Shown: positions 1 to 35,579 of the stretch, in pieces
How the letters are laid out: each line of letters opens with the position of its first letter
How positions within the stretch are numbered: the stretch's first letter is position 1
NCBI GenBank assembly: GCA_963755715.1
Contig: CAVWLW010000020.1
Coordinates: 1-35,579, forward strand
Direction of reading: 5' to 3'
Origin: an uncultured delta proteobacterium
GTDB taxonomy: Bacteria > Desulfobacterota > Binatia > UBA9968
DNA: 35,579 nt
Program-made: the position numbers and the translations under genes
Notes under the pieces: generated by a model
The model's input: only the letters and a program-made list of their open reading frames with translations
The model's database searches: none
Told to the model about the DNA's origin: nothing

Positions 1-470
1 AGAGTGCCCTTACTTCGACATATTTACTTCGAGAAGCTGTCTCGGCCCCAATCTTGGCACAAAGGGAAGATTGTATCTGATGAAGCGAAATTTACTCGCT
101 GTCGTATGGAAGTGATTTCGGTTCTATTCAACCGGATCAGCCTGGATCTGCTGTGGCCGAAAAACCCTTCCTGCCATTGTTTATTTTTCCTTTTAATTTA
201 TTTTGCAGTTGAAGACGAACAAACAACTGTTGCAGCGACTTTCGCGGCCGAGTCGAAGGAAAATTAGCAAGTGGATGGACCATGAGGACAATTCGTGTCA
301 TCGCTCTGCCGGGTCTATTCCTGAGTACATTGCACTCGGGCGAGACGTTGTTGCCACCAACAGCCGACCGCGTGCACGCTTGCCTAAGGACCGTGGAAAT
401 TACCCATGCCACCGTGCGCTTGTCAGTCATATCGAAAAGTATGGCCTCATCGATCTCGCAAGGAGGCTGA

Positions 471-2488
471 ATGGACCAAAACAAACTGAACAGTGAAGCT
501 TGGCCAACGGCTGCGATCGTCATTTCTAGGCTGAACGAGCGGAGCAATAAACGGTTTGCGGTTGTTGGTCTAATCGGTATGGCGATCGACCTTCTCATGT
601 TTCGAATCTTGGTTGCTAAGGGGGTCAATCCCGACTTGTCTCAAGTGGCCAGTTTTTTCTCGGGAGCGATCGTCAATTTCGCTTTAAACGCTCGCGCCAT
701 GACTGCACAATCCGCGGAATCTGGCAGTAGGCTCACGCCGATGCTGTATGGTCGTTTCCTCGTCGTGTCTTTGCTCGCACTGTTTCTTCGTAGTGCAGTT
801 CTCTCGCTGCTGACTAGGACCTGGCACTGGCAACTGCAGATAGCCATCCTGGCGGCAATTCTTACCGGTGCGGCTGTGCTTTTCATCGGCACTGTTCTGT
901 TTGTTGTTCCTGAGTGTTGGTCAAGGGATTGGTCGGCAGGCGAATGGCAGGTGGTCACGATTGCCATCCTAGCTTACGTCTTGGTGCTAAGGGTGGTGTT
1001 CATGCCGTTGGTGGACCTGATTCCGGAGGAAGCCTACTATTGGAACTACGCGCAGCATTTGGATCTAAGTTATCTGGACCATCCCCCCATGGTTGGGTGG
1101 CTAATCTGGCTTTCCACGTCTGTACTTGGAAAATCGGAGTTTGCGGTTCGGCTGCCGGCCTATATCTGCTGGATCGTTGCTGCGCTCTTCATGTTCCGCC
1201 TTACTTTGAATCTCTTCGATAGAACCACCGCTTTTCGGGTCGTCTTGCTCCTCGCGGTGTTGCCGATTTATTTCGGATTGGGTTTTTTTATGACCCCGGA
1301 CGCTCCTCTGTACGCTGCCTGGGCCGGTTCCCTCTACTTTTTGCAGCGCGCTCTCTTCGCACAGGACCACAAAGCGTGGTGCGGAGTTGGCATTTGCATG
1401 GGAGTGGGAATGCTCTCTAAATATACAGTCGTGCTCCTCGGTTTGGGAACCCTGACATTTCTGCTCCTCGACGCGCGCTCCCGACGATGGTTCCTGCGTC
1501 CTGAGCCCTATCTCGCCGCCGTTATCGCTCTTATGCTTTTCACTCCGGTGCTGCTCTGGAACATGAGACACGATTGGATATCGTTTATGTTTCAGGGACC
1601 GGACCGTTTGGCGAGTTCTCCAAAGTTCTCCCTTCATGTTCTCATCGGCTCGGTTTTTCTTCTGCTCACTCCAACAGCGTTGTTTGGCATCGCCAAGGTC
1701 CTCGGCCTCAAAGCGTGGCGAAATCGTCGGGCTCCGATCAGCTCTGGCCGAACGCCGACGATATCTCTGGGCGCTTAGTTTCACCTCAGTGCTGCTATCG
1801 GTATTTGTGATTTACAGCCTGCGCCATCAGGTAAAACTCAACTGGACCGCCCCGGTCTGGCTGGCGGCGATTCCTTTGACCGCCTGGGACATGGTGCCCC
1901 GCCCGCATGAGATCGCCGGCTCGGTAGCGAAATTGATTCGACGATTGTGGCTGCCGACCATCATCGGTCTCCTGATCATCCATGGCGCGGGGTTCTATTA
2001 TCTTTCGTTAGGATTGCCGGGCGCCGGCCCGGTATCTCCGAAACATCTTTTCGCGCCGTGGCGGCTGCTCGGCGAAAAAGTGGCAATCATCGAGGCGACG
2101 ATCGAAGCTGAAACGAAGTCTGAACCGGTTATCGTTGGAATGGACAAAAACTTCATTTCAAGTGAGTTGAGTTTTTACGCTTTTGCGGATCATAAGGGAG
2201 TGACCAACACTGGAGGGCCGCATTTTTTTGGCGAACGCAGCCTCATGTGGGAATTTTGGCTTCCTGCTTCGGCGGTGCTTGGGAGAAATTTTCTCATGAT
2301 CGACTTCGATCGGCGCAGGCTGTCCGACCCGTCGTTATCGCAGCATTTCGACACGACGAGCGACGTGTCGACTGAAGCATTTGGAGCGAGACGGTCGAGC
2401 AGTAGGTACTTTCTACTGGCGGGTTGGCTATCGGTATCACGGTCTTACCGGAAACACGAAGAAGGGTGGAAGTCCCGAGTCCGATTGA
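471..2488 (+). CDS. GtrA-like flippase domain fused to a glycosyltransferase family 39 (ArnT/PMT-like) membrane transferase; split by two apparent frameshifts (about 1700-1715 and about 2380)
   Basis: AGGAGG at 461-466 precedes ATG 471. N-terminal GtrA-like segment (RFAVVGLIGMAIDL...SFFSGAIVNFALN), then GT-C motifs (PEEAYYWNYAQHLDLSYLDHPPMVGWLI, MTPDAPL, GMLSKYT). The protein continues in ORF 1636-2625 (KLNWTAPVWL, SELSFY) and then in the frame from 2381 (LERDGRAVGTFYWRVGY...) to TGA 2486-2488. Confidence 0.8.
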
Positions 2489-2611
2489 ATCCCGCTGAAG
2501 AAGTGCGGCGAACCGGTCTCGTGGTGAAAGGGATCTTTGACGCCGAATTGGTCAAACAAACCGTTTCAAGCGGCATTGGCACACAATCCCACCTTCAATG
2601 GGGACGTTTGA

Positions 2612-2640
2612 TTGACACCCGATAACTGCTTTGTTATCCC
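2612..2640 (+). promoter_or_regulatory. Putative sigma70 promoter overlapped by a GATAAC-N6-GTTATC inverted repeat
   Basis: TTGACA at 2612-2617, 17-nt spacer, then TG-n-TATCCC (weak extended -10). Palindrome at 2621-2638. Confidence 0.45.
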
Positions 2641-2677
2641 CACAGCAGGATTACCGCACGAGGAGAACGATGGTTTG

Positions 2678-3691
2678 ATGCTGCAAAAGTATTTTCAAAT
2701 TCTTACGCTACTAGTGATTCCTTCCATCATGCCCGCTGTCGCCGCCGCCCAGGCGCGCACTAAGATGGTCGTTGGCTACGCTTCGATGAGCTCGGTGGCG
2801 ACGACTTTGTGGGTCGCGCAGGAAAAGGGCTTTTTTGCCAAGAACGGTATCGACGTGCAAACCGTTTTTATTCCCGGGTCGCCGACACTCATTGCGACGA
2901 TCAATACCGGTGACGTGCACTTGGCCTACACCGGCGGCACAGCGACCTTGGGCGCCGCGGTCGGCGGGCTGGACATGAAGATTCTCGCGGCCTTTTCCAA
3001 TCACGTGCAGAATGATTTCGTTGTTCGCCCGGACATCAAAACACCCGGGGATGTCAAGGGGAAACGGGTCGGAGTTACGAGCATCGGCGGTACGGGCTGG
3101 ATGTCGGCGCTGCTGACGATGGAACAGATCGGCTTGAGCGCGGAGCGCGACAAAATCTTGCTTGCCGCCTTTGGCGACCAGAGAGTGATCAGTCAGGCGC
3201 TGGAAACCGGCACGATTCAAGGCGCAGCTCTGGCGGGAGTTTTTAGCCAACGACTCAAACGCATGGGCTACAATTTCCTCGGCGACGTGGAAAAAATTGC
3301 GCTGGTGGGCACGGCGGTTGTCGTCAAGGCGGATTATCTTGCCAGCCATCAGGCACTTGTGCGAAGCGCCTTGCGGGCGCTGATGGAGGGCCAGGGTTAT
3401 CTGCTCAATCCTGCCAATAAAGCGGCGGTGATGGAAATCATGACCAAGAAGCTTGGAATTACGGATTCGGTGTCGGCTAACGACGGCTACGAAGATTATG
3501 TGCGCCGCACCGATCGCAAAGCCGTCGTCAGCATCGACGGGTTAAAGAACATCCAGCGCTTCATGAAGCTGCGCAATCCCAAGATCGGCGATATTAACCT
3601 GGACCGGTTGGTTGACGAGAGCATTCTCCGTGATTTGGAAAAGAGCGGGGTTCTCGAACAGACATTGAGCGTCAAAGGCGCTGCACGCTAA
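2678..3691 (+). CDS. ABC-type substrate-binding protein, NMT1/SsuA/THI5-like
   Basis: Signal peptide ending ...AAAQA; LWVAQEKGFFAKNGIDV and DVKGKRVGVTSIGG are typical of this family. Start moved to ATG 2678, downstream of AGGAG at 2661. Confidence 0.85.
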   Translation: MLQKYFQILTLLVIPSIMPAVAAAQARTKMVVGYASMSSVATTLWVAQEKGFFAKNGIDVQTVFIPGSPTLIATINTGDVHLAYTGGTATLGAAVGGLDMKILAAFSNHVQNDFVVRPDIKTPGDVKGKRVGVTSIGGTGWMSALLTMEQIGLSAERDKILLAAFGDQRVISQALETGTIQGAALAGVFSQRLKRMGYNFLGDVEKIALVGTAVVVKADYLASHQALVRSALRALMEGQGYLLNPANKAAVMEIMTKKLGITDSVSANDGYEDYVRRTDRKAVVSIDGLKNIQRFMKLRNPKIGDINLDRLVDESILRDLEKSGVLEQTLSVKGAAR

Positions 3692-3709
3692 TCAAGAAAG
3701 GATACATGT

Positions 3710-4801
3710 ATGGCGATTGATGGCATGAAAGTGATCGACCTCGACAGTCATCTGGTCGGCGACTTGGAGAGCTGGGAACAAACCGTCGAAGCGAAATATA
3801 AAGAGTTCCTGCCGCGCAAGCTGCCGACCAAAGACAACGAGCGGCGCAAGACGCTGGTCGGCAACCAAATCATGGTCGGTTCCGAGCTCGGCCGGCAAAA
3901 AGCCGAAAAGAAAGAGTGGGTCACCGCAGCCGATCTGACGCCCCAAGGCCGTGTGCGCAACATGGATCTTGACGGCATCGACGTGGCGGTGCTGTCGCCC
4001 AATTCGCCGGCGCTCGATATTCTCTGGTTCGCCGACGATCCGGAATTGGCCGCGGCCTATGCTCGCGCCCAGAACAATTACATGAACTGGTACGCTTCGC
4101 AGCAGCAGGGACGGCTGATGTGGGCCGGGGTGATTCCGCTGCAGGACACCAAGGAAGCGATCAAAGAATTGCACCGATCACGCGAGCTCGGCAGCAAGGC
4201 GCTCAATGTCAAGGCGACGCCGATCCCCGGCAAGGAATGGTGGGATCCGCACTTCGATCCGATCTTCGCCGAATTGGAAAAAACCAAGACGCCGATCATT
4301 TTTCACGACACCAAGACCGGTTCCATGGGACACGAGCGCTTCGCCAATAATTTTTTCTTCTCGCACATGGTCGGTCGCACGATCGAGAGCATGGTTTGCT
4401 TGATGGTTTATCTCTGCGGCGGCATCATGGAAAAGCACCCGGATCTTAAAATCATCTGTCTCGAAACCGGCGCATCGCAAATGCCTTGGTGGCTATCGCG
4501 CATGGACGAGCATTGGGAAAAACTGCCGCATCTCGTGCCGTGGCAGAAGCGCAAACCGTCGGATATTTTCAACCAGAGCGTGTACGTCGGCTGCGAGCCC
4601 TTCGAGGACGGCTTATTCGAATGGGCGGTGGAATATCTCGGTGGTGATCGGCTGGTGCTTGCCACCGATTCGCCCCACTGGGATTCTTCCCAACCCGGGC
4701 AAGTGACCGGACCGGTGGCGAAGAGCACGAAGATTTCCCAGGAGAATAAAAGAAAAGTGTTGGGCGAAAACGCGATCAATTTGCTCGGGCTTGGTTTGTG
4801 A
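3710..4801 (+). CDS. Amidohydrolase_2 family metalloenzyme (decarboxylase/hydratase/hydrolase clade)
   Basis: IDLDSH metal motif, MDLDGIDVAVLSP, PIIFH, CLETGASQMPWWLSRMD, ATDSPHWD, KVLGENA. Confidence 0.88.
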   Translation: MAIDGMKVIDLDSHLVGDLESWEQTVEAKYKEFLPRKLPTKDNERRKTLVGNQIMVGSELGRQKAEKKEWVTAADLTPQGRVRNMDLDGIDVAVLSPNSPALDILWFADDPELAAAYARAQNNYMNWYASQQQGRLMWAGVIPLQDTKEAIKELHRSRELGSKALNVKATPIPGKEWWDPHFDPIFAELEKTKTPIIFHDTKTGSMGHERFANNFFFSHMVGRTIESMVCLMVYLCGGIMEKHPDLKIICLETGASQMPWWLSRMDEHWEKLPHLVPWQKRKPSDIFNQSVYVGCEPFEDGLFEWAVEYLGGDRLVLATDSPHWDSSQPGQVTGPVAKSTKISQENKRKVLGENAINLLGLGL

Positions 4802-4901
4802 TAAGGGTACACACATTCCGATCTTCAGTTATTTACTGAGCGTCGCTAAAGCGGAACAACGTAACGCAGATCAACGGGGATTTGCCAACTTAGGAGATCA
4901 A

Positions 4902-5914
4902 ATGGCTTGTCTCGCGTTAGTTTTCATCGCGATGCTTGGCATTGGCGGTTTGCCGGTGCGTGCTGATGGCGCCGCCGCGCCGCGCAAGATCGTCATCGCC
5001 TACGCGGCCATGAACGCACGAGTCGCGCCACTTTGGGTTGCCCGCGAGCGCGGCTTCTTCGCCAAATACGGCGTGAGCGCCGATACGATCTTTGTGCGCG
5101 GCGCGCCGACTCTTGTCGCCGCTATGGCGGCCAACGAGATCGACGTCGGTTACACCGGCGGCACAGCGGTCGTCGGCGCGGTTGCCAACGGAGCCGATCT
5201 GAAAGTGCTCTCGGCTTTTACCAATCGGGTCACCTATGACTTGATGGTCAAGCCGGGCATCAAGACGCCGGAGGATTTGCGCGGCAAGAGATTCGGCATT
5301 CAAAGCATCGGCGGCACCGTCTGGATGGGCGCTATTCTAGCTTTAGAACATCTCAATCTCGATGCGGAACGGGATAAAATCAATATTCTCGCGGTGGGCG
5401 ATCAGAACGTGCTCGCCCAAGCGCTGGAATCCGGCACCATCGACGCGACGGTTCTAGACGGCGTGCAAAGCCGTCGTCTGGCCGCGCTCGGCTTTTCCAC
5501 CCTGGCGGACTTGAATAAATTTAATTTGCCAATTCTAAGTTCCGGCTTTGTCATGCGCGAACCAAACATTCAGAAAGATCCTCAATTGGCGGAAAATCTA
5601 TTGAAGGCGGTCATCGAGGGCGCGGCGTTTTCGCTCTCGCTGCAGCAGAAACCGAGCACTCTAAAAATTCTGCAAAAATATCTGAAGGTCAGCGAAAAAG
5701 ACGCCGAGGAAGGTTATCGAGACCTTGTCCTGGGGACCGACAAAAACCGTACGCCAATCCCGCCGGCATCACCAACGTCGTGCGCTTGATGAAACGAAGC
5801 AATCCAAAAGTCGAGAAAGTGAGAGCCGAGCAGTTGATCGATGATCGGATACTCAAGAAAATCGACCAGAGCGGCTTCATCGACGAGTTGTTGGCGAAGT
5901 ATGGGGTTAAATAA
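4902..5914 (+). CDS. Second NMT1/SsuA-like substrate-binding protein; frameshift in the A-run at about 5742-5746
   Basis: AGGAG at 4892 precedes ATG 4902; LWVARERGFFAKYGV, DLRGKRFGIQSIGG. Adding one A restores DKKPYANPAGITNVVRLMKRSNPKV...LIDDRILKKIDQSGFIDELLAKYGVK*, which parallels the C-terminus of the first binding protein. Confidence 0.82.
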
Positions 5915-5981
5915 TAGTTCCAGTTTTTGGTTTAGAATCGAGTGGGAAACTTGAAACGAGAAACTGACGAGGAGTACTTGA

Positions 5982-7097
5982 ATGTACATTGACGGCGACA
6001 CGCACTATTGGCCGATTCGATTCATCGACAAAGTCAAACATCCGGGCCGCGGCCACCTCGAAATCGTGGAAGACAAGGGCGACATGGTCCGTTACGGCGA
6101 AGTTGTCCCGGGCAAAGTGGCGACTTATTATCGCGACGGTAAAAAGATTCACTCGTTCAAGGAAGGGCGCTGGAGCATACCGCTGCGCGCCAAGTTCATG
6201 GAGAAGGATGGATTCGACAGGCAGGTGTTAATCCCCGACAATCGGCCCTTGATCTACGAATGCGACCCGGAGCTCGGTCGCCAGCTTGCGCGCGCTTATA
6301 ACGATACCGTGGCGGAAGATATCCTGGGTGACGAGCGTTTTATCGGCTGCGCCTGGATTTACTTGCCCGATATTCAGGAATCGATTAAAGAGCTGCGCCG
6401 CGCGGTCAAGGAACTCGGTTTCCAAGCGGTCAAATTCAATGGCGGTTGGGGCGACGGCGACCTCGACAACGAAGTGCTGTTTCCGCTCTACGAAGAAATC
6501 GCCGATCTCAATATTCCAATCTTGCTGCATCCGGCGGCGCGTGTCTTCGAATTGCAGCATAGCCATCCTTGGCTGGTCGGCAGCGAACGTTTTCAGGGAT
6601 ACCAACATTTTCCCACCGCGCTCGGCTTTTCCTTGACCTACATGGTGAGCGCGGCGCGCTTGATCTTCGGCGGTGTGCTCGACCGCTTTCCGACTTTGAA
6701 GTTCGGTTTCTTCGAGGGCGGCATCGGCTGGGTGCCGTGGTTGATGCACACGCTCGACGCGCACATGCCGAATGAAGCGACAGTGTCGACTGCCGTGCAG
6801 CAATTTTTTGAAGGTAAAAAAGGGATCAAGAAATCACCGAGCGAATATTTCGATCAGTTCTATATCGCGGCGGTCGCCTGGGAATCTTACCTCGCGGATA
6901 CGATTAACGGCTGGCCCAATCACAACATCATCATAGGCAGTGACTTCGACCACGGCGACGCGGTTGCCACTTGGCCGAGAACCGTAGACGTGATCAAGCA
7001 AATGAAGAATCTTGGCGACACGGATAAAGAAAAAGTTCTCGGCGGCAACGCGATGAAAATGTTTGGACTGAATGGAAACGGCGCCGGCAAACACTAA
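5982..7097 (+). CDS. Amidohydrolase_2 family metalloenzyme
   Basis: GAGGAG RBS; IDGDTH, ARAYND, PILLHP, GVLDRFPTLKFGFFEGGIGWVP, GSDFDHGD, KVLGGNA. Confidence 0.88.
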   Translation: MYIDGDTHYWPIRFIDKVKHPGRGHLEIVEDKGDMVRYGEVVPGKVATYYRDGKKIHSFKEGRWSIPLRAKFMEKDGFDRQVLIPDNRPLIYECDPELGRQLARAYNDTVAEDILGDERFIGCAWIYLPDIQESIKELRRAVKELGFQAVKFNGGWGDGDLDNEVLFPLYEEIADLNIPILLHPAARVFELQHSHPWLVGSERFQGYQHFPTALGFSLTYMVSAARLIFGGVLDRFPTLKFGFFEGGIGWVPWLMHTLDAHMPNEATVSTAVQQFFEGKKGIKKSPSEYFDQFYIAAVAWESYLADTINGWPNHNIIIGSDFDHGDAVATWPRTVDVIKQMKNLGDTDKEKVLGGNAMKMFGLNGNGAGKH

Positions 7098-7153
7098 AGG
7101 AGGCGCGGCACAGGGAATGACGTCCACTGAAACAGGTCGCGCGGAGGTAAGTA

Positions 7154-7540
7154 GTGAAGATCGAGAGCATTGATCACGTAGTTTTGACGGTCAAAGATAT
7201 TGAAAAGACCTGTGAGTTCTATTCGAAGGTGATGGGCATGGAGGTCGTCGCCTTTGGCGAAGGCAGGAAAGCTCTAAGATTTGGAACGCAGAAAATCAAC
7301 TTGCAAAAAGTCGGACGCGAGAGCAATTTAATCGCCGATAAACCCACCTCCGGTTCCGGCGACGTTTGCTTTGTCACCTCCACGTCCATCGACGATGTTG
7401 TCGCGCATTTGAATGCTTGCGGCGTCAAGCTGATCGGCGGTCCCGTGGAAAGAAGTGGGGCGAGAGGGTTGATGATGTCGGTGTATTTTCGTGATCCCGA
7501 CATGAATCTGATCGAAGTCTCTCACTACGCGGCGTCTTGA
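7154..7540 (+). CDS. VOC/glyoxalase family protein (YaeR-like)
   Basis: GGAGG plus GTG start; IDHVVLTVKD, FGEGRKALRFGTQKINL, GPVERSGARG, SVYFRDPDMNLIEVS. Confidence 0.88.
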   Translation: MKIESIDHVVLTVKDIEKTCEFYSKVMGMEVVAFGEGRKALRFGTQKINLQKVGRESNLIADKPTSGSGDVCFVTSTSIDDVVAHLNACGVKLIGGPVERSGARGLMMSVYFRDPDMNLIEVSHYAAS

Positions 7541-7669
7541 GCCGTGCCAGCAAGAAGTGGAGTGATTGCATACGGGCCGGGTCGCGACGTTTTTAGATTT
7601 AGCTGGTAACGATTTCGGTCTTACGTCAGTTACGTTAAGTCGGCGGCGCTTTGGCGGAAGGGGGCAATC

Positions 7670-8347
7670 ATGATCACGGCGCGCGCATACTCGGCGCAGT
7701 CCATTGCGTTCTCTGTGTTCTTGGTTGTAGCGCTGCTGGCGCACCGCGCGCTCGGCTGTGATCCGCCGTCGACGATTAAAGATGCCACGCCGGAAGAGAT
7801 CCGCGCCTTCTTCAAGGGCAAGAAAATGAAAGTTCTTACCTTCCTCGGCTACTCCGGCGCTGAGTACGAGAACAGGTCGGCGATGCTTGAGCAAGCCGCG
7901 CGGATTCTCGATACGTTTGACCCCAAGACCACGATCGTGAACATTGGCGCGACCACCGAAGGCATTGGCGCCGTTTACGAGACAGCGAAGCGGAAAAAGT
8001 TCGTGACGGCAGGTATCGTCTCGACCCAAGCGAAAGAAAACCAGGTCAAACTATCTCCCTGCGTCGACATCGTCTTCTACGTCAAGGATTCGACTTGGGG
8101 TGGATTTATGCCCGGCACCGAGAAACTATCCTCGACTTCAACAGCCATGGTCCAAAGCAGCGATGTAATCGTGGCAATCGGCGGTGGCGAAGTAGCAAGA
8201 GACGAGCTGATTGCGGCCAAACGATCAGGTAAGAAAACTCGGTTTATCCCTGCCGACATGAATCACCGGATAGCCCAAGAAAGGGCGCAGAAAAAAGGAC
8301 AACCGGCGCCAACCGATTTTCGTGGAGCTGCGGGGGCTGCGTTCTAG
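7670..8347 (+). CDS. Exported protein with a SLOG/LOG-like (SMF/DprA-LOG) Rossmannoid domain
   Basis: Hydrophobic N-terminus; VLTFLGYSG, IVNIGAT-EGIGAVYE-AK, TAGIVS and AMVQSSDVIVAIGGG-VARDEL resemble the SLOG motif order. Confidence 0.6.
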   Translation: MITARAYSAQSIAFSVFLVVALLAHRALGCDPPSTIKDATPEEIRAFFKGKKMKVLTFLGYSGAEYENRSAMLEQAARILDTFDPKTTIVNIGATTEGIGAVYETAKRKKFVTAGIVSTQAKENQVKLSPCVDIVFYVKDSTWGGFMPGTEKLSSTSTAMVQSSDVIVAIGGGEVARDELIAAKRSGKKTRFIPADMNHRIAQERAQKKGQPAPTDFRGAAGAAF

Positions 8348-8431
8348 ACAACTCGGTCGTTTAGCACCCCGGCGGTTGGCTCACCTGTTCCAAGTACGCC
8401 TGCATGATCACCAAGTGGGCGCGCGGTCGAT

Positions 8432-8884
8432 ATGCCACAATCATCAATAGAGTTCATGCGGCCGAGTCCGCTTGACCGAATCGTCAACCGCGTATTCGGG
8501 TTTCTGGTCAAGATCGGTTTTGGGCTGGCGCATAACTTTCTCCTGGAGGTTCAAGGTCGGAAGAGTGGACGCATCTACGCGACTCCAGTCAATGTGCTCA
8601 CTCATGAGAATAAGAGATATCTCGTGGCGCCGCGCGGCGACACCCAGTGGGTTAGAAATGTGGTTGTCAGCCAAAAGGCGACTTTAGTGAGGGGAGCCAA
8701 GAGAGAAAACGTTCGCATGCGTGCGATCGCGGACGACGCCAAGCCGGAAATCTTAAAAGCCTACGTCGATCGGTACAGACTCACGGTTCAACGATATTTT
8801 CCCATTCCCGCGGGATCACCCTTAAAAGACTTCGAGCCTTTAGTCGGGCGCTATCCTGTCTTTGAGATAAGTTCAAGCGAGTGA
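8432..8884 (+). CDS. Deazaflavin (F420)-dependent oxidoreductase/nitroreductase family (DUF385/Ddn-like)
   Basis: LLEVQGRKSGRIYATPV, YLVAPRGDTQWVRNV and YPVFEI are family signatures. Confidence 0.8.
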   Translation: MPQSSIEFMRPSPLDRIVNRVFGFLVKIGFGLAHNFLLEVQGRKSGRIYATPVNVLTHENKRYLVAPRGDTQWVRNVVVSQKATLVRGAKRENVRMRAIADDAKPEILKAYVDRYRLTVQRYFPIPAGSPLKDFEPLVGRYPVFEISSSE

Positions 8885-8977
8885 CCAGTTTCGTCCTGTG
8901 AAATCCGCTCGACGGTTTATCTCCCCGCCAGGGCATGCCATACTCACGGCGATTTTCGACGAAATGGAGATCCGATT

Positions 8978-9814
8978 GTGCCCCCGCATATTCTTCGTAT
9001 CGACTGCCCCGATGAACCCGGTTTAGTGCACAAGATCACCGGCGTGCTCTACAACGCCGGCTATAATATTCTGAACAATCAGGAATTTGTCGATCTCGAC
9101 GCCAAACATTTCTTTATGCGCACGGCGTTTGAAGGACCGACGGCGCCGGATCGGGTGGTTTCTTATCTCGAGCAAATTTTGCCGAAAGATGCCGTCGTGA
9201 AACTTATGGCGACCGAGCGCCAGCCCATTGTCATCATGGCGACCAGTGAGACTCATTGCCTCGGCGATTTGCTGATCCGGCATTATTCCGGCGAGTTGCC
9301 GGCGGTGATTCGCGCGGTAGTCAGCAATCATGAAAAACTCAAGCCGTTGGTCGAACAATTCGGCATCCCGTTTCACTACGTCAGCCATCAGAATCTCGAA
9401 CGGACGGCGCATGAAGATTTGGTTGCGGATGTCCTGGCCGGCTACGCGCCGGAATACATCGTGCTCGCGAAATACATGCGCATTCTGTCGCCGAAATTCG
9501 TCGCGCGTTATCCCAACCGAATGATCAACATTCACCACTCGTTTTTACCGGCCTTTATCGGCGCCAAGCCGTACCATCAGGCGCACGAACGGGGCGTGAA
9601 AATCATCGGCGCGACCGCGCATATCGTCACCGACGATCTCGACACCGGGCCGATCATCGCCCAGGGCGTGATCCCCGTGAATCATACTCATACCGCGGCG
9701 GCGATGGTGCAGGCGGGGCGCGACGTCGAGAAAATCGTGCTCGCGAAAGCAGTCAAGCTCGTGCTCGAAGAGCGGGTGTTTTTGCACGGCAATCGGACGA
9801 TCATTTTCGAATAG
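8978..9814 (+). CDS. purU: Formyltetrahydrofolate deformylase
   Basis: N-terminal ACT domain (CPDEPGLVHKIT), HCLGDLL, VLAKYMRILS, INIHHSFLPAFIGAKPYHQAHERGVKIIGATAH, GRDVEKIVL. Confidence 0.96.
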   Translation: MPPHILRIDCPDEPGLVHKITGVLYNAGYNILNNQEFVDLDAKHFFMRTAFEGPTAPDRVVSYLEQILPKDAVVKLMATERQPIVIMATSETHCLGDLLIRHYSGELPAVIRAVVSNHEKLKPLVEQFGIPFHYVSHQNLERTAHEDLVADVLAGYAPEYIVLAKYMRILSPKFVARYPNRMINIHHSFLPAFIGAKPYHQAHERGVKIIGATAHIVTDDLDTGPIIAQGVIPVNHTHTAAAMVQAGRDVEKIVLAKAVKLVLEERVFLHGNRTIIFE

Positions 9815-9823
9815 CCATTTTTC

Positions 9824-10354
9824 ATGCGCAAGGTCGCCTGGTCGGCTTTCACCTCAGTTTTCGTCTTGGCCGTTGCGAACGCGTACGCCCTCGATTCACT
9901 CTACAGTCGCAATCTCTCCTGCTCGCGCTTTTCAGCGCCGCGCGAGCGCCAACTATGCGAAGCCCTGGAGCGGGAGATGGAATGGACGTGGACCGGACAT
10001 GCGATTATCGCACCGAGTTTTCGCGTAACCTTCGCCACCGTCAAAAAGGTTTATTGCGTTCTTTCCGTAACCGCGCAAGATACGCCTTCACTGGTCAGGA
10101 TGGTCGTGCAGACCGAGCGGAAGACGGATGGCACGATGGCGGACATGCAGCTTCAAAACGGCGGCCGATTTCTGCTTTATGCGCTCGGCAAACAAGCCTT
10201 GAGTGCATTTCCGGAGCAGCAAAATAATTGGGACAAACTAGAGCAGCAGATCGCAAAAAATCTCAAAGAAGAAATCGCGTTGTACAGCGCCGATCCCGGT
10301 GTCATCTGGAATCCGGCGAATCCGCAGTATTTATTTCGCAACGGCTGCCGATAA
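9824..10354 (+). CDS. Hypothetical secreted protein
   Basis: Starts 9 nt after purU; Sec-type signal peptide (ANAYA|L), four Cys; no recognisable family. Confidence 0.6.
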   Translation: MRKVAWSAFTSVFVLAVANAYALDSLYSRNLSCSRFSAPRERQLCEALEREMEWTWTGHAIIAPSFRVTFATVKKVYCVLSVTAQDTPSLVRMVVQTERKTDGTMADMQLQNGGRFLLYALGKQALSAFPEQQNNWDKLEQQIAKNLKEEIALYSADPGVIWNPANPQYLFRNGCR

Positions 10355-10401
10355 CCGGCGCAAATTGCGCCGAGCATTGCGCTTGTGCCAAGACACTTCG
10401 A

Positions 10402-10430
10402 TTGACAATCCGGGGAGCATTGGATAAATA
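10402..10430 (+). promoter_or_regulatory. Putative sigma70 promoter for the UbiD unit
   Basis: TTGACA at 10402-10407, 17-nt spacer, AT-rich but imperfect -10 (TAAATA). Confidence 0.35.
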
Positions 10431-10471
10431 TTTTTGCATAAACTTTTTCATAACATAGCTAGGAGGCCGAC

Positions 10472-11918
10472 ATGGCTAAGGATCTTACGAACGTTTATTG
10501 CGGACTGTCAACGCGAGCTGCCGGGAGAGGTGATTCACATCACCAAGGAAGTCAATCCGGCAAACTATGATGTTACCGCGATCATCAAACATCTCGGCGC
10601 GCAAAAAAGATTTCCGATTATTATTTTCGATAATCCGCTGAATTTAAACGGCAAAGTCGGCCCGATCAAGCTGACAATGAACTGCGAAATTTCGCAAGGC
10701 AAGACCCAGATCGCTCTCGGCATGCCGCGTAACTCGACGCGTCCACAGATGGCCGACAAATGCCTGGAGATGGAAGAGCATCGCGTCCCGCCGACGATCA
10801 TCAGCAAAAAGGACGCGCCAATAAAGGAAAACACCATGGTCGGGAAAGACGTCGATCTGTATCAGATTCCGATCATGCGCCATCATGAAATGGACGGCGG
10901 GCCGTACATCGTTCTGTCGACGGTCACCAAAGATCGAAAAAGCGGCATCTACAATTGTTCGTACCACCGGATGGAAGTGAAATCGAAGACCACCACCGCC
11001 CTTTATGCCTCGCCGCGCCATCTGTGGAAGATTTTCAAAGACTACGAAGAAAACAATCAAGAGATGCCCGTGGCGACCGTGCTCGGTCATCATCCGGCCT
11101 ACCACATGGGCGCTTGCTACAGCGGACCTTTCGAAGTCAGCGAGTACGATGTGATCGGCGGCTACTTGGGCGAACCGCTGCGCTTGGTTGCTTCGGAAAC
11201 GTTTGGCGACGATTTGCTCATTCCCGCGGATGCTGAAGTCGTCATCGAAGGCGTGCTCAAGCCGGGCGGTCGTGTGGTTGAAGGCCCCTTCGGTGAAGCG
11301 CCTGGTTATCTCGGTCCGCAGCGTTACACGACTTGCGTCGAATACGAGGTTAAGGCGATCAACTATCGCAACGGCGCCATGTACCAGTCGGTAATTACGC
11401 CGGAAGGCGACAAGCCGTGGATGGATTTGCCGCGCGAAGGCGCCTATTTGCGCCGCTGCCGCGAGGCGGTACCAGGCGTCACAGCGGTCTGCAAGCAGGG
11501 CCGCCACGCGCATTACAATGTTTTCATCTCGATGAAAAAACTGTCCGAAGGGGATCCGGCACGCGCCGCCGCCGCCGCGTTGACCTTCGATCACACCAAG
11601 AATGTCTTCGTGTTCGATGACGATATCGATGTTTTCAATCCGACCGATATTCTCTGGGCGATTGCGACCAGGGTTCAGCCGCATCTTCAGGTCAATATCC
11701 TGAAGCCCTTGTTCCGCGGCAATTTCTTGGATCCCTCGCTACGAGACGAGATCAAGACTTCAGGGATGATCGTCGATGCGACAAAACCGACGGACCGGCC
11801 GTTCTCGCCGGTGTCCAAGTGCCCGGATGAAGCGATGGCGCGCATCAAACTCGAAGAGTACGTGCCGGGTGAAGTGTTGCAGCATATTCCGATGGACCGA
11901 ACGACCTATTGGGCGTAG
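10472..11918 (+). CDS. UbiD-family prFMN-dependent (de)carboxylase; probable 1-nt insertion at about 10484
   Basis: AGGAGG precedes ATG 10472 (MAKD), which joins LRTFI by removing one T. Motifs: DGGPYI, YNCSYHRM, IPADAEVVIEG, EGPFGE (catalytic Glu), VFDDDIDVFNPTDILWAIATR, MIVDATKP. Confidence 0.92.
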
Positions 11919-11962
11919 GCGGTTGCGGAATCTGATTGGATTTAATTATTTGAGGAGGAATC

Positions 11963-12109
11963 ATGGGTCAGGCGGTCGAAATTACATGTCCAAACTGTAA
12001 GAAAATTTTCGTGGTGAATCCCCACATGCTGGGATCGGGAATGAACTTTCATTGCCCGTTTTGCGATCTATACTTTCCGGAAAAAGACAGCCCTAAAATC
12101 CGCAAGTAG
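11963..12109 (+). CDS. 48-aa zinc-ribbon protein (CxxC...CxxC), candidate UbiD accessory subunit; not in the ORF track
   Basis: GAGGAGG RBS; MGQAVEITCPNCKKIFVVNPHMLGSGMNFHCPFCDLYFPEKDSPKIRK*. Confidence 0.85.
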   Translation: MGQAVEITCPNCKKIFVVNPHMLGSGMNFHCPFCDLYFPEKDSPKIRK

Positions 12110-12120
12110 CATTCATCATC

Positions 12121-12150
12121 GGCTACGGCGATTTTCGCCGTGGCCCTTTT
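12121..12150 (+). terminator. Putative intrinsic terminator closing the ubiD/zinc-ribbon unit
   Basis: GGCTACGGCGA-TTT-TCGCCGTGGCC (11-bp stem with one G-U pair) followed by CTTTT. Confidence 0.6.
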
Positions 12151-12169
12151 GGTATTTTAGCCACACATC

Positions 12170-14464
12170 ATGAAAACAAAGCAAAGCTATGCGGTGGCGG
12201 GGACCAACGCGCACCGCGTCGACGGCATCGAAAAAGTCACGGGCAAGGCGGTCTACACGACCGATCTCCAACTCCCCGGCATGGCGCACGCGCGCATCCT
12301 CAGAAGTCCGGTGGCGCACGCAAAGCTCGTCAAAGTCGAGGCTTCCAAGGCGAAAGCGTTTCCGGGAGTGATCGCCACGCTCACCCGCGACGATATTCAA
12401 GCTTTCAATTACAAATACGGCGCGACCTACAAAGATCAATCGATCGTCGCGGTCGACAAGGTACGCTACGTCGGTGACCCGGTTGCGGCCGTGCTCGCTG
12501 ACGATCCGGCGATCGCGGAAGCGGCGCTAGAGCTGATCGAAGTCGAATACGAAGAGCTCCCTAAAGTAACGAACATAGAAGAAGCCACGGCGCCGGGCGC
12601 CGCTCTGGTGCACGAAGCCGGCGTTGCTCGTGCGGAGTTACGCGGTTCGGTTTACGGCGCGCCGGAAAGATTCAACGGCACGAATATCTGTTACTACCTG
12701 ACCTTCGCTCGCGAAGACGTAGCCAAGGGCTTTGCCAAGGCGGATCATATCTTCGAAGACACCTTTCGCTTTCAAAAAGTCCAGCACTATTCTTTGGAAG
12801 CGCACAACAACATCGTTTATTACGACGGCGAGAAGCTAACGGTCTGGGCATCCTGCCAAGATCCGTTTACCTTGCGCGATCATCTTTCCGGTATCTTTCG
12901 GCTGCCGCTCAGCCGCATCCGCGTCATCGTTCCCTACGTCGGCGGCGGTTACGGCGGCAAGCTCTACGTCAAGGGCGAACCGATTTCAGCAGCATTAAGC
13001 TGGATGACCCACCGGCCGGTAAAGCTTCAGTTCTCGGTCAATGAAAGCTTCAAGACGATTACGCGCCATCCGGCACGAGTCACCATCAAAACCGGCGTCA
13101 CCAAAGACGGTAAATTGATCGCGCGCGACTGCCAAGTTTACATGGACACCGGTGCCTACGCCGACGCGGGTCCGCGGGTGACCCAGAAAGCGGCCTATCG
13201 CTCGCTCGGTCCTTATAAGATTCCGTATGCGAACGTCGAAGCTTACGGCGTTTATACGAATACAGTTCCTGCCGGCGCGTTTCGCGGCTTTGGCGCGCTG
13301 CAAGTGACCTGGGCGTATGAATCGCAGATGGACATGATCGCCGAGCGCCTCGGTCTCGATCCATTGGAATTTCGTCTCAAAAATTTGCTCAAGAAAGGCG
13401 ATCTCTACACGGTCGGCGACACGCCGGTGGATTGCGATTTGAAAGAAGGACTGCTCAAAGTCGCCGATGCGATCAAGTGGCAAGAAAAAAGTAAGACGCC
13501 CAATCGCGCCAAGGGTCTCAGCTGCTGCATCAAAGATGCCGGCGGCACCTACAAAGTCGCCGGCGCCACGGTGAAGATGTCGTCGGACGGCAGCGTGGTC
13601 CTGCTCACCGGAACGGTGGAAATAGGGCAGGGGCCACGGACAGCGTTGAGCCAGGTGGTCGCCGAAGAACTTTCGTTGCCCATGGACCAGATCACCGTCG
13701 CCCAGCTCGATACCGACGTGACACCCTACGATATCTCCACCAGCGCGAGTAGTTCTATGGTGGTTATGGGAACAGCGGTTTTACGAGCGGCCGAGGACGT
13801 CAAGAAGCAACTTCTGCAGTGCGCTGCAAAGGTTCTCAAACAGAAGGCCGGCAACCTCAGATTACACAATGGTCACGTCGTCGTTGGCGAGCGTCCGGTC
13901 ATTTCATTCAGTAAAGTGATCGTTGATTTCTTTGGCAGCAAGGCCGGAGAAATTATCGGCAAGGGCCTGTACAAGGATAAACGCAATGCCAAGGCGGTCT
14001 TGGGCTCGACCACAACCTTCTGGGAAGTCGGTTGGGGCGGCGTCGAAGTCGAGGTCGACCCTGACACGGGCGTCATTCATCTGCTCAAATATGTTTCCGC
14101 CTGCGACACCGGCAAAGCGATTAACCCCGAGCAGTGCATCGGTCAAGACGAGGGCGCGGTGATGTTCGGCATCGGCCACACGCTAATGGAAGAGATGGTT
14201 TACGAAGACGGTCAGTTGCTGAACGGCAATCTCGTCGACTACACCGTGCCGAGATTCAATGACGTTCCCGATAACCTGGACACCATCTTGATCGAAAACG
14301 GGAACGGTCCTGGTCCGTTCGGCTCCAAGGGCATCGGCGAAGGCGGGCTGTTGCCGGTCGCTTCGGCGATTGCCAATGCGGTATCGCGCGCGGTCGGCGT
14401 GCGCATTCAAGAATTACCTTTGACGCCTCCGAAGATTTGGCGCGCCATGCAGGCCAAAGCCTAG
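12170..14464 (+). CDS. Xanthine dehydrogenase family molybdopterin-binding (large) subunit
   Basis: RVDGIEKVTGKAVY, ILRSPVAHA, DKVRYVGDPVAAV, VGGGYGGK, GAFRGFG, EIGQG, GSKGIGE (catalytic Glu), LPLTP. Confidence 0.93.
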   Translation: MKTKQSYAVAGTNAHRVDGIEKVTGKAVYTTDLQLPGMAHARILRSPVAHAKLVKVEASKAKAFPGVIATLTRDDIQAFNYKYGATYKDQSIVAVDKVRYVGDPVAAVLADDPAIAEAALELIEVEYEELPKVTNIEEATAPGAALVHEAGVARAELRGSVYGAPERFNGTNICYYLTFAREDVAKGFAKADHIFEDTFRFQKVQHYSLEAHNNIVYYDGEKLTVWASCQDPFTLRDHLSGIFRLPLSRIRVIVPYVGGGYGGKLYVKGEPISAALSWMTHRPVKLQFSVNESFKTITRHPARVTIKTGVTKDGKLIARDCQVYMDTGAYADAGPRVTQKAAYRSLGPYKIPYANVEAYGVYTNTVPAGAFRGFGALQVTWAYESQMDMIAERLGLDPLEFRLKNLLKKGDLYTVGDTPVDCDLKEGLLKVADAIKWQEKSKTPNRAKGLSCCIKDAGGTYKVAGATVKMSSDGSVVLLTGTVEIGQGPRTALSQVVAEELSLPMDQITVAQLDTDVTPYDISTSASSSMVVMGTAVLRAAEDVKKQLLQCAAKVLKQKAGNLRLHNGHVVVGERPVISFSKVIVDFFGSKAGEIIGKGLYKDKRNAKAVLGSTTTFWEVGWGGVEVEVDPDTGVIHLLKYVSACDTGKAINPEQCIGQDEGAVMFGIGHTLMEEMVYEDGQLLNGNLVDYTVPRFNDVPDNLDTILIENGNGPGPFGSKGIGEGGLLPVASAIANAVSRAVGVRIQELPLTPPKIWRAMQAKA

Positions 14465-14538
14465 ATTCATCTGCTGCTTTAACTATTCGCAAGCATTACT
14501 TGAGCTTTGCCATGGCGACTTGACGGGGACCATCGAAG

Positions 14539-15042
14539 CTAAAGATCCAAGACTTCGCCGCACTGCTTGCAGGTGACCAACGCGGGATTTGACTTGAGCG
14601 AGCTTGTGGCGCGGCTGACTGCGTCGCCCGGATCGTCGAAACGAACTTCAGTCTCATAGAGATTATTGCCGCATTTTTCGCAGGGCCAGATAAACCGGTC
14701 TATTTCCTCTTTGCCGCGCTGCCGTTCCACCACGTAAGTCCATGAACCGTCCGCGCGCCGGGGTGAATGCGGCGTGTTCTTGGGCAGCAGAAAAATATCG
14801 CCGGCTTGGAGCGTCGCCAGCTCGCGCTTGTTGTCTTGGATGTAGTGAAGATTGAGATCGCCTTCGAGTTGATAAAAAATCTCATCGCCCGGATTGATAT
14901 GAAAATCCTTGCGCCGGTTGGGGCCGCGGGTGACGAAAGCGATGAAGTCCGAGTCCTGCCAAATGACCCGGCGCTGGCCCCAGTCGCCGCGGTTTTCATC
15001 GATCCATTGTTTGAGATTGAAACCCTTTAAGTGTGGAAACAT
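14539..15042 (-). CDS. nbaC: 3-hydroxyanthranilate 3,4-dioxygenase
   Basis: GPNRRKDFHINPGDEIFYQLEGD and PHSPRR (His/Glu/His iron ligands), VVERQR, rubredoxin-like CEKC and CKQC. GGAGG precedes ATG 15042. Confidence 0.85.
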   Translation of the reverse strand: MFPHLKGFNLKQWIDENRGDWGQRRVIWQDSDFIAFVTRGPNRRKDFHINPGDEIFYQLEGDLNLHYIQDNKRELATLQAGDIFLLPKNTPHSPRRADGSWTYVVERQRGKEEIDRFIWPCEKCGNNLYETEVRFDDPGDAVSRATSSLKSNPALVTCKQCGEVLDL

Positions 15043-15108
15043 AGGACCTCCATCCGCGATCATCACTATAGAATTGCGCCGGGGCGCGAATCAAGCTAAA
15101 TCAAACTT

Positions 15109-15603
15109 GTGTTCACGGTCAAAAAACAACGAGTAACGTTGAAGACAGGTCGGGTCGGTTTAATCTCGGACACCCACGGCTTGCTCCGGCCCGAAGCGTT
15201 GGCAGCGTTGCAAGGCTCCGAGCTGATCATCCACGCCGGCGACATCGGCAAACCGGAAGTCCTTGCTTCGCTCAAGTCAGTAGCGCCAGTCCTTGCGATC
15301 CGCGGCAACAACGACCGAGAACCGTGGGCCAAAAAAATCCCCGACATTTTGCATCTGCACGTCAACGGCGTTTGCTTGTTTATCATCCACAACGTGAATG
15401 ATCTGGAAGTCGATCCTGCGGCGAAAGGATTCCATGCCGTCATCAGCGGCCACTCGCATAAGCCGAGTCTTACCAATAGTGACGGAGTAATCTTCCTCAA
15501 TCCAGGCAGCGCCGGCCCACGCCGCTTCAAGTTGCCGGTGGCGCTGGCGCGGCTTAGGATTCAACGAGAAATAGTAAACGCACAAATCGTTGAGCTGTTG
15601 TGA
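15109..15603 (+). CDS. Metallophosphoesterase, YfcE/MJ0936 family (start may be TTG 15139)
   Basis: ISDTHG, IHAGDIG, RGNND, SGHSH, NPGS. Confidence 0.9.
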   Translation: MFTVKKQRVTLKTGRVGLISDTHGLLRPEALAALQGSELIIHAGDIGKPEVLASLKSVAPVLAIRGNNDREPWAKKIPDILHLHVNGVCLFIIHNVNDLEVDPAAKGFHAVISGHSHKPSLTNSDGVIFLNPGSAGPRRFKLPVALARLRIQREIVNAQIVELL

Positions 15604-15743
15604 ACGGGACGAGCTGTTTTTTTACCACAATAGCGTAAATGCTCCCGATAGAAGCATTCGGACTCTAAGAGGGGCTCAAATAGCTCTTTACGCAGCAAGC
15701 TTTAAGAATTAAACCCGGTGATTAAGATTTAACGCAAACTTTA

Positions 15744-15772
15744 TTGACTTTGATTCAGGCGCACGGTAATTA
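15744..15772 (+). promoter_or_regulatory. Putative pyr operon promoter
   Basis: TTGACT, 17-nt spacer, TAATTA; the implied start at about 15779 lies just before the PyrR-binding hairpin. Confidence 0.45.
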
Positions 15773-15782
15773 AGTCACAGTA

Positions 15783-15817
15783 ACCTTTTAATTCGATCCT
15801 GCGAGGTCGAAAAAGGG
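15783..15817 (+). ncRNA. PyrR-binding loop (anti-antiterminator) of the pyr leader RNA
   Basis: CCUUUUAA-UUCGAUC-CUGCGA-GGUCGAA-AAAGG: U-rich lower stem, CNGNGA hexaloop and near match to the ARUCCNGNGAGGYU consensus, directly upstream of pyrR. Confidence 0.85.
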
Positions 15818-15856
15818 CGTCATGACAAAATCCATTCAACAAATCATATTCGCTCG

Positions 15857-15891
15857 AAGACCCTCCCGGTGATCCGCGAGGGTCTTTTTTT
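15857..15891 (+). terminator. Attenuator terminator of the pyr leader
   Basis: AAGACCCTC-C-CGG...CCG-C-GAGGGTCTT hairpin with a T7 tract ending directly at the pyrR ATG. Confidence 0.85.
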
Positions 15892-16443
15892 ATGGCCGAG
15901 ACAAAGAAAATTCTGCTGGAGCGCGCCGATCTTGCGAAAGCCGTCCATCGGATGGCGCGCGAGATCGTCGAGAAATGCGCGGCGCCTAGCGAGTTGGTGC
16001 TGATCGGCATTCGCTCGCGCGGGGTCCATTTGGCGCGACGCTTGGCCCGTAAGATTGAGGAAATCGACAAATTCACGCCGCCGGTTGCCGTGATCGACGT
16101 CACGCCGTACCGCGATGATCGGAGGCAAGAGCAAGACGGAGCGATGGTTGGCGCGATCGAGATTCATGCGGCGGTCGATGACAAAACGATCGTGTTGATC
16201 GACGACGTAATTTTTCGCGGCCGCACGATCCGGGCGGCGATGGAAGCGGTGGAGCGGATTGGCCGGCCCAAGCGCATACTGGTCGCCGCACTGATCGACC
16301 GCGGCGCCCGGGAGTTGCCGATACGCGCCGATATTGTCGGCAAAAACATCGACGTTGGTGCTGGGAAGAGAGTGAACGTGCTCTTGGAAGAAGCGGATGG
16401 GATCGATCAGGTGAATCTTGCTGATTGGCAAGAAAAAAAGTGA
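15892..16443 (+). CDS. pyrR: Pyrimidine operon attenuation protein PyrR (standalone copy; altered PRPP loop)
   Basis: HRMAREIVEK, LIGIRSRGVHLARRL, IDVTPYRDD, VLIDDVIFRGRTIRAA, LIDRGARELPIRADIVGKN. Confidence 0.93.
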   Translation: MAETKKILLERADLAKAVHRMAREIVEKCAAPSELVLIGIRSRGVHLARRLARKIEEIDKFTPPVAVIDVTPYRDDRRQEQDGAMVGAIEIHAAVDDKTIVLIDDVIFRGRTIRAAMEAVERIGRPKRILVAALIDRGARELPIRADIVGKNIDVGAGKRVNVLLEEADGIDQVNLADWQEKK

Positions 16444-16466
16444 CTTAAGTTGAGATATTTAAAGCG

Positions 16467-18416
16467 ATGCGTAGCTTGATTTCGATCGCCGATTTGACCA
16501 ACGAGGAAATCGAAGAGATTTTTTCTCTGGCGGACGAGGCGGAGCAATTGCGCGCCGCCAGACCGGCGAGCGGCCAGATCATGGCTACTCTTTTTTACGA
16601 ACCGAGCACGCGCACCCGTTTATCATTCGAGTCGGCAATGCAGCGCTTGGGCGGCTCGGTGATCAGTTGTTCGGACATGAAATCATCGTCGACGGCAAAA
16701 GGTGAAACGGTTGCGGACACCGCCAAAGTCGTTTCGAGCTACGCCGACGTTTTGGTGGTGCGGCATAATTGGGACGGCGCAGTGCAGGCGATGGCCGAGC
16801 ATGCCGACGTGCCGATCATCAATGCCGGCGACGGCGGCCACGAACATCCGACCCAAACACTGTGCGACCTTTACACCTTGCGCAAAGAGAAGGGCGAGCT
16901 CAAAGGGCTGACGGTGGTCGTTTGTGGCGATCTAAAAAATGGCCGGACGATTCACTCGCTGGTGTTCGCGCTGGCGCGTTTCGGCGCCCACGTCGTCACT
17001 TTGGCCGCGAGCGGCATGGAGTTACCGCAATATGTGATCGAGCGTCTGGAGCGCGAATACGGCTACGGCCTGGCGCCGGTCGCGTCGAACGACTTGAGCG
17101 CGGTGGTAAAGGAAACCGATGCATTGTATTTAACGCCCAAGCAGCCGCACCAGTTGGCGCTTTTCACGCAAGTTGACGAAGTCATTCAAGCGCGGCTGAA
17201 CACGATGGCGAGCGGATTGCGCTATGACGCCTTCTACATGACGCGGAAACAAAAGGAGCGCATGAAGGAAGGCACGAACGACGCCAGCTATCCGACGATC
17301 GGCGCGGCTTTTCTGCGCGAGCAGCGTTTTCAGGACACGGTGGTGATGCATCCGCTGCCGCGCGTCGACGAGCTGTCCCCCGAAGTCGATAAAGATCGGC
17401 GTGGAATATATTTCAAGCAGGCGGCTTACGGCGTGCCGGTACGCATGGCGCTGCTCAAGTTTCTCTTCGACCGGCGCCACGAGACGATGCCGCGGTCCAG
17501 GGGAGCGGCGATTTCATACGAAAGTCCCGAAGCGATTGGCCCGCAATGTCGCAATCCGAATTGCATCACGTCAAAAGAGCCGCTGTCCGCGCCGAAACGC
17601 TTCGAGCTTTTTGCCATCGGCGAGAGCGGCTCGGTGATCTTGGGTTGCAAGTACTGCGATCACCGCTTCAAGGTGCAATACGTTGGCAACGTCGCCGCGA
17701 AACGATACTGCTCCTACGATAACACGCTCACGAGCAATCTAAAGGAGTGGTTGAAGAAAGACGAGTTGGCGATCTTCGACTCGATCAAAGAAGCCGAGGA
17801 GCTGGGCTACGAGCCTTTCAAAAGCGGACCGCAACGAGTCTTGATGGGCGAAGCGGAAATCAAACAGGCGTTGGTCGAGATGAGCGGCCGCATACTGAGC
17901 GATTGCCGCGACGCCGATCGCTTGTTGATCTTGGGTGTGCGCAGCGTCGGATCACAATTGGCGCAACGGCTGGCGATGGAAATCACAAACCAGCGGCAAC
18001 GCAGACCGGAGCTCGGCGAGATCGACATCTACGGCAGCGAAGAGCTGCGCCGGTTAAATCCGGCCGATCCTGACGCCGGGCCACTCAACCTGAAAGACCG
18101 CGAAGTGATTCTTGTCGATGACGTTATTTACACCGGCCGGACGGTCCAGAGCGCGCTGAGCATTATCTTTCGCTCGGGCCGACCGCAGTCGGTGCGTCTC
18201 GCGGTGTTGATCGACCGCGGCCATCGCGAAGTGCCCATGCGGCCGAATTACGTCGCGAAAAATATTCCCAGCTCGGAAACAGACCGGGTGCGGGTCAAGT
18301 TGCGCGGGCTCGATCAGGAAGAGCGCGATCAAGTCGTGATGTATTCGCTCATCAGCCCGGTCGCCGGTTCGCAGCCATTTGCAGCAGCCGGCGATGAAAA
18401 ACCGGCGGCTAAGTAA
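16467..18416 (+). CDS. pyrB: Aspartate carbamoyltransferase catalytic chain fused to a PyrI zinc domain, an Ada-like small domain and a C-terminal PyrR/PRTase domain
   Basis: aa 1-335: [51 protein letters not shown]. aa 361-397: CRNPNCI...CKYC. aa 405-452: YVGN...[14 protein letters not shown]. aa 456-628: [27 protein letters not shown]. Confidence 0.92.
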
Positions 18417-18420
18417 TTTC

Positions 18421-19587
18421 ATGAAAGCGATCCTAGCATTGGCGGACGGCCGAGTTTTCGAAGGCGAATCCTTCGGAGCTGAAGGCGAAGCCTTGGGTGA
18501 AGTCGTATTCAACACGAGCATGACCGGTTACCAGGAGATCCTCACCGATCCGTCCTACGAAGGCCAGCTCGTCGCCATGACCTATCCTGAGATCGGCAAC
18601 GTCGGAGTGAATCCCGAGGACGTAGAATCGCGCCAGCCGTTCATGAACGGCTTCATCGTCAAAGACTACACGCCGCAACCGAGCAACTGGCGCGCTGCCC
18701 AGCCGCTGCACGAATACATGAAAGCTAACGGCATCGTCGGCATCCAAGGCATAGATACGCGCTCACTCGTTCGCCATCTGCGCGATCAGGGGTCACAAGA
18801 AGGCGTGATTTCGACATTGACCGGCAACGCCGATGAGCTAGTCGCGAAAGCGAAAAATTCGCCGGGCTTGATCGGACTGGATTTAGTCCGCGAGGTATCT
18901 TGCAGCGAAGCGTACGACTGGCATCAGGGTATGTGGCAGCTCGAAGACGGCTACAAAGAGCGCGATGGCTCGAAGACCATGTCCAAGCCCAAAAGGAAGG
19001 GAACCTTTGGCGCGCCGGCATTTTTTGTCGTCGCCTACGACTACGGCATCAAATACAACATTCTGCGCAATCTCGCCGAGGCCGGCTGTCGAGTCAAAGT
19101 CGTCCCAGCAGCGACGCCGGCGGAAGATGTTTTGGCATTCAAGCCGGACGGAATTTTTCTCTCCAACGGGCCCGGCGATCCCGACGCCGTGCCCTACGCC
19201 AAAGAAAATGTACAAAAATTGATCGGCAAAAAACCGGTCTTCGGCATCTGTCTCGGCCATCAGATCATGGGCCTCGCGCTCGGCGGCAAAACTTACAAGC
19301 TCAAGTTCGGCCACCACGGCGGCAATCAGCCGGTGATGGATCTCACCACGCGCAAGGTCGAGATCACGTCGCAGAACCACGGCTTCGCAGTCGACGCCGA
19401 TTCGCTCAAAGGCGCGGCCGAAGTCACGCATCTGAACCTGAACGACAACACGGTCGAAGGCCTGGCGCATCGCGAGCTGCCGATCTTTTCGGTGCAATAT
19501 CATCCGGAATCTTCGCCTGGTCCGCATGACGCCGATTATCTGTTCAAGCGCTTTACCGATATGATGGCAAAATATCGAGGCAAATAA
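18421..19587 (+). CDS. carA: Carbamoyl-phosphate synthase small subunit
   Basis: [54 protein letters not shown]. Confidence 0.97.
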
Positions 19588-19593
19588 CGACCC

Positions 19594-22839
<3,246 letters not shown>

Positions 22840-22847
22840 CAGGCGTC

Positions 22848-25052
22848 ATGAAGCCGCCCGGCGCAGCTCCCGGCAGCCAAATTTCGGCAACAAAGGTCCA
22901 AGCCGGCGTCCATGTCCGTTTGCACGCCCTCGCCACGCCGATAAAAAATCTCAAAGGCGTCGGTCCTAAGCGCGCCGCCCAATTAGAATCGTTCGGCCTC
23001 AAAACAATCGGGGATCTGCTCCATCACCTGCCGTTCCGTTACGACGACCGCCGGGAAATAAAAAAAATCGCTCAGGCGGTGGCGGGCGAGGAAGCGAGCT
23101 TTGTCGGATGCCTGGTGGCCTTGCAAAAAAGATATGTGCCGCGGCTGCGGCGCCAGATGCTTTTGGCGACGCTTCGAGACGACAGCGCCAGCATCGATCT
23201 GATCTGGTATCGCGCGCCCGGCTTTCTCGCAGACCGCCTCGCGAACGGCCAAAATCTTTTGGTTCACGGCAAGGTCGAGCAGGGGATGCCCGGGCGGCTG
23301 CGCATCGCGCACCCGGATTTTGAGTTGATCGATGCGGGCGACGACGGGCAATTGCAACGGATTTTGCCGGTCTATGTTTGCCCGGCCGGCATTTCTTTGT
23401 CCTTGATGCGTCGCTGGGTGGCGCAAGCGTTGAGCGAATACGGCGACTCTATCGCGAACCATTTGCCCGCGGCAATCGCCGAGCGTCATGGCTTGCTCCC
23501 GGTCGACACCGCGCTGGCGCGCTTGCACGTGCCGCCGGCCGATGCGCCCATCGGTGCACTGAATGAGTTTTCTTCGCCGGCGCATCGCACGATTATTTTC
23601 GACGAGCTTTTTTATCTGCAACTCGGTCTGGCGCGGCGCAAAAGCGCGCGGCGTCATGAACGGGGCATCGGCTTTGTCGCGCGTGCCGCGGGGCTTTTGC
23701 CGCGCATGAAAAAAATATTGCCCTTTGAACTTACCGGGGCGCAACGGCGCGTGCTGGGCGAAATAGAGCAAGACATGGCCGGCGAGCAGCCGATGCAGCG
23801 TCTTATCCAGGGCGACGTGGGATCAGGAAAAACCATGGTGGCTTGGCTGGCGTCGCTGCAAGCGATCGACAACGGTTACCAGGCGCTTTGGATGGCGCCG
23901 ACGGAAATCTTGGCCGAGCAGCATTACCGCAACCTGAAAGAATTCGCCGACGATTTGAGAATCCCCTCCGCGCTGCTCACCGCGGCTACTCCGGCCAAGG
24001 AAAAGAGGGCCTTGCTTCAAGCGATCGAGCGCGCCGACGTAGCTTTCGTCGTCGGCACCCACGCCTTGATCCAGCAAGAAGTGCACGCGCCACGCATGGG
24101 CTTGGGTGTGATCGACGAGCAGCATCGTTTCGGCGTGATGCAGCGGCTTTCGCTGCGACGTTTGGTCAACGGAGCCGCGCGCGAAGCCGCTGCAACGCGG
24201 GAACCGCATATGCTGCTGATGAGCGCGACGCCGATCCCGCGCAGTCTCGCGATGGTGCTTTATGGCGACATGGAAGTTTCGTTCATTGACGAAATGCCGC
24301 CGGGAAGAACGCCGGTACAAACCAAAGTTTTTGCCGAGCGCGAGCGCCGGCAAGTTTATTCGATCGTTCTCGACGAATTGAAACGGGGCCATCAGGCTTT
24401 CGTCGTGTTGCCCCTGGTGGAAGCTTCGGAACAACTCGAGCAAGTGCACGACGCCACCCAGATGGCGGAAAAAATGCGCCAGACCTTGTTCAAAGACTTC
24501 GGCATTGGGCTCGTGCACGGCCGTTTGAAGACAGAGGAGCGCGATGGCATCATGCGCTCTTTTCGTGACGGCAAACTCGGCCTTTTGGTCGCGACCACCG
24601 TGATTGAGGTCGGCATCGATATCCCCAACGCCACCGTGATGGTGGTCGAGCACGCCGAGCGTTTCGGACTATCGCAATTGCATCAACTGCGCGGCCGGGT
24701 CGGGCGCGGTACGGCGCCGGGTCATTGCCTGCTGGTCAATCGCGGCACAGGAGGTGCGCTTGCGGCAGAGCGCTTGCGCGTAATGGCGCGCGAACGCAAC
24801 GGCTTCAAGATTGCCGAAGCCGATCTGCGCTTGCGCGGTCCGGGAGAAATGCTTGGCACGCGCCAGTCCGGCCTCGCCGACTTTCACTTTGCCAATTTAG
24901 CGCGCGACGGCCAACTGTTGGCCGAGGCGCGCAAGGAAGCGCTTGCGTGGTTGGCAAAAGATCCTGAGCTAAATAGTAAAGCATCGTCCGGTATGAAACA
25001 GATTCTGCGCCACCGTTGGGGGACGACGCTACAGTTGGGTCGGGTCGGATGA
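22848..25052 (+). CDS. recG: ATP-dependent DNA helicase RecG
   Basis: LKGVGPKRA, RLIQGDVGSGKT, MAPTEILAEQH, IDEQHRFGV, MSATPIPRSL, LSQLHQLRGRVGRG, DLRLRGPGEMLGTRQSG. Confidence 0.96.
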   Translation: MKPPGAAPGSQISATKVQAGVHVRLHALATPIKNLKGVGPKRAAQLESFGLKTIGDLLHHLPFRYDDRREIKKIAQAVAGEEASFVGCLVALQKRYVPRLRRQMLLATLRDDSASIDLIWYRAPGFLADRLANGQNLLVHGKVEQGMPGRLRIAHPDFELIDAGDDGQLQRILPVYVCPAGISLSLMRRWVAQALSEYGDSIANHLPAAIAERHGLLPVDTALARLHVPPADAPIGALNEFSSPAHRTIIFDELFYLQLGLARRKSARRHERGIGFVARAAGLLPRMKKILPFELTGAQRRVLGEIEQDMAGEQPMQRLIQGDVGSGKTMVAWLASLQAIDNGYQALWMAPTEILAEQHYRNLKEFADDLRIPSALLTAATPAKEKRALLQAIERADVAFVVGTHALIQQEVHAPRMGLGVIDEQHRFGVMQRLSLRRLVNGAAREAAATREPHMLLMSATPIPRSLAMVLYGDMEVSFIDEMPPGRTPVQTKVFAERERRQVYSIVLDELKRGHQAFVVLPLVEASEQLEQVHDATQMAEKMRQTLFKDFGIGLVHGRLKTEERDGIMRSFRDGKLGLLVATTVIEVGIDIPNATVMVVEHAERFGLSQLHQLRGRVGRGTAPGHCLLVNRGTGGALAAERLRVMARERNGFKIAEADLRLRGPGEMLGTRQSGLADFHFANLARDGQLLAEARKEALAWLAKDPELNSKASSGMKQILRHRWGTTLQLGRVG

Positions 25053-25104
25053 ATAGGCCGTCATCTTGGGCGGCACAAAAAGCCGGTAGCTCGATCATGC
25101 AAAA

Positions 25105-25129
25105 ACTCGACAGGGCAACCCTGTCGAGT
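25105..25129. repeat. Perfect 11-bp inverted repeat (hairpin, terminator or operator)
   Basis: ACTCGACAGGG-CAA-CCCTGTCGAGT, preceded by an A-run (a T-tract on the minus strand). Confidence 0.6.
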
Positions 25130-25205
25130 CGTCCGACACGCCTTTTCAGGAAACCCATGGCCGTTATTCGGCATGTCCTCGGGTCGCGGGTCGATGGCGA
25201 TTTTG

Positions 25206-25234
25206 TTGACAACCGCGGGAGCCCAGTCTACCTT
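25206..25234 (+). promoter_or_regulatory. Putative sigma70 promoter for merR-mutS
   Basis: TTGACA, 17-nt spacer, TACCTT. Confidence 0.55.
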
Positions 25235-25274
25235 CATAAAAACAGCCTTGTTTTCATTTGATCGCGAACCTGGG

Positions 25275-25757
25275 ATGGAGACGTACGACAGCAAGACCGC
25301 AAGCCGGATTGTCGGCGTGAGCCTGCGCCAATTGCAATATTGGGACGAGCAGGATTTTATCCGGCCGTCAATCAAGCTCGCCGAAGGACGCGGCACCCGA
25401 CGTCTGTACTCTTTCAATGATCTGATTTGCCTGAAAGTCGTCAAGCATTTGACCCGCCACGGTTTTAGTTTGCAAAAAATCCGCCGCTGCGTGGCGCCGC
25501 TGAAGAAAAACTTTATGCAAACCGAGCGGCCAGCGGAGTCGCTCAGGTATTTGACGGACGGAGAAGATCTGTTTGTCATCACTAGCGACCGGCAAAAGAT
25601 TCTCAAAGCGATGGAGCGGCAATTCGTGTTGTCTTTGGGCATCGGCAACTTAGTGCGCGAATTGGATTGGCAAACACGCCGCGCCGGGTCAGCTCTGAGC
25701 CGCAAGGCAGGAAAAAAAGCGCGTCAGCTTGAAGGACCGCGCGCCGGCTCGACCTAG
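25275..25757 (+). CDS. MerR-family transcriptional regulator (resembles the mycobacterial Rv1830/McdR type)
   Basis: SRIVGVSLRQLQYWD..FIRPSIK.A.GRGTRRLYSFNDLICLKVVK.L...G.SLQKIR winged HTH; C-terminal YLTDGEDLF...QFVLSL. Confidence 0.85.
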   Translation: METYDSKTASRIVGVSLRQLQYWDEQDFIRPSIKLAEGRGTRRLYSFNDLICLKVVKHLTRHGFSLQKIRRCVAPLKKNFMQTERPAESLRYLTDGEDLFVITSDRQKILKAMERQFVLSLGIGNLVRELDWQTRRAGSALSRKAGKKARQLEGPRAGST

Positions 25758-25763
25758 ACATTT

Positions 25764-28343
25764 ATGGAAACCGCCAAAGTCACGCCGATGATGCGCCAGT
25801 ATCTGCAAATCAAAGAGCGCCACCGCGACGCCATCTTGTTCTTCCGTCTCGGTGATTTTTACGAAATGTTTTTCGAAGATGCCCACACTGCGTCGAAGAT
25901 TCTCGATATCGCGTTGACTTCCCGCAACAAAACCGAAGACGGTTCGGTTCCCCTGTGCGGCGTGCCGTACCATGCCGCCGATCCGTATATTCAAAAGCTC
26001 CTCGATGCGGGCCACAAAGTCGCCGTTTGCGAGCAGGTCGAAGACCCGGCGACGGCCAAGGGCGTGGTCAAACGCGAAGTCGTGCGGGTAATCACCCCGG
26101 GAACCGTTACCGCTGCAGAGGCGCTCGATGCGCGCGGCAATAATTTTTTGGCGGCGGTGTGCAAGGGATCGAACGGCCTCGGCTTGGCTTTGACCGATAT
26201 CACTACCGGCGAATTTCGTTTCACCGAAATCGCCGACGATGCGGCACTCTTCGACGAGCTCGGGCGCATCCATCCGAGCGAGTTGTTGCTGGCGAGCCGC
26301 GACGGTCGGCTGCGCGAACGTCTCTATAAAGAATATCCGCTCATTCATTTCAGCATGATCGGGGACGAGCTGTTTGACGACGACGCGCGGAGCCGAATTA
26401 GGGCTGACGCCGATGTCGATGCGCAAGCCAGCGTCGAAGGCGTGCGCGCCGCATCAGCGATCCTCGGCTACCTGGAGGCGAACGCGCCGGAGTCGCTCAA
26501 GTTGATCGGCGCTCTCGAACCTTATCGCCTGTCCAGTTATCTTGTCCTGGATGAAACCACTCGAGCGAATCTCGAGCTCACCGCCAACTATCAAGGAGAC
26601 CGGCGCGGCTCGCTGTTGTCCATCCTCGATTGCACGTCGACTTCACTCGGCGCGCGCCGGCTACGGCGTTGGCTCTTGTATCCCTTGCTCGATCCGAAAG
26701 AGATCGGCGCGCGTCATGACGGCGTGCAAGACTTGGTGGATCGCTTTGCGCTTCGTCAAGAGTTGAAAGTCGGTCTGCGAAAAATCCAGGACCTGGAACG
26801 ATTGGCGGGACGAGTCGTTTCGGGCAGCGCTTCACCCAAAGACCTGATTGCCATCAGAGAAACCTTACATGCCGTCAGCGCGCTTCGCTCCCAGCTCGAT
26901 GCCATCGAGGCGCCTATTCTTACGGCGCTGCGCGACGACTTGGCCGATCTTCCTGCGGTCGTCGATCTGATCGAACGCGCCATCGTCGATGATCCGCCTT
27001 TCTCGATCAAAGACGGTGGCTTCATCCGCGCCGGTTTCGATGCCGAGCTCGATGAGATCCGCGCCATTCGCACCGACGCCAAGGAATGGATTCGACAATT
27101 TGAAGCGAGCGAGAAACAACGCACCGGGATCCATTCGCTGAAGGTGCGCTACAACCGCGTCTTCGGCTACTACATCGAAGTGACCAACTCCCAGCTGAGG
27201 TCGGTGCCCAGCGATTACCTGCGCAAACAAACGCTGTCCAATGGCGAGCGCTACATAACGCCGGAGCTGAAAGAGTACGAAGCCAAGGTGCTCAACTCGG
27301 AAAGTTTGATGGAAAAGCTCGAGACCGCGCTACTCACGCAGGTGCGAGAGGAAGTCGCGAGTCATTATCCGGCCTTGAAAACCGTCAGCGACGCCGTGGC
27401 GGTGCTGGATGTTTTGGTTTCGTTGGCCGAAGTGGCCGAGGCGAACCATTTCACTCGGCCGCTGATCAACACGAGCGCGCGCTTATCGATCCGCGAAGGG
27501 CGCCATCCCGTGGTGGAATCGGTGGTCGGCCGCGGCGCGTTTGTGCCCAATGATTGTCTGATCGATCCCGACTCGCAACAAATCATCCTTCTCACCGGGC
27601 CCAATATGGCGGGCAAATCGACCTACATGCGCCAGGTGGCGCTGAGCGTGATTCTCGCGCAGATGGGCAGTTTTGTCCCCTGTGCCGAGGCGTGTATCGG
27701 TGTCGTCGATCGTATTTTTACACGCATCGGCGCCGCGGACTCGTTGAGCCGCGGCGAATCGACGTTCATGGTCGAGATGAAAGAGACTGCGAATATTCTC
27801 CGTCACGCAACCGCCCGCAGCCTGATTTTGCTCGATGAAGTGGGACGCGGCACCAGCACTTTCGACGGGATTTCGATTGCCTGGGCCGTCGCCGAATCGT
27901 TGCACGACGTCGATTGCCGGCCGCGCACGCTTTTTGCCACCCACTACCATGAGCTCACCGACTTGGCGCAAACCAAAGAGCGGATCAAAAACTATAATTT
28001 CGCTGTCAAAGAATGGCGTGGCGAAATTATTTTTCTACGCAACCTCATCGAAGGCGCGGCGAGCCACAGTTACGGCATTCACGTGGCGCGCCTGGCGGGC
28101 ATGCCTCCGGACATCATCGAACGCGCCAAGGAAATCCTGGCTCGCTTGGAAGGCGCCCGCGACGGTCATCAAAACGTGGAACCGGGCAACCGATCCGCGA
28201 GCACTGCACCGGCGCAGATGGGTCTCTTCAACTCCACCGACGACCGATTAGGCGATCGTCTGCGCGATTTAAATCTCTCGACGATGACCCCCCTCGAAGC
28301 GATGAACGTTCTCCATCAGTTGATCGAAGAGGTCAAAAAATGA
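25764..28343 (+). CDS. mutS: DNA mismatch repair protein MutS
   Basis: TPMMRQY, FRLGDFYEMF, GRHPVVE, TGPNMAGKSTYMRQ, GESTFMVEM, LDEVGRGTST, FATHYHEL, SYGIHVA. Confidence 0.98.
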   Translation: METAKVTPMMRQYLQIKERHRDAILFFRLGDFYEMFFEDAHTASKILDIALTSRNKTEDGSVPLCGVPYHAADPYIQKLLDAGHKVAVCEQVEDPATAKGVVKREVVRVITPGTVTAAEALDARGNNFLAAVCKGSNGLGLALTDITTGEFRFTEIADDAALFDELGRIHPSELLLASRDGRLRERLYKEYPLIHFSMIGDELFDDDARSRIRADADVDAQASVEGVRAASAILGYLEANAPESLKLIGALEPYRLSSYLVLDETTRANLELTANYQGDRRGSLLSILDCTSTSLGARRLRRWLLYPLLDPKEIGARHDGVQDLVDRFALRQELKVGLRKIQDLERLAGRVVSGSASPKDLIAIRETLHAVSALRSQLDAIEAPILTALRDDLADLPAVVDLIERAIVDDPPFSIKDGGFIRAGFDAELDEIRAIRTDAKEWIRQFEASEKQRTGIHSLKVRYNRVFGYYIEVTNSQLRSVPSDYLRKQTLSNGERYITPELKEYEAKVLNSESLMEKLETALLTQVREEVASHYPALKTVSDAVAVLDVLVSLAEVAEANHFTRPLINTSARLSIREGRHPVVESVVGRGAFVPNDCLIDPDSQQIILLTGPNMAGKSTYMRQVALSVILAQMGSFVPCAEACIGVVDRIFTRIGAADSLSRGESTFMVEMKETANILRHATARSLILLDEVGRGTSTFDGISIAWAVAESLHDVDCRPRTLFATHYHELTDLAQTKERIKNYNFAVKEWRGEIIFLRNLIEGAASHSYGIHVARLAGMPPDIIERAKEILARLEGARDGHQNVEPGNRSASTAPAQMGLFNSTDDRLGDRLRDLNLSTMTPLEAMNVLHQLIEEVKK

Positions 28344-29722
28344 CGGTACGAAAGCAGATCACGATGAAGAAAGCAAAGATTTGTTCGTCCGTTGTGCGCG
28401 GTGGTTTCTGCGCGCTCGTAATAGTCGCGTCCTTGCTCTCGATCCGTCCCGCCTGGGCGCAGAGCCCAAAGGGCAGCACGGCAAAGGAGCTAAATAAAAC
28501 AGATGCGACGCGCGCGGCCGGCGACCTTTCGCAGCGTGTCGATGAAAGGAAGAACAACGATGAAACGTCCCTGGGCCCGCCGGCTGACAAAACCCTAGTG
28601 ACCGGCTTGAGGTTTCTTTCTTCCAAGGCTACGACGAGAATCCTCCTTGAACTGTCGCAGGAGAGCAAGTATGAAATCCGCCGTCTGAAAGAAGATCCGG
28701 GGAAAGGCATACCGCCGCGCATTTACATCGACATTTTGGGCGCGAAGCTGGCGCTTACATCACGGGATCCGGTGCCTGCCGACGACGGCCTGCTGCGCCA
28801 GGTTCGTCTCGGCCAATATAGCGCCGATGTGGTGCGCGTTGTCCTCGATATGCAGAGCCTCGGCGCGCACAACGCATTTCTTCTTACGGATCCGTACCGT
28901 CTGGTCATCGAGCTTCAGGGGCAAAAAGGCCAGGAGCGAGTGTTGACTAGTGAGCCGGCCGCAAAAGTGGAAGCGACGGCGAGCCGGCCTATGGCGCAAG
29001 CGAAGAAACCCAACTCCACGGCGCCGGCCGTGAGCAATCTGCGCAAGATAGTTTTGGATCCGGGGCACGGCGGCAAGGACCCGGGCGCGATCGGCGCCGG
29101 CGGCTTGGCGGAAAAAGACGTGGTGTTGAGCATTGCCAAAAAGCTCGCCGTCAAACTCAAGAATGAAATGGGAATCCAGGTTGTCTTGACGCGTCAGGAT
29201 GATCGTTTCGTGGCCTTGGAAGACCGCACCGCGATGGCCAACGCCGAGAATGCCGATTTGTTCATTTCGCTGCACATGAACGCCAGCCTCAATGCCGAGG
29301 CAAGGGGCATCGAAACTTATTATCTTGACAACACCACCGACGAAGCTGCGATGCGCCTGGCCGCGCGCGAAAACGCCGCGTCGCGCAAGAATATTTCCGA
29401 TTTACAGTTTATACTGAGCGATATGACGCAAAATATGAAGCTCGAGGATTCGATTACCCTGGCACACAGAATCCAGGGGGCGCTCGTCGGCGGCATGAGC
29501 AAAGTCATGAGCGATGTCAAAGACCTGGGTGTGAAGCAAGCGCTTTTTTATGTTCTGGTCGGCGCGCGCATGCCCAGCGTCCTGGTGGAAATGTTTTTTA
29601 TCACCCATCGCACCGAAGGCCGGGCCTTGAGCCTGGCGAGTTACCAAGACTCCATGGTGGAAGCCTTATTCGAAGGTATCCAAAAATACAGTCAATCGAA
29701 CCTCATGGTCAAAACGCTTTAG
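28340..29722 (+). CDS. N-acetylmuramoyl-L-alanine amidase (AMIN plus Amidase_3, AmiC-like)
   Basis: ATGA overlap with the mutS stop; signal peptide; PPRIYID, VRVVLD and PYRLVIE (AMIN); IVLDPGHGGKDPGA, EKDVVL, FISLHMNA, PSVLVE. Confidence 0.92.
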   Translation: MTVRKQITMKKAKICSSVVRGGFCALVIVASLLSIRPAWAQSPKGSTAKELNKTDATRAAGDLSQRVDERKNNDETSLGPPADKTLVTGLRFLSSKATTRILLELSQESKYEIRRLKEDPGKGIPPRIYIDILGAKLALTSRDPVPADDGLLRQVRLGQYSADVVRVVLDMQSLGAHNAFLLTDPYRLVIELQGQKGQERVLTSEPAAKVEATASRPMAQAKKPNSTAPAVSNLRKIVLDPGHGGKDPGAIGAGGLAEKDVVLSIAKKLAVKLKNEMGIQVVLTRQDDRFVALEDRTAMANAENADLFISLHMNASLNAEARGIETYYLDNTTDEAAMRLAARENAASRKNISDLQFILSDMTQNMKLEDSITLAHRIQGALVGGMSKVMSDVKDLGVKQALFYVLVGARMPSVLVEMFFITHRTEGRALSLASYQDSMVEALFEGIQKYSQSNLMVKTL

Positions 29723-29733
29723 ATGAATATTTC

Positions 29734-32448
29734 ATGGACGCTGTAGCCATCTCGCTGGCGCTGCTCGACCAGGTGCAAACCGAGCATGATCTCAAACGTT
29801 TGACGCGCCAATACGTCGATCACGGCCGGCGCACTCTTTTCGAGCGACACCGCGCAGGCGCAGACGGCTTGGAGATCGTCTCGGCATGGTCCACCGTGAT
29901 GGATCATCTGATTCGCCATTTGTTCACCCAGATCAGCGCCCAACACACCAGTCAGTTTCCCGCGCCGAACCTGCGTTTCGCTCTGGTCGCTCAAGGCGGC
30001 TATGGCCGGGGCGAGCTCAATCCCCAGTCAGACATCGACCTCTTATTTCTCTACGGCTGGAAGGTTTCACCCTTCGTCGAATCGGTCACCGAAAAGCTGC
30101 TTTACACCTTGTGGGACGCCGGTCTTCAGGTCGGCCACGCCACCCGGAGCATCGCCGAGTGCGTGCGCCTGGCGGAAAACGACATGAAAGTGCGCACATC
30201 CTTGCTCGACGCGCGTTTTCTTTGCGGCGATTATCCGCTCTACCAAGATTTCGAAAAGCGCGTCGAGTCGCGTCTGGTCAAAAACGGCGTCAAGCGCTTC
30301 ATCCGCGAAAAGCTCGAGGAGAATCGCGCCCGTCACGAACAGTTCGGCGGCTCGGTCTATTTGCTCGAGCCCGAGGTCAAAGAAGGGGAGGGCGGGCTGA
30401 GGGATATTCAAACCGCCCGCTGGATCGCGCGCGCCAAGCTCAAAGCCAAGGATCTCGACGCGCTCGCGCTCAACGGCGTGGTCAGCGCCACCGATATCGC
30501 CGCTTTGAAAGAGTCACAGGATTTCTTGCTGCGGGTGCGCAATGAATTGCACTTTTCCACCGGTAAACATCAAGACCAGCTGACCTTCGAGCACCAAGAA
30601 AAAGTAAGCTCGGCGCTGGGCTTCGAGGGTGAAGGCGCCTTGCGCGGCGTCGAGGTCTTCATGCGCAGCTACTATCTGCACGCGGCGCAGATTAACCGGC
30701 TATCGACGCTGATCGTGCACCGAGTGACCGACTGCGACAAGCCACGCTTCGGCGCCACCTATATGTTCGGCCGCACCTTGCGCGAGGGGATTCGCCTCTC
30801 AAAGGGACACGTGACGGTGACCAAACCCGAGGTTATCAGAAGCAGTCCCGAAAATCTCATCCGTATTTTCGACGACGCGCAGAAATATAACTGCCAATTG
30901 ACGCACGAAACCCGCGAATTGTTGCGCCAGCATTTGGATTTGATCGACGATGATTTCCGCCGCTCGGCGGAGGCCAACCTGCCGTTTTTCAATATCCTTA
31001 AATGGAAAGAATCGGTCTATGAGACCCTGATGGAAATGCACCGCGCCGGCGTTTTGGGCGCGCTCATTCCCGAATTCGGCCGGCTGCTTTGCATGGTGTT
31101 GCACGACGCTTATCACATTTACACGGTGGATCAGCATTCGCTGCGCTTGATCAAAGAGATCGAACGGTTGAAAGCCGGCGATTACGCCGAGAGCCTGCCG
31201 CTGCTCACCCAACTGGCGCGCGAAGCCGAGAAGATCGAGCTGCTTTATCTCGGCTTGATGTTTCACGATATCGGCAAGGGTTTCGGCGGCGGTCATTCGG
31301 AGATCGGCGCGCGCATGGTGCATTCCATCGCGCGGCGCATGCGTCTGAACGCCGACGATGGCGCCCTGGTCGAGTTTCTCGTGCGCCACCATTTGCTAAT
31401 GACCCACACGGCGTTTCGACGCGATTTGGAAGATGAAAAGACGATCTTCGATTTCGCCAAGACGATGGGCAGCGTCAATAACTTGAAGATGCTCTACTTG
31501 CTAACCTTTGCCGACGTCAAAGCCGTCGGCCCCGAGGTCTGGAATCCCTGGAAAGCGTCGCTGCTGGGCGAGCTTTACATCAAGGCGCTCAATCTCTTGG
31601 AAGAAGCCGAAAAAGGAGAATTCGAGCGCCAGGATATTCGCGCCGCGCTGCGCCGTGTCCAGACCCGAGTGCGCCGGCAATTGTCCAAAGACTACGACGA
31701 GGAGAGAGTCGAAAAGTTTATTGAGGCGATGCCCGAGCGCTATTTCCTGTTGACTCCCGAAGACGATATCGCCGAGCATTTCGAGCTGATGGATAGCTTT
31801 CGCGATAAGAGAGCGGAGTTGTCGGTGCAGCACTTTCCCGAGCGCGACTGCAGCTCCGTGGTTGTTTGCAGCCAGGACCGTCCAGGATTATTCGCGTCGA
31901 TTACCGGCGTTTTCACCGCGCTCAATTTCGACATTCTCAATGCGCGGATTTTTACCGCCAACGACGGTCGTATTCTCGACGTATTTCGCATTTCTCATCA
32001 CGGCCGCCCCGAAGTTGTCATGGCCGAGCAGAAATGGGTCAAATTTCGCGCGGTTCTGGATGGCGTGTTAGACGGTAAAATCGATATCGCCCACCTGGTG
32101 GGATCGTTTAAGCCTTCGCTGCTGTTTAGAAACGGGCGCCGAAAGTCTCCACCGCAATCAATATCGACAACGAGGCTTCGGACGGTTTTACCATCGTCGA
32201 GGTTTTTACCGAGGACCGGATCGGCGTTCTTTTCACCATCACCTACAGCCTGCACCGGCTTGGCTTGTCGATTCACGTTGCGAAAATATCAACTAACGTG
32301 GATCAGGTGGGGATGTGTTTTATGTCACCGATCACGCCGGCGGAAAGTCATCGAGCCGGAGCAGGTCGAAACCGTGCGCAAATTTCTCCATCAGAATCTT
32401 GCTCCCCAAAATGACACAAGCGAAAGATTTGCTGAGCCCGCCAGTTGA
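29734..32448 (+). CDS. glnD: [Protein-PII] uridylyltransferase/uridylyl-removing enzyme; three compensating frameshifts garble the last ACT domain
   Basis: [54 protein letters not shown]. Alternate frames at about 32130-32345 read [24 protein letters not shown]...KIST and then DVFYVT. Confidence 0.95.
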
Positions 32449-33357
32449 CGCCTTTCTGGCGATGGCGGCCGTGGAAAAGGGCCTGGCGAAAAATACCATC
32501 GAGGCTTACGGTCGCGATTTAGCCAAGCTCCTGGACTATCTAGAATCCCAGCGGGTAACGTCGTGGAGCGAGGTCGATTCGATGCGGATTCGCACTTTCA
32601 TCATTTCTCTCCGCGCCGCCGGCCTCGGTCCTAAAAGCATCGCGCGTCACGCGGTGAGCGTGAGACGGTTGTTTTTGTTTCTCGAAAGCGAAGGGCAGGT
32701 CAAGGATAGTTCTATGCCCAACGTGTTGTTGCCGGCGGCGTCACGAAAGCTGCCGCAGCCGTTATCGGGCGACGACATCCGCAAGCTGCTAGCCGAGCCC
32801 GATGCATCGCGGTCGCTCGGCGCGCGCGATCAAGCCATGTTGGAACTCTTGTACGCGACCGGCTTGCGCGTATCGGAACTCGTCGCCCTTGAGACTCGGC
32901 ACATCAGTTTTCAAGGCGATTATCTGACGATCAAAGGGAAGGGCGCCAAAGTCAGGGCCGTGCCTTTCGGCAGATGGGCGCGGGAAAAGCTCACGCTGTA
33001 TATCAACGAGGTGAGGCCACGGCTCTTGAAGGGCGTCTCCAGTCCGTTCGTGTTTACCAACCGTTCGGGAAAACGCTTGAGCCGGCAAGGCTTCTGGAAG
33101 CTTATACGCCGCTATGCGCTGACGGCGGGGATCGATAAGCGCGTGACGCCGCATACCTTGCGCCACTCTTTTGCAACCCACCTGCTCGAAGGTGGCGCGG
33201 ATTTAAGATCAGTACAGGCGATGTTGGGCCACGCGATATTTCGACGACGCAAATCTATACTCACGTCGATGGCGCGCGCCTAAAAAAAATACACCGCGAA
33301 CATCATCCGAGAGAGCGAAGCGGCACAAAGAAAAGGATTAATGGAGTGACGGAGTGA
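32411..33357 (+). CDS. xerD: Tyrosine recombinase XerD; 1-nt deletion at about 33234
   Basis: [75 protein letters not shown]; the shifted frame gives [11 protein letters not shown]...HHPR to TGA 33357. Confidence 0.93.
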
Positions 33358-33416
33358 CAGAGGCGCGCCCACTGGGTCGCCCGTTTCAGAGGGCAGACAC
33401 GGGGGTCTGCCCATAC
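33358..33416. repeat. Degenerate REP-like palindrome doublet
   Basis: GGCGCGCCCACTGGGTCGCCC, a short spacer, then GGGCAGAC-ACGGGG-GTCTGCCC-ATAC; resembles GTAG-family REP pairs. Confidence 0.5.
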
Positions 33417-33503
33417 CCAACTATTATAAACCGCATTCTTCCACCTTGTCTTTTCCTCGGCCTTGCCGTATTCATATTACAGTAGTTCTCCCGCGGAACT
33501 CTA

Positions 33504-34172
33504 TTGGAAGAAACAATCCGTCAAATCGCGATTTGGGCGCTACCTGTTTTGGTCGCAGTCGTGTTTCATGAAGTCGCCCACGGTTGGGTGGCGTACCGGC
33601 TCGGTGATTCAACCGCTGCGCGACTTGGCCGATTGACGCTCAATCCTTTTGCTCATGTAGATCTATTTGGCACGATTCTGTTGCCGCTGATGTTGATCGT
33701 CACCCACGCGCCTTTTGTGTTTGGCTATGCCAAACCGGTGCCGGTTAACTTTCTCAATTTGCGCAATCCCAAACGCGATATGATTTGGGTTGCCGCGGCT
33801 GGACCGGCAATGAACTTGGCGCTGGCGTTTGTTTGCACGGTGATCTGGAAGTCGCTTGCGCCGATGCTGGACGCACGGCCGGACCCAGCAGCGGGATCGG
33901 CGGCCGGCAATTACGTCACGGCGATTGTGTTGATGGCTCAGAGCGGGATTTTGATCAACGTCGTATTGGCGGTGTTCAATATGTTGCCGTTACCGCCGCT
34001 GGATGGCGGGCGGGTTTTGGTCGGCTTGCTGCGTGCGCTAGCGGTGAAATTGGCGCGCATCGAGCCTTTCGGCTTCATCATTCTGATCGTATTGCTGATG
34101 ACGCATACTTTAAACCCCATCATCCATCCACCGACGGAGTTCTTGTTGAAGCTTTATTTGCGTGCGTTTTAG
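33504..34172 (+). CDS. Site-2 protease family (M50) zinc metalloprotease
   Basis: [42 protein letters not shown]; TTG start. Confidence 0.92.
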
Positions 34173-34185
34173 CTTCGGGCAAATT

Positions 34186-35177
34186 ATGGAAACCATCGTC
34201 AGCGGTATGCGACCCACGGGACGCGCTTTACCTGGGCCATTTACACGGCGCGCTAAAAAATTGGCTGAAGCTGCAAGAACAATATCAGTGCTACTTTTTT
34301 GTCGCCGACTGGCACGCCCTGACGACCGACTACGCGAGCCCCCAAGGGATTCAGCAGAGCACTATCGATATGGTGATGGAATTCCTGGCCGTACAGTATT
34401 CCGGTCTCGACCCGGCGAAGTCCGTCTTGTTTCGCCAATCGCGGGTCAAGGAACACGCCGAGCTGCATCTGCTCTACTCGATGATTACGCCGGTGCCGTG
34501 GCTCGAACGCAATCCAACTTATAAGGAACAGCTCAAGGAAATCGTCGGCAAGGATTTATCGACCTACGGTTTCCTCGGCTATCCGGTTTTGCAGGCGGCC
34601 GATATCACGATTTACAAAGCCAACAAAGTTCCGGTCGGCGTCGATCAGGCGCCTCATGTCGAGCTGACCCGCGAGATCGTGCGGCGATTCAATCAGCTTT
34701 ACCAGCCGATTTTCCCCGAGCCGGAGGTTTTGCTGACCGAAACGCAAAAGATGCCGGGGCTAGACGGCCGCAAGATGAGCAAGAGCTACGGCAACGCGGT
34801 GTTTTTATCGGACACGCCGAAGGAGATCGATCAAAAGCTCAGCCGCATGATGAACCCACCCCGCTCGCGTACGACGCACCGATCCGGGCGAACCGGGGAA
34901 AAAGTGTCCGGCCTTTCAACTGCACAAGATTTATTGCACTCCCGAGGAAATCGCCCAGGTTTCACAAGGCTGCCGAAGCGCCGGCATCGGCTGCCTGGAA
35001 TGCAAAAAAATTATGATCAAGCACGTGATCGAGGATCTGGCGCCGTTTCGCGAGAAGCGCGCGCATTATCAGGACAAGCCGGGCGAGGTCGAAGAAATAC
35101 TCGAGTCGGGAACCCGACAGGCGCAAAGCGCCGCCGCGGCGACCATGACCGAGGTGAGAGGAACACTAGGGCTGTGA
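34186..35177 (+). CDS. trpS: Tryptophan--tRNA ligase; several frameshifts (about 34225 and about 34855-34900)
   Basis: SGMRPTG, LGHLHG (HIGH region damaged), [40 protein letters not shown], and a C-terminus ending EVRGTLGL*. Confidence 0.93.
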
Positions 35178-35579
35178 GCACGCGCGTCCAATTGGAATTT
35201 TTCGAAGGCCCCTTGGATCTCTTACTTCACCTGATCAAGAAAAACGAGGTCAGCATCACCGATATCCCGATCGCGACGATCACCGAACAATATCTGGGGA
35301 CGTTGGAATTGATGGAAACTTTTAGCCTCGATGTAGCCGGCGAGTTTCTCGTCATGGCGGCAACGCTGATCCATATCAAGTCGCGCATGCTCCTACCGGC
35401 CGGAGACGAGGAGAGCGATGACGACGAGGCTGGGATCGACCCGCGCGATGAATTGGTGCGCCGCTTGTTGGAGTACCAGCGTTACAAAGACGCGGCCACG
35501 GAGCTGGAGCAGCGCGAGATTTTGACGCGCGACGTGTTTGTGCGCGCCCCACCGCCGGCGGAGGAGAGCGGCCCGCGCG
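35174..35579 (+). CDS. scpA: Segregation and condensation protein A (kleisin), 3' end outside the window
   Basis: GTGA overlap with the trpS stop; [53 protein letters not shown]. Confidence 0.93.

Follow-up and report, generated by a model that had tools for sequence, protein, structure and literature searches.

A standalone PyrR and a PyrR-derived domain fused to a predicted class-B-type aspartate carbamoyltransferase in a pyrimidine operon of uncultured Binatia

The locus described here raises the question of why a pyrimidine operon should encode two PyrR modules next to each other, one as a standalone protein and one as part of an aspartate carbamoyltransferase (ATCase). According to a sequence-only reading of the window, i.e., the whole stretch of 35,579 nucleotides that was analyzed, the two copies show complementary losses and have become an RNA-binding and a ligand-sensing protein that could hetero-oligomerize. 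We favor another answer, to which we assign a probability of about 0.55: the two paralogs would control the operon at two levels, the standalone PyrR (S) acting as attenuator and the fused PyrR-derived domain (F′) as sensor of the enzyme, and contact between them would be unnecessary.

Operon organization and leader region

The operon, located on the forward (+) strand, has the order pyrR, pyrB::Zn::pyrR′, carA, carB, and its host is a soil bacterium of the Binatia (Binatota). S comprises 183 residues (15892..16443) and is followed by a fusion ORF of 649 residues (16467..18416) that combines PyrB, a PyrI-type zinc domain, a linker, and F′. Both ORFs exist as the sequence-only reading described them, except that the fusion end given there, position 18350, is 66 nt short of 18416. 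The fusion closes with a weakly conserved C-terminal tail and the stop codon (18327..18416), the conservation line being blank past residue 620. For carA (18379..19587; Pfam CPSase_sm_chain and GATase), a start at ATG 18421, right behind the fusion stop, appears likelier than the listed TTG at 18379, judging from the N-terminal sequence of the ORF. The carB gene (19594..22302) occupies at least three frames in the window, with its Pfam CPSase_L domains split over the ORFs 19594-21408, 21122-21649, and 21646-22302; at the carB position of 20 related loci there is an ORF of 1076 to 1194 residues (typically 1079).

Upstream of pyrR, the hexamer TTGACT (15744..15749) resembles the −35 element of an operon promoter. 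It is promoter-like only, as a consensus promoter scan did not call a full promoter at this position; inspection by eye, without a count, showed a TTGAC motif at the corresponding position ahead of the hairpin for most of 31 loci. The predicted PyrR-binding hairpin itself (15784..15816) has the form CCUUUU..GAUCCUGCGAGGUC..AAAAGG, and its 3′ arm includes the Shine-Dalgarno-like AAGG of a leader ORF. The cognate RNA site for S that had been proposed at positions 15783 to 15817 is borne out by a match to RF00515 at 15780-15892 (52 bits, E value of 5.7e-6; below the gathering score of 54) and by compensatory base pairs. An Rfam scan of the window at the gathering threshold returned no match, the PyrR site appearing in E-value mode only; the homologous leader site scored 54.1 to 67.5 bits, i.e., reached the gathering score, in 9 of the 28 loci scanned. 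The hairpin is present in the minimum free energy (MFE) fold of the leader and is conserved in 32 aligned leaders, where pair 26-43 is CG in 18, UA in 8, and UG in 6 cases and pair 29-40 is AU in 28 and GC in 4.

The leader ORF (15822..15872) has 16 codons, MTKSIQQIIFARRPSR, followed by a stop codon that in the window lies within the terminator loop. Both its start and its frame are conserved: the start is ATG in 31 of the 32 aligned rows and GTG in the remaining one, at a distance of 9 to 12 nt (mostly 11 to 12) past the hairpin motif, and all 32 rows can be read in frame 0 without a stop between the start codon and the terminator arm, compared with 1 row in frame +1 and 17 rows in frame +2. 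ORFs of 15 to 18 codons with a stop in the terminator loop were found in 26 of 33 leaders, and changes in length are in-frame (two additional codons in L013, one codon fewer in L017). The predicted intrinsic terminator (15859..15891), which directly abuts the pyrR ATG, features an 11-position stem with one C-C mismatch, a UGAU loop, and U7; the GAGGG within its 3′ arm probably serves pyrR as Shine-Dalgarno sequence. The terminator scan called only the inner stem of five pairs; the structure is also present in the MFE fold, and RNAalifold retains the outer stem with compensatory changes. These sequence features are those of leader-peptide-coupled attenuation; we infer the coupling, and translation of the leader is putative.

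The two PyrR modules

S was matched by the NCBIfam model for PyrR, NF003549 (191.2 bits; cutoff, 138), by Pfam Pribosyltran, and over its full length by PyrR chains of the PDB (E values of 3e-43 to 1e-32). F′, which corresponds to residues 456 to 620 of the fusion (17832..18326), scored 144.5 bits with NF003549, and its profile matched PDB PyrR chains with an E value of 3e-42. The motifs quoted for the two copies in the sequence-only reading are all present: HRMARE (19 to 24), SRG (42 to 44), YRDD (73 to 76), DDVIFRGRT (104 to 112), and DRGA (136 to 139) in S, and VEMSGR, RSVG, IYGSEE, DDVIYTGRT (551 to 559), and DRGHRE (583 to 588) in the fusion. SRG is, as we take it, the PPi loop of type I phosphoribosyltransferases and is not established as an RNA-binding motif; the roles given here to individual PyrR residues are likewise presumed ones.

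Alignment of 33 S and 36 F′ copies, the window's own included, showed that the differing motif states of S and F′ are conserved across loci. At position 109, S has Arg in 29 and Thr in 4 copies, whereas F′ has Thr in 34 and Ser in 2; at position 139, S has Ala (22), Ser (6), Asp (3), Gln (1), or Glu (1) but never His, which is present in 36 of 36 F′ copies as part of DRGHRE. In the window, Arg109 (CGC) and Ala139 (GCC) indeed each require two substitutions relative to Thr and His codons, respectively, and the recurrence of the differences across these copies shows that they are not read errors. The Tyr-to-Phe change in DDV.[YF], by contrast, was wrongly counted as an alteration: among 143 representative PyrRs used for comparison across the family, this position is Tyr in 81 and Phe in 55, and PyrR of B. 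caldolyticus has Phe.

The idea of complementary losses held for one partner and proved lopsided. RDD, DDVI, GRT, RSRG, and DRG.RE are invariant in all 33 S copies, even at an overall identity as low as 50%, so that, set against the real loop decay seen in F′, a loss of the ligand site in S is not supported. Of the 143 representatives, 32 have a residue other than His at position 139, and the absence of His from S is, on the evidence of this comparison, ordinary family variation. Arg109 is rarer, occurring in 3 of the 143, two of which lie within the S clade; the four most divergent S copies have Thr109 and still adjoin a fusion (three of them with full-length F′). S is best read as a normal-looking PyrR and the probable attenuator of the operon, with the qualification that its response to effectors may be altered or lost, since Arg109 is rare and His139 is never present.

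F′ did lose the helix residues, the Arg of the PPi loop, and RDD. Specifically, 35 of 36 copies have Gly, Asp, Ala, or a gap at position 74, with G[DE]E in place of RDD, a loop that is invariant in 142 to 143 of the 143 other PyrRs; none of the 31 F′ copies listed has Arg at position 20 or 43; and the equivalents of R20 and H23 in the N-terminal helix are acidic or neutral residues. The putative nucleotide-binding motifs were kept, with D104, D105, V106, G110, and T112 present in 36 of 36 copies and R111 in 35. The same F′ pattern recurs in a deep second clade of about 40% identity, where 68 of 69 sequences have DDVIN[TS]GWT and 67 have DRGH, Trp replacing the Arg of GRT. By these motif criteria, F′ is PyrR derived but would not be a functional PyrR: it appears to have lost what RNA binding and catalysis would require and to have kept the 5′-phosphate loop and DRGH. 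Judging by this retention, F′ probably binds a nucleotide; the Trp of the deep clade counts against such binding.

Two readings that would leave F′ with an original PyrR activity have to be weighed against this pattern. F′ retains R140, K/R145, and K151, which we take to be RNA-binding residues in B. subtilis PyrR, and might still bind RNA, e.g., as a means by which the enzyme would control translation from its own operon mRNA. This is scarcely credible, given the acidic or neutral equivalents of R20 and H23, the single match of the hairpin loop motif in the window, and the restriction of RF00515 matches in related loci to the region upstream of S. Net charge is of no help in telling the two copies apart, its mean being −0.2 for S and +1.8 for F′. 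Alternatively, the fusion could be bifunctional, combining ATCase with an active uracil phosphoribosyltransferase (UPRTase) for salvage. F′ passes the NCBIfam PyrR cutoff, and UPRTase activity is ascribed to the PyrR family in PMC6524683 and PMC7430163, yet both RDD of the flexible loop and Arg43 of the PPi loop are missing from F′, which makes an active enzyme very improbable.

S and F′ are, as far as alignments and trees tell, paralogous PyrR modules with conserved, differing motif sets. Quick and careful trees, built from 11 of the 31 S/F′ pairs and 72 of the 143 representatives (every other one), placed S and F′ in separate clades, each with 100% support and a long stem, that were not sisters; their tree neighbors were weakly supported (58/55 and 66/66). 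A tree forcing S and F′ together was not rejected (p-AU of 0.936 against the quick tree) and had a likelihood similar to that of the careful tree. Local duplication is one conceivable origin of the pair, which the trees neither established nor rejected. Long-branch attraction may have influenced the placement.

The enzyme part of the fusion and its linkage to S

A Pfam search assigned OTCace_N to residues 2 to 139 of the fusion, OTCace up to residue 332, PyrI_C to residues 360 to 402, and Pribosyltran/PyrR to residues 456 to 620. The catalytic part (residues 1 to 336; 16467..17474) scored 298.4 bits with TIGR00670 (cutoff, 236.95), and STRTR, R99-H100, HPTQ, R160, R260/Q262, and HPLPR, presumably the ATCase catalytic residues, are invariant in 83 sequences. 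The best PDB matches are ATCases associated with PyrI, namely, 2rgw (253 bits), 1ml4 (249 bits), and the E. coli enzyme (about 210 bits), with the B. subtilis ATCase 2at2 below them at 142 bits. An insertion of about 30 residues at positions 222 to 253 recurs, with a length of 29 to 32 residues, in 100 of 100 fusions. After a poorly conserved spacer of only about 25 residues follows the PyrI-type zinc domain (residues 358 to 402; 17538..17672), which scored 33.2 bits with PyrI_C (PF02748; cutoff, 23.4) and whose profile matches residues ~101 to 148 of ATCase regulatory chains (E value of 0.004). Its four cysteines (Cys361, Cys366, Cys394, and Cys397) are invariant in the 83 sequences and in 69 of 69 members of the deep clade. 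The N-terminal allosteric, CTP/ATP-binding domain of PyrI was absent from the fusion in the Pfam scan (E ≤ 0.01). The linker between the zinc domain and F′ (17673..17831) contains an invariant helix motif, measures exactly 53 residues in 100 of 100 fusions, and had no match in Pfam or the PDB. By these matches the enzyme part of the fusion is a predicted class-B-type ATCase.

Current annotations call the fusion either "aspartate carbamoyltransferase catalytic subunit" or "PyrR" only. A literature search found no paper describing a PyrB-Zn-PyrR fusion, and a protein atlas search gave no usable match. Short candidates for a natural split form, i.e., a separate Zn-PyrR′ chain, turned out to be contig-end fragments or to begin within the zinc domain and were rejected.

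The PyrI zinc domain had carried no weight in the sequence-only reading, and it suggests a simpler role for F′, that of a putative allosteric domain of the enzyme itself. PyrI attaches to the catalytic chain by its zinc domain and dimerizes through its allosteric domains; being in the zinc-domain-linked position, F′ would take the place that the PyrI allosteric domain has in the E. coli enzyme. F′ might also be an assembly scaffold only, dimerizing to hold the catalytic trimers without sensing any ligand. The loss of its catalytic loops and the fixed linker length would agree with such a role, and inactive paralogs as structural subunits of ATCase are known: in the class A enzyme of Pseudomonas, an inactive dihydroorotase-like subunit holds the catalytic trimers together. 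We nonetheless consider a pure scaffold unlikely, since retention of the ligand pocket (5′-phosphate loop, DD pair, and DRGH) in two clades of about 40% identity would be unexpected for it.

Relatives of the fusion number in the hundreds and fall into two deep clades. Of 38 loci, 32 have S immediately upstream of the fusion and 3 more have a truncated or frame-split S; the remaining 3 have no upstream sequence, so S is present in every locus for which upstream sequence exists. So strict an adjacency would be compatible with physical contact between the two proteins as well. Members of the PyrR family form dimers or tetramers and bind UMP, UTP, GMP, and PRPP in the PRPP site, and both oligomeric states occur among their PDB entries. 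One can therefore envisage a hetero-oligomer of an S without ligand sensing and an F′ without RNA binding, in which S dimers might pair with F′ dimers in the manner of PyrR tetramers and ATCase, as an "anti-PyrR," would sequester or release the attenuator depending on its nucleotide load. The rarity of Arg109 and the distribution of His139 (0 of 33 S versus 36 of 36 F′ copies) could be taken in its favor. On the other side, a PRPP/nucleotide site invariant in 33 of 33 S copies is hard to explain if idle, non-His residues at position 139 are common in the family, four S copies next to fusions keep Thr109, and coupling of F′ to the enzyme is suggested by its zinc domain, a linker of fixed length, and the insertion in PyrB. 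We regard the hetero-oligomer as distinctly unlikely.

Pushed further, the partnership would make ATCase a candidate trigger enzyme. F′ dimers would capture S dimers and bury their RNA-binding face, nucleotide on F′ would free S, and Arg109 together with the missing His139 would mark a weakened effector site in S. If true, ATCase activity and transcription of the operon would both be set by a single sensor, located on the first committed enzyme. This proposal is distinctly unlikely; sequestration of an attenuator has a precedent in TRAP/anti-TRAP, as described in PMC6524683.

Proposed two-level control and comparison with known systems

In the reading that we prefer, control by S and control by F′ would operate side by side. 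S loaded with a uridine nucleotide would bind the leader hairpin at 15784-15816 and thereby hide the Shine-Dalgarno sequence of the leader ORF; the leader would remain untranslated, the terminator would form, and transcription would stop before pyrR. With S off the RNA, a ribosome on the leader would melt the 5′ arm of the terminator, transcription would continue past it, and the GAGGG of the 3′ arm would become available for translation of pyrR. F′, for its part, would have given up RNA binding and UPRTase catalysis and kept the ribose-5′-phosphate pocket. Tethered to the class-B-type ATCase via the PyrI-type zinc domain and a rigid 53-residue linker, and occupying the place of the PyrI allosteric domain, it would probably dimerize, bridge catalytic trimers, and relay its occupancy by nucleotides (UMP/UTP, perhaps GMP or PRPP) to the catalytic sites.

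ATCase is a textbook allosteric enzyme for which, to our knowledge, few regulatory solutions have been described, namely, PyrI, an inactive dihydroorotase partner, or none, and fusion with a PyrR-derived sensor is probably a new route to its feedback control. The uncultured Binatia and their relatives (hundreds of sequence clusters) appear to have kept the zinc adaptor of PyrI and replaced the sensor module by a second copy of the RNA-binding protein that regulates the operon itself. Should F′ sense uridine nucleotides, we would be looking at a natural domain swap in which feedback was rewired from CTP/ATP to the effectors of PyrR, and at a clear example of how the paralog of a regulator can become the allosteric domain of an enzyme. 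The system lends itself to testing the interchangeability of allosteric modules on the ATCase scaffold as well as residual interaction between paralogous sensor and attenuator proteins.

The individual parts of this arrangement have counterparts in known systems. The pyr operon of Thermus is closest with respect to the leader: there, too, a PyrR site borders on the beginning of a short leader ORF extending into a terminator before pyrR. Attenuation in Thermus reportedly proceeds via the leader peptide, through which PyrR is said to act, as Van de Casteele et al. are credited with describing in 1997. Thermus belongs to another lineage, however, and the Binatia system is known from sequence alone. 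Compared with Bacillus PyrR (PDB 1a3c and 1non), S is a full-length member (E values of 3e-43 to 6e-40) with an RNA of the RF00515 type, and F′ belongs to the same fold family; S differs by Arg109 and the lack of His139, and F′ by the lack of RDD, Arg43, and the helix residues and by its fusion to an enzyme. The leader differs from that of Bacillus as well, as it contains one site and a leader ORF but no antiterminator. TRAP and anti-TRAP of B. subtilis (PMC6524683) offer an analogy for the hetero-oligomer only and are not homologous.

With respect to the enzyme, PyrB-PyrI fusions (NF009916) resemble the window's protein in combining catalytic and regulatory parts in one chain; the latter reaches only 89.7 bits with this model, against a cutoff of 800, and has PyrR′ in place of the PyrI allosteric domain. 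The closest catalytic domain is that of class B ATCase (E. coli and archaea), which consists of PyrB and PyrI chains and shares the four-Cys PyrI_C domain; attachment of a nucleotide-binding regulatory domain via the zinc domain would be a further common trait. The fusion differs from class B ATCase in being a single polypeptide without the PyrI allosteric domain and in having the insertion of about 30 residues in the Asp domain and a 53-residue linker of no known family, and its PyrR-derived domain of the phosphoribosyltransferase fold is positioned after the zinc domain rather than before it.

The pyrR-fusion pair and its genomic setting

The standalone PyrR (S; ORF 15892-16443, forward strand) is a complete protein of 183 aa (NCBIfam NF003549, 191.2 bits; cutoff, 138) matching PyrR proteins of known structure over its whole length (1non, E = 3e-43; 1a3c, 6e-40; 1ufr, 8e-40). 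Directly adjoining it on the same strand is a fusion ORF of 649 aa (16467-18416) with four parts, i.e., an ATCase catalytic chain (TIGR00670, 298 bits; cutoff, 237), a PyrI-type zinc domain (aa 360-402; PF02748, 33.2 bits; cutoff, 23.4), a 53-aa linker without a family match (aa 403-455, positions 17673-17831), and a C-terminal PyrR-like domain, F' (aa 456-620; NF003549, 144.5 bits). According to Pfam domains, carA and then carB follow downstream, while pyrI, pyrC, and upp were not found within the window. The carB gene (19594-22302, forward strand) is fragmented into pieces in at least three reading frames, owing to either assembly indel errors or gene decay; it is also broken in the related loci L022 and L034, and 20 related loci carry an ORF of 1076 to 1194 aa (typically 1079) at this position. 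The split carB and other, oddly overlapping ORF pairs indicate that the contig carries indel errors or decay; even so, the ORFs of pyrR and of the fusion have their full length and agree with those of their relatives from end to end. The mutS gene (25764-28343) and an AMIN/amidase ORF (28013-29722) overlap by about 330 nt, and an ORF for an M50 peptidase is overlapped by a 598-aa ORF (33785-35578) that combines a TrpRS/TyrRS-class with a ScpA domain (region 33504-35578); the overlaps at 25764-29722 and 33504-35578 are probably further assembly frameshifts. A tyrosine recombinase (Phage_integrase and SAM-like N domains) at 32315-33283, after a GlnD-like gene, could be XerC/D and not a mobile element.

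A search restricted to the zinc domain and F' yielded 480 length-matched proteins. The best 120 of these showed 65 to 95% identity; 107 were 640 to 670 aa long (mostly 645 to 652), and most shared the four Pfam domains of the window's fusion. When one genome per species was scanned, 38 loci were obtained; their record titles mostly name Binatia or "delta proteobacterium" MAGs, and four name other phyla. The nearest locus, L001 (95% identity), is titled Candidatus Binatia. Full-length S lies directly 5' of the fusion in 32 of the 38; in three it is truncated at a contig end or frameshifted (L021, L027, and L022), three begin inside the fusion (L003, L025, and L036), and none has upstream sequence without S. 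S and the fusion are a conserved system, and no accident of this contig. The same architecture recurs in a deep clade of more distant fusions (69 clusters, <50% identity to the C-terminal part of the window's fusion). Deep-clade members (P0226, P0381-P0446, and others) have about 636 to 640 aa and the motifs DDVIN[TS]GWT and DRGHR[QA]; some lie on contigs of 0.76 to 7.0 Mb.

Motif states of the two PyrR copies

The sequence-only reading held that the two copies had suffered complementary losses, S having lost ligand sensing and F' RNA binding. The motifs it quoted are all present in the window ORFs, and the codons are as implied (Arg109, CGC; Ala139, GCC; S numbering is used for the residues compared between S and F'). 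By the type I phosphoribosyltransferase standard, we take SRG to be the PPi loop, RDD the catalytic flexible loop, and TGRT the 5'-phosphate loop, and T18, R19, H22, R27, R141, R146, and K152 of B. subtilis PyrR are reported to be its RNA-binding residues. In an alignment of 33 S with 36 F' copies (counting those of the window), helix residue R20 is present in every S, but no Arg occurs there among the 31 F' copies listed; H23 is kept in 31 of 33 S copies (Arg in the window and L001) and is variable in F' (R, G, E, or Q). The RSRG loop is intact in S (R41, 32/33; the rest, 33/33), whereas Arg43 was not seen among the 31 F' copies listed, which mostly have V, K, A, or Q; RDD is invariant in S and reads G[DE]E in F'. 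As R74, D75, and D76 are kept in 143, 142, and 142 of 143 representative PyrRs (at least 160 aa, from an exhaustive search with S giving 5900 hits), F' no longer has features that the rest of the family shares universally. Lacking RDD and Arg43, F' is unlikely to be an active UPRTase, and because its N-terminal helix residues are replaced, it is unlikely to bind RNA.

The claimed loss in S is not supported. DDVI and GRT are present in all 33 S copies (F': DDV, 36/36; G and T of GRT, 36/36; R, 35/36), as are D, R, G, and R of DRG.RE (E, 32/33), which reads DRGHRE in all F' copies. Position 139 is never His in S (A 22, S 6, D 3, Q 1, and E 1) and always His in F'. Since 32 of the 143 family representatives are likewise non-His (G 15, L 6, and others; His 111) with no reason to rely on a fusion, its absence from S is ordinary family variation. 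Only Arg109 is unusual: S has R in 29 copies and T in 4, F' has T in 34 and S in 2, and the family has T in 116, S in 20, R in 3, H in 3, and K in 1, two of the three Arg belonging to the S clade. The four S copies that diverge most (L026, L032, L035, and L038) lack Arg109, so this residue arose after the S-fusion pair had been established. The ligand-site motifs of S are invariant although overall identity drops to 50%, whereas in an idle site one would expect drift like that in the F' loops; we therefore read S as still ligand-competent, with a perhaps changed effector preference, and possibly still a UPRTase. It is possible that S and F' hetero-oligomerize, making the ATCase a trigger enzyme, which would account for their strict adjacency and for Arg109; the intact site in S, the commonness of non-His139 among PyrRs, and the S lineages with Thr109 weaken this proposal.

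F' as a part of the ATCase

Five observations point to a role of F' within the enzyme. First, the closest solved ATCases of the catalytic part are PyrI-associated ones (253 bits for the M. jannaschii enzyme, 249 for that of P. abyssi, and about 210 for that of E. coli), the B. subtilis ATCase scoring 142 bits. Second, the ATCase catalytic residues are invariant in the aligned fusions. Third, the four zinc-domain Cys are kept in every fusion sequence examined, while a Pfam scan of the fusion found no PyrI allosteric domain. Fourth, the linker is exactly 53 aa long in 100 of 100 fusions and contains an invariant motif, and all 100, from both clades, carry an insertion of 29 to 32 aa in the PyrB Asp-binding domain (17130-17225, fusion aa 222-253, between DALYLTP and DAFYMTR), which is absent from the solved ATCases aligned with the fusion. 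This insertion resembles a partial repeat of a flanking motif. Fixed linker and insertion suggest a defined quaternary structure, not a loose tether, and the linker may be the element coupling F' to the enzyme. Fifth, F' retains its acidic pair, [TS]G.T loop, and DRGH also in the deep clade, which has Trp in place of Arg111. A pure scaffold would match the loss of the catalytic loops but is at odds with this conserved pocket. In the simplest reading, F' would take the place of the PyrI allosteric domain, acting as a dimerizing nucleotide sensor that docks via the zinc domain and feeds back on the ATCase, while S would attenuate the operon separately.

Leader RNA, origin, and relation to known systems

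An RF00515 (PyrR binding site) match at 15780-15892 (52 bits, E = 5.7e-6) falls slightly short of the gathering score, 54, which is why the gathering-threshold Rfam run over the window was blank; 9 of 28 loci scanned have the homologous site at 54.1 to 67.5 bits, and no further sites were found in them. The predicted fold comprises a PyrR hairpin (15784-15816) and a terminator (15859-15891) with a U-run that directly adjoins the pyrR ATG, both on the forward strand. RNAalifold kept 17 pairs in 32 aligned leaders, 10 of them with compensatory changes, and the PyrR-binding loop motif occurs once in the window, at this hairpin; the operon leader thus holds the predicted RNA target of S. Between hairpin and terminator lies a 16-codon leader ORF (15822-15872, forward strand; MTKSIQQIIFARRPSR), which the sequence-only reading had passed over. 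The 3' arm of the PyrR hairpin supplies the Shine-Dalgarno-like AAGG of this ORF, whose stop falls in the terminator loop, as in 26 of 33 loci. The start, 9 to 12 nt (mostly 11 to 12) past the hairpin motif, is ATG in 31 of 32 rows and GTG in one; the ORF spans 15 to 18 codons across loci, all length variants being in-frame. Between start codon and terminator arm, all 32 rows are open in frame 0, 1 in frame +1, and 17 in frame +2.

Identity between S and F' is 28 to 37%, and that between S and most other PyrR representatives listed 36 to 49%. S and F' each come out as a clade with full support and a long stem, and free trees keep them apart, with weakly supported neighbors. As a tree forced to unite them is not rejected (p-AU, 0.936) and has about the same likelihood, the data are compatible with an ancestral duplication in the lineage giving S and F'.

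In the Thermus pyr leader, PyrR reportedly blocks translation of a leader peptide, and the untranslated leader terminates. The sequence layout found here is the same, and its leader ORF and terminator differ from the antiterminator scheme of Bacillus, which suggests leader-peptide-coupled attenuation. For the PyrB-Zn-PyrR fusion, full-text literature searches found no description, and source annotations of its relatives read plain catalytic subunit or PyrR; it extends known kinds, namely class B ATCase regulation and the PyrR family, and is not a new category.

Follow-up and report, generated by a model that had tools for sequence, protein, structure and literature searches.

In textbooks, allosteric feedback is classically illustrated by aspartate carbamoyltransferase (ATCase). 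The E. coli-type class B holoenzyme is built from two polypeptides (2 c3 + 3 r2), its catalytic chains being joined to PyrI, in which a dimerising nucleotide sensor (PF01948) lies N-terminal to a four-cysteine zinc domain. Markby et al. reportedly found that an isolated zinc-domain fragment alters the kinetics of the catalytic trimer. A gene of the fused PyrB-PyrI kind is present in Treponema denticola, and the fused enzyme of Thermotoga maritima is said to have been described by Chen et al. in 1998. To our knowledge, all known regulated bacterial ATCases use either PyrI or a dihydroorotase-like partner. PyrR, by comparison, is a separate attenuation protein and uracil phosphoribosyltransferase (UPRTase) of phosphoribosyltransferase (PRTase) fold (PDB 1a3c, 1non, 4p80-4p86, 1ufr, 1w30), for which UMP- and GMP-bound structures exist; Savacool and Switzer are reported to have assigned residues a role in RNA binding, and Perica et al. 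to have described ligand-linked oligomeric states. A 2015 transcarbamylase review (PMC4581275) distinguishes three quaternary types in prokaryotes, and the word 'PyrR' does not occur in it (0 matches). No published PyrB-PyrR or zinc-domain-only ATCase fusion was found in titles and abstracts, subscription-journal papers and supplements lying outside the reach of this search, and to that extent the statement of an earlier sequence-only reading of the present locus, that it knew of no description of the architecture, holds.

The locus lies in a window of 35,579 nt (the whole stretch of DNA that was analysed) from an uncultured soil bacterium and encodes the sole ATCase found in its genome, a 649-aa chain with the domain order PyrB (1-335), linker, PyrI zinc domain (~353-405), a middle ('mid') module and a PyrR-derived domain, here PyrR'. 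The features of the gene and of its operon neighbours are as follows.

15780..15892, + strand: putative PyrR-binding attenuator leader, RF00515-like (52 bits against a gathering threshold of 54; E 1.7e-6 to 6.2e-6)
15892..16443, + strand: free canonical pyrR, 183 aa (NF003549 191.2 bits, cut-off 138; PDB PyrR chains E 3e-43)
16467..18416, + strand: fusion gene PyrB-Zn-mid-PyrR', 649 aa, a single uninterrupted frame with no in-frame stop
16470..17471, + strand: ATCase catalytic chain of the kind that pairs with PyrI, residues 2-335 (TIGR00670 and NF002032 above cut-off)
17121..17228, + strand: insertion of ~36 aa in the aspartate domain, residues ~219-254; extra strand and helix, low-confidence in the model
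17472..17522, + strand: poorly conserved linker, residues 336-352 (mean column identity 0.46 over 336-359 against 0.85 in PyrB)
17523..17681, + strand: PyrI-type zinc domain, residues 353-405 (PF02748 33-37 bits, cut-off 23.4)
17682..17822, + strand: mid module, residues 406-452 (~50 aa), conserved; three strands, helix, strand, helix
17823..18362, + strand: PyrR', PyrR-derived PRTase-fold domain, residues 453-632 (NF003549 144.5 bits; PDB PyrR chains E 5e-33)
18363..18413, + strand: disordered and unconserved C-terminal tail (pLDDT <50 at 635-649; mean column identity 0.48 over 623-649)
18379..19587, + strand: carA, same operon (TIGR01368 514 bits)
19594..22302, + strand: carB, broken up in this assembly, with pieces in three or more reading frames (NF003671 profile parts in three ORFs)

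The single 649-aa frame claimed in the sequence-only reading is free of in-frame stops, and on re-check all + frames are stop-free across 17441-17580 while the in-frame ATG at 17844 is overlapped by a TGA at 17842 that is in another frame, both as had been described. The four Pfam families proposed there as constituents were all matched in the chain: OTCace_N at 2-139 (174.7 bits), OTCace as two stretches (76 bits), PyrI_C at 360-402 (33.2 bits, cut-off 23.4) and Pribosyltran at 468-592 (57.6 bits). NCBIfam models for ATCase (TIGR00670, 298.4 bits, cut-off 236.95) and PyrR (NF003549, at 456-620) also exceeded their cut-offs. The whole-chain structure model has a pLDDT of 88.2 and a pTM of 0.82, and Foldseek matched it to ATCase catalytic chains only.

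The fusion architecture is real and conserved. Independent homologues of about 650 aa were found, the best 120 of 7372 matches (database clusters) all being 642-665 aa long with 75-97% identity. Both junctions, for which read support had been proposed as a check, are crossed without indels by independent soil contigs; gap-free alignments to DNA contigs from two other studies cover 16400-18181 and 16590-18500, an RNA-library contig covers 17561-17994, and in 14 DNA runs from 12 studies the share of sampled words recovered is 0.90 or higher. Of the same-genus genomes 21/24 carry the full-length frame, as do 4/5 genomes of a sister family, a check made in fewer genomes than the 201 of the class scored for the joined Zn+mid+PyrR' module, which occurs in 58 of them and in 5/20 families (f1 12/14, f2 2/2, f6 1/1, f10 25/25, f12 18/19). 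One same-genus genome (G004; 92% complete, 10 contigs) gave no ATCase match, and a 323-aa frame in another genome (G048) is cut by the contig end. The locus alignment drew on 45 loci, of which one (L059) had no ORF by the motif filter and two ORFs of <590 aa were left out; several of its N-termini were trimmed to an internal Met by the start rule. An artefact, with separate pyrB, pyrI-like and pyrR genes run together by a frameshift or misassembly, could be argued from carB in the same window: profile positions 1-514, 507-671 and 673-828 of NF003671 each fall in a different ORF, so the assembly contains indels or pseudogenes. It is nevertheless extremely improbable for the fusion, given the full-length clusters, the gap-free independent contigs, the 58 genomes with the joined module and the six short forms inspected among 120 listed, which start inside domains or with residues read out of frame and so look like broken calls, not clean splits. 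Shorter proteins (2683 matches) were also considered as candidates for a stand-alone Zn-mid-PyrR' chain that might act as a PyrI analogue, and on the six inspected this was rejected. Contigs of only 1-3 kb carry most of the 120 listed; of the six, five come from contigs of 56-189 kb and P0347 from one of 17 kb. The starts of all six fall inside the zinc domain or beyond it, with out-of-frame residues in one, and they are taken as broken gene calls.

Judged by its motifs, the PyrB part is catalytically complete. It scored 282.4 bits against NF002032 (cut-off 263), its closest PDB sequences are the catalytic chains of M. jannaschii, P. abyssi and E. coli, the model aligns to ATCase catalytic chains with Foldseek TM (target) values of 0.83-0.88, and it is the genome's only OTCace_N match. 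The sequence-only reading had given, in E. coli numbering, the catalytic residues that it checked. In an alignment of 74 homologues the corresponding motifs (STRTR, K78, R99-H100, H127-P-x-Q130, R160, R260/Q262, HPLPR) show conservation of 90% or more, and those binding carbamoyl-phosphate and aspartate are invariant across 43 fusion sequences. Compared with the E. coli-type enzyme, of whose lineage the catalytic chain is a member, the aspartate domain contains the ~36-aa insertion, whose extra strand repeats a D-x-x-Y-x-T motif; a single P. abyssi strand was aligned by HMMER to both 218-228 and 252-265. The model has a pLDDT of 53-71 in 10-residue blocks spanning 201-250, falling below 50 at 227-235.

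The presence of a PyrI zinc domain in the same chain, as the sequence-only reading had it, is borne out by a PF02748 score above cut-off, by the PyrI fold and by four zinc ligand cysteines (C361, C366, C394, C397) that are invariant in 43/43 fusion sequences. The asparagines of C-x-N-x-N-C are conserved, N363 being invariant, PF02748 was found in 34/34 relatives, and Foldseek superposed the domain on E. coli PyrI chains with an rmsd of 1.4-2.1 A over 43 columns. The absence of the PyrI nucleotide-binding domain was also correctly called. Between the end of the PyrB C-terminal helix (335) and the first zinc cysteine (361) lie only ~25 residues, which leaves no room for this domain; PF01948 had no match in the fusion protein or in the whole genome (93.6% complete), in a search whose positive control gave matches in 7/14 genomes. 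The fusion accordingly differs from the E. coli-type holoenzyme in being one polypeptide lacking PF01948, and resembles it in the fold and four-cysteine composition of its zinc domain. It shares with the Thermotoga maritima fusion and NF009916 the joining of catalytic and regulatory parts in one chain, but those proteins carry a complete PyrI, sensor and zinc domain, whereas the sensor is missing here; NF009916 scored 89.7 bits, below its cut-off of 800.

The mid module is well conserved (mean column identity 0.73, pLDDT about 90), with an invariant F437 and the motif F-D-S-x-x-E-A-E-E-x-G-Y-E-P, and occurs also in relatives of 470-490 aa that lack PyrR'. Its earlier description as an Ada-like domain is not supported beyond a motif-level resemblance. 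The Ada N-terminal zinc-binding domain (PF02805) gave no Pfam match in the fusion protein even at E<=10, and in the 6/34 relatives matched at E<=5 the four looked at singly scored 12.6-17.8 bits, below the cut-off of 23. In some relatives the final strand and helix of the module resemble profile positions ~39-62, but matches are sub-threshold everywhere and the module is devoid of Cys ligands, the fusion alignment having no conserved Cys in residues 406-452. No Ada structure was among the 50 Foldseek matches listed for the Zn+mid model (ranks with gaps), of which only the PyrI chains were convincing, the others, including SH3 domains, having a probability of <=0.25. A search of the ESM Atlas for look-alikes of residues 398-456 returned none that were usable.

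The C-terminal domain had been called a full PyrR fold. It is PyrR-derived, but 'full' overstates the case, R20/H23/K28 and R74-D75-D76 having been lost. PyrR' exceeds only one of the five PyrR models NF003545-NF003549, narrowly (NF003549, 144.5 against 138), and falls below the other four (score/cut-off 133.4/230, 131.5/218, 110.7/268 and 85.2/140). It shares the PRPP loop and the D-R-G-H-R-E-x-P segment with PyrR: in D550-D551-V-I-Y-T-G-R-T the D, D, G and T are present in 43/43 fused domains and the R in 41/43, and the second segment is invariant or nearly so in the 43. It departs from free PyrRs at positions 16, 20, 23, 28, 43 and 74-76. Position 20 is R in 40/42 free PyrRs as opposed to E, D or Q in 29/43 fused domains, position 28 is K in 33/42 as opposed to D or E in 42/43, and R74-D75-D76, found in 42/42 free PyrRs, is replaced by G, D or E, and E. 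R20/H23/K28 and R74-D75-D76 together are conserved in 33-42/42 neighbouring free PyrRs, as are R43 and R-D-D in 41-42/42, R43 having become V, K or A in 39/43 fused domains. The lost residues, in the N-terminal helix and the R-D-D loop, are presumably RNA-binding, PPi-binding or catalytic in Bacillus PyrR. PyrR' is 34% identical to the neighbouring free PyrR, and in a FastTree reconstruction a branch (98*) separates the free PyrRs from the fused domains. By these comparisons PyrR' represents a lineage of apparently old paralogues that is separate from the free PyrR just upstream.

A homodimer of PyrR' was predicted with ipSAE values of 0.62, 0.63 and 0.62, the best of three controls reaching 0.00; the mark set for such a prediction was attained by 20/30 solved homomers and 1/23 solved single chains, and the runs had contact agreement of at least 96% and a partner pLDDT of at least 74. 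As PyrR dimers are among the solved structures, the score may stem from those known complexes and not from the present protein. The predicted interface is symmetric (549, 558-569, 574-578, 588-594) and would supply the homodimerisation that cross-linking of trimers needs.

Relatives that lack PyrR' are common, as PyrB+Zn+mid (~470-490 aa) and PyrB+Zn (~400 aa) proteins ending after the mid or zinc domain, and are metagenomic, including some Chloroflexota MAGs; the three with organism names among six ~480-aa clusters looked up are Chloroflexota MAGs (Dehalococcoidia, SAR202, Anaerolineales), each a 'hypothetical protein'. They share with the fusion a catalytic clade in a rough tree, the zinc domain and, in Zn+mid forms, the mid module, and their existence shows that a sensor is not needed for the PyrB-Zn(-mid) core to function, which is counted against the sensor proposal below. 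The median HPTQ-to-HPLP spacing is 169-173 in Zn+mid forms against 131 in plain ATCases, consistent with the insertion seen in the fusion. In a rough ATCase tree of 85 rows (sequences without three motifs, with <25 residues before STRTR or with <30 after HPLP being dropped), the PyrR' forms group among the PyrR-less forms, on a midpoint root and an unstarred branch. The breadth of PyrR-less forms and this grouping suggest that PyrR' was appended later to the PyrB-Zn(-mid) core, trees here being rough indications from FastTree only, with long-branch warnings and regex-defined classes.

A free pyrR and its putative attenuator leader, both missed in the sequence-only reading, lie just upstream of the fusion. 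The leader comprises a binding stem-loop, a terminator hairpin and a U run, with its 3' end at the pyrR start codon. Rfam gave 0 matches across the window at the gathering threshold, and the leader emerged only under an E-value threshold; its match spans the full RF00515 model (1-115) and is the sole candidate in the genome. At the equivalent place RF00515 is above gathering in 5/10 related loci (54.4-60.2 bits), and free pyrR is upstream of the fusion in 41/44 related loci examined.

We infer, with a probability of roughly 0.55, that PyrR' dimers bridge catalytic trimers and sense nucleotides in this sole, one-chain ATCase. The zinc domain would be seated on the catalytic chain in the fashion of E. 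coli, and PyrR' domains would pair two by two, so that two trimers are held together by three dimers in a (PyrB-Zn-mid-PyrR')6 particle, the counterpart of the c6r6 holoenzyme. PyrR', a predicted dimer and putative sensor, would then occupy the role of the dimerising nucleotide-binding module that PyrI carries on its zinc domain. Ligands such as UMP, UTP, GMP or PRPP in its retained 5-phosphoribosyl/nucleotide pocket might alter the dimer geometry and thereby how far apart or how free the trimers are, a form of feedback control that dispenses with a PyrI sensor, while operon control at the RNA level would be left to free PyrR acting on the attenuator leader. Retention of the PRPP loop together with loss of the basic and R-D-D residues of free PyrR is counted in favour of a sensor rather than a regulator. 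Counted against the proposal is the position of PyrR' in the chain, across the zinc domain from where the PyrI sensor stands. The earlier suggestion that PyrR had replaced that sensor stands as regards the sensor's absence and fails as regards position: unlike in the E. coli-type enzyme, the putative sensor is C-terminal to the zinc domain and follows a ~50-aa module, and is not a replacement in place.

Three other accounts of PyrR' are each unlikely. The best placed holds that the protein is bifunctional, PyrR' being an active UPRTase fused for co-expression or for channelling of PRPP/UMP and not for allostery. The NCBIfam family name, 'bifunctional ... uracil phosphoribosyltransferase PyrR', and the PRPP-binding loop conserved in 43/43 fused domains agree with it, and the lack of any canonical upp match in the genome (TIGR01091, 0 matches, 93.6% complete) leaves room for such a catalytic role. 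Loss of R43 and the R-D-D triplet speaks against it, since both are kept in the free PyrR and in a third PyrR paralogue, which are therefore better UPRTase candidates; nor is there an obvious reason to tether a salvage enzyme via a PyrI zinc domain. Next in rank is a purely architectural role, with PyrR' a ligand-unresponsive dimerisation handle that builds a hexamer for stability or cooperativity. The predicted dimer would suit this, as would the PyrR-less relatives, whose other C-terminal ends imply that the core tolerates varied appendages; the (near-)invariance of the PRPP loop and D-R-G-H-R-E-x-P across lineages only 39-44% identical is unexpected for a mere handle.

Last comes regulatory coupling of the 'trigger enzyme' type, where PyrR' binds pyr leader RNA or heterodimerises with free PyrR, titrating or delivering the attenuation protein. 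Free pyrR and the leader adjoin the fusion, and the predicted PyrR' interface uses 588-594 (H-R-E-x-P-x-R), a segment conserved with free PyrR; against this, where free PyrRs have conserved basic residues, PyrR' has acidic or neutral ones.

A bolder form of the bridging-sensor proposal, made with rather less assurance than bridging and sensing as such, is that this is a regulated ATCase holoenzyme of a third kind that evolved independently, with a PyrR paralogue recruited as a nucleotide-sensing, trimer-bridging 'caliper'. It would be anchored by a novel adaptor and the PyrI zinc domain fused in cis, and pyrimidine (perhaps purine/PRPP) levels would set the spacing of the trimers. Free PyrR, of the same fold, would control the mRNA of the operon, and cross-talk between the two by heterodimerisation may occur.

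The architecture suggests a new, testable mode of controlling a textbook allosteric enzyme. If the proposal is true, a domain was recruited from an RNA regulator into an enzyme regulator, and the combination of a PyrI zinc piece with a different ligand-binding dimer is a natural experiment on how much of ATCase allostery lies in the bridge geometry and not in the PyrI sensor. The graded series PyrB+Zn, +mid and +PyrR' allows each step to be dissected, and the protein is expressible from a synthetic gene despite its uncultured lineage. Such proteins are currently annotated as 'catalytic subunit' or 'hypothetical protein', an annotation that the domain assignments given here correct.

The fusion is a single frame of 649 codons on the + strand (16467-18416) that translates without an internal stop, and comprises PyrB (residues 1-335), a PyrI-type zinc domain (~353-405), a mid module (406-452) and a PyrR-derived domain (453-632, hereafter PyrR'). 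Pfam identifies the following along the chain:

Residues 2-139, OTCace_N
Two stretches, OTCace
Residues 360-402, PyrI_C, 33.2 bits against a cut-off of 23.4
Residues 468-592, Pribosyltran

The N-terminal half exceeds the curated cut-offs of two NCBIfam ATCase models (TIGR00670, 298.4 against 236.95; NF002032, 282.4 against 263), and residues 456-620 barely exceed one NCBIfam PyrR model (NF003549, 144.5 against 138) while falling short of four others. The ATCase catalytic motifs are complete, with at least 90% conservation across 74 aligned homologues, and all 43 fusion sequences taken from GTDB species genomes have the zinc cysteines 361, 366, 394 and 397 unchanged. The whole-chain AlphaFold2 model (pLDDT 88.2, pTM 0.82) is low solely at residues 227-235 and in the C-terminal tail.

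Verifying the fusion is important because carB in the same window is spread over at least three frames. The sequence-only reading was exact in describing 17441-17580 as stop-free in every + frame, and an in-frame ATG at 17844 as overlapped by an out-of-frame TGA at 17842. It had also proposed looking for full-length homologues of about 650 aa and mapping reads over both junctions; such homologues were found, as were independent contigs across both junctions. A word-indexed search of 5.8 billion clusters yielded 7372 scored relatives, the 120 best of which are all 642-665 aa long (identity 75-97%, query coverage 97-100%) and all carry PF00156, PF00185 and PF02729, with a precomputed PF02748 match in 95 of the 120 by our own count. 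Fourteen DNA soil metagenome runs (12 studies) each contain a fraction of 0.90 or more of the words sampled from 16400-18500, and contigs from two of these runs, spanning 16400-18181 and 16590-18500, cross both junctions with one and four substitutions, respectively, and no gaps; no indels were reported in the four runs aligned to the window. An RNA-seq library contig (17561-17994) crosses the mid/PyrR' junction, no more than a hint of transcription, as such libraries can contain DNA. The full-length cluster relatives, the module's presence in 58 genomes, the gap-free contigs and the short forms inspected all count against an assembly artefact, which is excluded for practical purposes; the fusion is real.

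PyrR' is 34-35% identical both to the free PyrR encoded directly upstream and to a third PyrR paralogue located on a different contig. In a PyrR tree a starred branch separates the free proteins from 47 of 49 fused domains, which group together; the remaining two are unplaced long-branch rows. The motifs D104-D105-V-I-x-x-G-R-T and D-R-G-x-R-E-x-P are kept in free and fused forms alike, and the differences lie elsewhere, in a residue register verified against PDB PyrR alignments.

Residues in 42 free PyrRs and 43 fused domains, numbered by the free PyrR of the window
Position 16: free, R in 36/42; fused, A, S and Q commonest
Position 20: free, R in 40/42; fused, E, D or Q in 29/43
Position 23: free, H in 38/42; fused, variable
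Position 28: free, K in 33/42; fused, D or E in 42/43
Position 43: free, R in 41/42; fused, V, K or A in 39/43
Positions 74-76: free, R-D-D in 42/42; fused, G, then D or E, then E

In Bacillus PyrR, residues at several of the altered positions are involved in RNA binding. The pattern fits a domain that would still bind a 5-phosphoribosyl ligand, its attenuator role having been lost.

The genome (G000; 7.4 Mb, 93.6% complete) contains no other OTCace_N or PyrI_C match, hence no second OTCace_N match that could represent OTCase, and neither upp nor the PyrI allosteric domain (PF01948) was found in it. Most same-genus relatives have an OTCase-like match, with 31-36% identity to residues 2-222. 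The fusion is flanked by:

15780-15892, + strand, RF00515-like leader 5' of free pyrR, 52 bits against a gathering cut-off of 54
15892-16443, + strand, free pyrR directly upstream of the fusion, NF003549 191 bits
19594-22302, + strand, carB, broken up into three or more reading frames

The PyrR-binding stem-loop of the leader aligns well, and its terminator hairpin and U run end at the pyrR ATG. It is the only RF00515 candidate in the genome, and the element exceeds the gathering cut-off in five of ten related loci. CarA and then carB follow the fusion, with pyrC on a different contig; gene order and leader therefore indicate an operon leader-pyrR-pyrB::Zn::mid::pyrR'-carA-carB. Separate carB ORFs cover profile positions 1-514, 507-671 and 673-828 of NF003671, the last ~230 positions not being located, and the split reflects either assembly indel errors or a pseudogene. 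The leader, 2 bits under the gathering cut-off, has the make-up of a Bacillus-type PyrR attenuator, here in a Binatia MAG; among 14 control genomes, RF00515 matched solely B. subtilis and L. lactis. RecG and mutS come after carB, and the upstream neighbours are unrelated to pyrimidines:

Within 12170-15603, molybdopterin oxidoreductase large subunit, xanthine dehydrogenase or 4-hydroxybenzoyl-CoA reductase-like, below cut-offs
Within 12170-15603, - strand, 3-hydroxyanthranilate 3,4-dioxygenase
Within 12170-15603, YfcE-family phosphodiesterase

A model of the zinc domain and mid module (pLDDT 84) superposes on E. coli PyrI chains at 1.4-2.1 Å rmsd over 43 columns and on Moritella PyrI at 3.1 Å, and among the Foldseek matches listed only PyrI chains were convincing. 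PyrI_C matched all 34 members of an alignment of relatives, and N363 in the C-x-N-x-N-C turn is invariant. The mid module, common to the fusion and PyrR-less forms, has the order β-β-β-α-β-α (conservation 0.73, F437 invariant). Its Ada-like label draws on the last strand and helix only, through sub-threshold PF02805 matches in relatives (6 of 34 at E≤5; the four viewed singly score 12.6-17.8 bits, below the cut-off of 23, over profile positions 39-62); PF02805 never matches the window's own protein, and the Ada Cys ligands are absent. An insertion in the aspartate domain (residues ~219-254; 17121-17228, + strand), just before the counterpart of the E. coli 240s loop, repeats the strand ahead of R-x-Q. 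This duplicated strand occurs in most relatives read or aligned, and HPTQ-to-HPLP spacing is 169-173 in forms with zinc domain and mid module versus 131 in plain ATCases.

Searched exhaustively with HMMER, cluster representatives at 50% identity yielded further fusions (653-658 aa, 43-62% identity), many proteins of 470-490 aa matching residues 2 to ~452 in one stretch, and others of 395-430 aa ending after the zinc domain. Among the 109 representatives with both catalytic motifs, classed by regular expression, a zinc ribbon follows HPLP in 57 (38 zinc domain only, 15 with mid module, four with mid module and PRT domain). In a rough FastTree of the catalytic parts, the four PyrR'-bearing representatives and a fragment cluster (support 92, not starred) within a 40-row group, 36 rows of which have the zinc domain. 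Because of these wider-family forms and the nested position, we suggest that PyrB gained the zinc domain, then the mid module and then PyrR'. The sequence-only reading had PyrR replacing the PyrI sensor; the PyrR-less relatives and the rough tree suggest rather that PyrR' was appended. Six ~480-aa clusters were looked up; the three with organism names are all Chloroflexota MAGs (Dehalococcoidia, SAR202, Anaerolineales), their proteins annotated 'hypothetical protein'. Proteins P0128, P0131, P0133, P0134, P0136, P0138 and others are ATCases with a cis-fused PyrI zinc domain and no sensor, some with the 50-aa mid module and others lacking it, a large and apparently unstudied set in which several members are from Chloroflexota MAGs.

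Two copies of residues 355-635 are predicted to form a homodimer through PyrR' (ipSAE 0.62, 0.63 and 0.62; best of three controls 0.00), a score that reads as likeness to PyrR dimers, not proof of binding, because PyrR dimers are in the PDB. The runs share at least 96% of contacts, with partner pLDDT of at least 74, and among solved structures 20 of 30 homomers and one of 23 single chains attain the mark. The predicted interface is symmetric and wholly within PyrR' (549, 558-569, 574-578, 588-594). In E. coli ATCase (PMC11601545), the regulatory chain attaches to the catalytic subunit through its zinc domain, and nucleotides, by bending the regulatory dimer, determine how far apart the trimers lie. 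By analogy, a PyrR' dimer suspended from two zinc domains could act like that regulatory dimer and set trimer spacing. PyrR' as a purely structural handle is a weakened alternative, given the invariant ligand loop. A UPRTase role would suit a genome lacking upp and is kept alive, although weakened by the loss from PyrR' of R43 and R-D-D, both kept in the two other PyrR paralogues; RNA binding by PyrR', or its heterodimerization with free PyrR, is a further rival to the regulatory-dimer reading.

Full-text literature searches turned up no paper describing an ATCase of the PyrB-PyrR or zinc-domain-only kind, and an excerpt of the 2015 transcarbamylase review (PMC4581275) names three prokaryotic quaternary types and does not mention PyrR. 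Database labels are 'catalytic subunit' or 'hypothetical protein', with one IMG record reading catalytic subunit/attenuation protein. The constituent families are known; the combination, the sensor-less cis zinc domain and the mid module appear undescribed.

By record title, every one of the 45 related loci (49-97% identity) comes from a MAG, mostly labelled Candidatus Binatia or, by the older name, Deltaproteobacteria. The full-length frame is present in 21 of 24 other genomes of the genus, with two more having pieces at contig ends or frameshifted; the last (G004, 10 contigs, 92% complete) gave no ATCase match to the 649-aa query, which may be an assembly gap or a real loss. Four of five genomes of a sister family carry the fusion, plus one partial, and the 11 genomes of a third family of the order gave no match reaching past residue 349, five of them having ATCase-like matches (40-44% identity). 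Class-wide, a query of residues 350-649 found the zinc-mid-PyrR' module as a single continuous match in 58 of the 201 genomes sampled, in families f1 (12/14), f2 (2/2), f6 (1/1), f10 (25/25) and f12 (18/19), with identity down to 39-44%; the other 15 families had free PyrR alone or nothing at E≤1e-30. In a phylum sample of 401 genomes all seven matches at E≤1e-45 belong to this class, with none in 387 genomes of other classes. Dropping three genomes flagged as unpublished (G005, G121, G209) makes no material change to the genus, family and class-wide counts.

The third PyrR (180 aa; contig C33:13833-14369, - strand; locus L003 1486-2028) keeps the T-L-Y-R-D-D loop and lies directly downstream of, and overlapping, an ORF of 432 aa resembling, on inspection by eye, a metal-dependent amidohydrolase/carbamoylase; pyrC is 12 kb distant on this contig. 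A connection of the locus with pyrimidine breakdown or salvage is possible.
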